Shown: positions 1 through 64,000 of the stretch, piece after piece
How the letters are laid out: each line of letters begins with the position of its first letter
Position numbering within the stretch: position 1 is the stretch's first letter
Assembly: GCA_964106645.2 (NCBI GenBank)
Contig: OZ067042.1
DNA length: 64,000 nt
Reading direction: 5' to 3' (one strand)
Origin: Podarcis pityusensis
Taxonomy: Eukaryota
Translations under genes and position numbers: made by a program
The notes under the pieces: generated by a model
Told to the model about the DNA's origin: nothing
Seen by the model: only the letters and a program-made list of their open reading frames with translations
Databases searched by the model: none

Positions 1-303
1 TTATAAAATCGAGGAATGTTAAAATGTCGAGGTTTGGAGAAAGAAAAGGAGATTACAGCGACATAAGATTAAGTTGAAGAAAAGAATAAGAAAAAATATA
101 TTTGACAAAATTATTTAGAATTTGCTGAAATAATTTTGGAAATTGGGATGTAGGAAGGGGAGGTTTGGGGGAGTCCGAGAAGAGAGGGATATGAAAAAAA
201 GGTTATGAAATTATACATGTTTGTATGTCTTTTTATTTGTTTGTATTGTTTAAAACTTTTCTGTAAAATCAATTAAAAAAAAAAATTTAAAAAAAAAAGA
301 AAA
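1..303 (+). mobile_element. 3' UTR and poly(A) tail of an L1-type LINE (cut by window start)
   Basis: A-rich 3'UTR with a G-rich patch, ending in an A-tract at ~275-303. Same architecture as the L1 3' end at 24487-24900. Confidence 0.55.
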
Positions 304-688
304 GCACCGGTAGTTCATTTGTGCATTAAATGTTCTTATATGCATTCAGCATTGTCTGTTTTGATCCTGATTTGAGGAATTTTTTCTCCAAAGTTTTACA
401 TCAGCAGCCAAGGAGAACGTGGATCACATCGTTATTTTATACATGCTTGCCAATTTTCTGGTTCCAGAATAGGAAAAGGACATCTGCAAAGCTGCAAATT
501 AAGAATTTTGAACAGTTTTAGATGATTCTTTGGGGAAGAGAGGCAGACTTATAATAATACTTGATAACAGATGTTGACCTTAACGTATTTTGGAGCAGTG
601 ATTGACCAAAGAAATGTCTCGAGGGTAATCATTTATGCCAGCGTTAACCAAATGATTGATTTAGGCAATGATGTGTTAAAAAGTAAAA

Positions 689-711
689 AGAGAGAGAGAG
701 AGAGAGAGAGA
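689..711. repeat. (AG)n microsatellite
   Basis: Direct read. Confidence 0.9.
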
Positions 712-1509
712 TTCTAACACAATAGAGTTGTATAATAAATGCCTGTGATGTATTTTTATAATTTAGCCATGGTGAATTTAGACTTCAAGGTAAAACAATT
801 TGGAAATAGACAGCCAGTGTAGTGAGCAATGGTTGGGAATGTGGAATCCATGGCAAGGGGTCTGACCAACCTCTCGTTGCATGCCACTACCTGAATGAGG
901 CAAAGTGGTGTAATGGTTTGAGTGCTGGATTGAATTGTATTCTTGACTGCCTTCTTAATTTGTTCTTAGGTGTTTTGTTTCTTTTCAAACTTATTGTTGT
1001 GTCGTTTGCATTTTCTAAATGCCTTTGGACTATTTTCTGAGATCGCCTAGCCCATGTGTGATCTCTGATTGAGTCCTTATCTACCGCAATCTGTCATATG
1101 TGCAATTTTTGCTCAGAGTGGTTGCTCAGAAATTCACCTAATTAAAAAGTGCTATCCATCTGTAGAAGCAAATATGAAATGACAGTGCTTCAAAACAAAT
1201 CTACCTTTTAAAAAAAAACACCTCCCTCTCACAGCCAAGTAATAACATCTCTCTCGTTTTTTACCTGGAGTATGCAAGAGTGCTATTCAGACCAGATTCA
1301 CGCTTGCCTTAATAGTAGCAATTTTTTTTTATTTATTTTCTGCATGTGCATTTTAAAAACCTAATTTCGGTGCTTTTTTCAATAGATGCAGTCTGAAATA
1401 ATCCTTGGAAATCGGCGATCTCATTCGAAGCACGTTTTAGTTAAAAGTAAATTTCCCTGGAATTGATAGTACTTGCAGTCATATAAAATGGGAAAAGGAT
1501 TGGGCCAGA

Positions 1510-1580
1510 AGGTCCGGTGGCACCTTAGAGACCAATTTAATTGTGGCAGCAGCTCCTATGGACAACAGCCTACTTCACAG
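1510..1580. mobile_element. Degenerate terminal fragment of a Penelope-like element
   Basis: GTGGCACCTTAGAGAC...ACAGCCTACTTCA motif typical of reptile Penelope-like termini. Related piece in opposite orientation at ~28040. Confidence 0.45.
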
Positions 1581-4306
1581 CTTTAATTGACAGGAGTGGT
1601 TGAAGCAAACTGTTGGTCAATAAAGTGAAAATTGAATATGACAAGCATGGAAATGCACACATCCTGGGATACCAAAGAAGAACACAATATATAATCTACA
1701 TTGACTGATATGCAATTTTAGGATTACTAAGCATCAATACAGTATAAATGGAGAAGGCAACTGCTGTTTGCAATAAACAGCTACTCCTCTAGGAAGGAGC
1801 AAACTTTTGAGAAGGATCAGAGGAAAATGGTATGAATACTTGTAATAGCCCTCTTCATATGCTTTAGCATTCAGAACTGCTCTGTCACATTCACAAAGCA
1901 GCTAATAAGAAATTGACTGTTTAGACACTGCGCTAGGAGCAGGAGAGGACCTTTCTTGAATAACGATTCTTCTACCACTTGCCAGGCTTGTACAGGGCAC
2001 AGCAGTGGGCAACAAGGTTGGGAGGCACAGTCGTTTTAGCAGGTATGCCAGATTGGTTCTGGTAGGGTGGCACAGGCACACCAGCATGGCCAAATCAGTG
2101 CTCCTGCCAATGTCCCAGCACTGCCATGACTTTGCCACCTGCCTCAACCCCAAACTGTCCTGGCAAGCTGTAGCAATGCCAGTGCTGGAAGGCTGGCTCT
2201 GCGCGAGTGCCACAAGATGCCAATCATTATTTCCCCAAACCATGAGCCCAGCCAGACAAACCTCTATAGCTAGGCAAGCTTTGCTTCCTGGTACTCCACC
2301 CTGGGATTATATGATGAAGGATAGGCTAGGAATTGCCAAACAAATGCAATTTAAAAAAAACAGTACTTTGAATAACATGTACGTATTTGTCGCATTTGTG
2401 CACTGAAGTGCCTCAAAGCAACTTATGCAGTAAAAATAAAACAATAGAGACATTAAAATCAGATAAAAACAGGAATGGACGGAAACAACATATTTAAAAG
2501 GAACAAGTCCTACCCAAGGAGCGCAACAAAAGCCTAACTACCCTCCTCATTAAAAACCATAAGCCTGGGTAAAGGAGGACATTTTTGCCTGGTGCCAGAA
2601 ACAGATAGCAATGGTGCCAGGCATGGTCTGGAAATAACTCTGGAAATTGTGCTTGGAAAGAGACCAGTAGCGATTGGAGCTGTCATAACATGGCAATCAC
2701 CTGCTCCCTGCAACTGGCCCTAGTGAATAGTCTGTCTGCAGCATTCTGAACCTTTGTCACACTCAGGGATCACATCTGGCAGCAGCAACAGTACACAAAG
2801 CTGTGGAAAAGCTTTTCTTTCCTTTAGTGTGCAGTTAGACAGGAAAAGTGGAGTTGGAATTTGTCCAGGTCAAAAGCTGATAATGTCCACTTTGAAAAAC
2901 GTAGGGAGGGGGAATGAGCCACATTAGAGATGTGTGTTTATGGAGCACTTAAATGATGGTCAGTGTTAGGGACACCATGTCAAATGGCTAAATTGTGCTC
3001 ACAGTCCATATTTAAAGTGTCCAAACCATATTAAAACCCCTTCTTCATTTTGGCCAGAATCTCCTCTTCTTCACCTTTCTCTTCAGGCAGGTAATGCTTC
3101 ATTACATCCCTTAAAGTAGTCCTGATTTTACACCTGTTCGTTGCGGAACTAAGGGAGGTTCATAAATGAATCGCTGCTTATGAGAACTACTGGCTCCTAT
3201 AGGGAAATGTCCCCTAGTTCAGGATGTAAGCAAGCAGCAAAACACACTTTTCTTTTTTTAGAATAAGGTGTCTGATGGAAAATTTGTGCCATTGGAAAAT
3301 TGGCTTTGAAAAAAACTCTGGTGGACTTTCAAGCTAGAAGGGTCAAGTAGGGGGTGATGGGAAAGACTGAAACCCTGGAGAGCTGTTGCCAGCCAGGGCA
3401 GGCAGTCCTTGTCTTATCTAGACCCATCACTCAGATGGGTACATCTGAGTTCCCATGGCTATGGTTATGTAACCATAATACTAATGATTTACAACTGAAG
3501 ATAAATTAGCAGGAACTCATGGTGGAAAACAAAGTCAATATTCTACAACTGGATATTCAAGTCCCAGCTTTCCAGTCTTACTTTTGACTAATACGTCTTG
3601 GTATTACCCACCAAGCCTCTTTTATTAGCATCTTAGGTTACCATAAACAAAAACACAGCATTCAATTTTCTCAAAGGTTAACATTTCACCTCTTCCAGCT
3701 CTGACTAAAGGGAGGTTTTGCTGGGAATGGCTTTGAACTTTCCAAAGATGGGAGAAATGGGGAGTACAAAATAAGTTGTGCTTCCTCTTCTCACGCTTGT
3801 TTAGATAAGTATATCTGAAGCATCTGTCAATACACATTCTTAAGACTCTAGTGCTCCTGAGGAGGAAACAACACCAGAATTTGCCTTTCAGGAGGGAATG
3901 GCTAACCTGTGGCCTGCAGAGTTTATTTGTGCACCTAAATCACTCCACCCCAATAATTTGGCAATATGGTATTCCTTTGTTCCCCTTTTGTGAGGCTGTA
4001 AGGTGGCCCACCAGCCTGCCACAAAATGGTTGCCTCTGCCTCAATTTACTCTGCACTTGGCTTACTCTGCAAAGGCAGCTCTTCTCTCCTTAGTATGATG
4101 CCACTGCAGGAAGGTCCTAGGCCTCAGTTTCCTGAGTCCCAAGACAATTCCACTTCCTTCCCCAACACTGTAATGAGAAGCAAAATTGCTGAGCATCCCC
4201 TGTCCTCTGGTGCTTAGCTAGCTTTCAGTATCCCTGGTTTGCAGGTACACTACTGTATGGTAAGTGTGTATGAAATTATGCATGCTTTATAGGTGGCGAG
4301 TGTGCA

Positions 4307-4333
4307 TGTGTGTGTGTGTGTGTGTGTGTGTGT
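4307..4333. repeat. (TG)n microsatellite
   Basis: Direct read. Confidence 0.9.
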
Positions 4334-6074
4334 ACATGTTTAGTCACCACTCCTGCTATTGACACGTGTCCCTCAGAGGAGTGACTGACTATCAATGCAG
4401 CCCTCAAAACAAAAAAGTTTAGGCAGCCCTACTTTGAGAAGATGAATGGAATAATCTTTGGTCCTTCTGAACAACCAAGGAAATGAAGGAAATGCTGCTC
4501 ATTTGCGCTTTGCCCCCAAGCTTATTCAGAATGTTCAGAGTTGCCCCTAATATTCTCTTATATTGGAGAAACCAACGTGGCCCAGTGAACAGATGGCTTA
4601 GGTGGACCAGGGGGACAATCAAGTAGAGATTTGACTATTCATCAGAGTTATTTGATAGGTTTGACCAAGCCATTCTCTTGCGGCCTTTGTTCGCCATGTG
4701 TAAAATTGCGGCTATTAAACCACAGTGCACTTGAGAGAAATTGAAAGCAGTCTGTGCACCAAATATGAAATATTGCAGGAACTGTAAAGCAGTGGGTACA
4801 TTAAAGAAATTATAAACAATGAATAGTAGCTGAATTTTATGATGGTCAGCAGCCACTCCAGTAGAGTGTACATTACAAGATTTGTGTTGAAAATGCAAAT
4901 GGCACAAAGTGTAGCTTATGCCAGGGGGATGTTATCAATATGTATGATTTTAGTTCACCCATTTAAGATTGGTAGAGCTCCCAGCTTCAATCCTTAGCAC
5001 CTGCACTTTGAAAAGATCTCCAGTATAGCAGAGTTGGACAGGTCTATGTCCACTATCAAAGAAGACAGTACTGGGCTAGATGACTAGGTGACAGTACTGG
5101 GTGAGTCAGAGGCCACATCTGCACCTTACATTTAAAGCACTCTCCTACCATTTTAACAGTGGTGGCTTCTCCCATATAGTCATGGGAACTGTAATTTGTT
5201 ACAGGTGGTAAGAGCCCTCACAGAGCTACCATTTCCACATTGGTTTAACAACCAATCCTTCTTCTCAAGGAAGAAGGTCTGCTTCAGATATCTCAGTAGG
5301 TCTTCTTTCTGTCCACCTCCAATTTACAAAACCTCCACTGTGTTGTTTGTATAACTGGGTAGTATCATTTTGGTTGTTGCCATGGGAGCCATAAATACTT
5401 TCCAATCTACTTCAGATCACCCAGAAATCTATCAGTTGATCTTCTTTCTGTGCATCCCCAAAACCAACCCTCCACAGTCTTTGTCTTCTTTCACAGTTGG
5501 CACAGGTGGTTCCACATCGCCTTCCCCCCAGCAGCATTCATTCAGTCATTGGGGAGCAGTCGAAAGAAGCAAAACTAAATCTTTTCCAAAGCCCCATTCC
5601 CTGCCCATCTGCATGGGGAGAGGCAGAGCAGGTCAATAGCAGCTGGTGTGCTTCCTTCATGAGGTGCAGCAACAAAGGCCCAGCAAACACTAGCAAGAGA
5701 ATCAAATACTTTATTGAGTACATACTATACCAAATGTTACACAAAGAAATCAGCCTCAGACATTGAGCTATTTTTCCTGGCATACAGTTGGAAGGAAAAA
5801 AATACACTAATATTTTATAAGCAGCCAATGCAGAGAAGGAAATATTCATTTTCCCTTCTATGCTTGTTTTGCCTACAATTCACCCACTGTATGTCTTGGT
5901 GGAGGTGGATGAGATTAATCTCTGCAAGAAGTGGAAAATAAATTGCCTTTCCGAATTAGCATGAACTGTTCATTTTTTCCTCTAGTCCACTTGCAGGATG
6001 GTGGGGTGGGGGAGAAAATGTTACATTTAGAGCTGTACATGACTTTTGTGCAAACAAATATGCCCATTCTGTGA

Positions 6075-7022
6075 ACCAGCTCTACCTCTCTTTTAAATCA
6101 GAACCAGTGAAGGCGGTGAAGGTCCTGTGTGAGTGTCTGGAGGCGGTTGGAGGATGGATGGCGGCTAACAGATTGAGGTTGAATCCTGACAAGACAGAAG
6201 TACTGTTTTTGGGGGACAGGAGGCGGGCAGGTGTGGAGGATTCCCTGGTCCTCAATGGGGTAACTGTGCCCCTGAAGGACCAGGTGCGCAGCCTGGGAGT
6301 CATTTTGGACTCACAGCTGTCCATGGAGGCACAGGTCAAATCTGTATCCAGGGCAGCTGTTTACCAGCTCCATCTGGTACGTAGGCTGAGACCCTATCTG
6401 CCTGCAGACTGTCTCGCCAGAGTGGTGCATGCTCTGGTTATCTCCTGCTTGGACTACTGCAATGCGCTCTACGTGGGGCTACCTTTGAAGGTGACCTGGA
6501 AACTACAACTAATCCAGAATGCGGCAGCTAGACTGGTGACTGGGAGCGGCCGCCGAGACCATATAACACCAGTCTTGAAAGACCTACATTGGCTCCCAGT
6601 ACGTTTCCGAGCACAATTCAAAGTGTTGGTGCTGACCTTTAAAGCCCTAAACGGCCTCGGTCCAGTATATCTGAAGGAGCGTCTCCACCCCCATCGTTCT
6701 GCCCGGACACTGAGGTCCAGCCCCGAGGGCCTTCTGGCGGTTCCCTCACTGCGAGAGGCCAAGTTACAGGGAACCAGGCAGAGGGCCTTCTCGGTAGTGG
6801 CGCCCACCCTGTGGAACGCCCTCCCATCAGATGTCACAACTACCTGACATTCAGAAGACATCTGAAGGCAGCCCTGTTCAGGGAAGTTTTTAATATGTGA
6901 CATTTTAGTGTATTTTTCATCTTTGTTGGAAGCTGCCCAGAGTGGCTGGGGAAACCCAGCCAGATGGGCGGGGTACAAATAATAAATAATAATAATTATT
7001 ATTATTATTATTATTATTATTA
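6075..7022 (+). mobile_element. 5'-truncated L2-clade LINE (C-terminal RT/ORF2, 3'UTR, AAT/TAT tail)
   Basis: ORF 6071-6847 has L2 motifs WMAANRLRLNPDKTE, LDYCNALY, LQLIQNAAARL, HITPVLKDLHWLPV, RAFSVVAPTLWNALP. Ends in an (AAT)/(TAT)n tail. Confidence 0.92.
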
Positions 7023-7539
7023 CTAAGCAAGATATGGTGGGAGTAGGCCACTTCTGTTTCATCATGCGTTCGTGTGCAGAGCAAGAGATGGTGGAGTGGG
7101 GTGGGTTCTAACTTTTACATTCAGGGTTCTGTGGCCAAGGGTTTTTGAATCCTCTCCCGCCTTAGCTCTCCTGACTCTTGTCACTTCAGGTGCATTCTAG
7201 TTTTGAAACCCTTTGCTCGCTCTAACACTAGAAGCTGAGAGAAAAGTGTGAAAATTTAAGCATTATTTATTCCTTTATTTATTTTTCTTCATTAAAGTAA
7301 TTATTTTCCGCCCTCTCATAAAACAGCAGGGCAGTGTGCAGTAATATAAAAATATTAAAAACAATTCAAAATGATCATTAAAATTACTGGCTACTCTAGG
7401 GACATTTTAGACAACTGCATAAGCCTGTTGGCGGGGGGGGGGGTGGAGAGTCTATACTTGAAAGTCGATAGCAAGGCTGCCTGCCAAATCTCTGCTGGAA
7501 GAATGTTCTTCAACATGGTGAGGCAGCATGCATTGTTTG

Positions 7540-7975
7540 GTTGAAGGATTGGATAAAATTAGAAAGAGAAGAAATCCTCGGTTTAGGACATGATAACAAA
7601 TTTGGCTGGAATGCATATTTATGCTATGAGAAAGATAAAAAACATAAAGGGTTTCATAATAATATAATAAGGAAAGCATTGATAAAGGTATGGAATAAAT
7701 ACAAAGATTTCTTAGAACCTAAAATACCATGTTGGTTGTCTCCAGTTGAGGCAATAGCAATGAAACCGTTGAATAAAAAAGGAAACTGGCCAACATATAG
7801 AGATTTGTTAATAGAAGAAGAGAAAGGTTTGAAATTAAAAAGTTATGAAAATTTGAAAGTTGGTTCCATCACAGACAAATTATTGAGCAGTTTAAAGAAG
7901 ATAACAAAAGGGAGTTCAGCTACACCATCTCAAACTTCCAAAAGGAAATTGTGGAGGGAAACACCAAATTACTGA
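7540..7975 (+). mobile_element. Internal fragment of L1-type ORF2 (C-terminal part)
   Basis: A-rich, Lys-rich ORF (GWNAYL...IIRKALIKVWNKYK...WLSPVEA) typical of reptile L1 ORF2 downstream of RT. Confidence 0.7.
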
Positions 7976-8837
7976 AGAAAGTCGCCATAAGACCTTCAGG
8001 TATAAGGCAACATAGAAAGTTAATAATAAATAATAATTTAAAGCAGGGGATTCACGGGGTAAAAGAACTTAAAACCAAAGAATTGCCAGTGTGATACAAT
8101 GCAGGGGCTGTCATGATCCATTTCACAATGTCCATATTGAGTAAACACTTTGCACAATGCTTTTGGAGCAGAAGGAATTAAGCTTGCTACACAAATCTAA
8201 AGCAAATGTAGCCCTTTTAAACTGCATGTTTCATGAATGACAGGTCATGAAGCTGTTCAGAGCTCTCTCTTGTCTGGACCATCTGGGATAGGGTTTCCAT
8301 CCAGAAATAATTTTTACAGGCCAGGATTTCACGTTCTTGTTTGGTTGCCAGAACTGTGGAACTAAAAAGGCCATTAAAAATCCAGCTGTATACGTATTTA
8401 CTGCCATAATGCACGCGTGTGTACTAAGGAGTCGCTTGGGAACAGCTGCCTTTGCAAAATAGTACACTTTTGCAAGTGCAGTAACTGCTATCATAGGTGC
8501 AGTGCATTGCCATGGGAGATGTGCCATTTTAGTGACATGCACAGATGAGTGTGCATGTGCAAATGACAGCTTCATGAGTTGGAGTTCTGAAGGGGGTTGC
8601 AGAAGAGGACCAAAAAGGTTGTGGGAGACAGGTGAAGACATCCCTGGCTCAACTCTGATGTGAAGAACAGTGTGCAAAGGTGGCGTGGAATGCAGCAGGG
8701 GAAAATGACATTGCTGCATTTTAAGGTTACAGTCATATTAACAGCTTAAACAGTTGAATAATCTCTAGCCAGGTGGAGGAACATTCTCTTCACTAAGGAA
8801 AGGAACTGTTCATATTAAAGGACACTTTGCCTTAGGT

Positions 8838-8973
8838 CATGCTTCCTCAACCTCGGCCCTCCAGATGTTTTTGGTCTACAACTCCCATGATCCCTAGGTA
8901 GCAAGACCAGTGATCAGGGATGATGGGAATTGTAGTCTCAAAACATCTGGAGGGCCGAGGTTGAGGAAACCTG
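8838..8973. mobile_element. hAT-type MITE
   Basis: Long terminal inverted repeats (TTCCTCAACCTCGGCCCTCCAGATGTTT / AAACATCTGGAGGGCCGAGGTTGAGGAA). Same family as 36410 and 49927. Confidence 0.85.
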
Positions 8974-8996
8974 TCTTAGTGTTGAGGAAACCTGTC

Positions 8997-9765
8997 TTAA
9001 CAGGGAGAAATGTAAAGTATTGCACTTGGGCAAAAAAAAATGAGAGGCACAAATACAAGATGGGTGACACCTGGCTTCAGAGCAGTACATGTGAAAAGGA
9101 TCTAGGAGTCTTGGTTGACCACAAACTTGACATGAGCCAACAGTGTGACGCGGCAGATAAAAAAGCCAATGCAATTCTGGGCTGCATCAATAGGAGTATA
9201 GCATCTAGATCAAGGGAAGTAATAGTGCCACTGTATTCTGCTCTGGTCAGACCTCACCTGGAGTACTGTGTCCAGTTCTGGGCACCACAGTTCAAGAAGG
9301 ACACTGACAAACTGGAACGTGTCCAGAGGAGGGCAACCAAAATGGTCAAAGGCCTGGAAATGATGCCTTATGAGGAACGGCTAAGGGAGCTGGGCATGTT
9401 TAGCCTGGAGAAGAGGAGGTTAAGGGGTGATATGATAGCCATGTTCAAATATATAAAAGGATGTCACATAGAGGAGGGAGAAAGGTTGTTTTCTGCTGCT
9501 CCAGAGAAGCGGACACGGAGCAATGGATCCAAACTACAAGAAAGAAGATTCCACCTAAACATTAGGAAGAACTTCCTGACAGTAAGAGCTGTTCGACAGT
9601 GGAATTTGCTGCCAAGGAGTGTGGTGGAGTCTCCTTCTTTGGAGGTCTTTAAGCAGAGTCTTGACAACCATATGTCAGGAGTGCTCTGATGGTGTTTCCC
9701 GCTTGGCAGGGGGTTGGACTCGATGGCCCTTGTGGTCTCTTCCAACTCTATGATTCTATGATTCT
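8997..9765 (+). mobile_element. 5'-truncated young CR1 LINE (end of ORF2 and 3'UTR)
   Basis: [48 protein letters not shown] motifs; (ATTCTATG)n 3' tail. Confidence 0.95.
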
Positions 9766-10589
9766 AGGTAGTTCCAGGCTTGTCTACTGTACTTTGAAAG
9801 GAACTCTGCATCTGCTACAAGGCACTCAGTCTACAGTGCCAGGGTTTTTTAAAACAGAAAGGTGACAAATCATAACCTAGGAACATTTTCATGTTGCAGT
9901 GAGGAAAATACAATTCATTTCCAAGTTCTCAAAAACTCATTCTGATTCATGTTCACTTCATGATCTGATTGCCAAATATTAATTGAAGGGCATTCTGCAT
10001 TATCTCAAGATTAGCTTTAGCGTGATTTTAAAATTTACTCTTATCAACCTCATTCTTTACGTTAATCAAACTAAAACCCAGCCGAACTGGCTAATAGGGT
10101 CACCCAAAATAACAGCAGAGACATCTGGCAGTATCAACTGATTCACAGTTCACTGTTCTCTTTAGCTACATGGTAACACGGGTGATGTTCATTGCATTCA
10201 AATGAGGCAGCCTTACTGTCATCAAATATTCTTCTCACAGCACCATCTTGCTGGCCAACAGTTTATGCATTCATTAGAAAAATCTGCTGTATCCAGTTTT
10301 CTTGATGCACTAAAAACAGAAGTGCAGAATGAATGTTTTTGCTAAGTCAGATACAAACCTTGCTGTTTCTAACGAGCAACTTCAGTAAGCAGTAAACTCT
10401 AAACAGCTTCCACCTTATCCTCATACTTATATCAAAAGCAACATTACTGACCGACTGGTTTTCAAGCAGCCTGACTGGGTATTTTTTCTCACTTGGCTAG
10501 CTATGCGTGTGTGTGTTATTTTTGTAATATACGTTCAAGTCAATTTCAGTATTAGGAAAGGAGCAATTTAGATTTGTACACATTTACAT

Positions 10590-10760
10590 GGCTCAGCAGT
10601 ACAGTACATGCAAAAAGTCCCAGGTACAATCTCCAGTATCTCAAGGTGGGGTTGGAAAAGGCTCCCATCTAAGGCACTGGAGGACTGCTACCAATCAGTG
10701 CACTGAGCTAGACAGACCAATGACCTGGCTTGGAATAAGGCTTCTTATTCCAATGCACCA
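10590..10760 (+). mobile_element. Old degenerate tRNA-derived SINE
   Basis: Eroded A/B-box-like head, with body similar to pieces at ~3370 and ~4970. Confidence 0.4.
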
Positions 10761-10926
10761 TGTGGAATGATCAATAGCTAGGGAAAGAGGTATCACCGAA
10801 CAACCCTGTCCATATTTAAGCTGCACCCCCCCCCCATCTTATCTATTGGTCAAAATAACAGAGCTTGCTAGGGAGATACCTGTCCCACTGGAAAGCAGCA
10901 GGGCACAGAATTTGGCACTGGGTTTA

Positions 10927-11281
10927 GGGTAAAGGTAAAGTGACCCCTGACCATTAGGTCCAGTCGTGGCCGACTCTGGGGTTGCAGTGCTCATCTCACT
11001 TTATTGGCCAAGGGAGCCAGCATACAGCTTCCGGGTCATGTGGCCAGCATGACTAAGCCGCTTCTGGCGAACCAGAGCAGCGCACAGAAACACCGTTTAC
11101 CTTCCCGCCAGAGCGGTACCTATTTATCTACTTGCACTTTAACGTGCTTTCGAACTGCTAGGTTGGCAGGAGCTGGGACTGAGCAACAGGAGCTCACCCC
11201 GTCGCAGGGATTCGAACCAGCGACCTTCTGATCGGCAAGCCCTAGGCTCTGTGGTTTAACCCACAGCGCCACCTGTGTCCC
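10927..11281 (-). mobile_element. Sauria SINE, full length
   Basis: tRNA-like head and (ACCTTT)n tail on the minus strand; 15-bp TSD TTGGCACTGGGTTTA on both sides. Confidence 0.93.
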
Positions 11282-13228
11282 TTGGCACTGGGTTTAAACA
11301 GCCCAATATGCAAGTCTTATTGAAAAGGATATGGAAGAAGCATGGGGGAATCATAGGAAAACAAAAAAGTTAATGGCATCATGTAGATAGCCCCAGAAAG
11401 TAAGTGAATGGAGTGCAGCAATTTCAAAGTAGTATGGAAGCACCCTAGGATCATGCAGAACCTAAAGCAGCCACCAAGGGCTCAAGTACTTGTAAAATGG
11501 ATGTATTGAATCAAATCTGAAATTGTTTAAATGACATTTTCCATTTATGATATATGAGCTTAAATATGCCTAGGTTTAATGAGACTTAATACCAGATTAT
11601 ATTAAAACCCCTTGAAAAGATATACCGGGAAGTATGTAGTGGAATCCTTTACTTGCCTATATTTCTTCTGCAAAGGAAATATCTGCTTGCCATCATACTT
11701 AAAGGACTAGATGCTGCTTTTCTCTTAATTGTATACATCAGTTCTCTGGAATAGGCAGCCAATTATTGTAAACTATGTGTCAACAGCAAGTAGGTGACTA
11801 ATTGTGGCCAGCTGAGGTTCATCTCAATCTCAGTCATCCAGACACACTGCTTAATTTGTTTGTGTGAAAATAATTGCTCATCTAGCAAACCTTGCCTCGT
11901 TTAGCTAATTCAGAAGAGTACTTCCCCTGAAATTATTTCCAAACACAGCCAATGTTATGATGGATAAGAGCTGTTTGTCACAAACCTTGTAGGGTGGTGA
12001 ATGTTCATTATAGATATACACAAACCATACTGTACTAGCCTAGACCTTTCTAATTTCTTCTCAGATATATTTCTTCTGCCTCCTAGGTTCCCTCCAAATA
12101 GATGGGTTCTCATTTTCTTAAAATATGCCTCTTCTAAAACTCAGCTGTTGGTTTGAAAAGCTGTGTACACATGACATTGGCCATGATCCATAGATATCCT
12201 GAATCTGTCTGGTAGTTTTAATGCATTTTTCTCAAGAGGAGGAAGCTGACAGTGTCAGCCCCTGGGCTAGTTGTAAGTAAGAAGGCAGGGCAGGTGGGGG
12301 ACTGACTGAAGGCAAACCGAGTGCCCTACTTGCCCCCAATGAACCAGCCTTGACTGCTGTGATGTGAATGACACTGGTTGCCAATTGAGTAACTTTAGTT
12401 GCATGGACTCAGAGTCTATTTCAGGGTACAGGCAAATTATGGACATCCATCCAGCTCCAAGACAGCAAATGGAGAGCTACCTTCCCTGTACCACCCTTCC
12501 GAAGATCTCTGATTCTTAGCCACCTTCACTCACTATGAAGAAGTTGCTAATGTAGGCATCAGGTCCCACCAAAAGGTGGCAGTTCAGCCAGGAGGTGGAC
12601 TGACATAAAGCTGTTGCTACTAGGCAACACTGGTTCATACTGAGCATGTGTGTGAATTTCCTCCATAGTTTAACATTCACTGGGGGAAATGCCATTTTAG
12701 AAAAAACTACAAGCAGGTTGCACTACCACTAAATAATGGCAAATAATAGGTGTTCCCCTTGACCTATCACAACAAACCATCTCCCAAAATGCTCAGTACA
12801 AATGGAGGAATCTTCACAGAAAGTCCAACCTAAGCAAAGCTTATGGAAATAAAACACAAAATACGTGTGAAAATGCCAGCGTAACTCATCCAATGTTTAA
12901 CTCATTTGATATAAGCCATTTATTAACCTTTCTACCCCAGATTTGGCCTGGACGTGCCAAGTTTCAAATCAATCTGTAGGGCTATTCTTGAACTATGAGC
13001 TTTAGAACCTACTGCCCCTGATTTCCCGTTATGTTGGCAGAATGCAGTTCAACCAGCTCACCCTTAACATAGAGCATTAAGATAGATCTTCCACATTTAT
13101 TCTTCTGAGAAATGTTACAGCTTCAGAAGCCAATAAGATCAAGAATGTCAACCAAAAAATCCAGCAAAGAAAGTTGTGAAATTTATAAGGCAGAAATAAA
13201 GAACTGGATCATCCATATTTCTTTAGAA

Positions 13229-13351
13229 CAGAGGGGCAAAACCTGTGCCCTCCAGATGTTCTTGGGCATCCTTGGTCATTTGCCATGCTGGCTAGAGCTG
13301 ATGGAATGTGGAGTCGAAGAACATGTGGAGGGCACAGATTCCCCATCCCTG
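13229..13351. mobile_element. Degenerate hAT MITE
   Basis: Inverted ends CTGTGCCCTCCA / TGGAGGGCACAG. Confidence 0.55.
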
Positions 13352-13393
13352 CTCTATTAGTAACAGCATTTGGGGCATTCTAGATTAGAAAAA

Positions 13394-13746
13394 GGGACGC
13401 GGGTGGAGCTGTGGGTTAAACCACAGAGCCTAGGACTTGCTGATCAGAAGGTCGCGGTTTGAATCCCCGCGACAGGGTGAGCTCCCGTTGCTCAGTCCCT
13501 GCTCCTGCCCACCTAGTAGTTCGAAAGCATGTCAAAGTGCAAGTAGATAAATAGGTACCGCTCCGGCGGGAAGGTAAATGGTGTTTCCGTGCGCTGCTCT
13601 GGTTCGCCAGAAGCGGCTTAGTCATGCTGGCCACATGACCCGGAAGCTGTACGCCGGCTCCCTCGGCCAATAAAGCGAGATGAGCACCGCAACCCCAGAG
13701 TCGGCCACGACTGGACCTAATGGTCAGGGCTCCTTTTACCTTTACC
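13394..13746 (+). mobile_element. Sauria SINE, full length, inserted in an older CR1
   Basis: Highly similar to 10927-11281; TSD TAGATTAGAAAAA; ACCTTT tail. Confidence 0.93.
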
Positions 13747-24486: not shown

Positions 24487-26674
24487 TTATTATTTTTTAA
24501 TGATATTTATTGAAAATTTTAGAATTACAAAAGAAAACAAAAAAGAAAAAGAGAGAGAAAAAACAAAGAAAAAACAAACCACAATCAAACAATAAAAATT
24601 AATAGAAATCAAAATCAAAAAATAGCACAACACGATTAAAAGACAAAAATATACCACAAACATTTAAAAACAAATCCAACATTCTTAAATCCTTAACTGT
24701 CATTACCTTCTTTCTTTGACCTCCTCCTCCCCCCTTTTTTTTTGTATCCTAGTTGTTAATTGTCGCAGCAAATCCTTTCCATATTTCATAATATTCTGTC
24801 ATTACATTACCTTAATCTATTTTAATCTTATCTTACTATAAAAAACCTTAAAGCTTAAAACTTAGATCTTATTTTTACCAATTTCTCATAACCATAATAT
24901 TCTTACATAATTCTTTAAACATTTTTGCTAAAGCCAAATAATTTCGTTCCAACATTTTTCTAACATTCATCAATTTTATAAAACAGTCCTAATAAAAAAA
25001 TTAAAAACAATCCAATCTTCATCCAGCGTCTCTTCCTCCTGGTCCCGGGTTTTGTCAGTCCTTTCTATCCCATCAATCTAGCGCATTAACCTGGTAATCT
25101 TATGTCCGAGGCCCTTAAGTCCCTTCCATGTCCCTTCCGCGGCTCTTCTTCATATTTATAGCTGTATTTTCCTTTGTCTCCTGCTCCTTTCACTCGTGGG
25201 AACTCCAGCTTGACAATGTTTTTGACCCTTCTTGACAAATCAGCCCCTTTTCCATAGTCCACACTAAACTCCATGTGGTATTTAAGAACATGTTTCAAAG
25301 TCCCTCAAAAATTAAGAGCCCCCACAACCCCAAACATCTCACGGCCCATTGCCAGACTTGAAAAGTCCAAACATCCCTGCATAGGGGGGTCTATCCAACC
25401 CCCCATTTCCAAACCAAACCAAACTTTATCTTTCCAAATCTGGCTTTTTCCAAGTTCATTTGTCAAATCCAAGAACTCATGTTCCTGCTGGGCCACAGCT
25501 CCCTCCATCTCTGGCGCCCAAGATTCAGCAACATCCTCTTCCCTCATCTGTTCTGTCAGGGCACACTCCTGATTTGATTCCTGGGTGGGCTCTATATAAT
25601 TTCCCACTGCCTGTCCAAAATTTCTGATCGCATCAGTCATCAAGTCCGTCTTCTCATGTAGCTGTTCCAGTAGGGCACTTGTTTTACAGAAAGCACACAG
25701 CAGAGCTTCTGAATACATTGTCCTGCAAGGTCAGAAGTCTATTCCCACGATCGTAATCTGTAGCAGCTGCAAGCTCCCCGATTCAGAATTGGTTACAGTT
25801 TCACAGGCTCCCTCTAGGCGAAAAACTTCTATTTGTTCTTTTCTTTTAAAGACAGATCTAACAACAAAGTTTCCTTTTTCAGATATTTTGTCAATATTTG
25901 TTCCTTTAAAGTGCGAAAGGGAACAATGGAATCACTATGTTTCTCTTCTTTTAGCTATCTGCCAAAAACGTTTGTCTCTGGTCAATGAGCTTCAAAAAAC
26001 TTCAGTCCTGACACCCCGCTCCAGGATCAAGACGGTGGAAAGTTACTTTGCTTTACACTCACTTCTGCAGGTTTAAACAGTCCAAAAAACAAAATCCCCC
26101 CTCTTCTCCTGCTTCCGAAGGGGGTTCAACAATTTTAGATGATGAAATTTAATCCTTTACAAGCGATTTTCTGAACTCTAGTTTGCCATGTCTTTGCTTT
26201 AATCTATCTACAAAGAAACAGAAGGCTGACTTCCTGTTTAGACCTTCCCGTTTCAGTGCCAAATTGAAATAAACTTTTAAGTCCAATTTTCCTTTCTACT
26301 CGCAAATCCTTATTTAGAGTCCAATTGTCCGAAATTTAAGTACTCACGGGTGATTGTTTTAAAAGCCAAATTGTCCCAGGAAAAAGGCAGCGCTCTCCGG
26401 CAACGGCTGTGCGGCTTCGCTCCACGGAAGAAGCAATTGACTCTCAGCACCGTGCCACTTCCCCCTCTTCGCTCCGGAGCCCGTTAGTGGGTTCCTTTGC
26501 GGGTTGGGGGGGCGCTAAAGGTGCCCGCCGAGTCCCATGGTCACAGGCTTCATCCGCCTGTGATTTTTGAAAGGGTCCCCGCTTCACCGTAGCGGAAAAG
26601 ACCCATTTCCCGTGGAGCTGGTCCCTCCAGATCAGAGGGAGTCCGCCATTACCGATGGCGCCACCCCGGAAGTC
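24487..26674 (-). mobile_element. Full-length non-autonomous L1 derivative (~2.19 kb)
   Basis: 20-bp TSD CATTCACGCCACACTTTTCA (24467-24486, 26675-26694); CpG-rich 5' end GACTTCCGGGGTGGCGCCATCGGTAATGGCGG; AATAAA and A-rich tail; no EN/RT motifs. Confidence 0.85.
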
Positions 26675-28037
26675 CATTCACGCCACACTTTTCAATGCAT
26701 TTCCCCATCGCTTTTCTAACAACAAAATGCCTGTCTCTTGTAAAAGTGGATTTGTTATGCTCTAGGGCACCAGAGAGATTTAATCCACTTTAATTGCATA
26801 AAACTAAATTTCCTGGTATGCTCTTGAATCCGACCCACAAAATACTGACAGTCCAAGGGTGGCCAACAGCTACTTATTAGAAGAACAGGCCTTATTTTTC
26901 TGCATAAGAAAACCTGCACTGACTTTTCTCCTTTGGCCCAGCTCTGCCTAAGCAAATCTGACTTATTTTTAAAAATGCTCTCTGTTTGTAAGTCATCAGT
27001 TTCTATATCCTGTGGTGATACTTAACCACACTGTGGATTTTTTCCATTGCCAGTGACAATTATAGGAGCCCAAAGCCAAGTGGTGAAAAATGTTTTCGAC
27101 TGCCCTTGCATCTGGCTCCCTGGCAGCCACTTCTGCCGTCGACTGCAGAGCTAGCCCAGCGCCTCTGTTGCGTTTAAACTATTCAGATTAATTTTTCCCT
27201 GGGATACTATTATTTGCCTTGCCTTTCAACTGCTTTTAGAGGCTTTTTCTCATTTGTTAATAGGATGGCATTTCACAGGAGTTTCGTTTACAAAACAATA
27301 TCTCAGTGATCAAAAAAGGACTGGGGGCGCTTTCTCCCTATGCAAATATGAAAAGGCAGAAGCTTTCCCCATCGCCTGTATGAAATGCATTTTTGGATTA
27401 CTTTCTAATATTAGGCCATCTTATCTGAATTAGGTGTCTCAGAGATGTACTCCCTCAAGAAACAATCTTAAATTGCCTCCCTGTGAGTTATTGAGAGATA
27501 CACAGAACTAAGATGCATAACACCTTGATTTGTTTAAATTACAAGGAGGGGGGAGGAGCAGTCAGAAGGACCCCAATAAAAGATTCCAACCAAATGTTTT
27601 AAAAATGGTGTTATACCATCATCAGAAAGTGTCCCATCTTTCCTTTCTGAAGACAGCATCAAGCATAGTGTTACAGTGCTATTGTGGGAGAGGACAGCTG
27701 ATTCTGATTGTTTTGTTTCTATTGTAATTATAATTATTTTATTATTTCTGTCCCCAAGGCCACACGGTAAATGACCACCTTCGAACAAAAGCACTTCAGA
27801 GGGAGACTGCAAAGTGAAACCTTTGAATCGCATTCCATCAAGAGGTTCAGTGCTGGCAGGTGCAGATTAAATTGGCACGATGGAATTCTATCAAACTTCA
27901 TGCGTTAACTGGGTTACCAATTCCAGGCTATCTGTGATATCAGCACAATTTTGCTGTTGCTGTTGTTAAATAGCCACTGTTAATAAGGCAATTATCACCA
28001 TCTGTACACACCCACATCTCAGGATGACATTTTGCGC

Positions 28038-28118
28038 ATCTGATGAAGTGGACTGTAGTCCAGAAAAGCTTATGCCATAATGATGATGTTAGTCTTTAAG
28101 GGGACACAAGCCTCTTTG
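28038..28118. mobile_element. Penelope-like terminal fragment
   Basis: TCTGATGAAGTGGACTGTAGTCC...AAAGCTTATGC...GTTAGTCTTTAAGG motif. Confidence 0.55.
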
Positions 28119-28186
28119 TTATGATTTTATGAAGAAGGTACTGCAAGCTTTTGAACTTCCATGCCAAGGGGGGATGGTAGGATAGA

Positions 28187-28238
28187 AGGAGGGAGGGAGG
28201 GAGGGAGGGAGGGAGGGAGGGAGGAGGAGAGGGGGGGG
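28187..28238. repeat. (GGGA)n purine tract
   Basis: Direct read; G4/H-DNA-capable. Confidence 0.85.
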
Positions 28239-30682
28239 GTTGGTGGGCTTCATTTCTGAGCAGAGGTGCTGCAGTATCTGCTCAGCGCCTGTCCTAACCT
28301 AAGCACATAGGCTATGCTGTTGGTTATGATTGCTACTATCTGCCCTGCTTGATCTGGCATATGGCCTTTTTAAAGTACAAAATATTAGAGGTTACTGCCC
28401 ACACACTTCTGATGTGCTTTTCTGCTTGTGTGGTGGCACCTCAGTAAAACCACTTCTTACTGTTTGTAGCAGAGTTTTCCCCATAAGCAGAGGACAAGAA
28501 CACAAAACTCCACTGGAAGACACATAGCACTGTCAGCCTGCAAGTCAGTCCTCCTGTAATTAATCTAAATGCCTCGCTGATTATTTTTGTCTGTTTTACA
28601 GTTACTTCTCAAGTTTTCAATACACTGCCTGGGGCTAGTGTAAGTTGTCCCCCATTCCAGCTTTTATCCTTTTTGCTCTCTCTGACATCAGAGGAGCACA
28701 ATCTCAAGGAAGACGTTTATTGGGTCAGATCTCCCTCTCCTTTATCTCCACCATCTCTCCTCCATGCCCCGGAATGGCCTCCCAGGGACTACCATACTGT
28801 GGCCCAAATATTATGTGGAGTGAGCGGAGGAAGAGAAATCAGGCAGCTACTTCAAGTGACAGCAACACGTTGGCCATGAGCTTCCAATTAAGCTCCAGTG
28901 GCAGTCCAATGCATACATGTGACGGACATATAAATTGCATCAATCTTTTAAAGTGGCAATCCTATATTTAGTTGAGTGGGAGTAAGTACCATTGAACTCA
29001 ACAGGACTTACATTTCAGAAGATTATATATAGGATTGTTCTGGAAGAGCGAAAGAGCTCAGCTGCAGTTGAGTAGCAAGTTAATTGTTTTGGCTGAAAAG
29101 AAGAAAAATTGAGCCCTTTTTCCATAGGCAGACTAATCCTCTCATTACTGAGTAAGAACAGAATGAGTGTGGGTGTACAAGGGATCAAACAAGGGAGGAG
29201 AAAGCTCTATCAGCTTTACAGCACCGTGCTGAATGAGATAACTAGTTACTAAAGCAACAAAGGCTTTGCTTGGTTTTTAAAAACACATTTAAAAAAATAA
29301 AAAGATACAGGATTCTAGTAAACAAAGTTCTACTCAGAGTAGACTCACTGAAATTAATGAACCAAGTTAGCTGTGTCTACTCTGAGTAGGGCTAGTGTTG
29401 AATGCCAACCATGCCTTGCATTTTCTTTCTTACAAATAAAAAATGTCCATTAATACAAATTCGCACAGCAGTCATTGCGTCCTTGTGACTATGGGTTAGT
29501 CCATTCTGGTGTTTAATGTGGATAGCAAGCTTCCTATAGCACCATGTTTTCTCAAACAAGGATACCTGAAAAGGATATCCTGACCGGTGGGGGGGAGGCA
29601 GAGTGCAGGAAGGCAGTGATTTGGAGAACATTATACGAATAACAAAAAATAATAATGGTGGTCCAGGAATCTTACTATTCACACTGAAGATCAGCATGGA
29701 TAAGGTCCTACAGCTTAAAAAAAAGGTGGTCTGATTGCGGGAGGAAATAATACCTGAGTCCCTGAACCATAGGTTTGTGCTGATGTGGAGATGCAGCCTT
29801 AAAGTGCTATGGAAGTATGAAACAAAGCAACAGGAACTATCAAAGGCAAGCCATTGTATTTGAAAAGCTTGATTGCTGGGTGATCATATTTATGCAACAT
29901 TCCACAGCCCTGAAATTTCCCTTTCAGAGGCATTTCAAATTACAGCAATAGGAGAGAGGCTCTGCTCAGTAACAATTACGCTTTGGAAAGCAAAAGAAAA
30001 GAAATCATTTACAAGGGTGCCAGCACAAAAACTGCACCCTTCAGGTGAGGTTGGGGTGACTGAGGGCCTTTGAAGAGCTATGCCTCTCAGCCAAATAGAT
30101 TGAAAAGTATTGATGAGAAAGGCAAAACCCAGAAAAAGGCTGCATTTGAAGACATTTGCTCTGCCTCTTCCTATTGAATGCCACATTAATCTCTCTCTGG
30201 TGTGTGTGGGGGGGGTGTATTTAAAAAACCAATTTTCTTACCATTTTGCTTTTAGGAAGGTTCAAGGAACAAGGAGGAACATACAACACAGTACGGTACA
30301 TGTATCCCAAAGCAAACATTTATAATCCTGCCCTCCCCTTAAAAATACATGTAGCTATGGATTTTATTCCATCAGAAGGCTGCTTCACTACAGGAAGCAG
30401 TGGAGGAGACGACAGCCTCCACCTAATAATGCAGCCTGTGAAATCATGTGCACAACAGACCAGCACCCCATCGTCTGCACATACAGTCAATATCTGGAGG
30501 AGAAAAAGTGTATATACACAAAATCATATACCTCTAGATAGCATGGGGACTATGTTGGGCAAATGATATTTTTCACTGCAAACAGGAACAACATGTTGTT
30601 TCTGTGAGCATGGGAGGGGTTGATGGGCATGCCTTGTAAGAAAATGGGAGCACTCTGCTCCTGCTTCAAAAGAGGAAGCCGG

Positions 30683-30756
30683 TGGCTCCACTAGGAGTCG
30701 AACCCAGGATCTCCTGCTCACAAGAAAGGTGCTTTAGCCAACTAAGCTATTCTGCC
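30683..30756 (-). pseudogene. tRNA-Thr(TGT) pseudogene (mirror of 21449-21522)
   Basis: Same lesions plus two further substitutions. Confidence 0.72.
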
Positions 30757-30869
30757 TGGTTAGCAGTTCTATTTCCTACTCCACACAGGCTCTAAGCAAG
30801 ATGCAATAGGCTGATCTGTCATCTTGCTCTGCCTTCTAGAAGCTGTTTGAAGGCAGTTGTGCCATCCCA

Positions 30870-30941
30870 GCCGTGATCGTATAGTGGTTAGTACTCTGCG
30901 TTGTGGCCGCAGCAACCTCGGTTCGAATCCGAGTCACGGCA
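30870..30941 (+). tRNA. tRNA-His-GTG: tRNA-His(GTG)
   Basis: Canonical vertebrate His sequence; TTTT terminator at ~30955. Confidence 0.97.
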
Positions 30942-31268
30942 GGAACTTGCAACTTTTGTGGATTTCTTTTTCCTGCCTCAGGGAATAGACTTTGGCCAGT
31001 TAAGGCGAATCTGACCACTGCTTTTCTTGTTTCTACTCTGTAGCACCCATCCACTATCCTTCTGCAGTGCGGCTGTCTTTTCTTGAAGAATTTTGGGTTT
31101 GGAATAATCTCCCCTTTTTGCCTACTTCATGCTTCAGATCATGTGTTGCTTCTTTCTCTGTTGGATCTCATCTGATTGGAAATATTTCCATGGATTGGCT
31201 GGATTGGCTGGATTCCCCAGAGTGGCTGGGGAAACAACTCAGCCAGATGGGTGGGGTATAAATAATAA

Positions 31269-31310
<42 letters not shown>

Positions 31311-31926
31311 TTATTAGTTTTTAGGTGATTGGGTTCATTTGGCTTAATTGACATTAGCTTGTATGTTGAAACATTGGATTTAATCTAATTGGCAATGGTT
31401 TATTCTTGAATTTGGGCTCTTTGGTTGCATTGGTGTTTGCAGTGGGGCAAGAGAACACATTAAGGTCATATTATGTAACCCTGAGGAACTTCAAGGTTGC
31501 ATGCATACAAGAGTCATCACCTACAGCCACAGGCTGGCAGGGGGCAGGTGTTCTGGGTTGTCCACAGGGATGAGCAGGTACACTAAGGTGAACACAGTGT
31601 ACTTCTCCTCCCCCACATACCTAAGGCTTACCTGGGGGGGGGGGAGTAATGCAGTCCTTGGTTAGGAAACAGGTGTGATGACATACCCAGGAGATGTGAG
31701 TGGCTTGCTTCTCCCTTATACGATGAACAAACTCACCTGCCCTTCATCCAATATGTAGGCTCTCAAGTCTTCTTCAGGGGTGTGAGCACAAATGCGTGGG
31801 ATGTTTCTTTTCCACAGCACGCAAGCAGGCATCTCCGTGGGCCTTCTGCAGCCATAGGGTGGCTGTACTGAACACCACTGGCCACCAAAGGAAAGCACTG
31901 CGTTCTGCCTCAAAACAAAGAAACAG

Positions 31927-32001
31927 AGGCACCACTGGGACTCAAACCCAGGGTCTCCTGCTTACCAGGCAGGTGCTTTAGCCAGCTAAGCTATTGGGTC
32001 C
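31927..32001 (-). pseudogene. tRNA-Thr body with GGT anticodon (mirror of 20189-20263)
   Basis: Reverse complement of the left copy. Confidence 0.7.
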
Positions 32002-32121
32002 TGCTCAGCAGCTCTTTCGATCCCTGCTTGCCACAAGCTTTGAGCAAGCAACTTACAGACTGACATTTCAGCTATCTGCTTTCAGAAGACCCAGCTGCTT
32101 GAAGAGGGTCATGCCAGCCCA

Positions 32122-32193
32122 GCCATGATCGTACAGTGGTTAGTACTCTGCACCGGGACTGCAGTAACCTCGGTTCGAATCCGAGTCATGGCA
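32122..32193 (+). tRNA. tRNA-His-derived gene with GGG (Pro) anticodon, full cloverleaf
   Basis: GCCATGA TC GTAC AGTGGTTA GTAC T CTGCA CCGGGAC TGCAG TAAC CTCGG TTCGAAT CCGAG TCATGGC A; all four stems Watson-Crick paired. Confidence 0.7.
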
Positions 32194-32704
32194 GGAACAA
32201 GCAACTTTTGTGGATTTCTTTTCCCACCACAGGAAGTTGGAAAAGGCCTTCTGCAAACCCGATTGAGATGCACCTCAAGGGCCAGGGCCACACGTAGGGA
32301 ACAAACCCAGACTCAGACTTCAGCCACCATAGCTGCAGTACTTAATCCTGCAAAACTGTCTAACAAGAGAAAGGAGTGAAGTGGTACATTAGTAGTGTGT
32401 TCTCCCTTCTGCCAGGCAGGTTCGTGGCAAGTCCCTTTGGATGTGGGTGGCACAACCATTTGAAATGCAGAATAGACCCCCAGTTGGAATGATTCTACCT
32501 TGGGATCTCAGAGAAGCTCTCATCACAACTGGCTGCTCATTTAGATTTAATATTTGTTGGGATGGCTGCAGCTCTAATATTCCTTCACAAAGTCGCCCGG
32601 GGAAACTTTTTGTCCAGCTAGCCTATGGCAACACAACCAGCTGCTATTCCCTCTCTGCAAGAATGAAAGTTCCCCCCACCCCACAAAACCTGGCTGTGCA
32701 TCAG

Positions 32705-33247
32705 TGTGGTGTTTGCCCTCCTGTGTGTGTGACATCATACTGGGATCATAGGGAAAGGGTTAACTAATTGTAAAATGACTAACCAATGGGAACCCAGGGG
32801 GCAGAGTTAACTGGGTATAAGTTTTAAGCACAAAGGTTTTTAGGGAGTTATAGTTATTGAGGAGACAGTCTGGAGTTAAAAGAGACAAAGAAGATAAGTC
32901 TGTGGGTTGGGCTAGTCTGGTGTGAGAGAGTGAGAGAATTTGTTAAGAGGAGTCAGTCAAACAGTTGAGATAATCAGTCAGAAGGTATTAGGAAGGTATA
33001 GGCCGGTAAAGAAACTAAAGTTAAGATACTGACAGGAATATTATCTGAGAAACCATAAACTTGTTAATGTTTGTAAAATAAACCTTTTTTCCCCTTTCTT
33101 TTTCTTTTTTGGTTCACTTTTAACAACTGACTGGACTCGGTGTTTTACCAGAGAGTAACTGGTTGGTGGCAGCGGGGAAGCAAGCACAGTGGTGGCACAG
33201 GGATCAATAGAACGTTAAATGTCCGGGGACCCTGTGTGATTGCCACA
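32705..33247 (+). mobile_element. Solo LTR
   Basis: TGTGG...CCACA termini, 5-bp TSD ATCAG, internal CCAAT, TATAA and AATAAA in order. Confidence 0.88.
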
Positions 33248-33390
33248 ATCAGTCACAGCAAATGGCAAGATTTACCTTTTTCACTGCACACAGGACCCAC
33301 GGGGCATTTCAGTGTCACAGGGAGGAGGTGGTGGGCATACCTTACAATAATATAGGAACACCCTGGCCCTGCTTCAAAAGAGGAAGCCAG

Positions 33391-33464
33391 AGGCACCACT
33401 GGGAGTCGAACCCAGGATCTCCTGCTTACAAGGCAGGTGCTTTAGCCAGCTAAGCTATGGTGCC
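33391..33464 (-). tRNA. tRNA-Thr-TGT: tRNA-Thr(TGT)
   Basis: Identical to 22453-22526 except wobble base T; all stems paired; TTTT terminator. Confidence 0.9.
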
Positions 33465-33583
33465 TGTTCAGCTCCTGTCTTACTCTCTGCTCCACATAAG
33501 CTCCGTCCAAGACACAATGGACTTATCCTTCAGACATCTTGCCTTGCTATTAGAAGCCGCTTAAAGGCAGTTGTGCCATCCCA

Positions 33584-33655
33584 GCCGTGATCTTATAGTG
33601 GTTTGTACTCTGCGTTGTGGCCGCAGCAACCTCGGTTCGAACCCGAGTCACGGCA
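33584..33655 (+). tRNA. tRNA-His-GTG: tRNA-His(GTG), variant with D-arm substitutions
   Basis: His body with G10T and A21T, which damage the D stem/A box; may be non-functional. Confidence 0.7.
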
Positions 33656-33766
33656 GGAACTCCCAACTTTTATGAATTTCTTTTCTCACCACAGAGTGGC
33701 AAAAGGCCCTCAAGAAACCCCACCTGGCTGCACCCACCTGCTGGGCCCAAAAGGAACTTCCTGACT

Positions 33767-33842
33767 ACCTTGTTAGTCTAGATGTATGACTCTTGCTTAA
33801 GATGTGAAAGGTCCCACCCAGGTTCAAATCCCAAGCTAAGCC
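33767..33842 (+). pseudogene. tRNA-Pro pseudogene (mirror of 18380-18450)
   Basis: TTGTTAGTCTAGATGTATGACTCTTGCTTAAGATGTGAAAGGTCCC...GGTTCAAATCCC. Confidence 0.7.
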
Positions 33843-34041
33843 TTTACGTTGCATTTTTTAAAATTTATGCTGTGATGGGTAAAACTTCTGATTTTCCTTC
33901 AAAAAGGAAGTGAGTAACATCAAATGTCCATCTTGGCCTGTTGGAGGTTTTCTCTTATTCCTTCAGTGAGCAGCAAAATATGCTCTGTGAGCTCTGCTGA
34001 ACCACACTCATATGGACAGGGGGCAAAATACTAAATACCTG

Positions 34042-34115
34042 AGGCACCACTGGGAGTCGAACCCAGGATCTCCTGTTTACTAGACAGGCGCTTTAGCCAG
34101 CTTAGCCATGGTGCC
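34042..34115 (-). tRNA. tRNA-Thr-AGT: tRNA-Thr(AGT)
   Basis: Mirror of 18114-18187 with one substitution (G26). Confidence 0.9.
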
Positions 34116-34740
34116 TGATGTTGCATGCCTGGCCCACTCACTTCCAGGTAGCTGGAGATGAGCAGTGTGTAAGCATCATGCACTTCCTTAAAGTCTCTGG
34201 GACGGGCATGGCGTCATGATCCTATGTCTGGTCATCACTCCCAGGTCTCCTGCTTTCCAGATGCCCCTGGAGGCTAGTACTTGTTTTTTAAAGAGGAGCA
34301 TTGTCAGGTTTGGGACCCACCAAATTCCAAAACAGAGTTTATTGTGCACCTTATGGGTGCTTCAGGGTCACGTTTCAGATGTGTGTGGGAAGGAGGAAGA
34401 AGATATACCACCCACATCTGGCAGAATCCATCCTATCTCCATATACATGCTTTCTAAGATCAACATGCAAGTTTGGAAAATTCAAGCACAAGAGATATGC
34501 CACATCCTCCCCCTCTTCCTCCTGCTATGCAGCAGCGATTAAATTGTTGGTAGGTCAAGCACTACATGTTTGGAAAATTAATGCTTTACCTACAAGTAGC
34601 AAATCCATACCTTCATCAGACCCTGGAGAAAAGCATCTGGTTGGCCACTGTAGGAACCAGATGCCTCTCTCCTGGCAGCTGATGAGGTTATGGATTTTAT
34701 ACTTGTAGGCAGTAGTGGAGGGTGGGGTGACAGTACTTAC

Positions 34741-34901
34741 TTGACCTCCCAACAATTTCATCACTGCCCTAACCAGGAGGCAGAGTGGAATGGTGTGGCA
34801 GGTCTCTTGTGCATTGATTTGGTATGATCTTTATTTGGTAGGCATCCTTCCTGATATATAGATTTGTTCAGGCATCCATCATAATGAATAAACTCAACAT
34901 G
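34741..34901 (-). pseudogene. Putative coding-exon relic, product unidentified
   Basis: HVEFIHYDGCLNKSIYQEGC..KDHTK; paralogous to 36968-37081 with mostly synonymous differences; ends at a CAA|GTAAGT donor. Confidence 0.45.
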
Positions 34902-35779
34902 GGATTTTCTATTTGCAGGAGTGCTTAAGCTGTTTGACTTCACCTATGGTCAATTTTCATATTTGTAAATAAACCCAAATACTGCAAAAACAAAACAAAA
35001 TTCTAAAACCCAACATCATAATTATCCAGTCTTTTCTGCTTCCAAAGGAAACCAAGCCCAGGGAAAAGCTGCTCCTGAAACTTCTCAGCACTCAGTGGGG
35101 AACACATCACTATGTATTTCTTGTGGCGCACAGCTCTGCCCAAGAGCACAGTTTGGGAATTACTGAAAAGAAGGGTTGGAAGTGTAGGGAATCTTTTGAC
35201 TTCACAATGTTCTGACTTTACAGAGGTAGTAGGGTGGGTGTTTTTTCCTAATTCTGTTTATATACACTGAAATGCTCCAGGGACGGAAGATGCACTGCTT
35301 GGATTTACCAGGGTGGTGCAAACCTGCAAGGAGTTTGGCTGCAGCTCAGAGAAGCTCCAGAGTGCTGCTGCTCAATGAAGCAAGTGGAAACATGATCAGA
35401 GCAGACTTGGGTCTAGAATACCATAGGGGTGGTAATGCTTAATTTATAAATCTTCCAGCTTGATGTAAGTAGCAGTGCATCCTCAGAAAGAAAAGTGGCT
35501 CTTACCATATTGACCTAAGAGATCAAATAGCCAGGATTTCCTGCTTCCGGTGCACCAGGAATGGAGTTTCTCCCAATACCGCAGGAGAGAGGCAGAGGGG
35601 GATAATCAGATAATGATAAGGTTGGAAGAGGAACCAGTGTCTCATCTGTGAGGACAGGCAAAGGCACTGGGTGCACAGAGCACTCCGGCTGTCACGACCC
35701 ACACCCACACCCCAATCCCGTTCCTGGAAGCACAGGTCATCCTGTTAATTGGACTTTGATTGGAGTAAACTACAGGCAT

Positions 35780-36940
35780 GTGCCAGAGACGATGAGATAA
35801 GAAACTGCAAAAACAACTCAGCTACAAGGATGTGAAAGGTTTGGATTGAGAGCAGATTTCATTTGGTGAAAGAGATGATGCGGGGAGGGGAGCCCACGGT
35901 TTGCTTACTTAAGGTTTTTCTCTACATTTTGATATGGCAACCCCCGCCCCACTCCGGAATGCAAGATTTAAAAATATCTGCACAAGTGAGGATGGAGGGA
36001 ATTGGAATATAATATGGAATTTAACAAAACTGGAACTTTGTGTGTGAGAGAAAGGAACTGATAGGGAAGGGGGTAAAAAATGCTATGCTTTTAAAATATA
36101 GAGCAAAATCCTCCCTAACCTCAATTATCCACAAAGGAATGAGAGATAAAGATAAATGACCATAACTGAGCGGCAGGGAGGAAAGGGGTCTACCAGCTGT
36201 GAGAATAGAAGTTTTTGGATTAACTATCTGCAGTCTGGATTCAGACTGTTCTTCCTAGGCTGGAAAAATGGCAAAGACGGTTTTTCCAGGAAGCCAAATC
36301 ATGGGACGAAACAATGCAGTAACTTTTGGAAACTGTGAGAAAAAGCTTCTTCCGATACATGACGGGAACCATCAACAGTTGCAGGAATAAAGGATAAAAA
36401 ACTATGTATCAGGCATCCCCAACTTGCAATCCTTCACTTCAGATGTTTTGGCCTACAACTCCCATGACCCCTAGTTAACAGGACCAGTGGTCAGGGATGA
36501 TGGGAATTGTAGTCCAAAACATCTGGAGGGCCGAAGGTTGGGGATGCCTGCTATATATGGACGGGGGAACTTCATGGGGGAAATTGTCACACGTAGGAAA
36601 GAATAAGGATTACAGCTAAAGTTCCTCACTTGAAACTTTATAAATTACCTGTTATACCAACACAAATTGAAATCACAAGATTGTAGCTGTTATATAAGGG
36701 ATTATTATATCTGAATGGAATGGAATGGAAATGATTAAAACTTTGGAATGCATAAAAAATGTAGAATAATGAACTTATCAACTATAGCATACGGAGCCAG
36801 TTTAATTAAATTGTATAATTTGACATTTTAATAATTGGCATTAATAATTGCATTAATTGGATAAAATTGGTATTGTTATAATGAGGCTATTATTGGCACG
36901 ATGCTGGAAAAGCAATAAAAAAAATCTATTTTAAAAAAAA
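35780..36940 (+). mobile_element. Degenerate L1-type 3' end (ORF2 C-terminus, 3'UTR, A tail)
   Basis: A-rich, Trp/Lys-rich broken frames; AATAAA plus A tracts at 36914-36940. Confidence 0.5.
36410..36550. mobile_element. hAT MITE
   Basis: TIR CAGGCATCCCCAAC / GTTGGGGATGCCTG; 8-bp TSD CTATGTAT/CTATATAT. Confidence 0.88.
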
Positions 36941-36949
36941 GATATCAAG

Positions 36950-37135
36950 CAGCCCTTTATTTCTTCTGGTCTCTTGTGCAATTTTTTTTGTATGATCCTT
37001 GGGTCCAATGCCAAAAGAAATACATCCTTCCTGGTATATCTCTTTGTTAAGGCATCCGTCTTAATGATTAAACTCAACATGAAAAACCACATCTTCCATT
37101 ATTTCCATCCACACAGATAAAAATTAGCTTCAACT
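36950..37135 (-). pseudogene. Putative coding-exon relic with in-frame stop, product unidentified
   Basis: Pyrimidine-rich ...TCCAG| acceptor; SVWMEIMEDVVFHVEFNH*DGCLNKEIYQEGCISFGIGPKDHTKKIAQET. Confidence 0.45.
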
Positions 37136-39244
37136 CTGGACCAAAAGGGGGGGGACCCAACAACAACAACAACAACAGACAAATCTTACTGTGGATCACA
37201 ACTGAGTTTTTGAGAACCTTTACTTTTGTAGCTGCTTGAACAAACAGAGCAGCTTCCAATCCCAAGCAGTGCACTGAGTAAAGGTGAAAATTCTTGGAAT
37301 AAGATGTTTGCACTTGGCCTGAATGTCAGGAAATTATTTGGTCACATCCTGCTGGGTTTCTCATAGCAGGCCCCAAGGGTTGAAGAAAACTGTGGTTATA
37401 GACCGTTCCTCTTTAAGATGGTGATGATGGGGGTGCTGAACAAGCATTGATTGTTGTTGCTTCCTGCCTCTCGAAATTATATCTTACTGCAGAGTTATTG
37501 CAGATGAATTATGTATGAGGCTGAAATCACTTTTCCAAAGTACCTGCAGCCTCTAGCAGAGCTGCAAAACAGACCAAGGTCCATCTTCAGTGTATGTGGT
37601 TATAGCATTCTGCATGGCGTTATTCCATTGAAAATGAATGTGCTTAAATCATAACTGCTGCTATCAAGTATTTGTATCTAGATCAATCTTATCTCTGCCC
37701 TTTCATTGGTTGGGGCCTGCTGAGCAGAGTGTCCACTTCTAACAACTAGGTGAGAAGAAATCTACTGTTAGCACTATTTGGTTTCCATTTAGCTGAATCA
37801 GTCTGTCTCTATATCCTATCCGAGACCATAAGGGACTCAGTTTGCTCAGACCTAATGGTTTATTGATCTGCTGCATGGCATATATGCCTTGTAATAAATA
37901 AGAAAAGGGGCAAAGGGTCCTTCATTTTAAATGCAAGACATGGCACTCCTTTAAAGTGTTTCTTTTGCCATCTGTATTAATTCACTGAAATTAGTCATTA
38001 CCTGATTTCACGTCCCATTGATCCCAAGCGCAGACAGAACTCTCGGAGCTGAAAAGAATTTGGGAATAGCCCTGCCATTAGTATGGATAGAAGAGTTCTG
38101 TTTCGTTGCTTTATCAGCGAAAGGGTTCCTATCAAGCTCTTCTCAACACGGCTTAGGTATTTGTGGTTTTTTGTGTATGCTTGAGACTGCCCTGTTCCAG
38201 GTCTGTTTAATGAGGAAATGTCACCAGCAATACCAAATGCCTAGGATCAAAGATGGTGCAAAACGTCTACAAGTAGCTCCCTGAGAAAAGGGAATTACGA
38301 TGGCCATATAATACCCAATCAGAGCCAAATAATGAGTCACACTGCTTGGGAATATTATCATTCTATTCATGAACATGAAGAATGGACATTGATGCTATGC
38401 TAGCATGGAGCCATTTTATGTGCTGGGGAGGGGACTTTTCTTGTGGTAAGTTTGCTTTCCAGTGCCATTCTCCCCTGTAGGTACCATAACCATGACTAAT
38501 AACAGTCCCAGAGCATGCAGTGTCTTCCAGAAAATGAAAAGCACTTGCTCCTCTTTCCATCACTTTGTTATGCAAAGTTCATTTATTCGAAAAGGTAGTG
38601 TCCAGTCCTGGTTTATTCCTTTTCTGGAACTCATTGCATAGCCTTGAAGGTACTATTTTTCTGTGCTGCTTGCTGCACACAGCCATATATTGCCCAGTGA
38701 GGGCATTAAGACCAATGAATTGGCTTGTGGTGATACAGAGGCAGACATTTTCATTGGTGACTCTGGTGTTGTGGAATGTACTTCCTCCTGAAATATGAGA
38801 GGTCCCAAGTGTCCTGGCATTCCACCAGCTGTGTAAACACACATGTTTACAGAGACATTTCCTTGATCTCTTCACTTGAGTCTCCTGTTTTAATTGCTGT
38901 TTTGTTTCAAGCATCCTGTCTCAACTGTTCTTCTCTTCCTCATGATTCCCAGCTATATCTTGTCATTTGAACTCTCCCTCGTTCTGGCCATCTCCTCCTC
39001 TCTGTCTGCTGTCGGCTCTCCTCACTTCTCCGCCATCCCCAGTGCTGCCTGCACATCCAGTCAGAACTTAAATGCCTTTTGGATAGGTAGCAACTCTACC
39101 CCCTTACTGTTTCCAACTGAATGCCAACATTCAGTTAAAAATGAAAACACCTAAAGCCTTCATCAAAAGGACATTAGGCCGCTGGAAACAGCCACTTGTG
39201 TGAGTGGCTGAGGATGGGTGGGGGAATCCACTTGATTCCTTTAT

Positions 39245-39350
39245 CATAAGAACACAATAAGAGCCCTTCAGGATCAGGACAAAGGCCCATCTAGTCCAGC
39301 ATCCTATTCTCACAATGGCCATCCAAATGCCTTTGAGAAGCCTGCAAGCC
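39245..39350 (-). mobile_element. Old CR1 3' terminal fragment
   Basis: CATAAGAAC...GGATCAGGACAAAGGCCCATCTAGTCCAGCATCCT. Confidence 0.6.
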
Positions 39351-40516
39351 ACCAACAGCCAACACCTGTAATATTCTCAATTGCTTACCAGTAGCAGAAC
39401 TCATTCAGCCCCACTGGTGGATCTCAAAACTCTGAAGGTGGCCAATCCACCATGATTCTTCGGATCAGGCATACACTGTTCTTCCCCTGCCAGTTCCCTT
39501 GTACTGTAATGGATGGTGAACCCTTGTGTAGCTTATCACAGAAAATTAAGTCTGCTTAGTACTTTAATTGGCATGTCAATACACTTCAAGAATGCCTTGC
39601 CTAAAATGTGGCATGATCCTCTCCAGAATTTTTCCCAGTAGTTCAGCAGTCCCAGTAACTACCAGGGGTCCCTGCATCTGTAATTAAGAAAGCAAAAGAG
39701 AGCTATGTGCTATATAGCCAGTGTAATGTGTAGTTTGGTCCTAAGCAACCTGTTGCTCTCTGCAGGTTGAGCTGTCAGGAAGCCCTGTTTCATACCCTAT
39801 GGGCTACAACCGAACAGGATAAATGTCAAAAAATATTAACTACATCTTTCTAAAGACTCTTCTCTGTTTTCTAATGAGACATCAAGGACAAAAAGATTTA
39901 TTTCCAAGAAAACAGTAGCAATGAAAACTGACAATCAGTGAAGTGCCATGAAGTGGTAACCAAACAAAGTATTAAGGGAAATCCTTTGAAAGGCAGGATC
40001 CTAGCACAGCCCGGAGTAGATTTCCAATAAACAAACAAACCAAACCATGGGCATGGCATGAACCAAACAGATTATTGCTCTTTTATCATCCTTTGAACTA
40101 AATCCTGCTTGGCATTCTCACCACTAAAGTCAGAGGAAATAACCATACAAATCAATTTAGTGGGATTCAAACCTCCTGGCCAGATTCTAACCTCATCAAC
40201 ATTACTTTATATTGTGGCAAAACCTCCATTTATTTCAGTGTATGCATTTCCAGTTTCTGCAAAGCCAAGTTTGTGGCAGCTTTGTTGACATGAATTTTTT
40301 CCCTTGTGCTTGGCACTTCAGTCCTAAATACATAGACTTGGAAAGTAAACCCAAGAAAGTTTCAAATACATGTATTTATGATCTAAACTTAGCAGCTCTG
40401 TTCTATATAGTTGTTTTATTTCTTCTGGCATTAATAGCAAAAATTGTATGACAATATTGGCAAGTAAGAGCTCATCCTGACTTTCAGCTGCCCCAACCCC
40501 AATAGATGGCAGGAGA

Positions 40517-40802
40517 GAATCAAATATTTGTAGAACAGAACAGGCACATTGTCAAACAAAATCAAATACTGGAAGTCAAATATAATTGCCTGCCAAATTC
40601 TATCAGACACCAAATATCAGGTGTCAAATGGCATAAGCTGTCAGATATTGAATATTTTCTAAGTTCTAACAGAAGTTGTCAAATACAAAATATAACTGCA
40701 TATTAGTCAATACTGTCTAACATAAAGTTTCCAATATCAAATATTGAAATCAAATACCAAATTTTCCTGGATATCAAATACTTATGCTGAATGTCAAATA
40801 TT
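40517..40802 (+). repeat. Cryptic degenerate repeat of RTCAAATA
   Basis: About a dozen same-strand copies or near-copies in ~290 bp. Confidence 0.65.
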
Positions 40803-41313
40803 CAATGATCATTTTGAGCAGAATGGATGAAGACAGATTCGGTGGTATCAGGTTTATTGCCTGTAAGCAGGAGGATCATCTGGCTGCTATGACTATCTAT
40901 CCTCAGTGGCCTATTTACCATAGTAAATTTGCACACCAGAATGGTATTTGATAGTAAACCCCAAGTATAGTAAACACCTCAGAAGCAGACTCCTTCCTTC
41001 TAAACCCTGAACAATTACCAATGTGTCTCAGAATTTGCCTTCATCTCGCACCACTTTCACACGCCAAAAAACATTCACAGCATGACAGCTTCCTGTAATC
41101 CTCAGCGCACACACATATCCCTAGATAGTCCAGAACAGTTTTAACAAAATATTTCTCTGAAGGTATACTCAAGCAACTTACTGAAGAAGGCTAAGGAGCT
41201 TGTTTACACACAGCATACTTGAAGGACTAAGTACAACACAATCTTAAGCATGCTTACTCAGTAGGAAGTCCTGCTGAGCTCCTTAACAGGGTCCTTACCC
41301 CTACTAAGGCTGC

Positions 41314-41788
41314 TGTCATGGTCTGGTTCACGGGCGATCAAAGTCCCGGCTGGGGACATCGGGACCGGGGGCAAGATGGCGGGGTGGGAGCAGGAACAGG
41401 AGTCCAGAAGCCAGGAGTCAGGAAGCCAAGGGTCTGAGAGTCAGGAAGCAAGGAGTCACGGAGTCAAGGGTCCGAGGATCAAGAAGCAAGGAGTCACAAA
41501 GTCAGGGGTCCAAAGATCAAGAAGTAAGAAGTCACAAAGTCAGGGGTCCAAGGATCAAGAATCAAGGAGCCAAACACAGCAAGGCAGGGAACGTGTTGCT
41601 GTGGCAAAGAGACGAAGGGAAATGCTGACCTTATATCCCTTCCTGGCTCTTGCCACCAGGTGCTGTGAGTTACTAATCAGCCTCACCTGTGAGGCCGTGC
41701 CTTACCTCTTCAGAACAAACTTAGGAAGGCCCCAGTCCTGCAAAGTCCTACTGGTCACAGGGCCTGGCTCCTACTCGCACTCCTGACA
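41314..41788. mobile_element. Solo LTR (Gypsy-like) with internal ~38-bp tandem repeats
   Basis: TGTCA...TGACA termini, 5-bp TSD GCTGC; repeats GGAGTCACAAAGTCAGGGGTCCAAGGATCAAGAAGCAA. Confidence 0.88.
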
Positions 41789-43026
41789 GCTGCTGCCAAA
41801 CTGTCACTATTTTGTGGGTAGGATTCAATACCATACCAGTAAATTCAAGTTGTGCAGTTAAAGTGAATTGGGCACTGGTAAATGTGGGATAACACCTGTT
41901 TGATGTGATGACCTATGACCCTGCTACAAATAAATGTGAATGCATGCTCAGTGAACAGTAGACCTTCCTGCAGATTTTGTGCAAACATGTCAGAAAGAAT
42001 GCATAATGAGCAGGTCATCTGGAAGTGAGTTTTGTGTTCTTAGGGTTGCAGTCTCTGTTGCTCCTGGCTGCTTGTGATTATACTACCAGGGTTATTAGCT
42101 GCAAATTTCTTAAAGGCTGGTCACTGAAGAAATGCAATTCCTGGTGATTGTGGTCTCATCATTTTCTGTCTCTGGTCCTATGTTGTGTGTTTCCTGTACT
42201 TAGGAAAGCCCACTGCAGAAACATTTTTAATAGCACTGGATCTTATTTGCGATTTGATGCCCCCCAGGAAACTTAGAACTTGGCATATCCTGCCCTTGCT
42301 GCAATTCCTGGATTAATAGTCAGGGCAAAGGGCAAACTTTGAGTATTTCCACATGCCCCAAAAGCTTCTGCCTTTATAGCAACGAATTGCCTTGAACAGA
42401 AGGTACACGAGCATTTGAAGTAGAGCAACCAGCTGCTTTGCTTTCCCAACTATCTTTGGGTGCCCCACAGGTTTTTAAGAAGATTCCTCTCATTGCCCCC
42501 CTCCTCTGCATTGACATCTCACCATACTGAAAGAAGTCACATGTCAAATGCTAGCTAGATTAACCAAATTCACTAATTTTTCAGAAAGTAGCATGGTTGC
42601 AAGAAGTCTTAAGAAAATTAGTTTTAGTTTACTGTTTAGTTTTCCTATTTACTCACAATGGTTTAGGGAAACCAATGAAGTATAGATTGATTTCAGTAAG
42701 CAAAGCTCTCAGTCGGAAGAGTGCTTCATTAATTCAGCTGTGGTCAATAGCCTCTTGACCCACCAATAAAGCATTAAATATAATCTGGATTCCTTAGACT
42801 TCTAGTCAAACACTTGAGTCTTTGAATGGGTTTACCATGATGATGTGCAGAGTGACCTTCCGTGATTTGACCTTGGCTAAATCTATATTGCAGGAGTTAT
42901 TTTCATTGATGCATTCATGATTCATGGGTGAAAGATAGCCATATTATCACTAATGATCAATCAGCATTTTCCTCCCTTAAGTCTTATTCTAAGAGTTGGC
43001 AGGCACTTAAAAGAATATGAACACTA

Positions 43027-43268
43027 CAGTGGTACCTCAGGTTAAGAACTTAATTCGTTCCGGAGGTCCGTTCTTAACCTGAAACTGTTCTTAACCTGAA
43101 GCACCACTTTAGCTAATGGGGCCTCCTTCTGCCGCAGCGCCACCACTGCACGATTTCTGTTCTCATCCTGAAGCAAAGTTCTTAACTCGAGGTACTATTT
43201 CTGGGTTAGCAGAGCCTGTAACCTGAAGCGTCTGTAACCTGAAATGTCTGTAACCCGAGGTACCACTG
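43027..43268. mobile_element. Tc1/mariner (Tigger-like) MITE
   Basis: TA|CAGTGGTACCTC...GAGGTACCACTG|TA. Confidence 0.92.
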
Positions 43269-43454
43269 TATTTTGTTTCTTCTTATAATTGCGATTTGAT
43301 TTACCATCCGCTTTTAGCATTATTTTTCTTTACCATCTCTAATGCACAATTCAACCAACAGCGATATAATGGGAACCATGAAATGGATCAGAATTTAATG
43401 GAACCACATTGCCCTTGCACATTTTCCATGGTCAGAAGAAGTGCTCATCATTAG

Positions 43455-43615
43455 AGAGCTGGTGTGGTTAACTGACTAGAGAGTTGGACTCAGACCAGGA
43501 AGAACCGGGTTTAGATTGCATGAATCTCACTCATGGGCTGTGAGATACTTCATAGGGTTGTTGAGAGATAAAATAACTACCGTGAGTTCATTTGAAGGAA
43601 GGGTAGGATGGGAAT
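43455..43615 (+). mobile_element. Old tRNA-derived SINE (MIR/Squam3-like)
   Basis: Eroded A/B-box head and CATAGGGTTGTTGAGAGATAAAAT core. Confidence 0.5.
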
Positions 43616-43914
43616 GTGATAGATAAATTTACCACGTCAAGAAAATGGAAAAGAAATTGTCATGTAAGAATGCAGTTGAAATTTTGTGTCCAGACTTCAG
43701 TGTTCTGGTCAGAACTCTTCATATACTGTTCTCAACAACCACAACTTTCAATATCAGATCAATTAAGGGTGAAATCAACTACATTCTTCAAAGCAGATAT
43801 TGAAGTAGCCATTGCTTTGAGTAACAGGCATACAACCAACTCTTAAGTTGTTCCCATTTCAATCTAAAATTGAACAATTCTAATTACACTGGGGATTTGG
43901 AAATCTAATTTTTG

Positions 43915-44562
43915 CGTTACATCCAGCCTCATATAACCAACATGCTTATGGCTAATTAATGCATGAAGGGGTTAAGACCATAAAGTAAGCTGTCCTGCCA
44001 GGCTTAGCTAGGTCAGTCCACCTCACCTTGGGAGGAAGGGTTATCCAGCCTTTGTTCTACCCATTCCATCATGTGAACCCTACCAGTAAGGAGGTCTAAG
44101 CTGGATGCTCCATCTTTGTGTTTCTATACAACAAAGCCATATTTGTGTTTCTATACAAATAGTTTAGGAATATTTACCATTTTGGAACCTAAGCTATACT
44201 GCCTGTCTTTTATTGCTGCTGAATGGGAAAGCACATGACTCTGACCATTGAAGAGTTTGTAAATAAACCATTTTTAACTTACCAAACGTATGGTCTTTTT
44301 CTATGCTAAGGGAAGTGGGAACTTTAAAAGCAGCTTAGAATTGGATGTTTTAAAGGTATAACAGTCTGTATTTCCAAGCTTTACTTCGCTGCATGTTTTG
44401 TGTTTTTAAATATCTGCTGGGGTTCTCTCACCAAAGAGTACTTGCCCTGAACCTGGATCTAGGCATCCAGGGAATTCTTCTTTTTTATTTTACCATATCT
44501 ATTTTTCCTTTAGCCAAATGAAACCATCAGATTTTGACTTGGTGGGAGGAAATATCTTAAGC
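43915..44562 (+). mobile_element. Possible old LTR
   Basis: LTR-like composition with TTTGTAAATAAACC; termini and TSD not confirmed. Confidence 0.3.
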
Positions 44563-46388
44563 ATTACTTTATTGGTCTGGTAGTCTTAAATCACTGTATT
44601 GGTCTGGCAGTCTTTGAGGAGTATTCAGTGACTCAGACATAATCCATTCAGGGCCAAACTAGACATCATAAACAGATGCATGTAACATTCCCCACAACCT
44701 TTTAATAAATAAAAATAAAATAAAGACCAACCTCAATGTACTGAGGCTGGACACAGAGGAATGACAAGAGGAGAGGATCCTTAACCTTCTCTCTGCCTGC
44801 CTACCAGCCAGCCGGCCAGCCATTTTTTGCCTCTCAACATCTTCCCCAAGGTGCTTCCTCACCAGGCCCAGCGTTAGCACTCAGCATACAGGAGCAATCC
44901 ACATTTTCCTAGAACACATCTCAATAGAAACGTGGACCAGCCAGTCTGTATTTACCAATATGAAAAGTTGTATTGTGAAATCATCATACAGTTGCCTAGT
45001 TTAGGATAGATTTGGATGCACACTTACTACATTTGAGTCATGTTTTCTTTCTATGTGAGCATACCTGCATGGATTTGTGCGTACTGCCTGTCACCAATAA
45101 TACAACACCACAAAATACATTGAAGATCATTTTGGGTGGCATGTTTTGGGTGCCCAGTAACACATACTGATGCTCATGGATATCCAAGCCAATGCATATC
45201 ATGGCATAATGTAGCAAACAGAAGAGAACAGCAGCTTATGCGTGATAAGTGCTGTTCTATTCATGGATGGGATAAGAGCTGCAGGCCAGGCTTGAAAATC
45301 CTCTCCATCAGCAAGAGATTGAAAAAACTAACAGCTGGGGAAAGATACAGAGAGCGGTTGAGAAAGAGCAGTTCACTCTTACTAATGAAATTTGCCTGTC
45401 ATCGAACCCTTCAGGCTATTGCAAAAAAGATACAGGAACCTCACAAAGGACCAACTGTACCACCTCAGGACTTCCCTCCAGATGCCTTCAAAGAAACAAT
45501 GGCAACTTCCTCCAGAGTTGTATAATCCTTGCTGCATCTCCTATCAACCGCAAACAAGAAGTGACACTGTTGTCAGTCTTCAAGTGCGCTAAAACTACCC
45601 ATTGGTGGCCACCACCACTGAGCAGTGGCATGTTAGGATGGGTAAAAACATGTCCCTGCCACACGCATTTGGATCCCATATTAAGTACATAGGTGATGCA
45701 ATTAAGTACTTGGTGGTTCCCAGATATCCTCAAGAGCTGAAGTTGACTATCCACATGGGCAAAATAAAGCCATGTTCAATAAATCCTTCAAAATAAAGTG
45801 AAAGGACTAAGTAGTCTATATGAGAGGCACAGATAGGATAACTATTTTTCCCCTCTAGACAACCAAAACATTAAGTATCCCTTTAATACAATGCATGGAA
45901 AACTTATTATTTCTAGATCCAGCTTCCTATGCATAGTTTGGTTGGGCCCTGTATAATTATATGAGTGGAAACATGCTGTTAATAACACCAAAGGATATAT
46001 TATAAAGAGGTTGGGATAATATGCGTAATCACTGTGGTTTGCACCTTGTTAGATTCTGGAGAAGGAAAATGTTACATTCTCTTTTTTTAATAATAAAAAA
46101 GCAAGGATACAGTCTTGTAATAATAATGCAAAAGGAAGGTGAAAAATGAGGTAAGGCAGCTTTGGTTATGCATAACAAAGACCTTCATTTTCACAGCCAT
46201 TATGAAAACAAGCTTTTCAAAGGTACTCGGGTGCCATACAGCAAGTCTCAATCGTATGTGCTTACTCTGTTATTAAATTTAGCCTCGGGGTCCCTGGTTA
46301 TAAATGAGAGATCTTTATGGCTTCAGTTTGATGTATTTAGCACTAGAGTCACTGTAGTAGAAACCAAGCTGAAATGACAGTTTCCCTA

Positions 46389-48968
46389 TAGAATCATAGA
46401 ATCATAGAGTTGGAAGAGACCACAAGGGCCATCGAGTCCAACCCCCTGCCAAGCAGGAAACACCATCAGAGCACTCCTGACATATGGTTGTCAAGCCTCT
46501 GCTTAAAGACCTCCAAAGAAGGAGACTCCACCACACTCCTTGGCAGCAAATTCCACTGTCGAACAGCTCTTACTGTCAGGAAGTTCTTCCTAATGTTTAG
46601 GTGGAATCTTCTTTCTTGTAGTTTGGATCCATTGCTCCGTGTCCGCTTCTCTGGAGCAGCAGAAAACAACCTTTCTCCCTCCTCTATGTGACATCCTTTT
46701 ATATATTTGAACATGGCTATCATATCACCCCTTAACCTCCTCTTCTCCAGGCTAAACATGCCCAGCTCCCTTAGCCGTTCCTCATAAGGCATCGTTTCCA
46801 GGCCTTTGACCATTTTGGTTGCCCTCCTCTGGACACGTTCCAGTTTCAGTGTCCTTCTTGAACTGTGGTGCCCAGAACTGGACACAGTACTCCAGGTGAG
46901 GTCTGACCAGAGCAGAATACAGTGGCACTATTACTTCCCTTGATCTAGATGCTATACTCCTATTGATGCAGCCCAGAATTGCATTGGCTTTTTTAGCTGC
47001 CGCGTCACACTGTTGGCTCATGTCAAGTTTGTGGTCAACCAAGACTCCTAGATCCTTTTCACATGTACTGCTCTCAAGCCAGATGTCACCCATCTTGTAT
47101 TTGTGCCTCTCATTTTTTTTGCCCAAGTGCAATACTTTACATTTCTCCCTGTTAAAATTCATCTTGTTTGTTTTTGCCCAGTTTTCTAATCTGTCAAGGT
47201 CATTTTGAAGTGTGATCCTGTCCTCTGGGGTGTTAGCCACCCCTCCCAGTTTGGTGTCATCTGCAAATTTGATCAGGATGTCCTTGAGTCCATCATCCAA
47301 GTCGTTGATAAAGATGTTGAATAAGACCGGGCCCAAGACAGAACCCTGTGGCACCCCACTAGTCACTCTTCTCCAGGATGAAGAGGAACCATTGATGAGC
47401 ACCCTTTGGGTTCGGTCAGTCAGCCAGTTACAAATCCACTGAGTGGTAGCATAGTCAAGACCGCATTTTACCAGCTTCTTTACAAGAATATCATGGGGCA
47501 CCTTGTCAAATGTCTTGCTGAAATCAAGGTAGGCTACATCCACTGCGTTCCCTTCATCTACCAGGCTTGTAATTCTGTCAAAAAAACAAGATCAGGTTAG
47601 TCTGACATGACTTATTTTTCAGAAATCCATGCTGACTATTGGTGATCACAGCATTTCTTTCTAGGTGCTCACAGGCTGTTTGCTTAATGATCTGCTCCAG
47701 AATCTTCCCTGGTATTGATGTCAGACTGACTGGGCGGTAATTATTTGGGTCCTCTCTTTTCCCCTTTCTGAAAATAGGGACAACATTTGCCCTCCTCCAA
47801 TCTGCCGGGACTTCGCCTGTTCTCCAGGAATTCTCAAAGATGACTGCCAGTGGTTCTGAGATCACATCTGCCAGTTCTTTTAATACTCTTGGATGCAGTT
47901 CATCTGGCCCTGGAGACTTGAATACATCTAAACTAGCCAAGTATTCTTGTACTATCTCCTTAGTTATTCTGGGCTGTGTTTCCTCTGCTGAATCATTTGC
48001 TCCAAATTCTTCAGGTCGGGCATTGTTTTCTTTATCGGAGAAGACTGAGGCAAAGAAGGCATTGAGGAGTTCAGCCCTTTCTGTGTCCCCTGTTTGCATT
48101 TTACCATCTTCTCCTCTGAGTGACCCCACTGTTTCTTTGTTCTTCCTTTTGCTACGAACATACCCATAAAAGCCTTTTTTGTTGCTTTTAACCTCTCTAG
48201 CAAGCCTGAGTTCATTCTGTGCTTTAGCTTCTCTGACTTTGTGTCTATACGTGCTAGCTATTTGTTTAAATTCCTCTTTGGTGGTTTCCCCCCTTTTCCA
48301 TTTTTTGTACACATCCTTTTTTAATCTTAACTCAGTTAAAAGTTCTTTAGATAGCCACCCTGGCTTCTTTAGGCACCATCCATGTTTCCGTCTCATGGGT
48401 ATTGCCTGACGTTGTGCTTTTACTGTCTCCCTCTTAACAAACTCCCAGCCATCATGAACTCCCTTTCCTTTTAGTATTACTATCCATGGGATCTCACCCA
48501 GCACTTCCCTAAGTTTTATGAAGTCAGCTTTCTTAAAGTCAAGAAATTGAGTCCTAGTATGCTTGGCTGCTCCTTTCCGCTGTATAGTAAACTTCAGAAG
48601 AGCATGATCACTCACACCTAATGATCCTTCCACTTCTACCCCACTAACCAGCATCAACATTGGTTAGGACCGGATCTAAAATGGCTGTTCCTCTTGTTGC
48701 TTCTCCCACTTTCTGGACAATGAAGTTGTCTGCAAGGCCAGTGAGGAATCTGTTTGACCTTATGCTCTTGGCTGAGTTTGACATCCAACAAATATCTGAG
48801 CAATTGAAGTCCCCCATTACTACTATCTCCCTTCCTTTTGCATGCTTGGCCATCTGTTCCAGGAAGGCATCATCTATGTCCTCCGTTTGGCTTGGGGATC
48901 TATAGTAAACTCCCACAATGAGGTCACTGTTGTTCTTCTCTCCCTTAATTTTGACCCAAATGCTCCCA
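46389..48968 (-). mobile_element. 5'-truncated CR1 LINE, ORF2 (partial APE endonuclease plus RT) with frameshifts
   Basis: GVYYRSP, VMGDFN, SDH (EN); [37 protein letters not shown] (RT); (ATTCTATG)n tail; split over four ORFs. Confidence 0.97.
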
Positions 48969-49495
48969 GTAGCCGGACTGTGCCTGCTTTTGAGAGGTTG
49001 CCACAATATTTGGGGAGGGGGAATCAACAGACACTGTGGAGATTCATTGGCAGGAGGATTGTCCTGTCAGTTCCTAAACAGCTACCAGGGCAATCCGGAT
49101 AATTTTTTACTAGAATTCCCATTATCCCTGACTATTGGCCTTGGTAGCTGGGGCTGATGGGAGTTGTAGTCTAAAGAAGATGAGATGGGGCAAATGCGTG
49201 TCCTAAAAATGCTGTACAGGTTACTCCAGAGCACACAAATTATATGGCTGAAACAATGCTATTTTTCTAGGAAAAGAGGAGCTGAAACTCACCATGAACA
49301 CCTTCTTTGTTCTCTTATAATGGCAATGGCGCCCACCTGGTTCCACCCACTAGAGTTTTGGTGAGTTCCAGCTGGAAAAAAGCCCTGGGAGCAAAAGGCT
49401 CAGGCTACCATTTGGCGAGCAAGGGAGAAGAACTTAGCACCCAAAAGCTTTGTATTCACATGCCAAAAGAAGTTCATGGAGTAGTCTCAGTAATA

Positions 49496-49697
49496 CAGTA
49501 GAACCTTGATTTTCGAGCATCTCAGAAGCCAAACGATTCGGAACCTGAGCACCGAAAACCCAGAAGTGAATGCTTCCGTTTTCAAACGTGCCTCGGATGT
49601 TGAATGGCTGACTGTCAATTGCACCTCAGTTGTCAAACTTTTCGGATTTCGAACGGTCTTCCAGAACGGATTACGTTCGACAACCAAGGTTCCACTG
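49496..49697. mobile_element. Tc1/mariner MITE
   Basis: TA|CAGTAGAACCTTG...CAAGGTTCCACTG|TA. Confidence 0.85.
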
Positions 49698-49926
49698 TAT
49701 CAGATGCCCTAAATGAGAAGGCTGAGAGTGCATGCTTGAACCTTAAAGCTAGGCGGAAGGTCAATCTTGGGATTGCAGTTTCAGAAAACCAAGCAAATGT
49801 GCTTTAAAGCTCCATACTGATCAAAATCTCAGTCTGGGTTAAAGGGGCTGCACTTAAATCACTCCACAAATTGCACTACAATGCAGTGCAGTTGCCTAGA
49901 ATTAAAACAACTTGCTTTGTCTAGCC

Positions 49927-50062
49927 CAGGCATAGGCAAACTCAGCCCTCCAGATGTTTTGGGACTACAACTCCCATCATCCCTGACCACTGGTCCTGTT
50001 AGTGAGGGATGATGTGAGTTGTAGTCCCAAAACATCTGGAGGGCCGAGTTTGCCTATGCCTG
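49927..50062. mobile_element. hAT MITE
   Basis: TIR CAGGCATAGGCAAACTC / GAGTTTGCCTATGCCTG; perfect 8-bp TSD GTCTAGCC. Confidence 0.95.
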
Positions 50063-52656
50063 GTCTAGCCTGCTGGAGAAGGTATAAAGAAAAGGGTGCT
50101 CAACAAAATTGTCTTTTGGCCTAAGCAGGTCATTCAGTGCACCCCTGTAGTGTTGGAGATAATATCACAGGTTGTTGGGGATATGTTGTTTCAGCAGCCC
50201 ATGGTGGCATCTCCTCTAAATTCCATGGAAGATCAATGTGGCAGCACCAGTTCATACCAGGAGATACCTAGCAAGAATATAATGGGGAACCTCTCTGTAT
50301 ATGAACAACAGTGAGACATTTGTTTAGTCTCCTGCAATTCCACCCCATCTCTGTCTGGCTCACTTGTATATAATGAGACGCACCACTCCAACTCAACAGG
50401 CATGCTCAAACTGGGTTTCCACAAGTCCAAACATTAACACTGCATGCCACTGAGAATGTTCCCTACTGCAGCCAAGTAGGAAGCATGCCAGATTTCATCG
50501 CAAGGGTGCATATTCACCTGTCATCAATTACAGGGTTTGCACAAAACTTTCTGCTAATCCATTGGTGGGTGAATGCCATTTTGGTACATAAAGTGTTCAA
50601 ATTCTTCTGAAGCAAACTATGGGTCATTGTCACTGATGACTTTGCAAATATCATATGAAGGGGACTCTTGACAAATTTAGATATATAGCAGAGTCTTTGT
50701 TTAATTTATTTTTCACAGCACATTAGCAGCTCTCTTGCGGCACACTGCTGTGCTCCTGCAGCACACAGTTTGGGAATTTTCTGACCTAGGTAGTAGGCTG
50801 CTTTTAGTATCCTGCCAAAAATAAGTCTGAATTTTTGAACAGATGTGGCATTGCCAGGAACAGCTGAGTGGGTAGAGGGGCTTTTTATTTTCCTATATGA
50901 AAGGGCCAAGGGTCACAACAATCATCCAAGCATTGTATTGTATCTGTAAAATAAATAGATTTCAATGCCATGTGTGGTAACATGTTTTTTTCCGTCAATA
51001 CATAACAGGCTCTAGAAAAGGAACGGGGGGGGGGGGGGACCTTTGCTAAAACACAAAAGGATACATTCTATTGCATTTTGCCAGGATACAAAAGAAATAC
51101 AAAAACCAAAACACTTGTCAATATTTAGAAAGTTTCAAGGTTATGTTTTCTTCCTGCAGCTTTGTTTTTCCTAAGATAACTGATGTGAATACAAGCAGTC
51201 AAGACAACTAAGGAAGAATTTTAAAAAACAACAAACTGGATTGTGGGAAAGTACAAGACGGGATGGAAATGTCAAGATGCACTGTTTATTCAAACCAATG
51301 GTGACCTTCACTTCAAGGCTATTTCTTGGAGCTTCAAAGAAAAACACCATTGGAGGATTGCAATACCTGCCAATTTTTTTAAAAATCCAAGATTTTGGGT
51401 TCTGGCCTGGGACTTTGAAGTCTCCACCTCTACCAGGACCTTCTAGCATGAAGCAGAAGTAAAGCCAAGAAAAGCATCCTATATTTAATTTACATTTTTT
51501 TTCTGGACCTTTAACTGTGTGCTAAAAGTGGCCATTTCCTCACATTCCAGTCAATGCAGTGACAGGGGCTGAGATTGCAACCACTGGCACTGCCCCCATA
51601 CATTCAGCATAAAATGAGAACGGGCTGCATGAACAATCAACTAACTGAATAAGTGCAAGGTTTGTACTCATGAGACGAAACCTTGATATAAGATAGTGCC
51701 AACATGAAATCTGCCCCTCTCCATCCCCGCTTACAGCTTCCCAAAAGGTTTTACTACGCCACATCTTGTAAAGCAGGGTGCTTTGAGGGTGGTATAGCAA
51801 ATGTCTAAGAAATTCGTAAGAAACTTCTTGTTGAAACATCTTCAGCAAACAGAAAGAATTTTTGCAACCCTAATCATGGCGCCTTGATGATTTCGGGGGA
51901 GGGAGTTGCTGCATGGGTGGGGAGAGTTGCCCGTGACTGTTCCTCTGGTTTGCAAATGTGCCCTCAGGTCCAAAAAGGTTGGCAACCCCTGCTTTAGTAT
52001 TGTGTCCACTCACTGCGATCTATGAGGCTTTTCATGTGACACCATTCCTTCTCTGCAGGGATGTGAGAATCCATCATCCTCCCTTATACAATGCATTGTT
52101 GTACACCCATTTGTGTGTTCATTACATAACTGTGTTGCAAAATCTGAAGCAGTGCAGATTTTGCAGAATGTTTGTTTTGTTGCATATTGTTTTGGAAAGT
52201 GTAAATTAATACAAACTGAATCAAATTTCTCACCCAAACCTATTTCTCTACCACATTTTCTGTGTTCTCAGACAGCCTCCTCACACCGACTTGAAGAAAG
52301 CAGCAAGGCTCTCTGCATAAGTTCTTTCCTTTCCTTCCATCCACATTTCCTGGGGACTAGGCCAAAAGAATGCCTGTGGGATATACAGTCCTGCATGGAG
52401 AGTCTAGTCACTCACTACAAGATGATGTGACAAGGATTTCCCAGCCCCCAGGAAACACAGCGAGGAAGGAAGAATGGATATCCTTGCCACTTGCTCTCAG
52501 GAAACAACACTTTGTTTAAACTGAAAAGGGGCAAAAGAACCCCCAGCCGCATCATATTGCATTATGGTATGCCCCCCGCAGTCCCCCAAATCTCTGAGGA
52601 ATTTGCTGTGCCTCCCAACTCAGCTTCAGGCATTTCACACACACTTCCCAACTGTA

Positions 52657-52902
52657 GAGAGCCAGTGTGATGTAGTGGTTAAGAGCGGTGGACTCGTAAT
52701 CTGGTGAACCGGGTTCACGTCTCCGCTCCTCCACATGCAGCTACTGGGTGACCTTGGGCCAGTCACACTTCTCTGAAGTCTCTCAGCCTCACTCACCTCA
52801 CAGAGTGTTTGTTGTGGGGGAGGAAGGGAAAGGAGAATGTTAGCCGCTTTGAGACTCCTTCGGGTAGTGATAAAGCGGGATATCAAATCCACACTCTTCT
52901 TC
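52657..52902 (+). mobile_element. tRNA-derived SINE (Squam3/POM-like)
   Basis: A box GTAGTGGTTAAG, B-box-like GGGTTCACGTCT, CTGGGTGACCTTGGGCCAGTCAC core, (TTC)n tail. Confidence 0.8.
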
Positions 52903-54179
52903 TGTAAGCTCTGCTGAGATATCAGCACACAAACGTCTTTAATGATTAGGCCATGTGGGGTACAAATCCGTAAGCAGAACTTGAAATGTACTGACCCTAG
53001 GCCTTCAGCTACAAGTCATCTAGGTAGAAGTAGGGAAAATGGAGAGAAGGGAGATCCAGTTTCTCCAAATGGAGTTCATAAGTAAACAAACTTCAGAAAT
53101 AGAGCTTTTTACCTGCTGATAATCCATCTGCAACACCTGGGTGCATGCCTATTGTTTTAATCAGGCTTTGCAGAGATTAGAGTTGAAAGCATAGTTTTCA
53201 AAAGTGTGTTACACTCCTCTTGCCCTCTTTTCATCTTATCTCTTTTCCATCTCCTTAATTTTATCTTGCTAACCAATTTCTCTTCCCCCACCTTGTCCCC
53301 TGCTTTTATTTTAATTAAATTCTTCCTAAGACTTGTAGCTTAACCAAGATTTATATTAAGGAGACAGCCTGCTCAACAGGCAGGTTTCTTCGCCCTTAGC
53401 TTTCAGAGTCACATTTATCATTCAATTTTTGACCATCTGTGCATGTTCTTTTTCTACTGTGGGTTTGGGTTTTTTTTTTACTTAAAATAACAGAGAAGCA
53501 AAGGGCAAAAACAACAAAAGCACAAGAAATTAAACCTAAGGCTTGTGAAACAGATTGGGAAAAGGCACGGTACAGTAGGGCATGAATTCACCTACATAAA
53601 CAAGCTTTTGCCGTAGCTTCTCCTAAGGAAAACACTAAATTAAATGCCCTTTCCAGAGTTAGCACGTATGGATCAGGGAAGTAGGGATCACTGCCCAGTA
53701 ATACATAGGTTCAGTTGAATGTCTGAATATACATTGGTCCGTGGCAGGCCCTACTACCATCTTCTCACCTCTACACACTCTGTGCTTTTTCTTTGGAAGT
53801 GTGGTACAATCTGGAAAAGACATACAGTAATTGCATGCAGCTCTCTAAGAGGGAGTATTCAGCACAAAGCCGACATCCTCATGGATCCTTGGGGAAGCTT
53901 AAGCTGTTCCAAGTTTGTACATGCAAATGTACCAACAAAAAATAGTTGGATTTATCAGCGGGTGCTACCAATTCACTTTGTATGAATAAATTTTGTTAGT
54001 AGTTATTCCTGCTTTGTAGAGTTTCCTGTTAACTTGTTCTACAAGTTTAGGGTGGGTAGCACAATTTATACAGACTTTATTTCATGCCAACTTGTGAAAT
54101 CCTTTGGGCTCACCAGGTGATCTTCAAAACTGAGTTGAGAATTGAACCCAAGTCTCATCACCAAACCCAACCTTCTACT

Positions 54180-54526
54180 CAGTGCCGGAATTATGTGTAA
54201 GCTAAACAAACTATAGCTTAGAGCCCCACTCTCTTGGGGGCCCAAAAAAATTTAAAGGAAAAAAACTGGATGTACATTTCCAAAATATAAGATAAAAAAC
54301 AAATAAAATAAAACCTACATACAGCAACAGTGTATTGTGTTGTGTAGGCTCCCGTTTGTTATGTGCAACTCACTTTAGATACCTATTAGGTCCATAAATT
54401 ACCATATGGCATATATTCAACACAAAAAACAGTGACAATTTGTTGTTGACAAAGGACAGCTGGACTTATAAAGGGCTACATTACCTTCAATAGCTTAGGG
54501 CCTCATCAAACCTAAATCCGGCCCTG
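54180..54526. mobile_element. Non-autonomous hAT element
   Basis: TIR CAGTGCCGGA / TCCGGCCCTG; 8-bp TSD CTTCTACT/TTTCTACT. Confidence 0.85.
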
Positions 54527-55477
54527 TTTCTACTCCCTGCACGGTTACAACAAAGAAAATCATTTTTAATTTTTTTAAACATAAAAACTTTTAAAAGGTG
54601 AGCTATAAAAGCAAATTACTTGTTAGTAAACTAAAGGTTAGATGAGCTATTAGTAGGGCTATTGTATCAAATTTGTGTTTGTTTTTCAGAATAACTTGAA
54701 GCATAATTGGTATTAAGGACTGGGAGATGCTGCAGCAGCCATTATCTACCTATAGGATCAATATGAGATAAATATGGGACATAATATTGTTTCAGTTTGC
54801 ATTTTAATATGGCCCTAGCGTAGTTTGCATGTCCCAAACCAGCACACAAACTGAAATGCAGCTACTCTTCAAAATCTGCACTTTTCCAACCATCTAAACT
54901 CTTGTGAACACAATGCTGGATAGTAGGTGTAGAACACTCACCTTTTTTGTATCTATCCTTTCTCCACTGGAAAAGGAAAATCTGAGCCTCCGTATCTGGA
55001 AAAACATATGGTGACATTTTCCCATCACTATAGCAAAGCATAGGCTCTTCTTAAAACCCTTCCCTTCAGAATCCTAAGATCCCACAGTGTTCTGTGTCTA
55101 GAACAGCTGAAGAGACAAGTTACCTCAGCATCATATGCTGCCTGGGGCCTAATGTGTTACATCTGAAACACGGCTACGTGAAACCTGGATGGGCCTAACC
55201 TCAAGAAGATTCTGGGCCTCTTTCTCGATTGTTGCTTTCTCTTTTTTTCTGTTATTGTTCAAATGGAAGTCTCTAGTCCTTTTACTTGCTGATTAATAAG
55301 AGGAAGTGTGCAGGCAGTATTCTACTCAGTTGTTCAATAAGAAGCAAACTTGCTAATGTTTAGCCTGCCAGTTCTCTCCACTCTTGAATTCAGTTTAACT
55401 GGAAGGCGCTTGTATTAAACCTGTGTTTATATGTGTAGCTACGCCTTAGGCACATGCTCAAACCTCAAGCAGACAAC

Positions 55478-55498
55478 AACACACACACACACACACAC
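55478..55498. repeat. (AC)n microsatellite
   Basis: Direct read. Confidence 0.9.
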
Positions 55499-57077
55499 CA
55501 CTCTTTGTTATTGTCCAGTAATGACATCACCTCTCCTAACGTGTTACACCTGCACACCTCAACAGTTACAGATTCCTGGCAACCGATACTTCTGAGGAGA
55601 AAGTGTTGGGCTCCCAGAAGCACTGTAGATTTTCAAGAGCTGCGGGCTTTCCCCCTCTTGAACTGTGTTGTTTTCCTTTCTTGCTAACTTCCCTGAAAAT
55701 ATGCATCTGGGAAGGTACAGGCCTCCAATCAGCACTTGGAGGCAACATATCTGCCCCATGCTTTGGTCTTCTTTTTGCACACTCTCTCTGGTGGGCAGCA
55801 GAATGCACGGCACTAAGAGTTGTCAAGCAGCAAAACTAATGCTGCTTTTTGGTTTCGACTCACAAGATAACAGAGAAATGGCCGAAGTAGAGGAATTGGT
55901 ATGGCTGTTGTTTTTTAAATTCATGGAAAGAAACCAATCTGTAATGAAAAGAAAGCTGCGGTATTCAGTAAGTGTTAGATGAGCTCTTGTGTACTTCATT
56001 GCCATTTTACCTCTTGTGTGGCCTCTGCAGTTCTCATTTTTGACTTTATAGAGAAAATGCTCTGCGCAAGCAAATTCCACCCTTTGCGGCTGGTCCTGTC
56101 GCCATTTGAGCACAACACGCAGAATAGGTTAAATCAAAGTTCTATACAATAGCAAGGCAATCAATAACAGTGTTTGAAAGCTTAAACTCTAAATTTTATT
56201 CAGCAGTACAGCCCTGGTATTATCCAGTTTGTGAGATGAGAGAATGCCGTATAAATAACAGTATATAGCCCTGAAAAGTCCACAGTAAACACATAATAGA
56301 ATTTGCTTTCAGTGTTCTGCCACCATTCATAAATCACTCCGGCCAAACTCCCGCCGTTTATGGCAGGACTCATATCCCTAAAGTGAATTACGGTCTCATC
56401 TCCAGTATGCAACCAGCTATTGTCCCAAATATATCAGAGGTGAAAAGCAACATTGGAGGGATGCTGTGTATGCACATGTTTTCAGAAGATGTTCAGCGGA
56501 TCACTAGGATAGAGACTTGAAGGGATATTGCTGTGTGTTGGCAAGAGTCTCAATCTAATGAAGAGACAGTGAAATAATGTCTTAAATCTACAAGAGTTAG
56601 GACGAGCAACAAGCGAGTTCTGCTTGTTTCACAGTTTTCAACGTTCATTTTATCCTGGAGCATGGCTCAGGAAAACAGAAGAAAAATAGTTTGATTTCTG
56701 GTTAAACTAGAGAATATTCTTTTTTCAATTCACATATCTACATCTATTGGGCAAGAACACAGCTTAAGAATGGTTTTGGGTTTTTAAAATACTTTTACCT
56801 TGTCTGGTCAAATTTACTTCATTTACTAAGGCCATGGCTACCAGTAAGCCGGGCACTGTATTATCAAATCTGGTGTTTTTGGAAACAATCCAGGTTTCTT
56901 AGACAGCGTTTGGACATATACAACTCCCTTGTGAGAGTTCTGTCTGCACCTATTCTACATATTCTGCCTTTAACCAATTTCCACACCTCTTCCCCTCTCC
57001 CGATTATAATTTGAGAATTCTTAACAGTTGTAAATGTGGTTCTCTTGTGCTAGGTGTGAAGTACTGGCTTTACTGTA

Positions 57078-57311
57078 CAGTGGTACCTCGGGTTACATAC
57101 GCTTCAGGTTACATACACTTCAGGTTACAGACTCCACTAACCCAGAAATAGTACCTCGGGTTAAGAACTTTGCTTCAGAATGAGAACAGAAATTCTGCTT
57201 CGGCAGCAGCAGGAGGCCCCATTAGCTAAAGTGGTGCTTCAGGTTAAGAACAGTTTCAGGTTAAGAACGGACCTCCAGAATGAATTAAGTACTTAACCCG
57301 AGGTACCACTG
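57078..57311. mobile_element. Tc1/mariner (Tigger-like) MITE, same family as 43027, opposite orientation
   Basis: TA|CAGTGGTACCTCGGGTTA...TAACCCGAGGTACCACTG|TA. Confidence 0.92.
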
Positions 57312-57681
57312 TATATTCAAGTCAAAGGTTTCACTACAATTTTTATGTCATACACAGAGAGCTGGTGCAACCCTGTAGCTAACTGTGATTTCCCCCCTTC
57401 TCTGTTGATGTCCATCCTAGTGCACAGCACATAAAGGTGTTCAAACTATATGAGAAAGGGAATAGTTGGATCTGTAATGAAAAGGAAGGCGGTTTTATGT
57501 GGTGGGATTGTGTAACAGCAGTAACATTTTGGAAGTTGGCAATGACTTTGCATAAATATTCCAAATAAATGTGCCACGTGAGATTGTCTCTTCCACCCAA
57601 CTATTAAAGATGCAGGAATTCTGTCCTCTTTTACATCTGTCCACCTTAGCCAGCACAGCCATTTATTGAATTAGGTGATAA

Positions 57682-57909
57682 TAGGGCTGCCATTCATCTG
57701 GATTTTCCCAGACATTACTGGGATTTCAAAGGCGGGATTGGCGTCCGGGGCGGGGGGTCCGAAAGGCAGCGCTTTGTCCTGCATCTTAGGCAAGCCAATA
57801 GAAAAAAATGTGGTTTTTCATTTTCAACAATTTCATTAGTTTCCTTTAAAAAAAGTTCAACAGCTTTTGTAGTGTCCTGGTTTTTACGTTTTGAAATATG
57901 GCAACCCTA
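57682..57909. mobile_element. Non-autonomous hAT (Blackjack-like) element
   Basis: TAGGGCTGCCAT...ATGGCAACCCTA termini. Confidence 0.65.
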
Positions 57910-58999
57910 AAATGTATGCACGCTTTCCTGGGAAAAGGCCCTACTGAATTCACCTTCAATCTGGGGTGCACCAAACCTTGCACCACCCCAGGACATCAGC
58001 CACTTTCCATTGTTGGGAAGAAAACGTAATAAGCGTGTCATGGCTTGTATTCAAACCACGTTTACTGCAGCCAAGGCACAGTATGATAACAAGTGGGGCC
58101 AGAAAGAAAGGTGCAGGCTATGGGTCCTTTGGAGAATGGGTAGCCTTGCTGCCAGTTAGTTTAGGTTAGCTGCCGTTTCTGAACAATTGCTCTTTCCAAA
58201 TGAATAGCATCCTTTGAGTTTGTAAAATCCTCCACAGCTTATCTTTTCCTCTAGGGCATTCTTCTCTAAGAAAAGAAAGAACAAATGTCAGAACAGAGTT
58301 TTAATGGGAAGAACTCAGACAGGTAACTTGAAAAATAACCCACTGTGGTGTATTTAGTATTATATGAGTTTTCCAGCTACAGTTGTCCAAACCATCCTGT
58401 TTACTCCAATTTAACCCATCTCTGAGCCTTTCTGAAATAGGCTTTATCTTTACCGCCAACACTTTTGTAGGAGTAATGCGAGAGCCTGGCTTCTGACCCC
58501 TCCCGTGTCATCTCTTCCTTGGTCAAGATTTAGACTGCCAACTCTCTGGAGCTGTTGACTTATGTTACTCGCTAAATCACCATGTTCAGTGATGGTATTA
58601 CACAAATAAAAACCGTTAATACTATCCCATCCCCAACACAGCAGATGAGGCAGGAAAGGACAGCTTCTTGAATAATCTCCTCAGGTCGGTTGTCATCCTG
58701 CTGTTCTTATTCAGTACTTTCTTTAAAAAAAAAAAAGTTTGGATGTGTGCTTCAGTACAGGTTTCACACAGTGAAATACCTTACAGCCTCATACAGCTGC
58801 TTTAAAACATTTCTTTTTAAGTGTGGTTACAGATCTTTTTACACTTTCCACCATATATTTAACCTATTTGTGGTCTCTGATGAGTTCTGATCACTGAGAA
58901 CTTTGTTGGCCCGAGAGATTTTACTACCTGAAGCAGAGGCCCAATGGGACCTATCCCTTTGTCTCACTGAGATCACAGCTGATTATGCTTTGATAGATT

Positions 59000-59150
59000 T
59001 GTAGAGCTAGAAGGGACTCTGAGAGAATCTCAACTAAAGCATCCATGGCAGATGGCCACCCATCTCGTCTTAAAAACATCCAATGAAGGAGAGTCCACCA
59101 CCTTCCGAGGGAGTCTGTTCCACTGTCAAACAACTCTTACCGTCAAAAAG
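59000..59150 (-). mobile_element. CR1 3' fragment
   Basis: GAAGGAGAGTCCACCACC...GTTCCACTGTCAAACAACTCTTACCGTCA, similar to 46500-46580. Confidence 0.7.
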
Positions 59151-60238
59151 GTCCACTGTCACCTGGTTTTTGCTGCTTCTCTATCTTAAGCCACTCAAAG
59201 AGTGTTGCTGTTCTCTCAGTTTCAACTCTGGCGCACCTCACTCACAAGCCCTCCTCTAGGAAACACAGATCTCAGCTTCTGACACCAGTGTTGAACGGCA
59301 CCCACAATATCTGAGCAGTACAAGATTCAAGGGGGGTTCCAGGCGTGCTTACCCAGAGTCTGTGTTTCCTTTTGGGAATCAGGCACAGCAGAGACTGTGG
59401 TGTCTTTATGACAGATGGTTTACTTGCACATATATACAACCTGTGCCCACGACGGAGGGATTCACAGCAACAACACTCCAAGAAGGCCTTGCTTTTCCCA
59501 CAGCTGCAGCTTTGAGTTCAAGAAAACACAGGGATCAGCCATTGTGCTCTGACCCTCTCTCCAGCTTGCTGGCTGCTGTATTATTCCTGCCTTCATCTGT
59601 CCCACCCCCCAGAGGGCCACCATTTTCTTCACACTGCTGTATGACAGGGTTGACTCTAGACAAGAAAGATCTGGATAACTACTGGCTTTTGGAGAGCAGC
59701 CATTGCTTCTTCACCCTAGTAAGCCTTGCTGCAACCTGAAATATTTTTGGCACAAGGCACAGCTGAACCTAATGTTAGTCTGCATAACATTTCCACCAAC
59801 TGCTTCCATTTTAAGGCTGCTACAAACTGTGAGCTTGAGCTCTCCCTCATACCAAGCAACGTTTTTTTCCTCTCTCCTGTCAACAATAGCATTGACGCAG
59901 AGAATATAAAATCCTAATAACCCCTTTTTTACTTCCCACTGACCTGTATCAAATTGTTCAGGGCCTTTCAAATCACCCCAGAAATCTATTTTTGCTTGCC
60001 AGCAGCTTGTCTCAGAAAAACTCCCCCACAGTTTTGCTCAGAAGATGGAACCCACTGGGCAGATGGAGCTGCAATATATTTCCCCCCCTTCTTCTTGGAA
60101 GATTTTTATTTTGCATTAGTGTTACATTTGCAGATAATCTGTGTTGTTCATTATAGAACAGGATTGTTGTTTTTCCAAGATTGTATTTAGCATTTCTGCC
60201 AACCTAAGGAACATATGTAAAAAAAAAACAACCAAGTA

Positions 60239-60855
60239 CAGTGGTGCCTTGGTTTACAAACTAAATCCATTCTGGAAGCCTGTTCTTAAACTAAAGCCGT
60301 TCTCAAACTGAGGCGCACTTTCCCTAATGAGGCCTCCCACCACCAGTGCTCTTCCACCATTCAGCTTCCATTCTTTGTTGTTGTTTAGTCGTGTCCGACT
60401 CTTCGTGACCCCATGGACCAGAGCACACCAGGGACTCCTGTCTTCCACTGCCTCCCGCAGTTTGGTCAGACTCATGCTGGTAGCTTCCAGAACACTGTCC
60501 AACCATCTGGTCCTCTGTCATCCCCTTCTCCTTGTGCCCTCCATCTTTCCCAACATCAGGGTCTTTTCCAGGGAGTCTTCTCTTCTCATTAGGTGGCCAA
60601 AGTATTGGAGCCTCAGCTTCAGGAGCTGTCCTTCCAGTGAGCACTCAGGGCTGTCTAGGTTTGTCATCGCTTTTCACCCAAGAAGCAGGCGTCTTTTAAT
60701 TTCGTGGCTGCCGTCACCATCTGCAGTGATCATGGAGCCCAAGAAAGTGAAATCTTGAGGTAATGTTCACTAGCCGGAACACTACTTCTGGTTTTGCGGA
60801 GTTCGTATACTGAATAGTTCATAAACACAGCTGTTCTTAAACCGAGGGACCATTG
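60239..60855. mobile_element. Tc1/mariner MITE interrupted by BovB
   Basis: TA|CAGTGGTGCCTTGGTTTA...TAAACCGAGGGACCATTG|TA. Confidence 0.75.
60376..60755 (-). mobile_element. BovB (RTE) LINE 3' fragment with internal deletion
   Basis: Minus-strand peptide ...MSLTKLREAVEDR..W.ALVHGVTKSRTRLN and (CAA)n tail. Confidence 0.9.
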
Positions 60856-61549
60856 TACTATTCCATTGCTTGTACGGTTATTGTTGGTCAATTAATGTAA
60901 ACATTTGAGAGACTAAAAATGACTATAAATAAAGAGCTGATAAGCACATCAATATTGAAACACTGAAAATGAAATATTATTTTCTGTTATTATTTTCCCA
61001 ATTTGGGAGGAAATAAAAGTAAACAGTAAAAATAGCTATTGATTAATTGCAGGCCGTAGTGTTGAAAAATTATTTTTGAATGCATTTTGGAAAGATCTAG
61101 CAAAAGAAAATAACAGTACGAGAGAAGTTTGTTTTCCTACTGATGGCCTATGACCATCCTCTCTACCTTGGATTTCAATTTATATGCTCATCTAGTGCAG
61201 TTAAAATGTGGAATTGCTTTTTCTACCCCTGCCTCCATGCAAATCCCTTAGCTTATATGCAAGCAAAGGGAAATGTTTAAATATTCTCAGATATATTTTT
61301 GGGAACAGATGTTTGAATTGCTTTCATGCAGAAATAATTGCAAGATTGTGTCTGGGGAACAGAGCAATATGGACTACTAAAGGACATCCATGTTGTCAGG
61401 ATGTGCTTTCAATGTTAATTGTCTGTTTTAGAATTTGGTGATTTGCAAATAAGAAGCAATCGTAGGCTCTTAATATTCTGCAATAACAGTTTCAAACACT
61501 GCCTTGGGCACACAGTCTTTCTAGAAATAACTTGGGGTAGTGTCTTATA

Positions 61550-62743
61550 TGAGGGGGGAAATACTACTTATCTATGGGTCAGGGCGCTGAGTTTAGGGCA
61601 ACCTAATGTGGAGGGCAGGCCACTACAGATGGAATATGAGCTTAAATATCTCTCAGAGGCGCTGCTGCCTGTCCATTGCTGGAGCATGCCAGGGTACTGA
61701 CTGGAGGGAGGTGGATGGCCGTCAAAGCAGTGGTGGCAGCAGAGAAAGTTCATTTGGTGGCTGCCACAAGCAGAGCTAGGCCTGACCTGGTTTGGAGGGA
61801 GTGTTTGTGACGGAAAAGTTTGTTTTTGCTGAGCAGGTTGGTTCACCAAGTGTTTTCTTTTTCTTTTTCCCTGCCAGCAAACAGTTAACGAACGGCAGCT
61901 TATGATTGGCCAGGGTTCCAGAAGGGGGAGTTGAAAAGGAGAGGATTTTAAAAGACAGTTGAGTAGGTTGGGCTTGAGATTGAGAGATAGGGAGAGAAAG
62001 GAGAGAGAGTTGGTTCTGGGTAGAAACATCCGCTCTGGGGAATATATCAAAAGCTAGAGAAATAAGTCTCTGAGCTTAGTGTGAAGGACAGTGTGGGATG
62101 TCCTGTATGAGTAATTAGGCCAGGAATTAACTGGGAGGCTGAGGCTGAGCCAGGAGGGAAGAGATTCTTCTACAAAAAGAGAAGACTCCCAAACCAGTTA
62201 AGAGGGGTGTGGAGATCCCTTGGGTCTGTTACTTGGAGTACCTCAGGAGTAGGGTCGTCTAAGGGGTGTGGAACTGACAGGAAGTACCACCTTGTTTAAG
62301 AACCAAAGTATTAAGCAGCAACAGCTGTGCACCAACGGAGAAAGCACTGAAGTGAAATAACATTATAATCTGAAGTATCCTATGTTTTACCCACTTGTGT
62401 CATAAACTTCCTTTGTTAAATAAAATATTTATTGTTTATTTGATCAAATCCTGCCTGAGACTCCAAATTACAGTGTTACCTCACTTTAAGAACAGTCCTG
62501 TTTATGAACGATTTGATTTACGAACTCTGCAATACTACAAGTAGTGTCCTGTTTTGCAAACTTTACCTCGGTCTAAGAATGTAATCTGAACAGTGGAAGG
62601 GCACCGGCGGCGGGAGGCCTCATTAGGGAAACCGTGCCTCAGTTTAAGAACGGTTTCGGTTTAAGAATGGACTTCCGGAATGGATTAAGTTCATAAACTG
62701 AGGTACCACTGTATTACGTTTTCCCTCACACAAGTCCCCCACA
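61550..62743 (+). mobile_element. Possible LTR element carrying a MITE insertion
   Basis: Purine-rich LTR-like sequence with AATAAA at ~62420, ending CCCCCACA; 5' boundary and TSD uncertain. Confidence 0.35.
62471..62711. mobile_element. Tc1/mariner MITE
   Basis: TA|CAGTGTTACCTCA...TGAGGTACCACTG|TA. Confidence 0.88.
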
Positions 62744-64000
62744 AGATAATCTGAGGTAGTTTGTGGAAATTCATGGAATTGGTGTTCTGTGAGGTGGGTG
62801 CACTATATTGAAGTGAGAGTGGGCCCAACGCCGCCAGGGGGAAAAGTGACTTTGCGCTGTTGCATGTTCACAGAGGAGACCATCATTACCGCCATGTCAA
62901 GGGCTCCAAAGGTTTGGCCCTGGACAGAGCCTGGTTGTGGAATTTACAGTTTGTGCATCACAATGGCTAAAGGGCACAAAGCAAGTAGTACAAATTTAGC
63001 ATGCATCATGTTTGTAAGCCCATCTTAGAATTTGAAGGTGCTGAATACCTATTTAAAACATGGGGACTTAGCTATTTTACGCTCTTCTGGATCAACTTTG
63101 ACCAGCTGGAAAGCTCAGCCAGCAAGAGGGAAGACATCTCACATTTTAAAAAACAAGCCAGGACCTGAAATGTGTCCCATGGCAGATCAAAAAGGCATGT
63201 AGCTCATGTAGAGAAATAAATATTGCTTAAGGACAGAGAATTTTCAGTACTAGAATCCTATACATTTTTGATGGGTTCAAAGGAGGCTCATTTAAGAGCC
63301 AGTGAGCCTATTGCAGCTTGGTGGAAAATATTCTCTCTAGGGAAGGTACTGGCAGCCTGGGCAATTGGGCCAGACTATGGGAATTTTTCCAGACAGGCCA
63401 GACACATATTTGTCCAAGGGAGCAAGCACCCTTTCTTCATAGTAATGTCCTTTTTACAGAATTAATGTCTCCATGTGGAGCTGAAGTGAAAGCTATAAAT
63501 GCCTTGTATAAAGGTTTGTTAGTTTCTTTCCCTCTTCTTTCCCCCAACACCACAAAAACCAATCTAGCACTACACAAAAGAGAAAAGATGGCAAAACTAA
63601 CAGCTGCCTTCTTATGGAAGCCACTTGAAATTACCTCAGGGCAGCAGCTTCACACATCAGCCTGTCCCATGACCACACTGCAAGAAGAAGAAAGGCGAGG
63701 CAATTTTATATGCAATTTTGGCAGCAACCATATCAACAAGTGGCAGCCCAGAGAAGTGACTAAGAAAAATGGAAATGGCAGGGAAACATTTCAAGCTGCT
63801 AATTTTCTGGCCAAAGGATGAAAAGAACTGGAGATTGAATCACAAGTTACACCCCTCAACTGCATAGCTGATCTCACCTACATTTGTAAGCACTGAGCAA
63901 TTGTCATCCCAGTGAAGGAAATTCTGAGGCTGCTTGCATACAGTGGGAGTAAAAATTTTAATGCAAATCACAAACTTGTGTGGGTGTGATCTGGGCTGGA

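Follow-up and report, generated by a model that had tools for sequence, protein, structure and literature searches.

In eukaryotic genomes, tRNA genes have been documented in which the anticodon belongs to another isotype than the body in which it resides. These alloacceptor anticodon shifts were called from orthologues with conserved synteny, and the genes have a stable structure with a few extra changes beside those in the anticodon (Rogers and Griffiths-Jones 2014, PMC3923123). The "impossible" G34 tRNAs, on the other hand, were engineered by an A34-to-G34 exchange in genuine tRNAs for Pro and Thr (Pernod et al. 2020, PMC7293025). As stated for Pro tRNAs in the initial annotation of the locus described below, G34 tRNAs of the four-codon boxes are nearly absent in eukaryotes (PMC7293025); in eukaryotic systems, they behaved as toxic miscoders except where pairing between positions 32 and 38 was possible (PMC7293025, PMC8062790). 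A third related system comprises pseudogenes and silent members of tRNA gene clusters that evolve in concert (PMC4981973, PMC5745555, PMC6961574), where the arrays are local and duplicated, contain decaying members, are CpG-poor and share variants reticulately among paralogues. Typical tRNA pseudogenes display low scores and broken stems.

The gene considered here, referred to as the GGG gene, is found in the genome of Podarcis pityusensis in a stretch of 64,000 nucleotides of contig OZ067042.1 (assembly GCA_964106645.2), hereafter the window (Table 1). Like the shifted genes, it combines a body of one isotype, His, with an anticodon of another in a stable structure with a few extra changes beside the anticodon. 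In contrast to these genes, it was compared with paralogues of one window, and it harbors four loop changes, including the loss of U33 and G37, that are not expected to be tolerable in a working elongator tRNA. With the engineered tRNAs, the locus shares the near-absent anticodons, i.e., GGG (Pro) and, in the partner gene, GGT (Thr). Furthermore, positions 32 and 38 of the GGG gene, both C, are unable to make the Watson-Crick pair by which the engineered tRNAs were relieved of their toxicity. However, the G34 of the GGG gene was inherited from the GUG anticodon of tRNA-His and is found on a His body together with C33 and A37. As in the concertedly evolving clusters, the gene is located in a local, duplicated, CpG-poor array with decaying members and reticulately shared variants, but, unlike typical pseudogenes, it has kept a canonical-level Rfam score and all of its 21 pairs. 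According to the sequence analysis, recent inactivation of a His gene copy is the most likely explanation, ahead of the emergence of a new proline tRNA.

Table 1. Positions of the GGG gene, its copies and the surrounding array in the window.
Feature	Position	Strand	Remarks
GGG gene, His-derived and tRNA-like	32122-32193	+	anticodon GGG, loop CCGGGAC; ARAGORN, Rfam, minimum-free-energy fold, alignment
Mirror copy of GGG gene	19998-20068	-	one D-loop A absent, otherwise identical; Rfam 57.2 bits
Thr-like head-to-head partner of GGG gene	31927-32000	-	anticodon GGT; Rfam 51.3 bits
Mirror copy of Thr-GGT partner	20190-20263	+	identical to 31927-32000
5' leader of GGG gene	32102-32121	+	20 nt; most similar to the leader in the unit at 22262, with 3/20 positions different
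3' trailer of GGG gene	32194-32218	+	first TTTT at +13; kept across units; 2/25 positions differ from the trailer at 30870
Inverted duplication, right arm	30566-32358		canonical His + degenerate Thr unit, GGG + Thr-GGT unit
Inverted duplication, left arm	19833-21639		
Array, left half	17914-22613		Thr-AGT; His/Thr-TGT; GGG/Thr-GGT; His/degenerate Thr; His/Thr-CGT
Array, right half	30566-34315		mirror order: degenerate Thr/His; Thr-GGT/GGG; Thr-TGT/His; Thr-AGT

Identity, Fold and Promoter

Both the GGG gene and its mirror copy are called as tRNA-Pro(ggg) by ARAGORN. Alignment with the canonical His gene at 30870, which we take to be the usual vertebrate tRNA-His and which has an identical copy at 21264-21335, shows identity at 62 of the 72 positions, i.e., exactly the ten substitutions that had been counted initially: G4A, T13C, G31A, T32C, T33C, T35G, G37A, C39T, C44T and C68T (raw gene positions). 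The alignment also reproduces the conversion of the anticodon loop from TTGTGGC to CCGGGAC and the location of six of the ten substitutions in positions 31-39. Because of this identity, and because the leader, the trailer and the head-to-head Thr partner are the same as in the other units, the gene is considered to be derived from tRNA-His. The spacer beyond its 5' leader is ~41-55% diverged.

None of the ten substitutions has broken a stem. All 21 pairs are intact, as had been claimed, and are of the Watson-Crick type, and the minimum-free-energy fold is a cloverleaf. A T.G pair of the canonical His gene has become C-G through T13C, and the pairs 4:68 and 31:39 have been altered on both sides, from G-C to A-U. 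The caveat that both of these two-sided changes are CpG transitions holds for all four substitutions involved (G4A, C68T, G31A and C39T). The promoter and terminator elements described in the initial annotation are likewise in place; the B box (GGTTCGAATCC) is identical to that of the canonical His gene, the A box differs from it solely at the variable position 13, and the first TTTT is found at +13. With these three elements intact, continued transcription by Pol III is possible. With the Rfam tRNA model, the gene scores 60.4 bits, compared to 60.9 bits for the canonical His gene. The discriminator base is A73, and the DNA encodes A at position -1 such that G-1 is not encoded. Thus, the gene is as it had been described. 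An exact 24-nt pattern spanning its anticodon arm had no match in metagenome contigs.

The gene has the His-type body, the A73 and the cloverleaf of a tRNA-His, but not the GUG anticodon. It also displays one of the properties of alloacceptor-shifted genes, in that a stable and otherwise conserved body carries an anticodon that belongs to a different isotype. Broken stems or a low covariance-model score, as expected for a pseudogene, are not seen (0 broken pairs; 60.4 vs 60.9 bits), but near-invariant bases have been lost and CpGs have decayed (U33C, the missing D-loop A at 19998 and four of eight CpGs), as also expected for a pseudogene.

Organization of the His/Thr Array

The window contains 14 tRNA genes according to ARAGORN, all of which reside within two blocks at 18.1-22.5 kb and 30.9-34.1 kb, and Rfam adds two degenerate Thr-like copies (21449-21522 and 30683-30756). 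The array unit is composed of a His-type and a Thr-type gene positioned head-to-head and separated by a spacer of ~120 nt, and the order of units in the right block mirrors that in the left block. Together, these blocks make up a degenerate palindrome in which the identity of the arms varies by segment from ~87% to >99% (19833-21639/30566-32358 and 17914-18466/33752-34315). This variation suggests that the segments were duplicated at different times or that the arms have converted each other in patches. The (TAA)n/(ATT)n microsatellites at 20880-20936 and 31269-31316 are of unequal length in the two arms.

The inverted duplication that harbors the GGG unit is 98.06% identical over 1808 nt (blastn self-comparison, 19833-21639 against 32358-30566), and most of the differences between its arms are concentrated at one edge. 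The core of ~1.7 kb (~1720 nt) contains 7 substitutions and 3 indels. The indels include the D-loop deletion of the mirror copy, i.e., the A opposite 32142, the absence of which had been noted previously. Because the core is nearly identical in the two arms, all ten substitutions are older than the duplication. Furthermore, with 7 substitutions in ~1.7 kb the duplication is very recent, and therefore the GGG gene and its mirror copy constitute one data point. The second copy pointed out in the initial annotation exists, but it adds no weight because both copies reside inside this duplication.

The Thr-GGT partner of the GGG gene carries seven substitutions, which include mismatches in the acceptor stem at 2:72, 4:70 and 6:68 and a change of the T loop from TTCGA to TTTGA, and its minimum-free-energy fold is not a cloverleaf. 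Clustered mutation at positions 2, 4 and 6 of this gene was considered, but the cluster is non-significant once any position is allowed (p = 0.18). In the other decaying copies of the array (five copies), 29 substitutions have resulted in 12 broken pairs. The Thr genes at 18114-18187, 19443-19516, 20190-20263, 22453-22526, 31927-32000, 33391-33464 and 34042-34115 carry the anticodons AGT, TGT, CGT and GGT, i.e., all four first anticodon bases on a near-identical body; Thr-TGT at 33391 differs from Thr-CGT at 22453 solely in the first anticodon base. The Thr genes thus resemble a series of isoacceptor shifts inside one array, where the GGT version is the only one that is structurally broken.

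Divergence, CpG Decay and Gene Conversion

The GGG unit is the most diverged of the array. Its spacer differs by 40-42% from those of the other units, compared to 19-28% when the latter are compared with each other, and the divergence of the gene body is 14% for the GGG gene compared to 3-4% among the others. The difference between the spacer (40-42%) and the body (14%) implies that the unit is old and that the bodies were constrained until fairly recently. The substitutions in the gene are unevenly distributed, with two in the 30 positions 1-30, seven in the 14 positions 31-44 and one in the 28 positions 45-72. Outside positions 31-44, the body differs at 3 of 58 positions, similar to accepted His copies.

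Several segments of the unit are most closely related to different neighbors. The leader is closest to that of the unit with the His gene at 22262 (L5), while the trailer is closest to that of the unit with the His gene at 30870 (R1). Individual variants are also common to other units, i.e., C13 is found in L5, T68 in the unit with the His gene at 19252 (L2) and T59 in R1. This reticulate sharing suggests that gene conversion has taken place between the units, a process that is well known in tRNA families (PMC4981973, PMC5745555).

Of the eight ancestral CpGs of the GGG body, four have been lost by decay, which in every case resulted in TpG or CpA. The flanks of the gene have a CpG observed/expected ratio of 0.12-0.16 and are devoid of a CpG island, and all flanks in the array are CpG-poor (0.07-0.41). 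In mammals, CpG-poor flanks predict inactive tRNA genes (PMC6961574). However, the CpG context does not set the GGG gene apart, as the flanks of the canonical copies are equally CpG-poor, and the rule is a mammalian one, not validated in P. pityusensis.

Chance Tests on the Substitution Pattern

Neutral decay was simulated starting from the canonical His gene, with ten substitutions, a preference for transitions and CpG transitions weighted by a factor of 5-20. All stems remained unbroken in 1-4% of the runs, at least four changes fell inside the 7-nt loop in ~0.1%, and six changes fell in any 9-nt span in 0.35%. At the rate at which stems are broken in the neighbors (12 per 29 substitutions), simple arithmetic yields a probability of ~0.5% for ten harmless changes. 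Thus, the pattern observed in the GGG gene is unlikely under uniform neutral decay.

This departure is tempered by two circumstances, i.e., that double CpG decays mostly remain paired and that the cluster in the anticodon arm is possibly a single event. Enumeration shows that three of the four possible outcomes of a double decay in a CG:CG step remain paired, and the G.U intermediate of pair 4:68 occurs in the His copy at 19252. When the cluster in the anticodon arm is treated as one event, the other four substitutions leave all stems paired in 15% of the neutral runs. In addition, the case was singled out for its oddness, and some chance look-alikes are expected among many tRNA relics.

The derived arm CACCGGGACTG (32151-32161) resembles the T-arm segment CACTGGGACTC of the neighboring Thr-GGT gene (31933-31943) on the same strand, and this segment could supply five of the six clustered changes. 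The match is 9/11, but ~7.5 such matches are expected in the window, and the chance probability of a 9/11 match so near the arm is ~5%. A templated origin was therefore retained as a tentative idea and not as evidence.

Decoding and Charging

The histidyl-tRNA synthetase (HisRS) reads mainly G-1 rather than the anticodon, and the Thg1 enzyme, which adds this base in eukaryotes, requires the His anticodon, as was correctly stated in the initial annotation; an anticodon swap drastically reduces the activity of Thg1 (PMC3245924). Because Thg1 needs the His anticodon, HisRS needs G-1 and the DNA at position -1 is A, the His identity of an RNA made from the GGG gene should be lost. As for proline, the literature agrees with the earlier statement that the eukaryotic identity depends largely on G35/G36, but adds C73, and in human tRNA-Pro the identity is found mostly in the anticodon branch (PMC9976931). 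The GGG gene has both G35 and G36, and some prolylation of its RNA is conceivable. However, it has A73 instead of C73, G34 where eukaryotic Pro tRNAs have A (inosine), C or U, and C33 and A37 instead of U33 and G37.

In Pro tRNAs, G37 or m1G37 is general, and a G37 was already present in the His ancestor before it was lost to A37 in the GGG gene. The methylated base in Pro tRNAs is discussed in refs PMC9976931 and PMC8062790. One of the four loop changes, T35G, is toward Pro, while the other three lead away from a working Pro tRNA (U33C, G37A and C32 facing C38, which are unable to pair). The replacement of the near-invariant U33 by C33, also noted initially, is evident from the loop CCGGGAC, and the predicted loop is unlike that of a working elongator tRNA.

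Origin and Possible Roles of the GGG Gene

From these data, the GGG gene is probably a non-decoding relic of a His gene that is possibly still transcribed. In this scenario, the head-to-head His/Thr array would evolve by duplication, decay and gene conversion, with the GGG unit as its oldest and most diverged member. The body would have stayed canonical for a long time through selection as a His gene, through conversion from neighbors, or both, and the GUG anticodon would have been lost more recently. From established knowledge, the absence of GUG would preclude addition of G-1 by Thg1 and hence charging by HisRS. The changes in the anticodon arm (seven of the ten) may reflect one complex mutational event or an old patch that was missed by conversion, and the two seemingly compensatory pairs would be double CpG decays in CG:CG steps. 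Transcription by Pol III may persist, in which case the gene would give rise to a tRNA-like RNA that is uncharged or little used and has not been selected for any role. The very recent inverted duplication would then have copied the entire unit, and one of the copies would later have lost its D-loop base. A relic is disfavored by the low frequency of the pattern under uniform neutral decay and by a Rfam score, a terminator and promoter boxes that are as good as those of the canonical His gene; this explanation is favored because the Thr-GGT partner is broken, the neighbors are decaying, half of the CpGs have decayed, the loop is not of the Pro type and the two copies are not independent.

The interpretation offered in the initial annotation was either an alloacceptor shift from His to Pro or an uncharged tRNA-like RNA or TFIIIC site with a preserved fold and a free loop. 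The His origin and the maintenance of the stems beyond what uniform neutral decay would yield are supported by the data, but C33, A37, A73, G34 and C32/C38 argue against a working Pro decoder. A more far-reaching reading, in which a vertebrate maintains under selection a Pol III-transcribed cloverleaf tRNA with a His body and an "impossible" GGG anticodon, i.e., either a tolerated, proline-charged G34 decoder with an unusual C32-C33/A37 loop or an uncharged RNA with a role outside decoding, appears improbable. Selection for a non-decoding tRNA-like RNA transcribed by Pol III, the cloverleaf of which would be kept for processing and stability, or for a TFIIIC/Pol III site, with an anticodon loop that is free to vary, would be consistent with the survival of 21/21 pairs through ten substitutions (1-4% of neutral runs), the clustering of the changes in the anticodon loop, the intact A and B boxes with a terminator at +13, the canonical-level Rfam score and a body that differs at just 3/58 positions outside 31-44. 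Furthermore, the existence of tRNA genes that are conserved yet seemingly silent is recognized as an open question in the literature (PMC6961574, PMC8007984). However, a TFIIIC site requires the boxes and not the stems, a D-loop base has been lost in the mirror copy, half of the CpGs have decayed, the Thr-GGT partner is broken and the two GGG copies are not independent. Among 20 sequencing runs (seven organism labels) that contain the locus, none is recorded as RNA, which is not proof of silence, and chance look-alikes are expected for a case picked for its oddness. We therefore regard a selected role of this kind as rather unlikely.

A true alloacceptor shift would entail charging by the prolyl-tRNA synthetase (ProRS) via G35/G36 and a G34 proline tRNA that reads CCC and CCU. 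Such shifts are documented in eukaryotic genomes (PMC3923123), the cloverleaf is intact, G35/G36 are the main eukaryotic Pro determinants, human Pro identity resides mostly in the anticodon branch (PMC9976931) and the loss of GUG should abolish His identity (PMC3245924). We consider this possibility unlikely given the elongator U33 replaced by C33, the change of G37 to A37, the A73 instead of the eukaryotic Pro C73, and a loop in which one of four changes is toward Pro; in addition, G34 Pro tRNAs are reported to be toxic in eukaryotic systems unless positions 32 and 38 pair (PMC7293025), which here are C and C, and the unit partner, Thr-GGT, which is of the other "impossible" type, is broken. 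Even harder to reconcile with the data is a mistranslating tRNA that is charged with His and reads proline codons. The body and A73 are indeed of the tRNA-His type, and recognition by HisRS depends mainly on G-1 and less on the anticodon, but eukaryotic G-1 is provided by Thg1, which needs the His anticodon (PMC3245924), the gene has A at position -1 such that G-1 is not encoded, and C33 should weaken decoding. This alternative is very unlikely.

A GGG RNA that is both produced and charged would constitute a natural exception both to the eukaryotic avoidance of G34 in four-codon boxes and to the requirement for U33 in elongator tRNAs, and a true shift would represent a rare switch of identity from His to Pro. 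The gene illustrates the loss of an anticodon in a duplicating and converting array while the fold and promoter look perfect. Consequently, caution is warranted in annotation, where a high general score combined with a mismatch between isotype and anticodon does not equal a new decoder.

Other Features of the Window

The substitution G4A creates an ATG in the GGG gene and thereby an 84-codon open reading frame (32125-32379, + strand) that extends across both gene and trailer and is almost certainly meaningless. Exact look-up of the products of the reading frames 32441-32764 and 32125-32376 gave no match on record, and a word search with the former did not reveal any homologue among proteins of 0.55-1.75 times its length. 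Reverse transcriptase fragments of a non-LTR retrotransposon (Pfam RVT_1, E 9e-24) are found at 46389-48660 (- strand) and 8910-9766 (+ strand), and because they share a stretch of 770 nt with 98.8% identity, they are considered to be young copies of one element. A repeat of ~115 nt, which matches itself on both strands, i.e., is palindromic and MITE-like, is located at 18681-18793, 36431-36556, 8828-8973 and 49927-50062. It displays sub-threshold Rfam matches to several microRNA precursor families (40-47 bits compared to gathering scores of 70-171).
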